NCBI GenBank assembly: GCA_965112155.1
Contig: OZ218103.1
Direction: 5' to 3' (one strand)
Source: Podarcis liolepis
Taxonomy: Eukaryota
Length of the DNA: 64,000 bases
Shown here one piece after another: positions 1 through 64,000 of this stretch. A program made the position numbers and the translations under genes. A model generated the notes under the pieces. That model was not told the origin of the DNA, did no database searches, and worked only from the letters and a program-made list of their open reading frames with translations. Within the stretch, counting starts at the first letter, position 1. Every line of letters begins with the position of its first letter.

Positions 1-1271
1 TCCTATTATAAATTAGATCTTAATCCTTCCCCCTAAAGTAAGATTAGAGCATTAATTGGTATATTAAAAATTCACCCAACTGTGGTAATTCCTCTGTTTT
101 AAAAGCGAAGCAGCCTGTGTTTCACTAAATCCTACCCTTTTTCTTTCTCTCCAGAAGTATCTTCACTAAGCAAAATTATTCTAATGCTCCTAAAGTTACC
201 ATGATGTTATCTTGCTAATTAGTGCTGTGGAAAAAAAGATCAATTAATGTTATAATTAAAAACAGTGTGTTTAGAACGGTTGTTTGTGGTGAATGAATGT
301 GACAACTACTTTGTTCACTGATGATGGGTGGTGTTTCTCTAATAATCTATGCAGGCCTTTGCTGTTATTTACATAAAGGTCCTCAAGAGGCACCTTCATT
401 TTCTGTCAAAGTGACATAATGTACATGTGCATGTATGTGTGCACATAAGGAAACAACTGTAGAAAATGTTTGTCTCAGTTGCTTGGAATTATGCTTAATT
501 CAGTCAACAGTTGCTCAGCATTGTGTTTTGGTGCATTGTGATGAGAGGCAATGTATTCAGATCAGTTTTGAGGTTGAGACTTTCCAAAAAAAATCAAGTA
601 GATATTGGACAATTCATACCCCTATTAAACCCCAGAAAGAAATGAAATTGCCCACACCTATGTCCTATTTGGCACAAATGAACTGAGATGCCTTAGGAAG
701 GGGACACCTAAGGCAGATGGAGAACCCAGTTAGGCACTTGTTGCACATATGAGTAAGTTAGAACTAGTTGTGACCCTAGGACCCATGTTTCTATTAATGG
801 GGGAAGAGGTTGGAAGGCTCTTTATGAACTCAACAAACCTCACTGATGACTCCCTCTAGTTTTAGCCAAATAATGAGCCCTGTAAACTTTTAAAAACAGT
901 GGCCGAGAGGGCCAAAATAAAAGGTAAGGGAAGTGCCCAGGATGTTTGGTATTTCTGACACTTTCCATTCTTTCTCTGTGTATCTCTCTTGAACTGACTG
1001 GCAGTCATCACATGCAAGGCTGGAACAGCTAGCCAGTGGGTTGTACTGCCATTTTGAAGAACATGGCTGCCTTATATAGCAGTGGCCGAGTCTGCTTCTT
1101 AAGACGCCTCCGCAGTGCTAATAGGTATAGCCAATGGATAAAGAGAAAGATAATGGGGAGCAAGGTTAAATTTGAGTAACTAAGTCCTGCATATTTTTCA
1201 CAGCTGAACCTTGCACTGGGAACAAATTTTTATTTTGTACTAAGTGTGATTAAGCAGTATGCTAACTGTAT

Positions 1272-1311
1272 AAACAAACAAACAAACAAACAAACAAACA
1301 AACAAACAAAC
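1272..1311. repeat. (AAAC)10 microsatellite
   Basis: Perfect tetranucleotide run read directly. Confidence 0.97.
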
Positions 1312-2824
1312 AGGAGCTTCCCTGCAGATACTGCTGAGGAACCAAGTGATGCACGGTGTCCTTAATTAGTAAAAATGTTGTTTTTGCTCAGTTGCTGAGT
1401 GCATATTTGAAACAGCGTAATAGATCACCATTCACTGTTAAAAACTGCAAAGGAGACCTACACATTTGCAGAAGTTGGAATGAACATCCTAATGTCTGGG
1501 TCAACTTATTTTAAAGCATTTGACACTTTTAAGTGGAACATACCCTTGCCTTAGCAGGCTGTATACTGCAACTGCAGCATCCCCCGAAAGGCCAGTATTT
1601 TGGCTCTAAACTGAAAGGTACTTAGTCCAGAGTTGTCCTATTAATCTCGGTGCCATTTTTCTGAGGTAAGTTACTGCAAAATAGCAACCACTATTTTTAA
1701 CTCATTTATGCTGTCAAAATTCAGACTTTTAAATGTTGTATGGCTGTCGAACCTACTCCATTTATACAAGAGTGATGTTTATTGCAGTGCAGGAGGGTAG
1801 TATGTATTTTTGAAGTTCTGCTTGGCCTTTTTCAGGGATAGAGCAAGCTGTTCTTCATATATCGTATCCTGGGAAAGCTCTGTTACAGTTAAACGTGGAA
1901 CAGTATCTCCATAGGAGCTGTTGCCAAGCAGATACATGGTTTTGGAATGTTCCCAGCAAACTTCCACAGCTGATACTCTAGCGACGAGCTCGCCTTTCTT
2001 TTCCTTTTCCTCAGTTAAAACTCTTCAAATAGCCAAAGGATAGAATTTTGCATTGGCCTGCATCCCTAAATCCCCCTCAATAACCATAATTCACTGTGGG
2101 TGATCTGTATTCATTCCACCATGATAACCACAATTAATTTTATATATATTTAAAGCTGACACAGAACTATTTGTGAGAGGTGGTTTCTGTGCAAATGTAA
2201 GGGCACAATTCTGTGAGACGCTACATTGAAGCATTAGCTCCTTGGATACCAATTCCCTGGGGCTGACACTTGGACCTAATCTCATACCAAGAACTGCAGC
2301 AGTCGTGTTCACTGCTCCCTTGCATACCTAGCATAGTAGTACTTTGAATCACATGGGGTATTGAGGAAGGCAATAGCTACAGGATGAAAAAGCACTTCTG
2401 GGGCTGCATTGTGGAGCTGCCATAGTACGCCATGGACCTGTAGCAGGATATTGTCAGTGGCTAATTGGACAGAGCTCCATGTCTTTTCCCTGAGTCTTAC
2501 AGCTGCTGCAGCACCTGAAGGAACACCATAGGAACAGGGTGCCACTATGTCATGGTCCATCCATGACATCTTTCCTCTGCTGCCCATCCCATGATACAGT
2601 ATATTTTACCACAGCCAGAATTAACTATGGTCGGTTGCAGAAGACCTACTGTCCTTCATTTCCCCAGTTTCAGAAGGCTATGAACTTTGGCAACAAAGCA
2701 GATCAGATTGGGAGCTTATATCGCAGCTGGAGAATCCACCCTTTCCTTGCTCTAGTGATCTGGGCATCGCTTCCACGTGCTTCCCACTCCTCTTGAGTAG
2801 CTTCCTGTGCAGTTTTCCGAGCAC

Positions 2825-3010
2825 GGCCCTGACACTGTCCTTACATTGGAGGGTGAATGTTTGCAGCTGGAAGCCTGCTGTATTTGTGGAGATGCCCTGC
2901 CCAGTTAAACACTGTGCACTGGGCTCCAAAGCACACAGACAACATCCAAGAATACAGGAGGCATCCCACATTCACCCTCCAATATGTAGGGTGCAGCTGG
3001 GTTGGGCTGA
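2825..3010. mobile_element. Degenerate palindromic (foldback) element, probable old non-autonomous DNA transposon
   Basis: Arms pair: TACATTGGAGGGTGAATGT (~2842-2860) with ACATTCACCCTCCAATATGTA (~2968-2988); GCCTGCTGTATT with AATACAGGAGGC; weaker pairing extends outward. Confidence 0.55.
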
Positions 3011-4253
3011 AGGACGGAATTGAGGAACCTGGACTAACAAATGTATTTTCACGCTCCTTCACAGGACCTAATGGTGTGGGAGAATGCAAGTCCAATTAGG
3101 ACTAGATGAGATATCTAGATTGGTTCAAGTTGAAGCAATACTATGCTTTAAAGCAGAATATGCTTACCTAATCAATTGCACCTTAGTTTGACTTTCTGAT
3201 TGGTGCCTATCCAGAAGAGATAAGAAAAATCAGGTCACTACGTGTAGAAAAACAGTGAATTCTATAAAAGGTTTATAAGAACTATAGAATATAGCAAAAA
3301 ATATGGATGCAAGGCTTCCCTACACAATAGAGGGGCTTTTGTCTCAGTTCACTCTTGGCAAGGAGTTCTAAATACTGTTGTTAATTTCCTATCTTTCACT
3401 GGACACAGAGCTAAAACAAGGGAGCAGTTTATTATTATTATTATTATTTTGTTTAAGCTGTGTTATTTTGTTTAAGCTGTGTTTTTATTTATTTATATAT
3501 ACATATATTTTCCAAGCCCAGTTCCTAGCAGGATATCCTTGTTTATGCCTCAAGTTCCGGGACTTTTTTTCTTTAAGAAAGCTAACCTTAAAAAGCCTTA
3601 CTCACAATACCTTCTTTTATTTTTAAAACCCAGTTTCTATTCATAAACACATGTGTATGTTCTTACTAGTTTTCTTGTTTTAGAGATACCGGTAGTGACA
3701 TTGGCATTTGCCTTAGATCGACTTTGTGACATGCACACTGCCATAGAGCATGGGGGGGGGGAGATCGAATTTAGTTGTCACAAGATTTACACAGGAAAAG
3801 GCAAAAGGAAAACTTTGAAACTATAAGAGACCCAGTTTTTCCCTGTTGAACATTTTTGGATCTGTACAAGATTTAGATGGCTGGCCAGGATTAGATAGTG
3901 CTTCCAGTCCTTCAATGAGATTTGATATGTAAAGAGTGCTGGATTATTACAGTACATAGCTGTACTGGTTTTTATTTCCATTGCCTAATAATGCACATGG
4001 AACTGATTCAGTCTTTACAATTCAGTGCAGTATTTATTGTACTGGATGCAAGTAGGAAGGTGTCTGCATGTTCACAGAAACTCTAATGTGGTTCCAGCAT
4101 AGATGTGACAATCATAGGGCAGTGTTGTGCAACTTGTTATTTCTTGTTTTATGTTGATGGTTTTGTTGACTGATTGCTGTCATTCTTGTAGTTGAACTGA
4201 TGGTGGAAAGGCAAGGTAAAAATATAAAAGGTAAATAAAATTAAGACTTATTC

Positions 4254-4366
4254 AGCCTGGATAGCTCAGTTGGTGAGAGCCTGGTTCGATCCCTGCTTAT
4301 TCCTGCATTGCAGGAGGTTCGACTAGATGATCATTGGGGTCCCTTCCAACTCTGTGATTCTATGAT
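4254..4366 (+). mobile_element. Short tRNA-head/CR1-tail SINE, internally deleted
   Basis: A box TAGCTCAGTTGG (4262-4273), B box GGTTCGATCCC (4283-4293), then CR1-type tail TTCCTGCATTGCAGGAGGTTCGACTAGATGATC...GGTCCCTTCCAACTCTGTGATTCTATGA. Confidence 0.85.
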
Positions 4367-5197
4367 CAGGTGAGCCGCTTTCCCGTTGGTCTGGGAACTT
4401 TTACAAAATGTTGTTTTAAACAAGAAAGGATAGGGGGAAATTAACTGTGACCTTTTGCATAGGTCTATTCATATTCTGTCTGTAAAAGCTGGTTGTTCAA
4501 CATTCACTGTGTTCTATTTTTCTCCCCTTCTTGTTTATAATACCTGTTTCATTGCCTTCTGTAAAGGGTGTACCTTAAGGCAGCAAGCAAGCTGATGGAA
4601 TTTTAGTTAGTTGGTGGTGTGCTGATCCTGGCTCATCAGTTTTTGACACTAAGCTGCAGCTATTTATTTGGTAGTGTCCAGACTATGGATTCCCCTCCCA
4701 GGGAGATTCATATGGCCACACATTACAGGTCTTCTGTTGAGCTATAAAGGGTTTTGCTATTTTTCTGTACCTTTGTTTTGAATGACTTTTTATGCCTCTG
4801 TCTCTTTTACCATTTAACTTTTATTGTGGAACTATTTACTGGGTTGTTGTTGTTGTTTTTTAATATATATTTTATTCAGGATTTTCTTGTTTTACAGAAG
4901 TGTAGTGCCTCGTATTTTTTTTTCATGTAACATTTTTACAAATCCGTTTCATTTGTTGAGGCATTAGGGGGAGAAGAAAAGAAAAAAGAAAAGGGGGGTG
5001 GAGAGAGGGAAGATGGATAGGGGTGGGGTCAGGTGGCGGTGTTTCTATTATGTTTAATGTATGTAGAGTTTTACTGGGTTGTTTTGAGGCATCTTTTTTT
5101 AATTCTATAATCATGTTGCTTTATTGTTCTTATATTTACCCATTTTATTATTTTAAGTCACTTTGAAGGCCTTAGATGGAAATACATCCTGTAAAAG

Positions 5198-5233
5198 TAC
5201 ATACATACATACATACATACATACATACATACA
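5198..5233. repeat. (TACA)9 microsatellite
   Basis: Read directly. Confidence 0.97.
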
Positions 5234-5520
5234 ATGACTTCTAATTTAAGGACATTGTCTAATCAGCCATTTCTTTCATACATAGACATTCTGTTTTTGG
5301 ACACATATGTGAATACATCAAGTTTTGTTCTTTGCTACAGTTTGTGATTAACTGTGAGCTTTGGTTCAGATGACATACTAAGCCAAACTTTGTCTTAGCT
5401 CAGCATGGCATAGGAATAAAAACCTGCATGTTCACGTCCCAGTAAGCAGTAGTTTGGTTTACTGTGTTGTGTAATTGTGGTCTATAGCTTAGTGAGCTGG
5501 AGTTGACTATCTAGTTTGAG

Positions 5521-5627
5521 CAAGGGTGCAGAAATCTAGGCAGCCAATAAATATTGGTGTCTGAAAAAAAATTGATGATGAGTTGCTGCCTAGGTCAGGA
5601 ATTAGGCTCCTAAGATTTGCACCCTTG
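5521..5627. mobile_element. ~107-bp hAT-like MITE
   Basis: TIRs CAAGGGTGCAGAAATCTAGG / CCTAAGATTTGCACCCTTG; degenerate 8-bp TSD AGTTTGAG/AATATGAG (6/8). Confidence 0.7.
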
Positions 5628-6924
5628 AATATGAGAGTATGACTGTAGTTATACCAGAAAAGAAGGTCTCACTGGAACCAACTGATATGATAAACCACCT
5701 AAAAGTTCCATTCAAGTAGACACATTTTAACAATGTAATGGAGTAACCTTGCCATCTTGACCACTCAGCCCCAACTTCTGGAATTTAAGAATGTGCTCAA
5801 ATGGTTTCCTGTGCTGGGTTAGACTGTAAGTGACAGATATGTTGGCGCTACTACTCCTAGCTTTTATCTGAGTTCTTGTTTCCCCTCTATTTTAAAAGGA
5901 CTCTTCAAACATTGCAAATGAATGATTTTTTTAAAAAAATGCACATCTTTGATATACTGTTATACTGCTATGTGCTTGATATAGTGTTATGCTATATTAG
6001 TTTAGTAGCAGTATAGTCCCGATAACTGCAAAGCCCCCAGTCATTGTTTTGCTTATGTGTAAATAATGTGTTAAAAAGATATGGAAATATAACACTAGGA
6101 TTTTTCATTTCTGTAACTTATCTGCCTGGATATCTCTTGTATGCAACTTATGCTTGCAAGTGAAACACTAGATAATAATTAAGAATAACTGAGTGTCCTG
6201 CACTTGAAAGAGGTCTTTCGTTTCTAATGTTACTTCAGGTTTTCATTAATCCTCAATCACCTTTCCAAAACTGCATGGGGAAAAAAGTCGAAAGGGCACT
6301 GTAAAATGGTGTGAATACCACCTGCTTGACATTAAATCAGACCAGGAATGTGATATTCACAGTAATCCATTTTTATTTAGATTTTTAAACCCCTTCAGAT
6401 TAACAAGTCAATGATAAGTGCAGGCTGTGAAACTGATTACCACTTGCATACTTCCAGATACAAGATATATCAATTGGTTCTGTGTGCATTGATTATCTTG
6501 GTCTGAAGGAACAGAGCACCCCATAATACCCTTTTGAGTTCTAAAAAAGTAACCAGACAGGGAGGAACTGGTTTGGTCATTTATTTACCAAAAAGAAAAT
6601 CTGTATGCCAAAATGAAACATTTCAGCAAACAAAAATTTATCACACATCAGTCGGGATCACATTTCTGTCCCCCTTTCCCAGATAGCTGAGGCTAAGTTA
6701 ATTTAAACATGTTGGACTTCTGCTTGACTTGCCATTCTTTCTCTCTCTGATTAGCCTTAAACCCTCAGAGTTCCATGACCTTAATAAAGCTATTTTTCTT
6801 GACAAGTTAAAAACTGCCTTAACCAGCAAAGCTCATCTGGCTGAAACTGAAGCCAAGTTAAGTTGGTGTTTTAGATCCTCATTAAAGTCCACAGCATGAA
6901 GCACAAGGTGTGTTGTGTGTTGTG

Positions 6925-6947
6925 CACACACACACACACACACACAC
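6925..6947. repeat. (CA)n microsatellite
   Basis: Read directly. Confidence 0.95.
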
Positions 6948-7962
6948 GGACGGACGTTTGAGACAAACTGTGCACTATGAAACATATTGGCTTTACATTT
7001 AATTAGACAAATTATATGCAACCCAGTAAATACCCTGGGAATGTAATCAACATTAGGGTTAATAAGGAGTGTTTGGAGGGCGAAAACCCTAAATTTTTCA
7101 CCAAGAAGAAAATTAACACTAAGAGCCAAAAAGGAAAAGCTAACATGAATCTCAGTATTGATTGGGATAGTAATCATATGGTATTCTTACAGACGTTGAG
7201 GGTGTGTGGGTGTGGAATTACTATGACCTTCCTCAACTCTGTTTGAGGTTTGCCTATACTCAGTGCAAATAGATTGCTCTGAAGTATGTTGTAAAGGAAA
7301 GTTGTAGTTGCTGAGTTTTTATTCTCTGTTCAGTCCTTGCCCTCAGTTGATGCTGACTCATGGAGAGTCAGTAAAATTCTGGCTGCTTTGGACAAGCAAA
7401 TGGAAGAATGAAAGCAATGAAGGAAAGCCCCTCCGAGTAAATGCTACGACTGGTTTGGTAATATGCTGGGAAATGCAGACCAAATGTGGTCGTGCAGCCT
7501 TCCATTTGGAAGATGTCCCTCAGATTCATTAGCATTGTGTCTGTTACTAGGCTTATCAGCTAAACAGCCAGCAGACATAATCTGTGGCTTATATTTTTTC
7601 TAAAAAAATTTTTCTCCAAGGGGCTGCTGACGGGACATAATCCACTGTTTTTTATTGCATTGCCTCTGGATGTGTTGTAGCTCAAACAAATAGATAATTC
7701 AGGGGCTCCAAACTTATTTCCTTTAGGGCTAGAGTGGTGGGGTCTTGGCTACCTTCTCACATACTCCAGGGCTATTTAAAGTAAACAAATGATTTGTTCA
7801 TGTTGGAAGCATCTTATTGCCCAGCCAGAGATACAGCGACAGAGTAAAATTTGATTTCAGGTCATGATGAATACCCTTGATAAGGAGTAAATCAGTACAT
7901 TATAATTAACTGTATTTCACTGCAGGGCTGTATTTGCTTTGTGGCTTTTACTAATTTCAAGA

Positions 7963-7963
<1 letters not shown>

Positions 7964-7994
<31 letters not shown>
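7964..7994. repeat. (TG)n microsatellite
   Basis: Read directly. Confidence 0.95.
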
Positions 7995-7996
<2 letters not shown>

Positions 7997-8465
7997 AGTG
8001 TTAGCCTACTAAACATACCAGATTCCATATGTCCAGAGTAGAATTGCAAATGTTTTTCTCCTGTCAAGAGTTTCTGTACTTTTAACAGCTGTATGCCAAA
8101 TTCAGTAGATCAGGGTATGGTTTGAGAAGCACTTAATCTGACCACTTTATATTTTGCCAGCACAGCCAAATAGGATCCTAATGTACAGATTTCATGAAAA
8201 CAAGGAATATTTGTGGGTAGGTTTTCAAGAGTCTTTAAAAGCTGAGTACTGTGTCACTCAGGACTATGCCATATGCAACAGTGTACTATTTCCATTCTGG
8301 AAAACTACATGTAGTCTCATTCTGTGTGACACGTACAGCGCAGCCTAGAGTAGTTCCTATATACCAGGTTTTCATGTGCAAGTAAACGCTTTGTCATTGG
8401 TGATAGATATGGTCTAAATGTGGTTTTTCTACATGGAAGTGTTATCCATGTAGAAAATCAATTGG

Positions 8466-8580
8466 TAGTGTTCAGCTAAGTTTTACATGGAGTAGACTTA
8501 ATGAAAATAATGAACATGACTAAGTTAGGTCCATTAATTTCAGTAGGTCTACTTTGTGGAAAACTTAATTGAATACCACT
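8466..8580. mobile_element. ~115-bp palindromic squamate MITE-like repeat
   Basis: GTAGTGTTCAGCTAAGTTTT pairs with AAAACTTAATTGAATACCAC; inner AGTAGAC/GTCTACT arms. Confidence 0.7.
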
Positions 8581-8616
8581 TACCATATGTGGAACGGCTC
8601 CAATATTATTCTGTTA

Positions 8617-8836
8617 CAGTGGTACCTCGGGTTAAGAACTTAATTCGTTCTGGAGGTCCGTTCTTAACCTGAAACTGTTCTTAACCTGAGGTACCACTTT
8701 AACTAATGGGGCCTCCTGCTGTGCCGCCGCCGTGCAATTTCTGTTCTCATTCTGAAGCAAAGTTCTTAACCCGAGATACTAATTCTGGGTTAGCACAGTC
8801 TGTAACCTGAAGCGTCTGTAACCCAAGGTACCACTG
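8617..8836 (+). mobile_element. Tc1/mariner (Tigger/pogo-like) MITE, copy 1
   Basis: TIR CAGTGGTACCTCGGGTTA ... TAACCCAAGGTACCACTG; 5' TA target site (3' TSD mutated to TC); internal TTAACCTGA repeats. Confidence 0.92.
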
Positions 8837-11459
8837 TCTTGTAGATAGCCCCTTGCCCCCAAATACTCCATTGTGCTCTAAAAGTGCACATATTGTACAT
8901 TATGTACAACCACATGTTAGTTTTTGATAAGCTTCCTCTGTAAATACATCTTTAATCCGTGAAAATTGTGAGATTGTTCTGGTGAAATCAATGTATATAG
9001 AAATCATTGTCAATCTATTGCAAATCAAGCAGAGCTCCAATTCCCAATTGTTTAACATTAGCAGCAAAGTGACTCCCATCCCTCCCTGCATTATACTGTT
9101 GAAATGAAGAAAGCAGGAGTTTGCCAGGAATGGGTTTTTATGTGGAAGGACACTGAGCTCCATTTAGTTCTGGGCTTTAAAACAAATTATGGAGCTCAGA
9201 ATTCAGAAGTATTAAGGTCCAACTGGTGCATTTTAGGGTTAAAAAACAAAGTAGCTCCTGCAAGTAGATTCCATATGCCTAAAGCCTGCCCTCCTGTGAA
9301 CTGAGTCTATGCATATAACCAGAGACGTTTCTTCTTAGGATGTCCAGTGCAGTTATTTTATTACTGCAGAATTTTTCAGTTGGAGAATGAATTAAATAGG
9401 CTCAGTACTGGAAAGTTGTTTCTCCTCCTACAATTACAGAATGACTGAGCAAGGCCACAGAAATAGCAGACATGGACAAATTGACCAATACTGTATGTCA
9501 AAGAAATTGAATGCATATTCAGGTTGCTTTAATTGTAAATGGGCTCCATTTATTATCTGTTGGAATAATAATTATGGACATGAAAGATTGGAAAGAGATT
9601 GGGTTTTATTATATTCTGATATATTTTATTTAATAAGACCAGGGCGGGGGGTGGGGGTGGGATGCAGAAGTAGCTATGTGCAAGCCAAGCCACTCAGCTT
9701 TGATTGCTGAGAATTCTGAAGCCTGGGAAAAGGTAGAGGATGCTAGGGAATCATAGGCAAACAGGCAGGGAAAGTGGAGCCTCTGGGCACCTTTTTCTGC
9801 CTGTTGTTTATCTGTTCTTATCTTTTCCTTTAGTGGCTAATTGCTCTGCTCCTCCTCCTCACAGCTTCTAGATACAATTAGAAGACACAACAAAGAGAGA
9901 TATGATAAGCAGGACTAAATATGGAGTGCAGAAAGGTGGCCCACAACTGATTTGCTTTCCTGCGATTCCTTCCTGCTTTCTCTGCGTGTTATTTTTTTCC
10001 TTGTGAAATTTGCAACTAAAAAACTAACAATAATAAATAAGGAAATGGGATGCAGCTTCTGCTACTTGCAGCTTGCGGCTTCTTTCTTGTGGTTTCAGAG
10101 CAGGAAGAGAAGAAGGTTGGGCTTGTTGAAAGAGAACAAGTTTTGCACTTTCTTGAGTAGAATGAGTTTTGGTGCTCCTATCCCCACAAAACAAGAGGGC
10201 GCCTTCAAGGCACAACTGAGACACAACTTGTCAACATTTGTTGTTTTGTTTAGTAATTGTTCTTAGAGCACCAAAACGAAACACATACTTGCTTATGATG
10301 TTTCATTATGCTTCTGTGCTGTCAGGGTCAGAAATGATGTGATTTATTTAACAAGAAGCCTTGCCACTAAATGCAAGATCAGAAGTGCTATATTTAATTA
10401 AAAACTTTTATTTTTCAAACAAACAGTTATTATTCCTTCTTACCTTCTGAACTTTAAGACATCTGAGCTGAATAGGACCTGGATAAAGCAGGGAGAAACT
10501 TTCCCCTTTCAACAGATGCCTGTTATTACTTTATCTCAAACAAGGACTCTAACCCCCCCAGATGAACAATACAAGCAAGCAAAAAGTAAAATAAAAGTTA
10601 AATTGGTAAACTTGGGTTTGGTTTTTAAATTCAAGCAGCTATAAAAAGCCTTGAATTTGTTAAGAATTTGCTGTTTTGCTGTGGAAGTAATTACAAGTCA
10701 ATAGCATGTGTCATTGTAAAGTTAGCCACTATATTATCAGTTTGGGTTTTTTATTGGTTCAGATGTGACTAAGCAGGATTAGTACATGAGAACCTTATGA
10801 AAAATAGAAGTGATAAAAGCAATTTAACTGTCAGTATATTTGTGTTGTGGTTTTGCTATGTGAAACATAATTGCCTGGCAATGGAAAGGACACTGAGGAT
10901 GGATTCCCCCTCCCACCCCCACTTATTTCTGTGTCAGTAGCGGTGGAAGATTATTTCACTCTTGGAAGGGATAAATACAACAGATTAAAATTATATTTAA
11001 AATTATGCAATGAAAATTTGCAGCTGTGTTCTTCACTGGCACATGTGTGTGCAAAGGCAGAAGAAACTAAAGATAAAAAATATTATTGAAAGTTCCTTCC
11101 CACTTTTGTGGACATTATGGGCACTCATGGTAAAGTCTGTGGTTCAGAGCTCTTACTCTGAAACTTATTGTGGTTTCAGCCACTGAATCAGCAATTCAGC
11201 TGCATCAACTTCAGTCTTGCTGATTTCAGTGTGCATATCAGAATATAAGATTGCAGTTTTAGTGAGGAGAAGCCACTGACCCATATAAACTATGGACATT
11301 TTAGGGAGATGAGTAGATAGAAGTACTAAAAGACTAGCAGCTGAAATAAAGCATAAGAATTAGTGCCATGATTAGATATTCCCTTTAATGTCATACACAT
11401 TTTTCATCTTCCTTCCATTGTTTGTGATAACTCTTGTTTGCTGTGACTTTGGCTAGTGT

Positions 11460-11800
11460 TATTTGAAGGACTGCCTGCATTCACATGAACCTACCCAGGC
11501 CTTAAGACTGACATCAGAGGTCCTGCTCTCTGGTCAGTTACTGGAGAAGATTGGGTGGATGAGTAACAGGGGCAAGGTCTTTTCAGTGGTGCACCCCACC
11601 ACATTGTTGAATTTTGTTTCCCTGGAGCCCAAGCCCTCTCTCTGTCAATCTTTAGATGTGGTATTAATAGGTATTTTGTTCAGCAAGGTCTTTTGAACTC
11701 ATTTTGTGTAGGTTTTGTATTTTAATAATTTTTATCTTGTACTATTTTTCTGATTTTATTATTTTACAATGCTGTTGTTAAATATCTTTGAGCAATGTTT
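11460..11800 (+). mobile_element. L2 LINE 3' fragment (degenerate)
   Basis: Translates LKDCLHSHEPTQALRLTSEVLL...SNRGKVFSVVHP, like the L2 ORF2 C-terminus (LKDRL..YEP...LRS...RAFSV.AP); T-rich 3' UTR follows. Confidence 0.75.
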
Positions 11801-14800
11801 ATCTTAAACACGGGACATGAGCAAACAAATGGGGAATTTCCTCAACAGCATGATCTGAAGCCATGGATGGAAATTAGTTTGGAAGCCTTGGTTTGGACTT
11901 GGAAAGCAATCCCTCGTTAGTTCTTACCATAGTTTGAGTGGTTTGAATGTCATGAAAAACTATGATTTTTGCAAACTGTGGAAGACAGAAGGAAACTGTA
12001 TGGGTGTGGGCATAGTTTTTGTACTGTATTCACTTCAGCTTAATCTGTTGATACTGGCCGTAGCAAAATAGGGATCCAATAATATATTTCTAACTCTGGC
12101 AGTGAAGATACAATACCTTTAAAATGATATGACCAATATCTTTTTTAAGTGTGATGAGCATGAAAAGCATATTATTAGTATTTTGCATAATTAATTAAAA
12201 CATTGTTTGTTATAGGTATATTCACAGTTATCCATATATCACTTTAAATAGAGGCTGATGGGGTTGTTGGAATGGCTCTTAATACTTAGGAGTCCCAAGT
12301 GACCACTTTAAGTGACATTTTCTGCCTCTGCTGCTACATCCCTTAGCTACATCCCTGGGGGTGCCTACTTCAGGTTTTTTTTAGAAGCAAAGCTCTTAAG
12401 CAGGCATCTGCTTTAGACAGTTGCTTTCAGTCCTATTGATTTCAACAGAATGCATGCATCTAGGCAAACCATGTACTTAAGCACTGGAATGGCTTGCTCC
12501 TTGTGTCCACTGAAACCACAGACTTCTAGATTTCTGTTCTCTGAATGTGGTGTACCATTATCATAGTTGTTCCAATATTACTTTGGCGTACCGGTATCTA
12601 TTGATGTGCAGTGTTGGGTACTAATATCAGTCCCCTCTCATTGTGTACTCAAGTGGCAGTAGTAACACCACACATTTTCACACAACCATTGGGCCTCCTT
12701 GTTGAACTGGCTGAGCTTCATTTGCTTTGGGACAAAGGAGAGAGCAGGCCTTCTCACTCAATAGCAGAGCTAGATCACTTGCCCCAGAGAGCAGCTGGCA
12801 GTCCCTAGGCTTCTGGTTAAAAATTATTGCCCACATATCTGTAATCCCAATGTACTTGGGTTTGCTGAACCCTATTAGCATACCTACAGCTCCATATAAT
12901 CCTTTTCCCCCCAGTTGCATTCAACGCCTGAGTGTTTAACTGAGCCCCATTGCTTTAAATTAGACTCTGTACTGTTCTAAGTACTTGCAGACATCTTGAT
13001 CTATTCCATTTTGCACAGTGAAGTGTTTTCATTAGCGCAGCATTCATGCATGTGTGATAGTAGCTAACTGATGTAATTAACCAGCATGTCAAAGGCTATT
13101 TATTTCTTGCACATGCAACCATCTTTCTGTGGTAAGGAATCGTTTCTGCTGACACAGTGCGTATGTAAACATGCTAAACTACAAGCCATTGCCCTTACAG
13201 TCTGCACTGTACTCACAAATTACAAACACTGATTTCACTTTAAAAAGGCTAAACTAATGAGAGTTACTTTAAATTTCCATGCCACTGTTAACTACACGTG
13301 TAGCTGGAAATGCAAAGGCAGGGGTTCAAAACAAAGAAAGATCAAGAGAGATGGCATAGGTCATGGAGAACAAATCGCCTACTTGATTGTAGGTCAACCA
13401 AGTGCAGAATAGTATTGCTGTACTTGTCTGGCCCAAGTGGCTGCTTGCCGGTTGCTTTTAAACCTCAGTTATGCACTGAGGTTATGCACATGTGTCAATG
13501 CTTGCAGGATCAAGATTGCTGATTGCAAATACCTTGGGAGCAAAAGTTTCTGTGCCAAAGTACTAGAACATTTTGGCCCTAATTTTTTTCAGCATCAAGG
13601 GATCAGGCTTCCATAGAAATAAAATGTGAAGAAAAATGGCAATGCAAAACAAGGATTTGGTCTTGGAGGTGGTTCTTCAGGCAGATTCTGCATCGTAGAA
13701 TATGATATGTAAATGATTCCTGCTTGGAGGAAGAAGGAACAATAAATAATTCAGGCATCCTATCACCAGTTCCCTCACATAGACTTCCTTTGGTTTCAAT
13801 CCCTTCACAACATAAATTGCTTGCATGCTTTCTTGGTATTTTGGTAAAACCATGAAAACTGTAGACTTATTCTCTGCTAGCTATAAACATTTCAATGTTT
13901 GCACTATGATCCAGGGTCTTGCAGATGTTAAAAATCCCAGATTTTTAATCCAGATCCCACATCTATTCAAGTATACAAAGACACAATCTGTATAATCTCA
14001 CATTTATTGTGACCTTGTAGAACTCCTTGGCTTTCTTGCTTCAATTTGTTACACGCATTAGCATAATTCAGGAAAAAAATCTATGAAGGTTAAAGACATA
14101 GCTTTACTGTAAAAATCTACAGTGATGAGAACTTTATATGTTTGGAGTTTACAGTTTTTCTGTTTAAATGTTACAGTTTGTTCTGTTTAATAAACACTTC
14201 TTTATTCAGCACAACATTTATGGAATTTACTGGAATAAGATATGGTGAGATTTTGATTGCCTTTAAAAAGGGATTATACAGAATCAAAGATTTGGGGTCT
14301 ATGGCCCCAAACCATGACAATTATATGGAACTGCCATTTTCCTAGAGGACAATAACAGGAGCAGGCTATTCCCAGAGGCATATGGTTGACCACTGTGGGC
14401 CAACTATGTGGTTTGTGGCATAATTTTAGATTTTACAAATTTAAATAGCTCTCCTTAACATGAAGTGCATTGCCAGTCAGTGATGGAAACTGAACTTGAA
14501 ATACAGTGCTTCAGAGTGTCTGCAATATTCAACAAACACATTCATATTCTTAATAACTTGATGAGATGTAGTGAAAATGGGTTATCAATAGGTTTTCTTT
14601 TCTCCTCTAAAGAGAGTGTGTTCTGGCAGCACTGCTGGCATGATGATCATGGAAAGCTGTGTCCTATGCTTTGTTTCTCACACAATACACACCACTTCAT
14701 TCTCCAATACAGCTTGCAGATAAGGCCATTGGCACTGCTGTAGCCTGGTCCAGCCACACAATTTGTCTTAATTTTGCGGTACTGTCTAAGCAAGTCTTAG

Positions 14801-17800
14801 TTTACAGGAGGCCACCGCACGGGGTCTCATGAAGCCCAGCAAGCTTCTTCATGTGGTCTGCCTGGCAATAAGATGATTTAATAATTTGTGTGCCCATTCT
14901 AAAGAGGTTTGGCTGCTTACCATCCAGCCTGCCCTCAGGGGTGATTTACTTAACCATATGCTGCCATAGAAGCAGCTGCATTTGATTGCATCTACCAAAC
15001 TCTGAGATTTATCCGCCACACAGCTGAAGCCTTTCTCCTTTATCTGCCACTTCCCTTGGCTGTATGCCCCTGAAATCATTTGTGTCTAAAAGGAGGACAG
15101 AGAAAATTTTAGCATGTAGTTGGGTGTTGACAATCTGAAATGATGAATTGATCCTCTGAGAATCCATAGGCAATTTGCTGAAGCAACAGTAATAAAAATC
15201 TTGACATTGCTCATTGCTTTCTTGCTGATACTGTCTGTTGGTGAATCTGTATTGCATGTGCTATAATCAACACTGAAAATTCAAACCATCTCAGTAGCTC
15301 TCAATATGCAATTGACTTGACTACTATTGTGGACTGACTATATATGCCTATTTTTTTCATTCATGGGTAGTAATTTATTTCTCTTTTTAGCCTGTCCCAT
15401 CTCAAAGTTTATGTCTGGATAATAATGCCTTATATATAAAACACAGAATTTACAATATGAAAGAAAATCTTGACTGAATAAATTACATGAGCGTCCACAT
15501 AGTATAAGAATTTATTATAAATAATTGTCGTGTTGAATCAGAACAATGGTTCATCTAGTTCATTAATGTCTACTTTGATTGGCAACAGCAAAGAAATCTC
15601 AAAGAGGATTTAGCCATATAGATGGATCTTTTCTGCCACTGACCTTTGGTCCTTTCTCAGTATAACTTAGTGCAATAGTGTTTATGTTTAATAATGAATA
15701 CATTGTTATTTCTCCCATAAAATTCTGACAGGATTTCCCCATTATTATATCAATTTGAATTTTGTAGGCTGTATTCCCATGATTTGGTATATATACATTA
15801 CTTTTTGATATATTCTTCAACAGCAATATGAAGGGTTAGGAAAGGAGGTGAATTGTTGTTTGCTAAGATCTAGATCTGTAACCTCTTGACCTTCTGATCT
15901 CTTCTTATCCTGTCCAGATGGAAATTCTCGATGTCAGCTGCCCTATTTGTGGATGTAAGATTGGCACATTTCCTCTTTCTCCTTTCGCTTCCAGCACCTG
16001 AAAAGACTGGTGTCAATATGATGATTCTTAATAGTTATAATCCAACCTGTGTATTTTACAAAATACTAGACCTTCTGGTTTGGGGTTATTCGGGGGGGGG
16101 GGGTTCCAGTACAATCTGTCAAATGGCACAGTGGTCATCCAGACTTTTGGCTAAAGGGGGATGCCATTTTTAAAAATTTTGAATTAGACTGTGGGATACC
16201 AACCTTTTCCCCATGAATACATATGGATTTTTGCCGGGGGTGCCAGGCCCTGTGGTCGCTTTTCCGTCCCCTCCTCCAAGAAACACACTTCCCTTTTCCA
16301 AAGGAACTGGGTAAAAGCTGGTTCCAGTAAAATCAATCTGAGACTTAGAAAGCACAGAGAGATGAAATAGTAAGTGTGAAAGAGTATCATTCTTCCATCT
16401 TTTTTCTTCAGCTCAGTGTACTTTTCAAGGGAGAAAAAGGAACCCTTACCATTTCAGGACCAAGCAGGCAGTGAGTGCAGGGGTAGGGGGAGACTCAAAG
16501 CTTTCACGGGTGCCATGGGAAGACCTCAAGGGCATCATTGCACCCATGGATGTCACAATGGCAATTGCTGAAATAAACTGCACAGGAAATATACCCTCTG
16601 TGTCAATAATGGGAATTTTGGATTATTGTAGCTCAGACAATGGGAATACTGTACTGTTAATTATTTAATCATTTAAAATGATACTTCAACATAATAATAG
16701 TTAAGATATGAGTTAATGACACTTAATATATACCCTAGATTAAGAGAGAACTGTGGCACATACAGTGCTTTTCATGTATTCATTGCATTTGAAATAGTCT
16801 CCAAAGCTACCTAATTTCTGGCCAGTGTGATACCATATATCTAAAGCATCCCAGACAGATGTCTCTCCGACATTTTCTTGAGTGTCTTTGAGAGAGGAAA
16901 TCCCATAGTTGCTGTAGGCAGGTTTTTTCTTCATTGATTGACAGTTTTTTATGATTTTGGAGGACTTTTAAAAGTTATCCTAAAATTTAAAATCATTGCT
17001 TCTTGTCCTTTCTTAACACTGAACATGATCTCCCAAATGATGTCTTACCAGTGCTGAGTAGAAAAATGGTATAATTTCCCATGTGACTGCTAATTCATCC
17101 TAAAATGGCACAATTCTTCTATGCTATAGACACAGCTGGTGTCACAGCATCTCTCATCTCTTCGTCTTACTTTTCGACAATTACTACTAGTATCTGCTAT
17201 AAAAAATGGGTGGTTAATGATTTCATAGTGTAGGCAGTGCTTGCTAGATAACTGTTTGTGAAGCTTGCAAATAGGAATCAAAGCAATATAGGAATATCAA
17301 AGCAATATAGGAATCAATCCTAAAGCAGCACACAAACACTGCTAAGTCTCCTTAACCTTGATGAGAACTGCCAATGTTTATATCTTGTTCAAAACCACAT
17401 AGACTTTGATAGATCAGGGTTCATCCTCTGCTGATTTTTTATTTCTTTTATTTTCCTCACCTGCAATTGTAAACACTGTCCCCTAAGCCGTCAAGTTAAA
17501 AGATGCACCCTATTAACCTGGTCATGAATGCTTGAAAATCTTAACTTGCCTATTAACTTGTCTACTAGCCCATACCTAATTGTGCAAAACAGCAAGTGGA
17601 TAGGGGGAGAAATACCCTGCTAGTTTAAATGTACAAGAATGAGTTGCTTAAAAAATTAGGCAGGGTGCAATTTTTCCAGAAAGCGCAGTATCATAGCCTA
17701 AATTTTTCAGATAGCCCAGTCTCTTAGTTCCCCAAGAACCCACTTGGAGACATCAATGACTTGGCAGTTTCCATTTACGCTGCCACAAGCTGGAAGGGTG

Positions 17801-18073
17801 ACTAGGTTGTTGTTGCAATAAATCCTTATTGACACAATCATAGATGGATAACAATGGTAAGTTATGGTTCAGGTTGAAAAAGCCAACCAAGTGGAGTTCA
17901 ACCTATCACTGTATTATGATAGACCTTTGATCTTTTAGTAAAGAGGTCATCAGTGTTGGAGTGGGGAAGAAATGCATTTCAGATCTTTGTAAAAACACTC
18001 ATTGAGACTATACTAAATTCAGGTGTTGTGTGTTGGGGTTGTAGCATTTTGGAGGTGCTTCTTAATGTATGTA

Positions 18074-18314
18074 CAGTGGTACCTCCGGTTATGAACTTAA
18101 TTAGTTCCGGAGGTCCGTTCGTAACAGAAACCGCTTGTAACATGTGGCATGCTTTTGCTAATGATGCCTCCCGTTGCTGCCGCGCTGCCAGTGTGTGACT
18201 TCCGCTCACATCCCAGGGTAAAGTTCGCAACTGGGAGCATCTACTTCCGGGTTAGCAGAGCTTGTAACCCAAAGCGTTTGCAAGGAGGATGGTATGTTAC
18301 ACAAGGTTCCACTG
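18074..18314 (+). mobile_element. Tc1/mariner (Tigger-like) MITE, related subfamily
   Basis: TA|CAGTGGTACCTCCGGTT ... AAGGTTCCACTG|TA, TA TSD on both sides; shares GAACTTAATT.GTTC.GGAGGTCCGTTC with copy 1. Confidence 0.9.
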
Positions 18315-19029
18315 TATGTGAAGGTGGCACTTCAGTTCTTTGTTGCATCTGGTCTGTTCTGATTCCACCACAATATGACAAAATGATAGCAGTTAAATTA
18401 AAGAATGATGTTTTTAGTGACCCATAAGTGAGCCTCTTTATTTATTCTGGGTGTTTTGGTTTCTATGGAACACTTGAACTGACAACCTTTTAATGGAAAA
18501 AAGTGGATATTTCTTCGGGTGATGGGTGGGAGGTCTTAATTTCCTGAAGCACCCCCTTCGTGGACCAACACAAAGCTGTGTTTGCAGGCGGTCATGGCTC
18601 ACTGCAAGGGATATCTAGCTCTGCGTTTGCCCCGGCTTCTCTGAGGGGGTGAACACAGTGTTGAGGGAGGTCTTGGTTTTAGAAGGTTGGAAGGTTTATT
18701 AGTGTTGACAGTGTGTGAACTTGACATCTTTTGTAATAATGAGGTTTTAAAATGTGAATTATTCATGCCTTGCTTTGAATACAGGCTTATTGTGTTAGTT
18801 GGAGCTGTGAAGAGAGGAAAGATATTAATTAAATAAACGTCACTGTTCTAGAAGATCATGTGGGAAATTTTTGTCATGCCTTCAGTATAATCAAGGGAAC
18901 TAGACACAATACATACTTACTGAAGTTAGTTGTAGTTAGATTCAAAACATATTGATAATTCTGTTCTAGTTTAATGCATATTATCTGTTAATAGTGATTA
19001 AATCTTGAAATCACGGGGGCTGTTTGGGT

Positions 19030-19370
19030 TGGTTCAAATTCAACAGTTACCAAAAGCAGTATCAGTCTCTCAGACTGTATAAATCAACCAATGACCTGAT
19101 AATTAAGAAAGTTCTAATAACAGGCATAGATGGAATTATATTTATGAATGCTATTGGCGTGTTTGTGTGGGTTATAAAGAGAATTTTGTGTTGCTGTTTG
19201 TATAAATAGCAAAATGGCTGGACAAATGTTAAGTTGGCCAAGCACATATGCAAAATTGATTTAATTTGATGTTTAAGAAGAATTTATATTTTGCAGCTAA
19301 GCTGAACTGAGTCACATGTACCAAGTGCTTAGAATCCATATTTGGGAAGGAGCCTTCCAAGGACAAGTGA
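19030..19370. promoter_or_regulatory. Candidate enhancer (CArG / MEF2-like / AP-1 / NKX2 cluster)
   Basis: CCATATTTGG 19336-19345, TGAGTCA 19308-19314, CAAGTG 19322-19327, GTATAAATAG 19200-19209, no recognisable TE. Confidence 0.45.
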
Positions 19371-20689
19371 TTTTATACAGGAAGCAATGATAGTATTTTA
19401 CTAGCTAGTGTCCTTCTCTACATTAGCATCAAATAGTTATTCTGCCGCAGCTATTCTGCCGCAGAACTGATGGTGTTGTTAGGATGAAAGATCCTGACCA
19501 CATAAGCAATTAAAGACTTCCTAAGCAGTGGTGTGTTTTTTGTTTTGCAGGAAGTTGCAGTAGAGGCAAACTTTGTTCAGGATAGCTTCCCTCCTGCCTC
19601 TTTAAACTTCCTCTGGCCAATTCCACTAAATGCCACAAAAGTTCTCATTTCCTATCTAGGTCTGCTTCATTACTCCTCCACAGCAGTCACCCTGCAGATT
19701 TGTTTGAAGTGACTCTTAGTCTGAGTGTGCACAAAGTTAATGCCATTTGTCTAGCTTTGACACACGGTTTACTGTGACTTGTGTTGAAGATGGAATTAAC
19801 ACCATTACCAGAGAGGTCTGTGCTACAGAGGTCACTGAAAGTGCAGTGCAGAGAGTTCTGTACTAAAAATATACAGAACAAAATATTGTTCCTGTTATTT
19901 CCAAAGCTCATGATAAGGCTGTTAAGGAGGACACATGAATAATGGCTGTGCAATCAGCCACATTCCCTAAACTTAGTCATATCAAGAGGTTGGTTGTATT
20001 CTATGATGATGTATATAAATATTAAATCCATTGGGTTGACTGGGCTGGGTCATACGTAGCTGATAAGATGTTGAATGCCTTTTGCTGTGCTTCTGAAGTC
20101 TTCTAACAATCTACTGTAACAAAACATAACAGGGGGAGAGGTGGAACCTCTCTACCTATTCTGCATGCAACTGGTAGACTGGCTACTGTGCCCTCTGGCC
20201 TGATGGTGTTGTCGGTGAATGCAGGGTTGGTTCACAATAAAAATTTACTCATCCACAATTTGAGGGAGCCAAGCTGATGTGTATTACTGAGACCTGGGTG
20301 GGTGTGCAGGGCAGAGTCAACCTGTCTGGGCTTTGTTCATCTGAGTACTCAATGCAGCATTAAGCCAGACTGGGGCAGGGGGAGTCTTTGTGGTCCATGA
20401 AAGTATGATCATGCTCATCAGGACACTTTGTACCTAGTGGTGTGCAAAGCACATTGGAGTGGCCACTGGTGTACCATCCACATTGCTGTCCAGTGGTTTT
20501 GTTTACCAAATTAGATGAGGTGGATTTGGGTGTACTGTTGGGCAATCTGTGGAAGTTTAACATCCATACTGAGACCACGTTTGTAGTGCTAGCTCAGGAC
20601 TTCATGGCTTTCATAGACATCCGCATGGCTGTGTCACTTTGTTACTGCTCTACCACAAAGGGCAGGACATACACTTGGTCTAATCTTCA

Positions 20690-20860
20690 GGGTTGGAGAC
20701 GCAATCTACTAATTCCGTTGCTTCTCCTGGATCTGTCAGCAACTTTTGATATGATTAACCATGTTATCCTTCTGGACCACTGTGGACTCCATTTTACTAA
20801 ATTTCCAGTCTTCCTTATGGGGTTAATTCCGGAGAATAGAATTGGGTGAGTGTGACTCTG
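20690..20860 (+). mobile_element. L2/CR1-clade reverse transcriptase fragment
   Basis: Translates LLLLDLSATFDMINHVILLDH, matching the non-LTR RT motif LLDLSAAFDTVDHxILL. Confidence 0.85.
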
Positions 20861-20862
20861 CC

Positions 20863-21150
20863 CAGCGGTGAAGCAAGCCGATTGGGCGCCTGGGGCAGCG
20901 TGCGTGCCCTGCACCCAGGGGCGGGGCCAGCCACCTGCAAGGGCGGGGCGAGATGGGGCAGGACGCTCTGTGGGGCCTCGGAGGAGTCTGCATGCCTCCT
21001 CCCACTCAGCCGCCCTACAGCTGAGGGGGAGGCAGCGGGCGGACCGTTTGTGGCAGTGCAGAGCCTGTGGGCACCCAAGCCACCGTGTCACTCCCAGGAG
21101 AGATGTGTGGCTCGGGCACAGTGCAGGCCCTGTGGTGAGTGCCACCTGGT
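20863..21150 (+). mobile_element. GC/CpG-rich insertion, probable truncated non-autonomous DNA element
   Basis: Abrupt jump to high GC starting CAGCGGTGAAGC directly after the L2 RT fragment; many CpGs; no matching right TIR found. Confidence 0.5.
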
Positions 21151-24100
21151 ATCAGATATTGAACCTGTTATGCTGTGGATTAAGGATTCATAATGAGAAG
21201 CAGTGTGAAGTATGTGAGGTTAGCACCATCTCTATGTTTGTATATCTTAGCCTAATTGTTGTGCCATTTGTGTTCAATAACTGCATCGTTATGTATGGCA
21301 GGTTGGTAGAGTTTCTAGCTTTAGCCTCTGAGATGGCTTTGGTATGTTTAAGAAATAATTCCAATGTACAGAGTTTCACTAAGTATGATTTTTCCCATCA
21401 CAGTCAGTTGCAGTTATGGGAATAGCCACATCTTGCAGACTTTCCCTTTTTATGGAGCTCTTTAAAAGTAGGCACAAGAACCCACTAAGTGTCTGAACCA
21501 GGCAACCCCACAATGTGGTTAGTGGGTGGTAGGCAGGTGGTGAAATTTATTCAGCACAAAACTGAAATATGTTTCCAGTAATGGGATTTTGAATCTCACA
21601 GTAATAAAAGAAACCCTTTTTGCCTAGATTTGATCATTGACAGAATTTCTAGATGTGTTGTTTCTGTGCTGTGTAGATGCGAAGTGAAGCCACCACCCAC
21701 CCACTCTCCCATTTTTTCTTTTTCAGCCAGCTACTATACAAAGAATGCATTTACTGTAAACCTGGTTGGAATTTTATTCAGGCCATTTTAAAAAATAAAT
21801 GAATAAAAGGGAGGAATAGGAGAGTTAGAAAAACTGGGAAGACTTGGAACGAGGTATAGGGAGAGGCACTGATATATATGTAACCATTTGAAATCAAGCT
21901 TTCATCCCAAACATTTGTGCTTGAATTTTGGAGCTGTTGATACCCTTAGAAACAGTAGAGTACAACAGTAGTAGTTGTTAGACATGGTATGGTAACATAA
22001 AGAAGTGCACCTAATACTTCATTTTCAAGAATAACTGGAGGGAAATGACAACCAGAATTTAGTAAATACATTTTAGATTAAGGAGGTAATTTTAAACCCA
22101 ATAGCTACATAGTAATCACCATTGAACACAGTAGGATTTACCTCTGAGAAAACATGCACAGGATTATATGCTGCATAGTAATTTTTCATTGCCTCCTGTC
22201 CCCCCCCCCCCCATCCATTGAGACTGGATCTTATTTCACTTAAATTATGAGTGTTGTGGCTTGGAACATTTTCATAACCTGATGAGCTAGGCTAGGTTAC
22301 TTAAATTATTTAAAGAGTTAACACAAAGATTGGCTGACACAGGTGTTTAATACAATACAACCAGATAATATATTACCCAGATATTAGTATTTTTATATAG
22401 GTCTAATTTGGCAAAGCACAAAATGCGTTGCACACACACTTTGCAATGATGGAAGAGCTGCTGGGCTGGGTAGACCTCTGTCCTCGGCAACCCAACAGTA
22501 ATTGAAGATCTTTAAAAATGCATGCATCCTCCGTCTTTCCCATATGGGCTCCTAAGGCAACATGACCTTATGTGGCCATTATCTGACCTCTTTTACTCTT
22601 GGATTACAGGGTACAAAGCAAATTTATAGTTGTTTATTCTCTCCTCCTATCAGCTATTAGTGCCTAATCATATGGTCTATTGATCATGTGATTAATCACC
22701 TGCCTAAAGACGCAGCAGATCTTGTGGAATGCTGCACTGCACCACACTGAACTTCAACCTTTTATACAAACTTGAACAGTAAAAACATTAGTCAATGCCG
22801 AAGCCTCTGGTTAGTATGCTGCTAGAACACCAGGAGGTAAATCTTGTTGGTTAAGAAAACACACCATACTATCAGTTCTTCCGTTTAAAAAACATATAAT
22901 CCTCCCATACTTCATTTGCAGATACATACACTTGCCTAGAAGATTATTTTAATGCATCCTATAGATACTAATTGGCGGGGGTGGAGGCAGGGACTGTGCT
23001 ATGTTATAGTGTCCACTATTTTTACCATAAGGATCTGACAGCATTTCAGTAGTAAAACCTTTATTTTCAAGGATTTATAATATGCTCGTGACGTTTGGCT
23101 CTGCCTGAGCTATGAGTCTTTAAGATTCTTTTCTTCTTGTTCCCAACTTGTCGTTTTAAATACTGATTGGCCATATTTTATTTGCAAATCTTCATTTGTG
23201 CTACTATTTATTTGTTTTACCTTTTCTCTTAAAATCAGCATTATATAAAATTGAGTATAAAATAAAACAGGGATTTTTAAATAGTTAAAAAAGGATTGCT
23301 ATACACAGTTTGTGGGAGCTGTTTCTCACAAATACCTGTTAAATGGTATTGTCATGATGGAGATGTAATATAGACTAGATCAGAGGCCTTCTATCTTGTT
23401 GCAAAACGACCTTTTAAATATTCGTGTATAGAACCAGCTTTCCATCTGTTAACTTGTAGAAAGGAATATATCACTTTTAATCCTTGTTCATTTTTCATCC
23501 TTGTTATTTTCTTGAAATCTCAACTCAGTATGAGTCCTAAGAACACTCCACCTGCTTCCCCTCCCTCCGTCATCTCATACCATCTTATCACTGCGAAGGG
23601 AATATGGAACTTGGCATATCACAATTATTTGATGTTCCTGACCCTTGACTCTGCCCCTAGTTTGAAAGGCAGACTGGGTTGCAGGGTCAGGGATATTCTA
23701 CATTGAAATAAATGAAGCACATCCCATTTATTATCTTCTTGTGTGGTGAGAAGGTGAGAGCAGAAGCCTGAGAGTCTGAAATACTTAATATTCCTTGGAA
23801 AGTAAGAAGTGAACTACTGTCCTAGGCACATTTCAAGCCTGTACATCTGTCTCGAAATTCAAGCAACAAATCACACCGCAAAAATCTTGTAGCAAGGAAT
23901 ATCGCAGTGGACAAGTGTAGAAGAAGGCATGGGGACTTCTCTGAGTTATGCTGCCTACAAATGAGGCATTGGGCCATACTCTATATCATGCCTACTGTTC
24001 CAAAAAGATTCATGGTTCATTCTATGAAGATATTCATGCTGTGTAACACACTGTGTGCATGTGGTGATGGGACTAAGCTCAATGCCACAAGGAAACCCTG

Positions 24101-25103
24101 TCAGACGCCAACTGCTGTGAATTCTCTGCTCCCTTACCAATCTATTTGGTGTTTGCTTAGGTATGTGAACAACCCCTGCTGACAAAAATGTAATTAAACA
24201 AAATAAATGAAAAAGGGGCAAGTAATTTTAAGTGGTGTTAGATGGTGTTTATGTATGATGGAGATGGAGACTACTACTTGTGCTTCTTGTAGGAGAGCTG
24301 GTAGGAGAGGATAACTCATTCACTTTCTCAAAAGGCAAGGCCAATTCAACTTCACTATACCTTTCTGTGGAAGACTTTCTTCCCAGTACTTGGCTCTGAC
24401 TTCTAAGAAGGAGCATATTTGTTTCAGTTTTGAAGCTTTGACAATTTAATCTTACTTGTTCGTTTCACTTCCAGTTTTTCTAGTTCTACATACATTTGGT
24501 ATATTGTGTATGGATGGCCTTCTTCTCTGATCATTTTTGTTGAGAGGTGTGGGAGCTTTTCCACGGATCAGCCACACTGGTCCTACCAGAAGCCTAGACT
24601 CCAGCACTTTTGCATCTTTAGCCCAAGCAGGTCATTTGCCATTGTGGCAGAGGGGAGAGGCCCTGTTCTCTGCTGCCTCCTTCCCTTTAAAAAGGCAGAG
24701 TTACCTGGTGACTGTTTTGGTGGCTGACTGGTAGCTGCCATAGCAGAAACACCAATTTGTTTTGCCATCCCTGCATGTATTTCAGTTGAAATGAAATAAA
24801 GCAGTCAAACAGAATGAACTTGAGACAGACGGAAACAACAGAGCTATATTTCAAATCTATACAGGCTAATCTATACAGGCCATAACCTGCCCAAAAAAGC
24901 TATTGAACGGCTCTGTATTGGGACACTCACACCTGAGGAGATGGTGCAGCTGTTCTATCATGCTAAAAAAAGGGTCAGATTTTCAAAGCTCGGGTGGGAG
25001 GAAGCTGAAGAGGGAAAATGGGGAAGGAGAATGTTTTGTTCATGACTTCATGTAAACATCCTAAAAAGCAAATAAAAAGGGGGGACATTTCCTATGACCC
25101 TAA

Positions 25104-25668
25104 TGTCATGAGCCCCATGGCAAGAAATGTGGAGGGGCGATCCTGGCAGAATTTGTCAGAGGAAGAGGAGACAGAGATTACTGTGTCTGTTGATGGGGAG
25201 AGTCCAAGTAGTATGCTGGGAGACATCCAAGTTGACAGGGCAAATCAAGCAATTCTGCCATTGCCCTGCCTCAGGAGAGCAAGGTTGCTCCGGCAACTGA
25301 GGAAGCACATGAGCACGAGTCAGGCAGTGAACTGGTAAAACAGACTCAGGTCCCGTCTCCAACCATGCATCCTCTGGTGAGGGCAGACCCAGCTCACTTG
25401 TAGGAATTCCTGCTTACTTGTCCAGTCCAATTACTTGGGATGAGAACTGCGCAAAAGACTCTGCCTGTCCTGGTTTTTAAAAGGAGAGCAAAGGAGGCAT
25501 GTCAGGTGTTGAGATAGCATCTTAGCTTAGAACTCTGCTTCTGAACTATTGGACTATGTAACCTGTGTCTTGATCTGTGTTTAAGCTGTGGACTGATTTG
25601 TGAAACAAGGCCTTCAGGAACAACTGAGCTGAGAGTGAGTACTGTGTCTGAATGTGGGAGTCAGGACA
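25104..25668 (+). mobile_element. Probable solo LTR (Gypsy-like)
   Basis: Begins TGTCATGAGCC and ends GAGTCAGGACA (TG...CA with a short imperfect inverted repeat); 565 bp; TATA-like TTTAAAAGG ~25476; TSD degenerate. Confidence 0.55.
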
Positions 25669-28115
25669 CATGAGAAGACCCTGTTGGTGCAGAAGCCATC
25701 CTTCCCAACAGGGCTAGCACACACTGAAAAGCTGGGTCATGAGCAAGGTCAGCCTTGCAATGAGTAATGTGTTGTAGCTCCCCCACCCAGCCGGCAAAAT
25801 CTACTCCAAAATGGGATGATGTTTTAATTCTTCAGTTCAGATACAAACAGGTCCTTGATATATTAGCAAAGGACACTGAGTTGGCTCAAAGAGAAATGCA
25901 GCCACTTAAAAGCATTAATTCTCATGGAATTCACAGAAAAGCAAAAATAAATTAAATGTGCCACCTTTAAATTTTTGGCTATGTTAAAACATTATGAGAA
26001 CTACCTGTTGGACAAATTATGATAAATGATATCAGCTGACACACTGCAACTTGTCTGAACTTCTTTTGGCTGTAGTCATAAGAGGCAAGTTATACAACTT
26101 GCAAATTAAACTTATATCTATCATACTATTTTAAAGGAAATTATTAAACACTAGTAAATATGGTGTTCTGTATCCTTATGAAGTAGCAAAATTATTTCTG
26201 AAAATATGTTGAGAAGAATCAAATCCTTAGTGTCAGTCTTGAAATTTCTATCCCTACAATGCTCAAAATTTCTCCCCTTTCAACAAAGTGCATGGAAGTT
26301 ATATTAAAGTGGCTTACTTAGGCTAATATGTTGTTGTTATTTCATTTATGAATAATAATAAAAGCAGCTAAGACAGTTTTTAAAGCAGTACAAAACACAC
26401 ATACAAAAAAAGTGCTTTAAAAACAGTGGGATAAACACTTAAGGCAGAGACCTTTTCATCTACCTGGAAAGTTTATGAACTTTGACCAACCTAGGTAGCA
26501 TATTTATATAGAGAAAGTTGTTGGAGACTACTGGTATTAAATTAATGACCTTGCTGGTATGAGTGTCTTTCATACAAATAATCTTCATTTTAAAAAATCC
26601 AGAATAAATTCAGAGCTGTGTATCTTTCTGAGATGAAAATGCTCATTTTCATCCTTTTGGGTCAAGACTTGGGTTTAGAAGACAGAAATAATTTCTGGAA
26701 GCCAGCAGTGCTTTGTCTCTTTTATAATGACAATCTACTGCTGGGGCCCCAGTATATACTTGGTCTTTCCTTGGCTTTAGATGAGGCAATTGCATGACCA
26801 CTCCTCTGCTGGCTCTGGACTCCCCCCCCCCCCAAGACTGTCTGCCACCTCAGTTTCTCATGGGTAAGAGAGATAAAGAGGTAGAGTTAGGGTTGAGGTT
26901 CAGTGTTTGGGTTTATTGGGATGCTGGGTTTCCTTGGGGCTGGAAAAGTTGGGCTGCTCTACTGTGACAGCAGGTTCTTCAGTGTCCCCAGTTGTTCCAG
27001 GGGTCTCTGTGTCATCTCACAGCACTTCCTGGCTGAGGTTCCCTCTGGAACATGGTTGGGCTGCACAAGGAGTTAGACTTGTACCAGTTCACATCAACCA
27101 GAACAGCTCCCATTTCTGCTTTGAGCTAGTGCTTGCCCTCTTCCCTCTGCTGCTAGGGATATTTCCCAGTGGCAGAGGAAACTCTTATGTATTTGTGGGA
27201 ATCAGGATGTCAGTTTTTGCCTGTTATATTTTCTCTACATCTGTGCACCCAGCACATCCACAATTGGGGAGAGAGAGAATTATAACTTGGGTAACAGGAA
27301 GCTTTGGAAGAGTTTTCACCTGGCCAGCATAGTTGGTCTCCTCCAAACTGTTATGTACCTTAGTCACTTTTCCTCAGGCTTGAAACATATGTAAAAACCA
27401 TTCATCCCTCATACACTACAGGTGCAAGAGAAGTCATGGGCAAATTAAAGTAGGTTAGTAAGGTGACTAAAGAAAGATTGATGTGAAAGCTTCTTATACT
27501 TTTCATACTGGAAGAATGGGGGTTAAAGAACTATCTACACATCTCTTGGTTTATGTGGGTCAGTGGCCAGAGCCAATGTTGTTGGCCCGCCAACTGATGT
27601 AAAATATGATTGCAGTTAAAAATTACTTCATAGGTAATAGTTGTTAAATATAATATTTACCCATCCCACCCCTCAGATACCAGGAGATCACATATTATCT
27701 GGTGAGGGGTGGAGGATTATTATTTTAGTATTGATTAGCACACTAATTAACTGGCAGGTAATTCAAGGAGCTGTGCAGGTTCATGCAGAAGGCTATTTCT
27801 GGTCCACTGAAATCCGTGGCTTTTCTCGCCCCCTCCCCTTTTGTGGTAAATAGCTGATCCCCATAAGAGTTTTTCAATATTCTGCTTTTTCAATGTTCTT
27901 CAGTTTCAAAAGCAGTTTTGCAGCTATTTGAGAAAAACAAGCTTAAGGTCCCACTGTGCTCAAGACCTGGGCCTAATTCTCAGAATGCAAGTGGGGGTCT
28001 CACGTGATTGCAAACCCCCCCCCCATTATAAATCTACTGCACAAAAAAACTTTATGTCAGGGAGAATGTTTCTAGCCTAGCCTGGTTCCAGATATACTAT
28101 TTTTTCTATGTGAAT

Positions 28116-28120
<5 letters not shown>

Positions 28121-28168
<48 letters not shown>
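28121..28168. repeat. (GA)24 microsatellite
   Basis: Read directly. Confidence 0.97.
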
Positions 28169-28171
<3 letters not shown>

Positions 28172-29130
28172 AGAGATTCGTACGGAGGACTCCTGGATTG
28201 CAGTCTGAAGTGGTATAGCCTCAACATGTTTACCCCTTCAGTAAGTACTAGACCCTTGTTTCACAGTTATTTGGGCCCTGGCCATTGCATTTTGTCTAGC
28301 TATCAGTGGAAACAGAATCTGTCGGTTTTGAAGAGCACAGATTAGGAAGGAATGTGCCGTTTGGAAACGTGGCAGCTCTCATAGTACTGTGTATGGTTTA
28401 AATTAAACCTTTTTTTGGAAAGCAGAATAGCTGCAGGCCACATTTTGAGGGAAAGCAACAGCAGAAAAGGGTTGGCTGTGGTTTTTCCTTTGCTGTGTAA
28501 CAGACCAACTTTCTCTTGTTTTAACACAGAAGCGGGGGAGGGAAAGCTGGACTCCTTCAGACCAACCACACAGCTTCTCTGCTGACCACAAAAAGGAAGT
28601 TAGGCATGGCAAGGCTAGGATTAATACCCACTGTCTCTTAAGCCAACAGGGTGTGAGAACTTTTTATATGGATTTTTTCCCTCCCTGCCTTCTTGCCAGA
28701 TTGACGGTGTGGTCAGAGTTTAGACATCTTGAAACAAGTACAAGTTTGCATTACATTGTGTTCCAGGCTTTTCTAAATTGCATCTTAAATTCGTTTACGC
28801 CCACTGCTGAGCTTTTAGCAGGGCAAACCACTAATAGCTTTGTGCTACTTGCTGGAGGGATAGGAAACATAAAAAATATGCCTTGAACACTCTAGGCAGT
28901 TGGCAGATCTTGACTGGCTGATAGACTATAGTTGTGCTTAATGAAACAGGCAAAGCCAACTCTTAATAGAACAGAGCCCTTTATTCTATGTGAATAATAA
29001 GATTAAGAATTTATTGAATAATTGAATTTACTAGTCATTTGTCCAAATTTCCTTATTCACCGGCTCTTCTAAAAATTGACAGTGTGTGTGCTTTTATATG
29101 TAATTGTGACATCACATATTTCCATGTGTG

Positions 29131-29223
29131 AGATATTTGATTTTATTTATTTTATTGTATTTTAAATATTTTGTTGGAAGCCGCCCAGAGTGGCTGGGGA
29201 AACCCGGCCAGATGGGTGGGGTA

Positions 29224-29224
<1 letters not shown>
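29131..29224 (+). mobile_element. L2-type 3' end
   Basis: TTGTTGGAAGCCGCCCAGAGTGGCTGGGGAAACCCGGCCAGATGGGTGGGGT followed by a simple-repeat tail. Confidence 0.7.

Positions 29225-29275
<51 letters not shown>
29225..29275. repeat. (AAC)17 microsatellite (retroposon tail)
   Basis: Read directly. Confidence 0.97.
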
Positions 29276-29276
<1 letters not shown>

Positions 29277-29554
29277 GAGATGGCCAACAACCTAGATGGC
29301 TTTAAAAGATAGACAAATTCATGGAGGTGAGGACTATCAGTGGCTACTAGCTATGATGGCTGTGTTCTGCCTCCACAATTGGAGGCAGCAATGCTTCTTG
29401 AATATCCATTGCTGGAAACCACAGTGGGTGGAGAGTGCTGCTTTGTTCAGATGGAGTTTGTGTGTTTCTCACAGGCATGTGGCTGGCCAATGTGAGAACA
29501 GGATGCTTGGCTTGATGGTACCATTGGCCTGATCCAACAGACTGTTCTTATGTT
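29277..29554 (+). mobile_element. CR1 LINE 3' end
   Basis: GATGGCTTTAAAA...TAGACAAATTCATGGAGG ORF2 terminus, 3' UTR ending GATGGTACCATTGGCCTGATCCAACAGACTGTTCTTATGTT. Confidence 0.85.
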
Positions 29555-29584
29555 TGCAAGCAAATCATACCCTCCTGAAGTATA

Positions 29585-29782
29585 TAAGAACATAGTAAGC
29601 TGCTGTAGACTGAGTCAGACCATTGGTACATCTGTCTCAGTGCTGTGTGTGCTGAGTGGCAGTGGCTGCCCATAGTTTCAAACATGGAACTCTCCTAGCC
29701 CTACCTAGAGATTCCTGGGGTTGAACCTTGGCCCTTCTGCATGCAAAGCAGATGCTCTATGACTGAGCTGCACCCCATCCCC
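29585..29782 (-). mobile_element. tRNA-derived SINE with CR1-like tail (Squam3-like)
   Basis: Minus strand reads GGGGATGGGGTGCAGCTCAGTCATAGAGCATCTGCTTTGCATGCAGAAGGGCCAAGGTTCAACCCC (tRNA head with A/B boxes) ... CTATGTTCTTA tail. Confidence 0.85.
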
Positions 29783-29854
29783 TAATGCTATTTTCTTACA
29801 TGAAAACAGGCCTATTCCTTTGATGCCTCATATTTTTATTTTTAAGCATTACAT

Positions 29855-30078
29855 GTTCTTGAACTTAATCTGTTCGAGGAGTCCATTTGACTCCCGAAAC
29901 CTTTCAAAAATCAAGGCGTGGCTTCTGATTGGCTGCTGGAGCTTCCTGCACTCAACCAGAAGCCGCGGAAGCCATGTCAGATGTTCAGCTTCTGAAAAAT
30001 GTTCATAAACTGGAACACTCACTTCTGGGTTTGTGGCGTTTGGGAGCTGATTTGTTTAGGAACCAAGCCGTTCGAGTA
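29855..30078 (+). mobile_element. Degenerate Tigger-like MITE body lacking TIRs
   Basis: GAACTTAATCTGTTCGAGGAGTCC and ACTTCTGGGTT resemble internal motifs of the CAGTGGTACC MITEs. Confidence 0.55.
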
Positions 30079-30207
30079 TGCTAATTGATTTTTGCATTCA
30101 AGTCCTGTTTTATAATTCTGTGAAACAGTTGTGGATTTGAATCAGCTGGTATTTAACCATATTCATCCCAGAACTAAATGTACTTGGAGTGGCACATGAT
30201 CATTATA

Positions 30208-30433
30208 CAGTGGTACCTCGGGCTAAGAACTTAATTCATTCCGGAGGTCTGTTCTTAACCTGAAACTGTTCTTAACCTGAGGTACTACTTTAACTAATGG
30301 GGCCTCCCGCTGCTGCTGTGCCGCCGCCACACAATTTCTGTTCTCACCCTGAATCAAAGTTCTTAACCCGAGGTACAATTTCTGGGTTACCGGAGTCTGT
30401 AACCTGAAGCGTCTGTAACCCGAGGTACCACTG
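30208..30433 (+). mobile_element. Tc1/mariner (Tigger-like) MITE, copy 2
   Basis: TA|CAGTGGTACCTCGGG ... CCCGAGGTACCACTG|TA; very similar to 8617-8836. Confidence 0.93.
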
Positions 30434-33400
30434 TAATCATGTAGTTACTATCATAACCATTGCAAATATTTAGTAACACATATTCTGAAAATATTGAAAT
30501 ATAACAGTTTTATAAATTGAAACCATTTGTCCATTTGATAAATATAGTGCAGTCCTGACCAGGCATGACATGTGCAGTTTTTGTATATTGTTGTTACAAT
30601 ATTTCTAAATACATAATGCTTCTTGTGTATCGTAATTATGTAGTCCTATTATATTTGTAATCATTTAATAATACATAAATATCTCCACCTGTAGAACAGT
30701 TTCCTTCTGATAGGGAGAGTTTCTAGATTATCCTTACTTGCTTGCTCTTTGTTCACATGTGCTTTGGTAGCACAGGAAGTAGAAAGAAATGAGGAAAGCT
30801 TTCTCTTAATTTGTTTTTGCTGCCCTGGAAGACCTCCATTGCATCTTGATCTTTTTTCACTGCTGAGGAATTATACAGTAACAAATTGAATCCATTGATC
30901 ACTGTCTTCTCTGAAGTTTCACTTTGTAAGATTTTATACAGTAGTCCATTGACTTTGATAGAATTACCAATAGCAGTAATCAAGGCAATTAGGATGAGGC
31001 CAAATTATTTCCTTTACTGCATGGGTGTATGAGGAAGAAAACATAAAGGAATTATCTTATATCCTGTAATAAGAGACTTGTGTGGCCTTTTGTGGTGGGG
31101 GTGCGAGAAGAGTGTTGGGTGTTCTAATCTAAGTAGCTATTACTATGGTAATAATAATGAACTACCAGGTGCTAGGATATATAGTATATATAGTCTTTGC
31201 CTTATATTCGATGGAAGAGTTAATCACAAAGTGATTTTCCTCTCAAGATTCACGTGTTAAATTGTTTCCAAATGTTAAAATTTCAAGGTCCCACGTTATG
31301 AAAAATAACAGTGAATTAGCTTTACTTCAGTACACAGGAACTTACTATCTTTCCACATTAGGGAAGGGGGAAGGGTATCCTTTACATTACTATTCTAGAA
31401 AGCACTCAGAACAATCATGGGATAAAATGGGAAGGATTAAAAACTCCTTTGCTACTGGTTGTGCAGATTTTGCAGATGCTTAGGCTGTACTCAGAGGCAA
31501 GAAGTCACTTAGCATGAACAGATGTATTTTCTTTAGTAAACTCTTTCAGGCTATTGTTTCCTAGCCATTAAAATATGCCATCTTGATACTTGGTTATTCA
31601 CTATATACCATAAAATATTTATTAAGGTCATAGAACTGTAGTGCAGTAGAAAAAACCCACATGTGGAACAATATGCTTGCTGTTATTTTGGATAAGAACA
31701 TTTCTGCTGGGTTGCATCACTGTCTGTAAATTTTATTGATTATAATTAAGTTCGTCTGTATTGTCTCTGGGAATGTACATAGCTTAAAATCAATATTTCT
31801 TATATTCATTAGGAAAACCAGCTTGAAAGGGATTTTAGTAGAAATAAGCAGCAAGGCTGTCACTTTGATTGCATTTATAAAGCATTAGGGGCTCACCATT
31901 TCTCCTGCTTTTCTGAATGTGTCTTAAACACATTTCTCAAATTTGTCTCCACATTTAGCTGTTTTACTTTTACCCATTATCCCTATTCTTTATATCAAGC
32001 TTCCATTAAGAGAAGGCATGCACCAGGTGTCTGCTGCAGGTAAACTCTGATTTAAAGTATCTGAAACTTTCATCTGCCCAGCTTCAGCTGTATTAATTTA
32101 CATTATGCATCTGCCCTTCATCTGTATCATCTGCTTTGACAACATATGGAACCATTTTAAGCACAGAATAACATGTTGTCACCTTACTGAAATTTGTGAT
32201 GAGTTAAATAGGGACAATGCTTCACACTTCAGTCAACTGTCGCACAAAAAGTCATGTCAGAAAGCCTACTCCCTCTAATACAAAAGTTGATGATTGCAGG
32301 GTGTTTTAAAGCTTTGTTTTGTTTATACAAGTTTCATAAATTCAATCCCAGCAGTCTGTGTACATCCATGAATGCACTATGACTCCATTCTACATCTGTT
32401 TATTTACCATTGTTTCTAAAACATCATTCAATAAAATTTCCAGTTTAAACAATTTCAAGTAAACACATACAGAGAGCATCGTAGCATAATGCATTCAAAA
32501 TAGCACATATAAAACCTTTAAAGCTGCTTATTTAAAATCACACACTGAAGGCCTGTTGGAGCATTCACACACAAAAAAGAGGAAATCTAGCAAACCCTAA
32601 AAGAGAATGCAATCTACACCTTTGGAACCATGACCAAGATGGCCCTGACTCTCACCCCCATCTGTCTAACCTTGCAAAGCAGCAGGCCCTCTGAATTTAT
32701 CCTGTAAATCACTTTGGGATGCCTCACGTGAAATTATTCATAAATGAAATAAATAAATGTAATTTAAGAGATTCACAAGGGAGTATGTGGCTCTTAAAGT
32801 AAGCTGTAGATTGAGAGGATATCCCAATCAATAATACTTTGCACATTTTTTAAAATTTTACTTTTCTTCATGGAGACTGTAGGGATTAAATTTGGGGGAG
32901 GGGGAGTTCACAGATTTATTGAAATTTAATCCTAACAGTCTCTATGAAGAAAATTAACTAATAAATAAAAAGTGGTGATCTGATTAACATTACCCTATGG
33001 TGGAGTTGAGAGGTGAAACAGATCTTGCAGTGGTTCATAGTGGGTAGCATGAACAAAGCACCAACAGGTTCACTCCAGCTCTCTGGCCTAGAGCCATTAA
33101 CTCACTGTGGTACTGAGAACAGTTTTAGCATGTGAGCTTCTTGAAGGCAAGTTTATTTCTCTCCTTAACTGCAATCTCAGCTAAGGGGTCTTAGATTTAG
33201 ATGGTGCCTGTTACTGGCATTAGGTTTAGTATTAGAGTTTTCTCCTCCCCCCCCCCATCAGGGTGTGTTGTACCTAGCTCTCCTTTTGACTTCAGCCACA
33301 AAATGCATTATTCCACAAGTTGTGGATGTTTATTAGTTATTGATCCACCCCTTTTATCATTTATTTAGATACTCAAAGCTTGGAAATCCTGGTGACCACA

Positions 33401-33585
33401 CTTACTTTCAATAATGGAATATTTACAGTTCATTGACAAACCATCCATGAGTAAATAATGAAATCAAACTTGCTATTGGGTAATGTACTGTCAGCTGGAA
33501 GGGGAAAGAACTAATGATCAGATAGGTCCAGATGGGGCCCAGATAGTTCTCTCCATTGGAGGGAATTATACATGAAGTAGGTAGC

Positions 33586-33780
33586 TTATTTATTACCATT
33601 GTGTCTCACAATTTCCCCAAGAAGCTAAAGACAACATACATGGGTTTCTTCCATTTTTAACTTCAAAACTGTGAAGTAAGTCAAGCTGAGAACTGACCCG
33701 CCTAAAGTTGCTAGTGAACATTTGAACTTGGGTATCTGAGGTCTAACTCCTAGCACTGTTCTTACTGCATTACACTAACT
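33586..33780 (-). mobile_element. MIR/CORE-like SINE (degenerate)
   Basis: CTGTGAAGTAAGTCAAGCTGAG...CCTAAAGTTGCTAGTGAA...TTTGAACTTGGGT, similar to the copies at 47335 and 63405. Confidence 0.6.
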
Positions 33781-33826
33781 GACATCATTACACTGCATCA
33801 CACTTGCTGTCATTATTTCTTTATAG

Positions 33827-33976
33827 CAGTGGGGGATTTTTTTGGGGGGGAGAGGTGCTGGTACTCATATATTGATAAAAGTGCCTGTAGGTGCCAATAC
33901 AAAATGGCTGTCATAGGCAGCGAAGAAATAGGTGATGGTACTCTGAACCAGTGAGTACTGTCACAAAAAAGCACTT
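33827..33976. mobile_element. 150-bp hAT-type MITE
   Basis: Perfect 8-bp TSD CTTTATAG (33819-33826 / 33977-33984); ends CAGTG...AAAAAAGCACTT. Confidence 0.85.
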
Positions 33977-34109
33977 CTTTATAGAGAAGAAGCCTATAAA
34001 AAGTAGCTGTCCAGAATATAACTGTTCACAAGAAGTATCTGGGCTATTACCAATTTGATGCTCCTTCACTCCCAAACGTCTTGCTCACATACATCCTAAC
34101 TAACTAAAT

Positions 34110-34800
34110 GAAAGCACAGAACGAGTGACGATATCATAATGTCTAATATAATCAATGTAAATCTTGCTAAGTGTTGTGATTTGGTCACGTTTAAGTAACA
34201 GGCGTTAGATTTAGGGGGGGACGACCTATAAATAGCAATAGCAAAAACTGCAGGCTAGGCTTTACTTTGCAAAACAACAACAGCAATAAACTGTGTTCAA
34301 GTAAAAGTATTTAGCGGTATTCTTGCTCATTTTCTTTGGAGGCTGTCTGTTAAAATAGTAGTCATTGCCCAGAAACGCAGAAACCTCAGGCATACTGTAT
34401 TTCTCAGAAAGATTAGAAGAGGCTTGGTTTACCCAGTTAACTCTGGGCAACCATATACCAGAAGGCCTGGTGGCATTTGCCACAGCAATATCTCCACTGT
34501 GTGTGCATTTTCGGTTCATTAAAAAAAGATGTTAATTGTGGCCGGTAGTCGAGAATCTTTCTTTTAGTCAGTTATCAGCGGTTTCCTTTTGCATGGCTGG
34601 CTCGCTGATGGGGAGCTGTCCGTTTATTTAAAAAACAATGCCTCAGTTATCATATTGTTTAGTGTGGGGCGGGGAAGTGAAGCATTCAAATGCGAACAAA
34701 TCCAAAGCAGGAAAGCAACACATCAAAAACAGGGAGGGGGGTTCAGGGCAGATTTTACAACCTGAATAAATCAGTTTAATGAAGGAGTTTTGTTGGAGTA
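34110..34800. promoter_or_regulatory. Candidate enhancer/promoter-like block
   Basis: CpG retention; MEF2 consensus CTATAAATAG 34226-34235; inverted SOX pair AACAATG/ATTGTT 34634-34659; GC box plus ETS GGGGCGGGGAAGTG 34666-34679. Confidence 0.5.
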
Positions 34801-37800
34801 CTCCAACTGACAGGACTTGGCCCTTAGTTATTATTTCATGTATATGTTTTTTCATGTACATGTTTAGAATTTCATTCAAAATGACAATTTTTTATTTTTT
34901 ACAAGTATTACCTCATGTCAATAAAGTACTGAGTAATTGTTAATGTATTTGTATCAGGCTTGTCCAAAAGACTTTAGTCTATTGGAATTCGTTTTTTCTT
35001 TAGGATACCCTCTGTACATAAAAGGGACAGAAGGTACAACCTTAGATCTTATTCCATATGCAAGTAGAAACACAAATTCCTTTAACAATTAATAGGTACT
35101 CTGTTTACATTCCAGACAATTTATTGCAATGCATCACTCACAATATATTCAATAAAACTGATAAACTGTGACTGCCATATCTGTCGTGTAACATGCTGAA
35201 GGAAAAATTCCAGTTTTGTCCAATATAAAACATTTAGTTTACTATCATTAATGCTTCTTCTAGAGTTCACAAGCAGAGTCCAAGTCCAATATTATTCTGT
35301 AGTTCCAAGCTGGTACACCTGCTTTTTAGGTAGAAAATCCCAACCAGATTCATTAACTCAAAGATTCTAGGGATGCATATCCTATTAAGATGGTAAGCTT
35401 GACATTGCTTGTCTCGATCAACCATTGTGCTAATACCATCTCCATTTATATCCATAGGGTGTACATTTTTCTTTTATTCTACAAATAAAATACATTTATT
35501 CATTTTAGCCTAATAACTGCCATCCTGATGTCCATGACTCTGTATACAATGGATATCCAGTGTGGCCTATAAGAAACTATTTTTTTATCATGCCTAATGG
35601 ATGATGTTCCTCTGTGTGTGAAACTAAACAGCTTGGGCAGGAGACTGGAATGCTATGAGTCTGTGTAGATCTTTGACCTATTCTGATTGTTGCCTTCTTC
35701 ATTTTTTTTTTCAAATTTGTTTTCCTGTTTTGTGAGAGCATGGGAACAAGTATGGAATGAGTGTTTTTTCCATTAGTTATTTGTAAGATTCTTATAAAGT
35801 ATCTGTAACCAAAGCATAAATGAAATACATTAAATCTGCTGATGAACTATTTCAAAAGGTTATGACTTCTTGACTGTCATAATTGGTTTATCTGAAAAGA
35901 TCATTAAAGAACTTGGGGGATTGGATACATATATGCCTTTAAATTAATTCACAGAATAGGCCTTGGGTTAATGGAAGTTTAGGTTTAATGCTTAATCAGG
36001 AGTATGCAAAGGAGCTTGAATTAAGAAGAACCTTTGTATTATTTGTGATTTGAAGCAAATAATCCATGGCATTGTAAAGGGGTTAGGATCAATTATTCCT
36101 ATTATTTTAGCTAGTGTTTTCCATTGCAATTTATTTGAGGTCCAATGTATATGCTCTGAGGAGTTACTGTCAATTGTCTACTAGTGTGTGATGACATTCT
36201 GGCCTGTGACCCTTGTGGTTCCATTTGGAACCTTCACTAGATTGTTTCTGGAAGGGGGGAAAATGAATGCAGTGTGTCTTGGAGTCGATAGCTTCTCTAA
36301 AGTATGGAACAAGGAAACGCATCTTCAAAAGTTCCAACTTGTCTATGAACAAGTTGCTTTTTGGAAGGGGCCATAGTTTAGTGATAGAGCACAGGTTTGG
36401 CATATGAAAGGTTCCACAAATTGGTAATCTGCATACTTTCTACAGTGCTACAATATGATCCAGTCTTCTGGTTGTGGTAAATATATTGGCAGCACCATTT
36501 AGAACTAGTTGAAACTTCTGGAGTGCCCCACCCAAAGCACATGTATAGGGTTGCACTGTAGATTTACCTGTTACTTGTTAGAAAGAAGGGTAGGATATGT
36601 CTAACAAAATAGTATGTCTCTGTTTTATCACATCAAGTAGACCCCAGTTTGTGAATGGTCCTATGCATCTATGCAATAAGTAAGAGTAAGGTGATTTCTT
36701 AAAATAGACAAAACCTGGAACACCTGAATTCATTCAAGATGTCCTCCACCTTCTTGTTTTTAGTTATGCAGGTGTTCTTAGCAATTTCAGTGAATGAGGG
36801 GCAGAAGAAATGTTCTGTAGATAGAATTATTTCTATAAATAGAAGGAATTTTCTGAGTATTCCAGAATGGATAAGTGGGTATTTAGAAATCTTATACAGA
36901 GAATCCTAAACCTGCTGATAGCATAATGTAGTCAGGCATAACTATACTTTTAAAAAGATATTTGGTTTGCTTCCTGGTACCATTAACATACTGTAGTGTG
37001 AAGTTGACGTATAATATAATGTACATCTGATTTGGGAGATAATCTAAATAGTGAATTAGTTTATGTTCCAGCTGTGAGTGTGTACAATTCTGAGCCTGCT
37101 TTTATCTGGAAAATTAAAATCAGGTTTTTTGAAGCATAGCCCCACAGATTGTTCAGCATTTAGTGGAAGGAACACTGTCTAAACTTGATTTACTGCATAT
37201 TTCAGGCAAACAGACATTTGAAAAAGCATTGACCTCATGCTAGCTTCTCAGAAAGCTTTGTTAAGTATTCCCTCTTAATCCCAGTTTGCAGGTGACCTTA
37301 GTTTGAGATGTGCTATTCTTTAACAAGGGTTCATTTGTCAGTTCTTTTGGATTTCTCAAAGTCCTTTATATAAGACAACGTAAGAGGCTGATTTAATTAT
37401 TCTTATACACTTAACTAACAATCCTCCCTGTCTCAGTTCAGCAGCTGTAGAATGCACTCCCGTTCCTTAAGTGAACTGGTTAGAGAGTTGAGAAGGTTAC
37501 TTGAGGTATTGAAACAGGGCATGTAGGTAAAAGTAGATGATCTTATGCAGTGTTAATCTGGATTATGTTGGAGAAATTAGTTTTGATTTTGATTTTCGCA
37601 GATAAAGCCATTTCTTTTTAAACAATTACGTCTCAGCACACTTGTCTCTATTTTACATTATATAATGATTTTTATTCAGCAAATTTAAATACTTGAATGC
37701 TCCAATGAATTAGTTCTGTTGCTTAGTAATGAACAGCATGATGTAAAAGACTTTTGTGTTATTGTGGTCTGTATTTAGAGTACTCCTAAAATATAGTAGT

Positions 37801-38819
37801 GAAATTGAAATAGGGAAATCAGTGTTCGGTTTCTTGAAAAGATCTCTCTGTGTTTTTAAACACATTCAAAATGTAAGTTTCTAGCCCTCATGAATCTGAA
37901 ATGTTCAGCCAGCCTCCTCCAAAATCTGTGGAACTCTTATCAAATTCCAGACCCTTCCTGTTTCTTCTAACCCACTTATTATCCTCAGAACCAGCTCTAT
38001 AGATTCGAAAGATAACATTCATAGCATTAATTTTGGAAGGTAAACAATGTATGTAGGTTGGGATAACTTTGAGAACAGAATCCGGGTTTCCTTGGCAAAG
38101 CCTTCATGTATAATTACTTTAGAGAAGTGGGAAGGTTTTTGATACAGCAAGACCATGCTCCCTCCTGTATGTTCCTTGGTGGGATTTCTCTGGCGCATTG
38201 ATTATGACTGAGGACTTGTTAGTATCTGCAACCAAGGGAAGTAAAAGCATTGAATGCAGTTTACTCTAACTGCAGGACAGTCGACCAAGTGGGTCACTGT
38301 CATTGGAACTACCAAAGGAGAATAACCAGAAACGATGGTGCCCTCCTCGAAAGAATTCTACAGCTGATGATTTGATAGACAGGCTCTGCCACATGAACCA
38401 TCTATTCTAGGACAGCTGATATTTTGTTCTGTAGAGCATTGTGCACTTCCCAGTGGGGAATCAGAGCAGCATCAGCATCGCTGGATCCTCAGGGAGAATG
38501 CCCTTGCTTTCTCTGAATGACCACCAGAACAAGAAGACTGAGTGATACTTTCAAATTCACCCTTAATTAATGAGCACATGCACATTTAAGGCAATGATAG
38601 CAAAATGTTGACCTACAGCTAACCCAGCAGAAAAAGGCTATTTAAAGCTATTTGTTTCTAAAGACTGCCTTTAATTGATAATGAGAAACAATTTGATTCA
38701 TTTGCTGCATGTTTTCCTTTCCTTTCTTTTTTTGTTGAAGGAACATTCTCATGCTACACACTGAATTTATTAAATGGTCTATATGAATGTTCTAGTGCTA
38801 TTTAATATTCTCATACAGC

Positions 38820-39220
38820 CATGGAATTTAGATCTAATAGGTCATTGTGTCCTGCTATTACATGATTGCTCCCTACAGCATATTTACTCTGTGTATTGAC
38901 TGTCCGGCTTAGTTTTTAACCACTTCCCTTGGGAGATTCTTCTGCAGCCCAGTCTATCTTATTGCAAGGACAGTTTTCTAAATCTCCACAATAATTTTTC
39001 CTTTCTTAATTTAATCACTTAGTTCTTAGTTTTATCATCCCGTATTACTCTTCTTGATGTTTATACTATTAAATATTTAGAGTCTTCTCTGATGTTATTG
39101 TATAATCAAGCTGTAAACGTTTAGCTCTTTGAAATGTTCATCATTTAATCCATTTCTCTAGTCCCCTAATTAGTTTGGTGGCTGTTCTTTGATACTTTGA
39201 GTACTGGGCTACAACACTGA
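38820..39220 (-). mobile_element. Old CR1 3' fragment
   Basis: CACTTCCCTTGGGAGATTCTTCTGCAGCCCAGTCTATCTTATTGCAAGGACAGTTTTCTAAAT resembles the reverse complement of the CR1 ORF2 end; highly degenerate. Confidence 0.5.
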
Positions 39221-40142
39221 GCATCAGCTGAAGGATTAGGAATTTTCAGTATTTGTGTAGGTTGATTGTTAAATAGATCAGTGGAAAGAAAAGACCACAT
39301 GTCAGTGGAGTAGACAGGTGTATCTTAAACACCTGGTGGTGCTCCTTGTGGTTTTGTTTTGATGTACTTGTTTACACAGTCTGCATGCCTATGTCTCCTG
39401 ATATCCATACTGCTCCCCCACCCTTTCCTAGAAAGTGGGCATTTCTCCTGGTTTCAAATGAATATAGGACCATTCCCTTCTGCTTGAGGCGAGGAAAGCA
39501 GGAGAAGAGTACATGAAGGAGCACAGGAGGCCCTCTGTTAGTCACTCTGCATATACAATTGTATGTGGATTGACAACAATATCATATGGGTTTTAAGAAA
39601 AATATTTTAGAAAATCAACTAGATAGATCAAATGATGGTTTTTCTGGTTTGTTGTAGTTCTTGTGCAGAAATTGCATTGACCTTTGACACCATATTGAAT
39701 CATAAGAATGTATCATTTCCCCCTAGTTTGTAATCTGTTTTGGCCTTGTTACTTTCTAATTTTTCACCTTATTCTTGATTTGCTTTTCCATTGTTCCAGC
39801 TCCTTGTTTAAAAGTAATTTGCTTTTTGGATACCTTTTCACATTTCTCACATCATTATTCTCTGTATCCCTTGGCTTATACAATATACCAGTTTAAATTC
39901 ATGATAAAGTTTTTTGTACCATGAAATGAATGAGAATGCTGAAGAAGAAAGATAGGACTTACATTTTTACATCATTTCCCCCTTCCCACCTTTAATCCAC
40001 ATTAGCCATACCTACCCAACTCATGAAATTACTATTTGGTATTACCTAGATAAAGTTCTATTAAATACAGTGGATTGGATCCTACAAAGTTCTTAGCTCA
40101 CATTCCTCTTAACATAGTATGAATCAGGCAGAAACAAAGTAT

Positions 40143-40423
40143 GCATGAAGATGTTGAGATGTTGTTCCTGAGGGCTGGACTAGAACTAATGGCTGGAAGT
40201 GGCAAGGAAGCAAATTTTGGCTAAGCATCAGGAGAAACCTCCTAATGGTGAGAACTGTTTTAGAGTGAAACAGATCAATTTAGGAGGTGCTGAGCTTTCT
40301 TTTTCTGGGGGTACTTAAGCAGAATATGGATAGTCACCTGTCAGGGATACTGTATAGTCGTGCATTGGCCAGAAGGTTTAATTAGGCGGCCTCCAAAATC
40401 CCTTCCGCCTTGAAAATTCTGTG
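40143..40423 (+). mobile_element. CR1 LINE 3' end (older)
   Basis: GGACTAGAACTAATGGCTGGAAG...CATCAGGAGAAACCTCCTAATGGTGAGA...TCCCTTCC...ATTCTGTG; homologous to 50337-50726. Confidence 0.8.
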
Positions 40424-40959
40424 CCACATTACAGATGCCCACAAAAGTAAACATATTATTGAAACTGTATCAAAATACCTGGCTCAGAAAAACAGAATTT
40501 ACCATTTACTTCAAAGGAAGGCACCAGCTCATTTGATATTTGAAATCAAAGCATGATGCCTATATTTTGTGATTCCATAATCTTCAAAGTGCTTTAAATG
40601 ACTGAGGCTGAAAGTTTGCATAGGATTGCACCCTTAAGCTTGCATTGGCAGAGTTCTCTATGGCCAAGAACCATAATGTTATTTCACTGTTCGTTTCAGT
40701 GAATGGATGTGAAGCAGTCCCTTAGGTTATGCCACCTATTTTTCTAATGAAAGTAAGCAAGATGTCAAGGTTCATAGAAGTGTCAGTGAAGCATATAAAT
40801 GATTGATCTAGCACCCCACCGGCTATGCATTCTGGCCCACCATGTCTCCCATACATCTGTCTGTTTTTATCTGCCTTACTAGAACTTCAAAAACTTGGTT
40901 TTCAAGCACCTGGCAGGCCAAAGTATCTGGCTGGAAATTTATGCTGGTGTGGTTCTTAG

Positions 40960-41038
40960 TTAAAACTTAGTATTTAAGATGTCACAAGAAGATTCCTAGT
41001 TGTTTTTGTTGCAACAGATTAACATGGCTGCTATTCTT
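40960..41038. mobile_element. Penelope-like terminal remnant
   Basis: TTAGTATTTAAGATGTCACAAG...TTGTTTTTGTTGCAACAGATTAACATGGCT, reverse-related to the start of 50826-50968. Confidence 0.55.
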
Positions 41039-41359
41039 AATAGTTTGAGAAGCAGAAACATGTGACTGTTTTCTTGCCCTTTCTCTTTCCATGCCACCTT
41101 GGTGTCATGTCATCTCTCTGTTGTTTCCTCGCCCATAAAGGAGCGTGGCACTGAGGTCCCACCCCCCACCCTCCAAGGGGCTTTTTCCAAGGTTTTGTTC
41201 ATTATTGTTTGTAAAGTGCTTTGGGGAACATGGCTGAGAGACATGCAAGGCATCATTATGGTTAATAATCCATTATTTAAAATATTTGGGACCATTGAGA
41301 AAAATAATGACATGTATGTAGTGGAGTGGTTAATGCGATTGCATCTCTTACAGGTTTCA

Positions 41360-41619
41360 NNNNNNNNNNNNNNNNNNNNNNNNNNNNNNNNNNNNNNNNN
41401 NNNNNNNNNNNNNNNNNNNNNNNNNNNNNNNNNNNNNNNNNNNNNNNNNNNNNNNNNNNNNNNNNNNNNNNNNNNNNNNNNNNNNNNNNNNNNNNNNNNN
41501 NNNNNNNNNNNNNNNNNNNNNNNNNNNNNNNNNNNNNNNNNNNNNNNNNNNNNNNNNNNNNNNNNNNNNNNNNNNNNNNNNNNNNNNNNNNNNNNNNNNN
41601 NNNNNNNNNNNNNNNNNNN
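41360..41619. other. Assembly gap (260 N)
   Basis: Run of N. Confidence 1.
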
Positions 41620-42078
41620 AAATAACATAGCTAAGCCTTTTCCTAGTAAAATGATGGATTCTGTGGCATTAAAGCGAATATTTATATTTCTGGCATTTTG
41701 ATTACTTCTGTCTATATTTACACTAATGCACAATGAAGAAAAACACAATTGGATAGAATATTGATGCTGTTAGTTTTATTTGATTATTGTTTGAGCATTT
41801 TAAAGTACCCTTTAGGTGCACATGTTGTAGGATTTTATGCAGTATCATATTTTGTATCCATTTGCTGCATATGCTGTTTCAGTGATTCAAAAATAAAATA
41901 AAAGTCCCAATCTAGAGAATCCCTGTGGGCTCAGGAGCCCAAATGCATATGGGGCATTCCTACACATTCAAAGGTTTTCCTATGCAAAGCGATACTTGGG
42001 ACATTTTTGTGTGTACACGACCATTTCGTACCTCATCACAGTCAATGGGGGAGTCTTTGCTATTATGAAACTCTACAT

Positions 42079-42205
42079 AGGCATGGGAACCATGGCCCTC
42101 CAGATAGCATTGGACCACCCCTTCCATCAGACTTGACCATGAAAGCTGAGGCTGATGGGAGCTGGACTCCAACCACATCTGGAGGACATCAGCTCCTCAT
42201 CCCAG
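42079..42205. mobile_element. ~127-bp palindromic hAT-like MITE
   Basis: CCTCCAGAT/ATCTGGAGG and CCATCAG/CTGATGG inverted arms; possible 8-bp TSD CTCTACAT/CTATATAT. Confidence 0.75.
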
Positions 42206-43037
42206 CTATATATATCCACTGAGAAATCTCTCAAACTCTGGATTTATAGACTAGGACCATTCAGTCTACCAATTATTGCTTCTGAGCAACTTTCCATCTT
42301 TTAAAAAATCCATACATATTTATTTATTTAGAAGATTTTGATTGAATGATTCTCAAGGTGACTTAGAACAGATTGCAACAGTACAAAAACAAACAAAACA
42401 CACACCACACACTGACAGCTCTCTTTAGTCCTCTGGCTGATGAATGGGGCCATAGAGTGTTTTCTCTCTAGGTCTGTACTTTAGAGTGTACTTCTTGGGA
42501 GGGAAGGAGAAAGCATGCTTCTTCCAATTGCTCTGGGACTAGGGAGTCTTCTCTTCGCTGTGATATTCTTTCTGAGAGGCAGGGGATATAACATCCTGCT
42601 ATCCTTAGTTTTCTGCCCCAAAGCAGCCAGTATGGGGAGCTGCCATTGCAGAGCCAGCGCCCTGGCAATGGTGTCACTGCAGGGGCAGGGCTGGGCAATT
42701 TCAACCTTACTACCAACTTGGCCCACCAGGTAAGAAGCAGTAACAGCTGCTGAGAGACCAGCTTTGCTGCACAAACCACTCCTTTTCCTTCTGCAGTCTC
42801 CGTTCTGCTGATCAATCTCTTGTTCTTTCTTCCAATCCACATGTACTTGGTGCATTGTATGTAGAATTGGAAAATTCCTACATGCATTGTTGCTTTAGAT
42901 CGTGGTCATTTGATTCTGGTGCTTATGAATTTAAAATATATTTTTTCAAGGTCTGATCACAACCATTTCCATTTAAGATTTGAGAAACACCTCTGCAGTC
43001 AGATCTGAGTTCTCCACCAATGCATTTTATAAAGTTT

Positions 43038-43178
43038 TATAGGCATAGCCAAGGTGGGGACGGGGGCAACTGCCCACCCCCCCAATCAAGTAAAAATAAC
43101 AAAACTTAACTAACTGAAGTTCTGCCCCCCCAACATAAAGCCTGCCCCTCCCTAACATAAATCCTGGCTACACCCATG
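43038..43178. mobile_element. 141-bp hAT-type MITE
   Basis: TIRs TATAGGCATAGCCA / TGGCTACACCCATG; 8-bp TSD TAAAGTTT/TACAGTTT (7/8). Confidence 0.8.
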
Positions 43179-45261
43179 TACAGTTTTGATCATTTCAGTA
43201 TGCTTATTCAACAGGAGGACAGTTTATAGTGTGCTTTTAAACTATATGGTTATTTGTTAAGTAAATTCTGCAATTCAGAAGCTGCAGTTTTGAACATGCT
43301 GACTAGAGACTATGGGGCTTATTTCTGAGTAGATGAGGACAGGATTGCACTGCACATGATACTACTGATAAAAAGAAAGGGCCCAGATTCTACTTGTATT
43401 AAATAAGTTATGATTTAAAATTGGGATGTGTATGTAATTTGATTAATAGATAATCTGCACGAGAGGATTAAACTTTTTCTCTCTCTGTGGTGTTTGAAAT
43501 TGTAAGAGGTGAGCATCTTTTTGATCTTGTTGGCCACCTATTAAATAGAGCTATTTCATTTTAAGCTGTCCCTCTGTACACATAACTTAGGTTACCTTTC
43601 CCAGTGTGTATTCCTGGTCTGTTTAAAATAGATTAGGGTTTTACATATATTTTGTTTTGATGTCTGGTACTGAGTATACAAGAGCTAATCATCTTGACCT
43701 TTCTGACAAACAGAGCAACAGAAGGATGCATCTCTCAGAGTTAATTCTGTCTTGTTCTCAGTGGGAACAGAACATTCCTCTGTGATCCTCTTTCACATGA
43801 TTCACTCAGGCCTCCTGGAAGCCACTCTTGATACTATTAGTGCTGGGATACTTAGGTCTAAAGTAGATCGACAGTAGTGACATCACAGACCATTTGTGGT
43901 TTAGAGACAGATTGGACCAGGCAAGTGGAGTTGTTAAGACTCATATTAAGGAAGCAGTAGAAAATGAGATTAAATAGCAGAGCATTTTTTTTGCATTTTT
44001 TACAGTTTTCATTTTCATCTACTTAAGCACAGTTTTAAGAAAGAAACAAGAGATTTCAATGAACTTAACAACCTGATTTAAATAACCTGATGATGAAATC
44101 CTTTGTTAGGCTATATTTGGTACCAGTTAAGAGATGACAACACATAAAACGGCAACCAGTATTTCAGCATATATAATTTTATTTAAACAATTCCAACAGC
44201 AATATGAGAAGCTATATTTATTTCCAAGAAAAAAAAATTGATATAGGAAAACTGGATGAAAGTTAAATTGCCTTAAATTACTTGAATCTCTTTCAGTCAG
44301 AAAACAAACAAACTTGGAAGTGTAACTATACTCTGTTTCTTTCTGATGCAACACAATAAATGTTGCTGTATTTTCAAACTGACAGTAAATAAATACCAAT
44401 AAATTGTTGCAAATCTGTCTATAGGATGTCACCAAGTTTTGTAGGAGTGATTCTTCAGTTTACACTTGTTTTTAACACTCGTGTCTTGTTCTACCTCTGG
44501 AATCCAAAAGTACAGTACAACAGTTTTTATTTGCTTGCCTTCTGTTTAGTTTCACAATTATTTATCAATGATGAAGCAGGTCCAGCCGTTCCTGATTGGC
44601 TTAAGGTCCAGTGGGTTATTAAGAGTGCTCTTCTTGCCCTTTGGTTCATCCTAGAGTACCTTTCCTCATCAACACTAGAGCAGTCATTATCTTGTCATTG
44701 CAATGAAGCAGGGTTTTGTTTTTTTTTAAAAAAGGCATTATGTACACATTGACCTGAAAGTGACCCTAGCTGGTGAGCAAGGGAGTGTAGTTATAGGGGA
44801 CGGCAAAAGGCAGAGGAGTATCACTCCTGATGATATCAGCTCGGAATCAATCACTTCTGAGATAATTTCTGTTATAACTCTGATAATTTCCCACTTGTCT
44901 TCTTGACCGAGGAAAGTTTTTAACAAACAATGCTGCCTCTAGACTAGCACCCTGTCCTTCCCACATCCTCCTCCCTGACTTTCCCACTGCTTATGATGAC
45001 TACCACACCTGTTTCTCTTGCCGCTGTTGTGCCCACCTTGCATTTTCTTTGGGTGCTACTGCCGTTTCAGATGATTTCTTTAGCCAGAGAATTGCTACAG
45101 AAGTGTTCATTTAATTCTTTATTTAATATATTTATAGAGTTCCTTGCAGCCATAATGGCTCCCAAGGCAGTGTGCTATTAAAAAAAACACCCAACAATTC
45201 GGCATCTAAAAATAAATCTAGGGAGCAAAAAAGAAAAAGTCAGAACAACCAATATGCAATA

Positions 45262-45503
45262 CAGTGGTACCTCGGGTTACATACGCTTCAGGTTACATAC
45301 GCTTCAGGTTACACACTCCGCTAACCCAGAAATAGTGCTTCAGGTTAAGAACTTTCCTTCAGGATAAGAACAGAAATCGTACTCCGGTGGCGCGGCAGCA
45401 GCAGGAGGCCCCATTAGCTAAAGTGGTGCTTCAGGTTAAGAACAGTTTCAGGTTAAGAACAGACCTCCGGAATGAATTAAGTACTTAACCCGAGGTACCA
45501 CTG
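45262..45503 (-). mobile_element. Tc1/mariner (Tigger-like) MITE, copy 3 (inverted relative to copies 1 and 2)
   Basis: TA|CAGTGGTACCTCGGGTTA ... TAACCCGAGGTACCACTG|TA; perfect TIRs; extra ACATACGCTTCAGGTT unit. Confidence 0.95.
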
Positions 45504-45583
45504 TACCAGAATAAGCAAAGCAGCAGCACCAATGAATTGCTTCATCTAAGCGCTGAAGGCATGGTGGGAAAGCTTTCCTTATA

Positions 45584-45811
45584 CAGTGGTACCTCAGGTT
45601 ACAGATGCTTCAGGTTACAGGCGCTTCAGGTTACAGACTCCACTAACCCAGAAATAGCACCTCGGGTTAAGAACTTTGCTTCAGGATGTGAACAGAAATT
45701 GCGCGGCAGCGGGAGGCCCCATTAGCTAAAGTGGCACCTCAGGTTAAGAACAGTTTCAGATTAAGAACGGACCTCCAGAACAAATTAAGTTCTTAACCCG
45801 AGGTACCACGG
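45584..45811 (-). mobile_element. Tc1/mariner (Tigger-like) MITE, copy 4
   Basis: TA|CAGTGGTACCTCAGGTTA ... TAACCCGAGGTACCACGG|TA. Confidence 0.93.
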
Positions 45812-45960
45812 TACTCTAAAAAGGGAGGAGAAGTGTTCTTGTCAAGCATCCAATCAGGAAGAGTTCCACAGAACAGGGCCACCACATAAAATGAACTGTT
45901 CCTTATTGAGGATAGCTGGGTATCTACAATTAATAGAACTTGGAGGTGGCTTCATTTACA
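45812..45960 (-). mobile_element. L2 3' fragment
   Basis: GGAAGAGTTCCACAGAACAGGGCCACCACATAAAATGAAC is the reverse complement of the L2 'F.VVA..LWNSLP' motif. Confidence 0.6.
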
Positions 45961-46766
45961 GGCCTTGCTACAGGAGAGTTTGCACAGCCTCACTTCAGGC
46001 TTTAAAGAGATATCGGCCGTTTAAATTCTGTAGCAGAAGAGAAAGCAAGGGAACATAGCTACAGACTAAAAACCCTTGGAAAGTGGGAGCAAAAGGACAG
46101 AGAAGGAAAATACATTCTGGGGCACTGGGCAGTGGAGGGGAGGAGGAGTAAATAAGCAGGGGACGTGCCCGTGCCCCATTAAAAGTTATTTGCATCATTG
46201 ACTTAGAATAATACTGATAGCGAAGAGAGATTGAAAAAGCGGGGGGGGGGGGGAGCATTGCATTATTTATTGAAGGATTATGTTGCCAGTGAGTAGAGGA
46301 GATATTAAAATACAGTAGAAAACCCCCTGACTGAGTCTTGGTTATTTGAAATACATAGCTACACAAACCAGCGTATATATTTCTTGAAGCTTCTGAAAAG
46401 TGTGAGTGTATGAAGAAAGTGCTTATGCTGAGCTAGGTATCTGATTATCTGAATACTTTACATGTTCAGATGTGGGAGGTTGAACAATTCTTCTGAGACA
46501 TGAGGCATGCCTACTTTCTTTTCCTGGTTGTTTTGCAATTGGAGGAGGCAGGATTTGTTTACACACTGGACACAATCTGGAGAAAGTTAAACTTGCCTTA
46601 AGTTTAGTCTTGAGAATAGGATCTTGCCTTCAGGCAAGGAAATTGCATTTTCTTTCTCTTTAAGATCACAGGTAGTAGACCATGTTGGCATGTGTGCATA
46701 GATGGGCCAAACATATGGTCTTATTTGCAAGGCTCCTCAAGTTCCATGTCAATTCAGTGTGATGGG

Positions 46767-47000
46767 ATTTATTATTTTTTAGCATTTTTATTCCACTCTT
46801 TGGCTCAGAAAGTTTCCCAGAGTGGCTTATATAAAGTCGATAACCAACATGGCAATCCCTGCTGCAGGCCTAAAGTCTAAAAGACACTATACACATGGAG
46901 AAGGGGGTTGGGAGGTATGAGGAAGAAGCAAACAAACTCAGATGCAGGTTCTTAAAGTTATAAAGTTGTTACAAGGATCAGCTTGAATGGAAGCATCTGA
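46767..47000 (-). mobile_element. L2-type 3' UTR remnant
   Basis: ATTTATTATTTTTTAGCATTTTTATTCCACTCTT...CCCAGAGTGGCTTA, typical reverse-oriented L2 tail. Confidence 0.5.
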
Positions 47001-47334
47001 GGAAGAAGAGCTGGGGCTGTATGAAACTGGACTTGTGAGCCAAACCAATGGAGCAGTCCTGCTTCCTATCTTTCCCTCTGTTCCCACCAGGTATTTTTAA
47101 TGTAGCTTACTTAAAATACTCAGCCAGTAGACTTAAGTCACATGAGGTTGGATCCATTTTCAACTTATTGCAAGATCCTTGTGCAAGAATAGAGAATTGA
47201 AATCTAATAGTTTTCTTCATTAGTGCAAGATGTTGCACGAGCACCTGCTCAAGGCTTCAACATACGTGGCTGTGCTAAGTATTTGTTGTAGGAAGTCACA
47301 TGCAATAGTTTGAGGAACAGGGTCACATAATTTA

Positions 47335-47557
47335 TTCTGCTCTCTAGAAAAACCCACCTCTTCTCCTATTCGCTCAAGGTGGCGTACATGAACATATTCT
47401 TTATTTTCTCCTCACAGCAATCATGTGAGGACGTTTAGACTGAGAATTGGTGACTGGCCTAAAGTCGCACAGCAATCTGTGCTGCTGAGTGGCGGCTTCA
47501 GCCTGGTCTTCTGGTCCTCATCTGACATTCAGTCTCACCACTGCACCACAATGGCTT
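47335..47557 (-). mobile_element. MIR/CORE-like SINE
   Basis: TCCTCACAGCAATCATGTGAGG...GACTGGCCTAAAGTCGCACAGC...CCACTGCACCACAATGGCT (CORE plus reversed tRNA head). Confidence 0.75.
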
Positions 47558-48099
47558 TAAGTGCACTTTGTTTCCTCTCAGCTTTACTCAGCACATGTAC
47601 TTAAAAGCTTAATTTTGGGACTGTTACCAAAAACATCTTCCTTATCTTCTGCTTTCAGGCAGAGGGTTTCTTCAGCCATTATGGTCTGCTACCTCTTCAC
47701 ATGGCTGATCGCAGTGCCGCGTGAAGCACCAGCGATTCCTAAACAAAAAACTGAGATGAGAACTGCCTCAGTTTTCCAGAGACCCTTTTAATCCTTTTAG
47801 TGCCTTTCTCAAATTCAGATTCATCAGGCAAGCAAAATAGAAGAGTCCAACAAGTCAAAGCAGTTTTGTGGGTAAACACCCAAAAGGTACTGCCTTATTT
47901 ATTTATTTATTTATACAAGCCTGTTGTGAGCTGGCAGAAGAGGAGAACGAATAGCCACATTTCTGTGCAGGGAGGAGGGGGACTTCCCTCCCTCAACACC
48001 ATGAATATTTTTATGCTGGAAGCACAGAAAGGGCAAAACATTCAAAGGCTCCTCTGCCAACCCACTCACTTCCTGCATGGAATCCCTGGTCACCTGTGG

Positions 48100-48620
48100 C
48101 TACTAGGTTGCTGCTTACATGCAAGGTTGAGTTGAATAATTGTGCAAAAATAGCTTCCAAGAAACTTGTTGTCATTATATGTATCGCTGGTATTGCTAGC
48201 CTCCTGTTAATTTTAGCCGCTGAATTATTCGAGGCAGAATTGAAGTGCACCTCCCCTCCAGTGAACAAAGGGTTAATTTCAAAAAGTGCACTGAAGGTGA
48301 GGAGGCAGGACAGATGTTGAAAGTGACTCACCCTACCTCCCAGAACTGACAAGACTGGGTCGTCATTAGTTAATAAACGTATTAACTGTGGCAAAGCCGT
48401 GTTAGATAAATCAGCCATTAATAAAAGGGGTGGGAGTCCCACCGTGGCAGCTGGCCAGGTACTTTATGATAAGCACTTGCAGGACTGGGCCAATCAGACT
48501 TGATTGTTTGCTGGCAGTGGCTTCGTTGGCCAGTGCTGCAGTAAACACTTTCCCTTGGAAGTTGGTTTTCTGTTGTGTCTGGCAGCCACACTGGGCTGCT
48601 TGAACTTTAGCCAGAGGCAA
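48100..48620. promoter_or_regulatory. Candidate conserved intronic enhancer
   Basis: TE-free, CpG-retaining; AACAAAG 48264, CAGATG 48311, TGACTCA 48324-48330, AGATAA ~48404, GGCCAATCAG ~48488, GTAAACA 48541, many TAAT cores. Confidence 0.5.
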
Positions 48621-49099
48621 ATATTTATACATCAGAGCATGCAGTGTTCAACTGGTCAGGCCTGCAAGAACAAGGGAGAGGACTGTGGGCTTTCTTAACC
48701 AAAGAGGATGTGTGTCCTTTTTAATTGCATTCGTGACACGGTGAAGTGGAACCACATTTGAGTCTGTTTCAGTGTTAACTTTATATTCTGTAGCATAAAC
48801 TTTAGAAATTTGTATAAACATTAGTCATATATGTATTTTTTAAAAAGGGACATCCTGATGTGAGCTCTGTTCCTTTAATTCCTGTTGGAAAGTTTACAGT
48901 TAATATTTTCCCTGGAACGCTGTCAAGCTTTTGACAGAGCCTGAGTGTATGCTGAACTGTGAAACTGAGAAGCAGAGCAAGTTGTGAGAAATCTGTTTCT
49001 ACTCAAATCTGTAAGGTTTATAAAAACTTCAGCAGAGAGGCAGAAAGAGGGGGAGAAATATCTGAGACTGGCTCTCGTTTTGCCTCTCATGGAGCGCAG

Positions 49100-49215
49100 T
49101 GAGTCCGCCATTTTAAGAATTCAGCAAAGGGCGAAGCTTTCAGACTCCTTACATGGCGGCTGTATTTACTTCAATTCCGGCCAATCGAACAGTCTGTGCC
49201 AAATCATGTGACATG
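49100..49215 (-). promoter_or_regulatory. Promoter-proximal motif cluster (YY1 x2, CArG-like, CCAAT, M-box)
   Basis: CCGCCATTTT 49105-49114, CCTTACATGG 49147-49156 overlapping ACATGGCGGC 49151-49160, GGCCAATCG 49179-49187, TCATGTGAC 49204-49212. Confidence 0.55.
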
Positions 49216-49231
49216 CCACGAATGCACTTAC

Positions 49232-49620
49232 AGTCATTTCCTTGTTTCTAAAAACTTTGTTACCTCTACAGATTACTTTACCTTGTTTTTGATGCCAAAT
49301 GTTCTTCGCCGAACGTGTCTAGCAGGCTGGCGTTTGTCCACAAAGTTATTTTAGTAGGTAAAAAGTCTCCGAGCACTTGAGCTGTGTGCATTCTTTATGT
49401 AAAATGGATTTCCCCTCCTGGCCTCAATCCAAGAGCACAGAACACTCGCTGGGCGAGAAGAGAGCTTCTCTGCAGAGGAACTGGTGGACTGACACACTCT
49501 AATTTTTTGGCTCTTGACCAGACAAGTGAGATAGATGCCAGAATTCAACAAAATAACACATTATTGTGTAATAGGAACAGTACTCAAAGTGAGCAAAAGC
49601 TCACAGGAACTGAACGCCAG
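49232..49620 (-). other. Candidate first exon of a minus-strand (antisense/nested) transcript
   Basis: Minus-strand TATAAAA 49647-49641, Inr-like TCAGTT 49613-49608, CpG-retaining body, donors AAG|GTAAAG (49281), GAG|GTAACA (49263), ACT|GTAAGT (49231). Confidence 0.5.
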
Positions 49621-49800
49621 TGCTTCTTTCTTTCTTTCTTTTTTATAACAGAAGCTTGAACTGGCACTTTTAAAATGTTATTTCAGAGGAACAAGGGATG
49701 AAATATAACTGTGATGTACAGGATGAATAAAATCATACAGTTTCTAACATAAAGCAGGAGGGAAGGGGAGGAGGGGGAGGAGGAAGGAAGAGTGGAGCTG
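49605..49800 (-). promoter_or_regulatory. Candidate core promoter (TATA + Inr + upstream C/T-rich tract)
   Basis: TATAAAA on the minus strand; GA-rich tract 49756-49792 (CCTCCCCCTCC on minus, KLF/SP/MAZ-like). Confidence 0.5.
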
Positions 49801-50336
49801 AAATTAGTTTGTGAGGGTTTTGCTCTGTGCTCGTCCATGTTAACCCTTTCCATTCACTTTCAGAGTTCTAAATTTGTACTCAAGCATTTATTTATATTCC
49901 ACATTTAATTCCACTTTAGTGCTCTAAATTAAGTTTGTATTATCTTAGAACCAGAGGGCAATATGGAGCCACAGAGGGGTTGTCATGGTGCAGCCTCAGT
50001 GGGTGTTGTTGCCAACCTTCCCTTTCCACATTTTTTCCTTTCTACAACTTCAAACAACATACAAACATCAATCTCAAAAATCTTTCTGTTCTAGAACAGT
50101 AAGGTAAAGGGTTTCTTTTATCATTAGTAATGTTGCAGTTCTGTCATGCTCTTCTGGAAGAATCTAGTCATATGGGCAGATGCCAAGGTGGATGGAAAAG
50201 GGAATCCACCATACCTTTCAGTCTGGGCAGGGGGCTGTTGAATAAGAGATCGAACATTATATTATATGTGCATCAAGTGGCATAAGGAGAGGGTGGGTTG
50301 AAGCATGCTTTAGCCTGAAACTAACTCCCATTTTAA

Positions 50337-50726
50337 TATGAGGAATGGTTGAGGGAGTTGGGTATGTTTACCCTCGGAAAGAGACAACTGGGGAGAGATA
50401 TGATAGCCATCTTCAGATATCTAAAGGGCTGTCACACAGAAGAGGGAGGAAAGTTGTTTTTTCCTGCTCCAGGGCCTAGGACCCGAACCAGTGCCTTCAA
50501 GTTACAAGAAAGGAGATTCTGACTAAACATCAGGAATAACTTTCTGACATTAAGAGCTGTTAGGCAGTGGAATGGACTTCTACGAAAGGTGGTGGACTCT
50601 CCTTTCTTGGAGGTTTTTAATCGGAGGTTGGATGGCCACCTGTCATGGATGCTTTTGTTGAGATTCCTGCACTGCAGGGGGTTCAACTAGATGACTTGGG
50701 GTCCCTTCCAACTCTATGATTCTATG
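50337..50726 (+). mobile_element. CR1 LINE 3' end (5'-truncated)
   Basis: Translates YEEWLRELGMFTLGKRQLGRDMIAIFRYLKGCH...RF*LNIRNNFLTLRAVRQWNGLLRKVVDSPFLEVF (CR1 ORF2 C-terminus, one stop); ends with CTATGATTCTATG octamer tail. Confidence 0.95.
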
Positions 50727-50825
50727 TCTGGCTTTCACCCAAAGTTATGTCTTAATTTTATATATTGCCAAATATATGATTCACACTTTGTCCTTTCAAC
50801 ACACTAGGATGTCAGCAGTGACTTC

Positions 50826-50968
50826 CAGAGGGGTAACCATTTTAGTCTGATGCAGCAAAACCAACAAGGAGTCTTATGGCACTTAACAAATTGATTATGG
50901 TATAAGCTTTTGTGTTCACTAAAGTTTATGCCATAATAAATCTTAGTCACTCGGTACTGTAAGACTCC
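50826..50968. mobile_element. Penelope-like palindromic remnant
   Basis: GGGTAACCATTTTAGTCTGATGCAGCAAAACCAACAAGGAGTCTTATGGCAC...TTATGGTATAAGCTTT/AAAGTTTATGCCATAA...AAGACTCC inverted structure. Confidence 0.65.
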
Positions 50969-51090
50969 TGGTAGTAGACTGTCAGTGGGACACATTAATT
51001 ACTTCATAATTCTGATAGTATTTTAGCATACAATATTAGACTCCTCTCCCCTTCCTGAGTGCTAGAACTTGCTGCCTCTCAATCCTAGAA

Positions 51091-51220
51091 TAACCTTTCT
51101 CCATTCTGGTGTCCTCCAGATAATGTTTGATTCCAACAGCCATGGACAGCTTTAGCAATGGATAGAGGCAACGGGAGTTGTAATCAGGAACATTTGAAGG
51201 GCACCAGGTTTGAGAAATGT
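51091..51220. mobile_element. Palindromic hAT-like MITE (same family as 42079)
   Basis: CTGGTGTCCTCCAGAT ... ATTTGAAGGGCACCAG inverted arms. Confidence 0.65.
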
Positions 51221-52221
51221 GACATTTCTTCCATCAGTGTTATCATATAAGCAGTATTGGTTGCCCGCATCTCTCATTTATTGAGGATTCTTACAGCTGC
51301 AGCGCTTGTGGGAGTTAGGCATTTGGACTTGGGCTGCAGGTAGAGTCTTTTCAAGTTTACACATCATCCGACTGAGAATAAAAGAACCTATCAGAATTAA
51401 CTCTAAGAATAATGATAGTATTTTCTATTAGTCAGGGAAGGGAAGTAGGTTTGTATTTGCCTACGTGTTATTACCCTGTAGATCACACTGAGGTGATAGA
51501 AGGATGAAAGTAGACATTTTATTCTTCTTCTGTTTTTTTATATGTTAATGCTCCTTGGTAATTTTGTTTTATTTTAAGGATTGAAAATGAGCCCAGGTGC
51601 AGTTAAGAATAGCTGATACCAAACAAACAGTAATTCACGTTTAACATACGGGAAGGATAAAGAAATGTCATGTACATAAGCAAAAGACAACTGACATTAA
51701 CGCAGCAGGCAAGGTGATTACATAGCAATCTAGTAACTATATGTGATCATTATTGCTGGTTGGTGGGTTGCTTAAATGAGTACCTGAAGGTTAAGTAATA
51801 GCTGTAGGAGGGAGGAGAGAGGAACAGGAGGAGAGAGGAGGAAAGAGAGAGAGGTTGATAGAAAGGTAGACAGAAGGTTAGGAAAGAGAAGTGGATAAGA
51901 AGCAGTGTGAATAGCTGGGGAGAGAGATGATTTGTCTGTGTTTTAGTAACTGATACTTATGGGCTTTGATTATATTTGTTGGAAGCTCCTGGGGAATAAT
52001 AACAGGTTTTTGAGAGGAGTCTTTTATTTCTGTAAACCACCTACTCTGAGATAAATGGTTTTTTATATATAAAATATCATCCACTCTGAACTGTTGCCAG
52101 CCCAGTGGGTCAGTGTGGTTACAGCACCACGTTTCTATGGCCTGTGTGATAAATAGTGGAGTAATGCAGCCCACATGGCATCTTTGGCATCCGTTTCCCC
52201 AACACAGTATGCTTCAGAGTC

Positions 52222-52640
52222 TCATTTATTCATTTAAAACATTTGTATACTGCCCTTGATGCTATTCCAGATTTCAGAGTGATGTACAACTAATTCTATC
52301 ACAATGATAAAACATCATATAAGAGCCTTAAAATAATTAAAACTATAAGAAGTTAACATGCTTGGGTGTACCAGAAACTTTTTGCCTGGTACTGAAAAGA
52401 TTGCAGCATAGACACAAATCAAGTATCTTTGGGAAAGGCATTGCACAATCATGGCACTACTGCTGAAAAAAACCCTTTCCTTTATTGTTCAGTAGCATAC
52501 CTGTGCTATGGTGACACCTTGAGAAGTGCCTTAGAAGATCTTAAAACATGGGTAAATTAATGTAGGAAGATACACTTCTTCATGTAAAGCCAATTACCAG
52601 CATCCTGAATTCAGCCCAGAAGTGATAAGCAGCCAATGAA
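52222..52640 (-). mobile_element. L2 3' fragment
   Basis: Reverse L2 tail (ATTTATTCATTTAAAACATTTGTATACTGCCC) and an LHWL-like motif (GCAGCCAATGAAG). Confidence 0.65.
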
Positions 52641-52869
52641 GTTTTGTTGTTTTTTTAATGGCAAGATATGCACAACCATGCTAACAGTTAAAGGGGAATG
52701 AATAGGATGTCTGTCCAACATTTCTTTCCTGACAGAGGTCATCCCTTAGGCTGACCAACGCTGTTTCAGCGCCCAAACCAGTTCTCTTTTGAAATAGGTA
52801 TGAGAAACACAACAATATTCAATAACCTTTCCTAAAAACAAAAGGGACTTGCATGTCACAAATAAAACT

Positions 52870-53165
52870 GAGCAGGGTGCCAAGTTGTTTAAGGCTTTAA
52901 ATGTCAGCAACAAAACATTGAAAATTGCTTGACAGTGCCAATTTTTCAACACTAGTGTGATATGCATAAAGCTGGGTGTCCCACTCAGCATCCTAGTAGC
53001 TGCAATTTGCACTAACTGCAGTTTCCAAATCAGATGCAAAGTTAGTTCTGCATACAACACATTAGAGTAGTCCAATTGTGAGGTCACCCAAGTTTGGACT
53101 ACGGTGGCAAGGCAGTGCTTGTCCAGGAATGGGTCATGATCTGGGGCACCATCTGAGGTTGGAAG
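52870..53165 (-). mobile_element. L2 ORF2 C-terminal fragment
   Basis: ORF 52746-53087(-): TSQLDYSNVLY..L...LIWKLQLVQIAATRMLSG....HITLVLK...VLLLTFKALNNLAP, the canonical L2 motif series. Confidence 0.9.
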
Positions 53166-53899
53166 TGGGCTACTAAGGCATGGATCACACCCATGAGTGC
53201 CAGGTTCATGACCCTCATTTATTTATTTATATTTTTGGGAAATGGCAGGCACTTCCTTCACCCATGGAGTAGCTTTTCTGAAATTGGAGGGGGGCAGGAG
53301 GGTGCTCAAGTATACTGTGTGTCGGGGGGGGGAGATTGAGGGAGATGGACTTGGATAGAGAGAGGGAGAGATATGTGTGTGGTTGTGTATTTGTGAAGTG
53401 TGTGTATGCGTGTGAGAGAGATTCATGTGTGCCTGTGTTCTTTATGTGTGCAGTGAGTGTGTGTTCTGTTTTTGTGCAAGAAAAAGTGTATGGTGTGTTC
53501 ACTTCGCATGTTTTTCTCTGTACTTAGCAATATTCCCTGCTGTTATTAGACAACAGCAGCACTATGTGTGTCATCAATATTGTGTGATTTTCACAGCTAG
53601 GACCAGCAGGTTGTAGGTGACTTCCACTGGCAAGCATGAGATTGTCGGGTGGACACAGGGGGAAGCAGTAACAATGACACTCTCTCTAATTTTGTGTTAT
53701 ACTATGTCCTACTCCCCATGGCAGCCATGTGTTATGCCAGGCCTCTTTAGCAGACATGAAAATCACTTTTTTAATTCAAAATGTACCAGCTGATCTGAAA
53801 AGGTTGGCTACCCTTGCATCGAGGCCATCTGGGCTGTCCTGGTCCATCACAATTTCTGCTACTAAGAAAAGGCAACAGCCTACACAAGATGGAGGCAAG

Positions 53900-54330
53900 T
53901 AGACCTGAGGCTCAGGAGTTAACGGCACGGAGGCAAGGTCAGGACCTTGGACAGGAACAGAGATGCCAGTTCAGAGTTCAGTAGCTAAGAGGGCAGGACC
54001 ACAGTTAGCAATCCTGCAGCTGAGACAGAACCAAGTTGTTTGAGCACTGCCTTGGAGCAACTAGCAGAACTTTATAGTTTGAGCTATGGAGTCAAAACTG
54101 AAACCCTACTCTTAGAATGCTTCAAATGGCCAGTTAAAAGGCTGGTGCCTTTTTATGTAGTTGTTGGATACGTCTAGGCAGTGGGGTTTCAAGTTGCAGG
54201 GACCTCTTGGGACTTCTCTGGTCTTCTGAGGATTTTGAAGTCAAGTCATTGGAGTTCAGTGGCAGAGAGCTTTGGGGAGGGGGGCATGCCTCTGGTACCA
54301 GTGGGCCCATTTAAAAGGAGCAGAAGGTGA
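53900..54330 (-). mobile_element. Possible degenerate LTR
   Basis: Composition and layout resemble a reversed version of 25104-25668 (minus-strand TATAAAG near 54072); termini not found. Confidence 0.3.
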
Positions 54331-57300
54331 ATCTGATTCCATCTTGGAGCTATTTCTAAATTACATCCTCATTTGGTGATCATAATCCACACAAACAGAA
54401 AAACATTTCCCTAGTTATGTTAATATATATTCATTGTGAATGAGATATGAATGAACCTGATTTAAGGGATTTCTAAAGTATGGAACGATAATTTAAAATA
54501 AGTGATAATAGAAAATCCTTTTGTGGATTGTTGTCCATGTGGCTTTATAGTGACACATTTAGGTGATGATTTTATGTGTTACATCAGGGCCTCATAGTAA
54601 TACAAAAAGGGATAATGAAAATGTTTATGATATGTTCCAGGGATATGGGTTCTGTTTCATATTGTGTTACATTAACAGAACAAATAATTGAATGTGTGGG
54701 TTGGCGAGATTGAAATGTTTATTTACTATCTAGTTGTCCTGGCAATAGTGTTCGCCATCTTATTTAAATTAATGTCTAATAGAGATGCACTGTAGATTTT
54801 ATGTAGGCACACATATAACTGATGGTTCATTTAAGGAGTGCATGTACTAAATATGTTTTTGCTATCCAGCCAAGCTAACGGCTGTGTAACTGTTGAGCAT
54901 AAAACTGTAATATCTATATTTCCCAGCTTGCAGTAATGTTTCTGAAGTCTGGGATAACTGATGCTAATCTCCAGTTTGTTTTGTGGCTTTCCAAAAATTA
55001 ACTTGAAACAAAATAAAATGTGATGTAAATCCATTCATTTTAAAATGTGTAATCGAAAGCAATAGGCAACATCTAGTCTATATAGCAAGCTACTCAATGG
55101 AACTTAAAAAGCCAAACAAGATCCCTGGTATGAAAGAATATGAACATTCAAATACATCATCTGTTAATTGCATTCTTGGTCTCAGAATTTCCCACTTTGG
55201 TGCTTATTGTAACTTCAGCTTATCCTCTTGAACTGACTGTAGAGTATTTGAAAACATTTTAAATAGGTCTGCAAGCTTTAATCAATGCGATTAATCAAGT
55301 GAAGCTTTAATAGCAGATTAAAATTTGGCGTCCGATTAATTGGTAGGATTGACAATGAGTAAAGACTCTGGAATTTAGATCCCTTAAAGGACCTGCCACT
55401 GTGTAGGGCACATAAATTTGCTGTCTCCCTTTTCTCTGCACCAGAACAGATGAAACAGAAATGTAAATGGTTGCTCTGTTCCAATTTGTCTCCAAAATTG
55501 GCAAAAACATTTAAAGGAGAGGATGCTAGTATACTTTTGGAGGATTTACTTTAGACTAAGTTCGTAAGATAAAAATCTTGCCCAATAGTAGACAACAGTA
55601 TTTCACCCACTGGTACGTGCAAAGTCTGATGTCTGGGTGGCCAAAAAGAGAGAGAAAATATTTTGCTATTTTAAGGTGAAACTGTCTCTTCTGTACCTTT
55701 TATCTTCTGAGTCTTTTATCTTCTAAGTCTTCTAAGTCAATTTGATTTTTCCTACCCTGCTCTTACCCTGGAATGTTCACAGTGCCCAACACTTCCTGCC
55801 TGATATTTCCTAGAACAAGTTAAGATGGGAGTATCAGGGACAAATATTCTGACCGCTGTAGATTCATAGGGACGAAAGTCATAATCGGTTCCCAGTTTCT
55901 CAAAATCCCAAGTCCAATGTGAATCAGAATACACTTGCAGTTAATGTGCAAATTGGAGCATTTTGTTTCAACTCAGTAGATCTGTCATAAGGTCATCTTA
56001 CAGTTATTTAATTGTTCCCAAATTAAATGGCAGCTGCAGTAATATGCATATGTCTCTGCTGAGAGGTGGTTTCCCTCAGAAGCAGGGAAACAGTTGAATG
56101 CTAAGATGCAAATGCTTTGTTTTTGATGTGAACCTTTAGAAAGTACTTTCACCAATCACCCTTGCTGTGAGCCCACATTTTATTTATTTCCTGCCAGTTC
56201 TTCAACCAAACAACCCAGCGCTGCTAACAAGGGAAAGTTAAAATAACAAGTGAGTCAAAATAGGACATTAGAAAGGACTTTGCTCTTCTTCTTTCTCTTT
56301 GTGGCTGGTTGATAACTGAGTGTAAGACAGGACAGACTGAGTAGCAATCAGGTAGGCCATTTGAATGATTCTTGTTTCCTTGCCATCTCCTGCTTTCCAA
56401 ATTGTTGCTTTTTGTACGATATAACTCATTGGGTATATATCTGTGAAGCTTGAAAGATAAATGGTTACTTCAGCTTAACAGCTTTTTGCTTTTGCTCTGA
56501 ATGGTTCCTTTTGTTTTGCATAGACCTTCACCCTTAAGGGCAAGGAGGCAGCTTGCTTTAATGATGGAAATAACACATCCAAGGGATTTCCTCCCATTCC
56601 CCTTTTAACAGAACCCTCCCCAGCCAATCTGACCTAGCACCTAGCAATGTTCTTGGCTTTGGCCAGCAACAGCTTGGGAACCCAGGTCTGCTTCTGAACC
56701 CAGATGGCAGTGCGTTGCCATATGTCAAGAACATATGCTGTCCTGATTCTTAAAAAAAAAAAAATAACGTCCATTCTTCCATCCACACAAATGGATCTTA
56801 ACCCATTGTGTAGCAAGAAATCTCTTCACTGCCAATCCTATTCATTCTCTACAGAGATGCTTCTGCTGGAGCAATATGATTGAGAGTGTAATTATAGGCG
56901 TTGCACCAAAGTTTTTAGCAAGCTTTCCATTTCAAAATCCTTGTCAGGCTTCTATTGGCTTTGATGTTGCTGAGAAAAGACGTTTGTCATCATTAACAAA
57001 TTTGACAATATGGTAGCAATTCTGAGTTCTTGATCAGGAGAGGAATACAGACTTGTATTTCCGAGCACAAACTATTCACTTGTACAACCAAGTGAACTGT
57101 TTCTGTTTTATGCGAGTGAGCCTTTCGTAGAGGCATGGCTGTTAAGGATTGGGTTTGTTTTATCCTCTTCTTTATTAATTGCTTCAGCCACAGCAATGGC
57201 ACAGACCAAGACAAACAGAACAGTAAAATAAAGACTGCCTGTCTATCTTTTCTATTTTTCCTGCTTACCTAGGACACTAAGTTAGTGCTTTTGAGCATCA

Positions 57301-57725
57301 AAACATTTTGATGCCTTTGATATGCACATACGGGATAAAGAATTGATGTTGGGGACTTTTTAATTTTTTGTGCTAAGGGACCTACTGATAGGCCAAGGAA
57401 GTACATAACTGTCCTCAAAGATAATTCCAGATCACCCTTTTCTCTCAAAATAAAGGATAAGTTTTTAAAAGAAGAAGAAGAAAGAAACATTCTTTTTCCA
57501 GGAGCTGTCCTTCCCCCCTCCCTCTTTGATAGTCATGAATTGAATGCTGAGATGTTGAAATCTATCACTGAGATCCAAAGGAACATTCAGCTAGCTACTA
57601 GCTCTGTGCTCCCTAAAAGGCTTTGAGTCTGTGTTTCTTGAATGATAGACTACCATGACACTAGGCAAGTCTGAAATTGAAGGACCTTCTGAAAGTAGTT
57701 TGGGCATCCAAACTTGGGGTGCATC

Positions 57726-57861
57726 CAGTGCTATTTTTCTACAAAAAAAGAGGTGCTGGAACTCACAACGACACCTCCTTCGTTCTCTTAGAATGGCAAT
57801 GGTGACCACCTGAGAGTGCCGGAACTGAGTTCCTGTGAGTTCTCCTTGAAAAAAAGCCCTG
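57726..57861. mobile_element. 136-bp hAT-type MITE
   Basis: Perfect 8-bp TSD GGTGCATC (57718-57725 / 57862-57869); TIRs CAGTGCTATTTTT / AAAAAAAGCCCTG; shares AGAGGTGCTGG.ACTCA with 33827. Confidence 0.9.
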
Positions 57862-59724
57862 GGTGCATCCAATGCTGCTGTTCTGCTTGCACAATGAAAC
57901 TTTTCCCCATCTGTATTTCCACACACTCAATATCTGCTCCAGAGCTGAGGGACCTTCTGGAGCAGATTTTGGGAGTTTGCAGGGGGAGGAGGAGAAGCTT
58001 TGTTGCAAAAGTGGAACATCACTTGTGCACCACTAGGTATGGCTGAAGACGCTATTTAGTTTATAGCCATTTACTTCAGTAGTTCACTAAAATGGGTCAT
58101 TATAAATTTTATTTTTTAAAAAAAAAAATATTCAACCACTTTGCCACCTCAGCATTCAAACTGTCCTAAGAGAAAAGCCATAACAGAATGAAAACAGCAT
58201 CAGATGCACAGTAATAAGTATATTTTCAAATTATTGTGTGGCAGAATTCCCATACTACCAAAGATTGTCTAGGCAAAAATATATTATAATTCACACTAGG
58301 AACTACATATTCATTTATTTTCTTCTCTCTTTGTTATTAATAGCTATACTACATATAAACTAGTAGTGCATTGGACATCATGGGTCATCGGTGGCAAGGT
58401 TTTTAATATTTCAGGACAGATCAATACCAATGCAAATAAAATAATGTTGTGTCAGGTCTGATTTCTCAGGGAATTCAATGAGGCCATGTCCGTTCTTGAC
58501 AGCCAAACTCTGGCTCTGCAATTCAATACAAATAAAAGGCACTGGTATTATCACTGCTTTTTAATGGATCCACTTCAGAGAAAACTGGAAGTATTCCCCA
58601 AAGAATACCAGTCTATGAGAATCAGATTTACAGACCTGCCGTTTTAACATGGACATAAAGAAACTTGATTACTGAAAAACAGAATTAATCTCAATGTTTC
58701 TTTTGTTGTGTGTGTATTTGTGTAGAGTGGATAATTTATTTTGCAATTCACTGTTAGTTGTTTTAAGCCAAGTATATTACCCCCCACACACACCCCAAGC
58801 TATGTGCTAAAGAAAAAATACTGCCTGTACCAAAGTCAGAGAGCATAGCCATTGATTTCAGTGGAGCCAGAACTGCAGCCACAGAAACCCAATGGAACTC
58901 TCTAAAAGTGCAGGTTAAGAGAAGGGTTATTCTACATTGAATTATGTATATAAATCTTTTATATAACTGTGCTAAGCAAAGAAACATACAGACCATTTTC
59001 TTACTAGGTCTGGTCTAAGGGTATAACACTTACACACTGCTTTGAAAGCAATGAAAGCAGGGTTGTTGTTTTTTAAGAACTCCTAGTTCTTTCTGCATTC
59101 CATGTTTACTCGGTAAAGTTCATGCAACCATCCTGTTCCTAAATCAAAAGGAGAGACTTCTATCTCCAATTCTTGCAACAGATTGTTACAGGTAAATTGT
59201 CTTGTTTATTTATTTTTCCTTTTTTTATTAACTTACCCACTAAATTTGTAAATCACATTTCAAGGCAGTTTACCATCAAAACAACAAAAGTATTCAAATA
59301 GAATATGCAACTGTAGCCACAAGATAAATTAGAACTAAAAGGCATCAACAATGAACAATTTCTGGGGAAGAGACTGAGAGGTTTCTGGCCCTCATAGGCC
59401 AATCTAACCTCCAAATTGAAAACCAAAAGTTGTGGTGTAAATCCACCATGACAGGCAGAGCTGGGAGCTCCAATTCTACTTTTTGTTGAGTTTGTTTCAT
59501 TGGCTACTGGCACATCACAAACATTGCTATTACTGCCATTGTTCCCATGCTTCCTATTAATCAGTAATCCGAAATCCTGAGCTTGCACTACAAAACTTGC
59601 ACTGCATTTACAAGAAAAGATCATGGGTTTAGATTCCATCTGTGTAAGACTTACCTTACTAGCCAGTATCTTTCCATAGGCAGAAAACTGTTCCTTCAAA
59701 TTAAAGGGCCAATATTGTTTCTAC

Positions 59725-59870
59725 CCTACTCAGCCATGAAGCTTCCTGGGTGACCTTGGGCCATTCACAGCCTCACAGCCTAAGCTATCTCACAGGGTCG
59801 TTGTAGGTATTTAAATGGATAGGGGGAAAACAATTGAACTCCACCTTGTGCTCTTTGGAGAAAAGGAAAG
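59725..59870 (+). mobile_element. MIR/CORE-like SINE
   Basis: CAGCCATGAAGCTTCCTGGGTGACCTTGGGCCA...CAGCCTAAGCTATCTCACAGGGTCGTTGT. Confidence 0.8.
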
Positions 59871-59951
59871 ATAGCTCAGTTGGCTAGAGTGTGGTGGGTG
59901 TTGAACTAGATGATCTTCAGGTTCCCGTCCTACATTTCTGTGATTCTGTGA
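59871..59951 (+). mobile_element. Mini tRNA-head/CR1-tail SINE nested in the MIR tail
   Basis: ATAGCTCAGTTGGCTAGAG joined to GTTGAACTAGATGATC...CTGTGATTCTGTGA; same family as 4254-4366. Confidence 0.7.
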
Positions 59952-59956
59952 AATGC

Positions 59957-59966
59957 AATAAATAAA

Positions 59967-60002
<36 letters not shown>

Positions 60003-60005
60003 ATA
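59957..60005. repeat. (TAAA)n microsatellite
   Basis: Read directly. Confidence 0.95.
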
Positions 60006-60038
60006 CAGAGCCCGCTGTATATTTGAATTTGGCTCTTC

Positions 60039-60387
60039 CGTGGGTGGCGCTGTGGGTTAAACCACAGAGCCTAGGACTTGCCGATCAGAAGGCCGGCGGT
60101 TCGAATCTCCGCGACGGTGAGCTCCCGTTGCTCGGTCCCTGCTCCTGCCAACCTAGCAGTTCGAAAGCACCTCAAAGTGCAAGTAGATAAATAGATACCG
60201 CTCTGGCGGGAAGGTAAACGGCGTTTCCGTGCGCTGCTCTGGTTCACCAGAAGCGGCTTGGTCATGCTGGCCACATGACCCGGAAGCTGTATGCCGGCTC
60301 CCTCGGCCAATAAAGCGAGATGAGTGCCGCAACCCCAGTCGGCCACAACTGGACCTAATGGTTAGGGGTCCCCTTTACCTTTACCTT
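60039..60387 (+). mobile_element. Sauria SINE (Squam1), near full length, lacertid-type
   Basis: GGGTGGCGCTGTGGGTTAAACCACAGAGCC...GGTTCGAATC (B box)...GCAGTTCGAAAGCAC...GTGCAAGTAGATAAATAG...(ACCTTT)n tail; CpGs largely intact. Confidence 0.95.
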
Positions 60388-60415
60388 AATGAAGATTACT
60401 AAGTGCTTATGGCTA

Positions 60416-60500
60416 CCATCCTGTGTACATTTACCAGCAAATAAGCCATATTGAACTCAGTGAGCCTTGCTTCCTAGTAGGCATGTATATGATTGCACTG
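60416..60500. repeat. Short palindromic squamate repeat (CAATCCT...AGGATTGCA type)
   Basis: CCATCCTGTGTACATTTAC...ATTGAACTCAGTGAG...GTAGGCATGTATATGATTGCA; related degenerate copies near 22095-22168 and 43281-43350. Confidence 0.5.
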
Positions 60501-63404
60501 CCAATTGCAGAATGCTGCTTGATGTCATGCCTTGATATGATATTTAAGGAAAGCACTTGTCCTCTTCATGGTAGATTTGATGTTGACCTTCTAAGAAATT
60601 TGGGTGAGCTCTGAAACTTGTACACACAGTTGTACCTTCATGCATAATCCCTTTTCTTTGTGCTATATGGAACATATGTTTTGCAAAGCTCCCTCCACCT
60701 ACCCAGTTTTGCCCATTTTCCTGTGATGATGTAATTCTCTTAGTGCAATGTTTTTGTCCTTACATCTGTGGAATTCTCCAGTATAGCCTTTTTGGCTTTG
60801 ACTGTCCCAGTAACTCATAGTTTGCTTTTTGCTGCTGATAGAACTTAGGCATCATCAGTTTCTGTTGTTCCTGTGATTAAATGCCTGACTAGTCATAAGA
60901 GTGATATAAACGTTATAAAAGTTTTATGCTTTCCCTGACCTTAATCTATTGCTGCTGAAATACTTGTATACTCATTCAATGTTCCCTTGCAGAACAGCAA
61001 ATATGGGATTTCTCTGGGAAGTTTTAGCCACAGTCAGTTGTTAGTTCTGGATAACATTTTGGCAGCTAACGTCCTCCAAAAAGGGAAGCGAAGGGTAGTC
61101 CTGTAATTCACACAGAAAACTCAGAATATAACCTGAAGGGGTTAAATTCTAAAAGCCAGCCAGCGAACAGATACCCTGTTATTTGCTTAACAAGGTTTTT
61201 TGTGTGTGCATATTTCTTTCACAGAGTGTTCTGAGTTCATTTCAAATAATTCTTTCAGCTGCTTCCTGGACTTCCTGTCATGCAAACGGATAAAACAATA
61301 TGACTTGCTAGGTGGGGGAAGAAACCTCAAATAAATTACATAGTAAAGCTATATATGCTATACTTTGGGCTCATGTCCTGGTCCAGTGTTGTGCTGATTC
61401 CAGTATTACTTCTGTAGGCTTGAGAAGGTAGAAGACAGGTGGATGCCATAGAATTCTAGGCTAAGTAGCAGCTGAACATCTTGCAGTAGTTAATACTGTA
61501 GTTAGGTCTGTCAGCAAAACCAGATATGTAAAGATTATGACTTAATCTAACCATAATGGTTGTAAAAAGAAATATCATAATATGTTTTTAAATTAGACAT
61601 TTTCTCTGGAAAGAAAAAGTGGAGATATAGGCAAGTGCCTTATGCACATGTGAAGATTCTTCTAGGCAAAGGATTTTTTTCTAAAGTTGCTTTCTTTTCT
61701 TCCCAGCAATAGAACAAGCTTATTTTTCTGGAGTAAATTCAGCTCTGGTTCTATTCTCAGGTTGTACATAGGCAGTAGATCTGCCCTTAGCAGTCCAGGA
61801 TGCTTAAAAGTACACAAATCTCCTTCTATTCAGATATCATCAGATAGGAGCTTTTTGGGTTAACGATACAAGACCACAAGAGGCAAATCAGATTTGACCT
61901 TACATGAACTATCGGTCTGTACTGTACGAACAGCAATATTACTGGATGCGGTTTTGGTTTGGGAGGCGCTCACACACCAACAGCAATTTATATCTGTTCA
62001 CATAATGGTTTATTCTGCCCTTTGTCCTCTGTACATCTGTGACTTTTCCAAGACAATTGGCAAAGTGTTGTTAAGAACAGATGTTAAGAAATTGTTCATC
62101 TGTTATCTGTAAACCCCACTAGTCAGTGCTTTCAGGAGTGTTTCATCTAGGGGTTTGAACTATTTGCTGGGAACAGAGATACACATAACTTAAAACAATG
62201 AGCCTTGTTTGATTGATGAATAGTTAGCCTTTGATTACGAGTATGCTTTAAAAATTGGATATGGCAAGGAGTCAGGCACACGGTCATTTATACAACATTC
62301 CTGAAAACAAATGCTGTGTTTGTGGAAGGAGAGAATGATAAATAAGTGGTAGAGCTGTTGGGAAAAGAAGAACTCTACCTAGTTACTATTAGCCATAGAA
62401 AGATTTTAATATGTTTCTCACAGTCATTGAAATCATGGTCATCCCTACAATCTGAAAACAAAGCACAATGCTAAACGGATATGTAAAGTTTTATTTTTGG
62501 CATACATCTCCATGGATGTTAAATGTGGATCGCAGCAGGTTACCACAATTCACAGTATCTTTTAAAATAGGGTATTTCTTTGAACTTCTTTCCTGTTGAA
62601 TATTTATTTGACTGTAATTTAAGCATGTGATAATTTTCACAGAACATTTTCCTAGTCCACCTAGTCCTAATATCCCATTTCAGGTCATAGCTCTATTGGG
62701 CCTGGGGATGCAAATGCTTGGATGATCGATTGCCAGTCATTCATATCCAGCTTCAAGCAAAAGTTGAATTAAACATTTTTATCTTTTTCCTTAAGCATCT
62801 TAGCTAGTGCTCATTTATGACTCTTTTCTATCCTGATCTGTTTAGTGTGCGTATGTTCTTTTCATTTGACTTTAAAATATCTGGCTGTTGATTTCATGTC
62901 CAGTTGCATAGCTCCTTTATTTTGGGAACAGCAGAAAACAAAAACAGAAACCCTTCTTTGTTCTCTACTTGCTATGCTGGAGGCTTCAATACCCACTTTC
63001 AGTACTGTCAGACTCAGAGTGGCTGACCTAATATTCTCTGCCTGCCAGTAGCCTCAAGGGACTGTTCTATCAGCCCAGGAATGCCAGGGCAGTGGGATCT
63101 TCCTCCTGGCCTAGATGCCTTGTGCTTTTTAGCCAGAGAGACAGTGGCTGAGTGCCACAGGGATTTCCCTTTTACTTGGAACTGCAAAGTAGGAAGCCGC
63201 AGCAAGCCATAATAGAACTGAAGCTCAACAGATAAGCAGCAGCTACTCTTACGGCAATGAAGACAGTTCAGATGAGGCACAGCCAATGGACTATTGGTGT
63301 ACTTTTCTACTAGTAGAAACCTTGATCCTCACTGGATAAAACTAGTACCATTTCCTTAAAGAAATTCTAGTTACTGTAGTTTGTCACTTACAAATTCAGT
63401 TCTT

Positions 63405-63572
63405 CTTCTTCCCCTCATCCTTTTAATTCCCTACAACAACCCTGTGAGGTAAGCTAGGCTAAGAGCCAGTGAGTGTCCCAAAGATACCCAGTAAGCTTCA
63501 TGGCCAAGAGAGGATTCAGACCTTCGTTTCCCAGGTCCTGGTTCAACACTCTAACCACTACACCACACTGCC
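63405..63572 (-). mobile_element. MIR/CORE-like SINE
   Basis: CCTACAACAACCCTGTGAGGTAAGCTAGGCT...CCCAGTAAGCTTCATGGC...CACTCTAACCACTACACCACACTG. Confidence 0.85.
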
Positions 63573-63955
63573 AAACATTGTATGAAGCCAGCTAATAATT
63601 GACTACAGAGTATTATTGAGATTGTAGTTGTTATTATGCACAATCGTTTCAAAGTTCTATCTGCCTGCACTTCAGATATCTAAAAACTAAATTGCTAAAC
63701 ACCATACAAAAAATAAAACCATCATTTTTGTTGCCAAAGTGTATCATATTCAGGAAAGAGGAAAACAATAAAAGATACAATTAATTTACTCCATGTTAAG
63801 GTTCCCCAGTGGGGCCCATTTACAGAATCTCTTAATACACACCATTTACAAACTTGAAATGGTTCTGAGCACACAATCTGGGTAAAGGCTATGTTTTCCT
63901 CTCACTTTTAATGTTAATGTGAACATAATTGTAGGCCAACTTCCCAGAGCAAATA

Positions 63956-64000
63956 CAGTGGTACCTCAGGTTAAGAACTTAATTTGTTCTAGAGGTCCAT
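63956..64000 (+). mobile_element. Tc1/mariner (Tigger-like) MITE, copy 5, cut by the window edge
   Basis: TA|CAGTGGTACCTCAGGTTAAGAACTTAATTTGTTCTAGAGGTCC. Confidence 0.9.

Follow-up and report, generated by a model that had tools for sequence, protein, structure and literature searches.

A conserved, CpG-retaining element in a lizard genome: a probable minus-strand promoter and non-coding first exon

Nested genes are common, prefer the long introns of their hosts, and show a slight bias toward the opposite orientation, according to the sections of PMC11694760 considered here. In mouse, for example, Filip1l overlaps Cmss1 on the opposite strand (PMC8138604, in the part consulted). Promoter syntax is described in two preprints, both cited here from excerpts. 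The Puffin preprint (bioRxiv 2023.06.27.546584) describes TATA as conserved around -30, with U1 sites beginning at +50, and reports that YY1 promotes initiation strand specifically, just upstream of its motif. The ProCapNet preprint (bioRxiv 2024.05.28.596138) gives a TATA-Inr distance of ~30, describes NFY and YY1 as promoter enriched and TATA as enhancer enriched, and finds enhancers depleted of strong YY1 sites.

We analyzed a 64,000-nt stretch of Podarcis liolepis contig OZ218103.1 (assembly GCA_965112155.1; hereafter, the window), in which a first-pass annotation had proposed, at 49100-49800, the minus-strand promoter and first exon of a gene nested within a + strand host. As in TATA/Inr Pol II promoters, insofar as the excerpts above describe them, a candidate TATA box lies roughly 30 nt above a putative Inr and is followed by a candidate U1 site, and the predicted 5' exon is conserved and carries upstream ATGs; unlike in that class, a YY1/NF-Y/E-box cluster lies 400 to 500 nt downstream, in the predicted intron. 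The window also resembles the opposite-strand host/nested pairs of PMC11694760 (same sections) in its lack of a recognizable coding exon, and differs from them in that neither a host exon nor a nested coding exon was identified here, the host being suggested by base skew. The reading that we favor, with a probability of roughly 0.6, is a minus-strand Pol II start at 49615-49611 with a predicted non-coding first exon extending to 49282. The features are as follows (P numbers denote homologs described below).

49756..49792, minus: C/T tract, outside all homolog alignments; no role assigned
49641..49647, minus: TATA box candidate; P0017 and P0019 codons compatible with an intact TATA, P0016 short by one base (inferred from peptides)
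49608..49615, minus: initiator and predicted start; a conservation step lies here, and its AG lacks acceptor quality
49282..49615, minus: predicted non-coding first exon, 330 to 334 nt, with upstream ATGs at 49561 and 49391
49276..49284, minus: donor 1, AAG/GTAAAG; score 7.6, rank 53 of 3161; Q-G-K kept in P0001, P0003, P0014, and P0004
49258..49266, minus: donor 2 candidate; score 6.6; GT fits the homolog codons, +3 to +6 altered
49226..49234, minus: donor 3 candidate; score 6.1; not conserved, P0001 and its cluster having a different codon at the GT
49204..49212, no strand assigned: E-box; H-V in P0001, P0003, and P0014 compatible with the CACGTG form
49179..49187, plus: CCAAT box, one of 12 matches to the consensus within the window; all 4 homologs that align here retain D-W or I-G
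49147..49160, minus: YY1-type site 1, overlapping a donor-like CAT/GTAAGG; kept in P0003, P0014, and P0004, in differing frames
49105..49115, minus: YY1 consensus site 2; L-K-W-R kept in P0003, P0014, and P0004
48903..49029, no strand assigned: second conserved non-coding block; 34 of 43 positions identical in P0004, the one sequence covering it
48661..48679, minus: very strong acceptor candidate; score 14.9, rank 2 of 4333; 620 nt below donor 1

The motifs reported by the first-pass annotation are present on the minus strand: the C/T tract at 49792-49756 (37 of 37 pyrimidines, one of four such tracts on this strand of the window), TATAAAA at 49647-49641, the Inr-like TCAGTT at 49613-49608, and donors at 49281, 49263, and 49231. 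TATAAAA and TCAGTT occur 30 and 74 times in the window, strict TATA+Inr pairs (26 to 38 nt apart) were observed twice (0.67 expected), and five windows contained three donors within 52 nt (2.65 expected). Since single motifs, pairs, and triplets are thus near chance level, the motif order alone is weak, and the locus rises above chance because it is conserved. The 260 N, together with a single 104-base stretch away from the locus, are left out of the counts of motif pairs, donor triplets, CpGs, tracts, splice sites, and skew. Counted from the first T of TATA, G49615 is at +32 and A49611 at +36, the latter being a longer spacing than usual; in the P0016 cluster the TATA-Inr spacer is 2 nt shorter, which brings G49615 to about +30. 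The AG of the Inr makes a poor acceptor (score, -3.8), with pyrimidines at 7 of the 20 upstream bases. The CpG-retaining stretch was also recovered (15 CpGs in 49075-49474; GC, 0.45; observed/expected, 0.75; the third-highest 400-nt CpG peak of the window), with a corrected extent: the CpGs span 49076-49454, of which 7 lie within the proposed exon and 8 downstream of donor 1, with none in 49455-49614.

A 37-residue minus-strand ORF (49391-49281) matched 4 proteins among 1.84 billion representatives, 3 of them at 89% identity over the first 28 residues; the fourth, P0002, was discarded as a repetitive chance match. The + strand ORF 49381-49656 yielded P0015 and P0016 (two of two candidates), and no homolog was found for the minus-strand ORF 49111-48926. 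The homologous ORFs, which come from Logan and ENA and of which a single member can draw on as many as 67 contigs, bear no protein name; an Atlas search with the 37-residue ORF returned unnamed clusters only, and P0001, P0003, and P0004 have no Pfam family. A pattern search of JGI metagenomes gave 73 matches, none of them confirmed; a DNA pattern match, L001, appears to be unrelated bacterial DNA. P0001, P0003, P0014, and P0004 align collinearly over 49391-48903, as do P0015 to P0020 over 49206-49730, with frame switches at 49307, 49174, and 49535 and with stops within the window frames. This combination argues that the ORFs are spurious readings of related DNA and that the element is conserved and non-coding. 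Judging from these alignments, other species retain 48903-49730 but do not keep one reading frame through it; the absence of conservation that the first-pass annotation had listed as counting against its proposal is thus not what is seen. Nucleotide conservation was deduced from the codons of the homolog peptides, all of which read unspliced across the donors, so that it is conservation at the DNA level only. The homologs fall into five sequence groups. P0015 is close (91%); in the other groups, 5 to 11 of 16 codons are identical just past donor 1, and within 49099-49030 the values run from 5 of 25 to 10 of 24. A deeper split is implied.

The two ends of the predicted exon coincide with changes in conservation. 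Identity of P0016 is 9/17 above TATA, 4/12 from TATA to the Inr, 43/48 from the Inr to 49470, and then 19/26 and 18/26. The step at the Inr (43/48 below versus 4/12 above; Fisher P = 1.7e-4) comes from a frame outside the search query, and the low identity above it lies partly within a GAAA run in the spacer. At the other end, P0001, P0003, P0014, and P0004 are identical to the window at 32 of 37 codons up to donor 1, a value inflated over the first 27 codons, where these sequences were retrieved with the exon peptide and are identical to each other and hence not independent. Past donor 1, identities out of 16 are 8, 10, 11, and 5 for P0001, P0003, P0014, and P0004 (Fisher P for the drop, 0.012, 0.068, 0.15, and 1.4e-4, respectively), the drop being significant in two of the four. 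Residues across donor 1 are retained through +6 and vary from +7. A conserved block that opens at the initiator and closes at a donor has the shape of a first exon, and the promoter and first exon of the original proposal gain support from a rise and a fall at ends that had been named beforehand. Conservation also extends past the predicted exon, to the YY1 pair and to 49029-48903.

Donor 1 is likely the main donor. Donor 3 is present in the sequence as described and is lost in one lineage, the P0001 cluster; a fourth donor-like site that the first-pass annotation had missed, CAT/GTAAGG at 49152 on the minus strand, scores 8.0 (rank 39). As that annotation had held, no coding exon is recognizable: at E 0.001, none of 150 window ORFs had a Pfam match; the window has 244 ORFs of at least 60 aa, and the set scanned comprised 144 of the longest 150 among them plus 6 shorter ones. 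A separate Pfam scan of seven ORFs, which included the other six of those longest 150, likewise gave no match at the cutoff, and a splice-site scan of the window with approximate matrices gave no convincing exon. An assembly gap of 260 N at 41360-41619 could conceal a small exon. The very long first intron that had been proposed is unnecessary, because the second-best minus-strand acceptor of the window, at 48661, lies only 620 nt downstream of donor 1; what is absent is a coding exon. It is possible that this acceptor starts a non-coding exon 2. Farther left, 47900-48500 has no obvious repeat and contains strong minus-strand donor-like sites (48331, 48336, 48118, 48093, and 48069), acceptor-like sites (48290, 48015, and 47962), and homeodomain-type words; it could represent non-coding exons or an enhancer.

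The downstream motifs are also as reported: CCGCCAT at 49159 (minus) and 49105 (plus), CCAAT at 49181-49185, and TCATGTG at 49204-49210. The two CCGCCAT words are the only copies in the window, stand 55 nt apart, and face outwards. The E-box is of the M-box/USF type, and the CCAAT box fits the NF-Y consensus. The E-box, the CCAAT box, and both YY1 sites are codon compatible in the homologs; the P0001 alignment terminates at YY1-type site 1. The cluster plausibly resembles a second, TATA-less promoter starting near 49120-49150. A + strand first exon (TATA at 49019, donor at 49099) was rejected, as its donor is not kept in P0003, P0014, or P0004.

In the favored reading, minus-strand transcription would begin at 49615-49611 after TBP binding to the TATA box at 49647, and the exon would be defined by U1 at the donor 49282/49281. 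Lying 70 to 180 nt inside the intron, the E-box, CCAAT box, and two YY1 sites would serve either as a promoter-proximal element or as a second TATA-less start, and the remainder of the gene, coding or not, would lie leftwards, possibly beyond more non-coding exons.

A coding first exon beginning at ATG 49391 would draw on a frame with no stop in the 110 nt before donor 1, which it reaches in phase 2, and on the retention of this ATG and of 25 of the first 27 codons in P0001, P0003, P0014, and P0004. However, a 1-nt shift at 49307 in those same sequences leads to phase 1 at the donor, so that the phase differs between lineages; the ATG is absent from the P0016 cluster; the Pfam result given above for P0001, P0003, and P0004 offers no family; and, a weak point, no protein of 283 to 2000 aa containing the peptide was found among 7491 candidates. 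This reading is therefore already largely refuted and is very improbable, and ATG 49391 is best read as a putative upstream ATG. An internal non-coding exon, either a + strand host exon at 49272-49588 or part of a minus-strand transcript entering at 49743, 49469, or 49448, would be supplied with fitting sites: the + acceptor at 49272 and + donor at 49589 score 8.4 and 7.2 (P0016 retains the codons over this donor), the three minus acceptors score 7.4, 9.0, and 9.8, and the C/T tract could serve as a polypyrimidine tract. We nevertheless find it improbable, as identity is complete for nine codons beyond the + donor and ends at the Inr, an indel in P0004 spans the + acceptor, no conservation step occurs at 49469 or 49448, and acceptors scoring at least 8 number ~100 per strand.

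It is decidedly unlikely that the main start is instead a TATA-less promoter at the downstream cluster, near 49120-49150, on the minus or both strands. Such a start would account neither for the more strongly conserved block 49613-49282 nor for its terminal donor; the 450 nt below 49100 contain no good minus donor, and the + donor at 49099 is not retained in the homologs named above. In its favor are the outward-pointing CCGCCAT pair, the codon compatibility of all four motifs, the location of 8 of the 15 CpGs at the cluster, and the strand-specific, YY1-driven initiation just upstream of the motif that is described in the Puffin excerpt (bioRxiv 2023.06.27.546584). The block may also be viewed as a conserved enhancer-type element that yields at most an unstable RNA and in which TATA, Inr, and donors are incidental. 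Its patchy conservation on both sides of donor 1, its near-chance motif order, and the enrichment of TATA motifs at enhancers (bioRxiv 2024.05.28.596138, in the excerpt) are in line with this view, which we consider unlikely given that both conservation edges coincide with positions named beforehand and that the same excerpt associates NFY and YY1 with promoters and finds strong YY1 sites depleted at enhancers.

Returning to the promoter and first-exon reading, the locus is probably an ordinary vertebrate promoter with a 5' non-coding exon of a gene that we leave unnamed. If so, it would fix a start site and a 5' exon that annotation based on coding exons would miss and would mark a compact conserved promoter with testable motifs. 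The element would be of a common kind, perhaps already annotated in model species, and would gain in importance only if its RNA were an unannotated conserved antisense transcript. We see no great likelihood in a further proposal, a deeply conserved tandem promoter (TATA/Inr plus an intronic TATA-less start 470 nt downstream, with a possibly bidirectional YY1 pair) that would drive, antisense to a large host gene, an unannotated non-coding RNA whose exon 2 would begin at 48661.

On the + strand of the window, split into 32 bins, G exceeds C in 21 bins and T exceeds A in 27, with no change in skew where the site lies (P = 0.29 and P = 0.90). AATAAA occurs 46 times on the + strand versus 80 on the minus strand to the left of the site and 23 versus 23 to its right; no host exon was found among the 150 ORFs scanned with Pfam. 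In mammals, the rates of A->G and of C->T are higher on coding strands, and replication likewise yields a G+T skew or enrichment (PMC2839347, in the portion cited). From this bias and the base skew, a + strand host may be inferred; given the promoter and exon reading, we lean slightly toward a minus-strand unit lying antisense inside a + strand gene, in one of its long introns, with base skew as the single basis. FILIP1L in CMSS1 had been tentatively suggested as the best-fitting pair because of muscle-type motifs and a long intron. The locus is like that pair in its proposed opposite-strand overlap and unlike it in that 48640-50000 contains no match to the MEF2 or CArG consensus, which leaves the muscle-motif argument without support in that interval. 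INSYN2B/DOCK2 and similar pairs match the layout equally well. That the nested gene is FILIP1L is, in our judgment, doubtful. In supplementary file 4 of PMC8138604, no oligo is labeled as a first-exon assay, and the literature retrieved, in the portions available, held no usable description of FILIP1L exon 1 or INSYN2.

The window as a whole is vertebrate DNA of ~40% GC, CpG depleted and rich in repeats, which we take to resemble lizard Tc1-type MITEs, one SINE, and CR1 pieces. An Rfam search of the entire window returned nothing at 49100-49800; a borderline tRNA-like match at 29706-29777 (29.1 bits; cutoff, 29) is likely a SINE head. The stretch 57000-58050 combines a 95-aa + strand ORF, a 24-nt repeat spaced at 144 nt, and a strong minus donor at 57268; it had no support from Pfam, PDB, or Atlas and is possibly a decayed element, and ORF 57339-57626 was not supported as an exon (best E value, 0.68 in PDB and 0.86 in Atlas). 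Several of the CpG peaks are explained by one MITE family with inverted repeats (copies at 8617-8837, 18072-18315, 30207-30433, and 45259-45812). The CpG-rich segment 20696-21130 (GC, 0.59) sits within an apparent old LINE fragment. A further CpG-retaining segment at 34296-34695 (10 CpGs; observed/expected, 0.58) has no obvious repeat and is a possible regulatory element.
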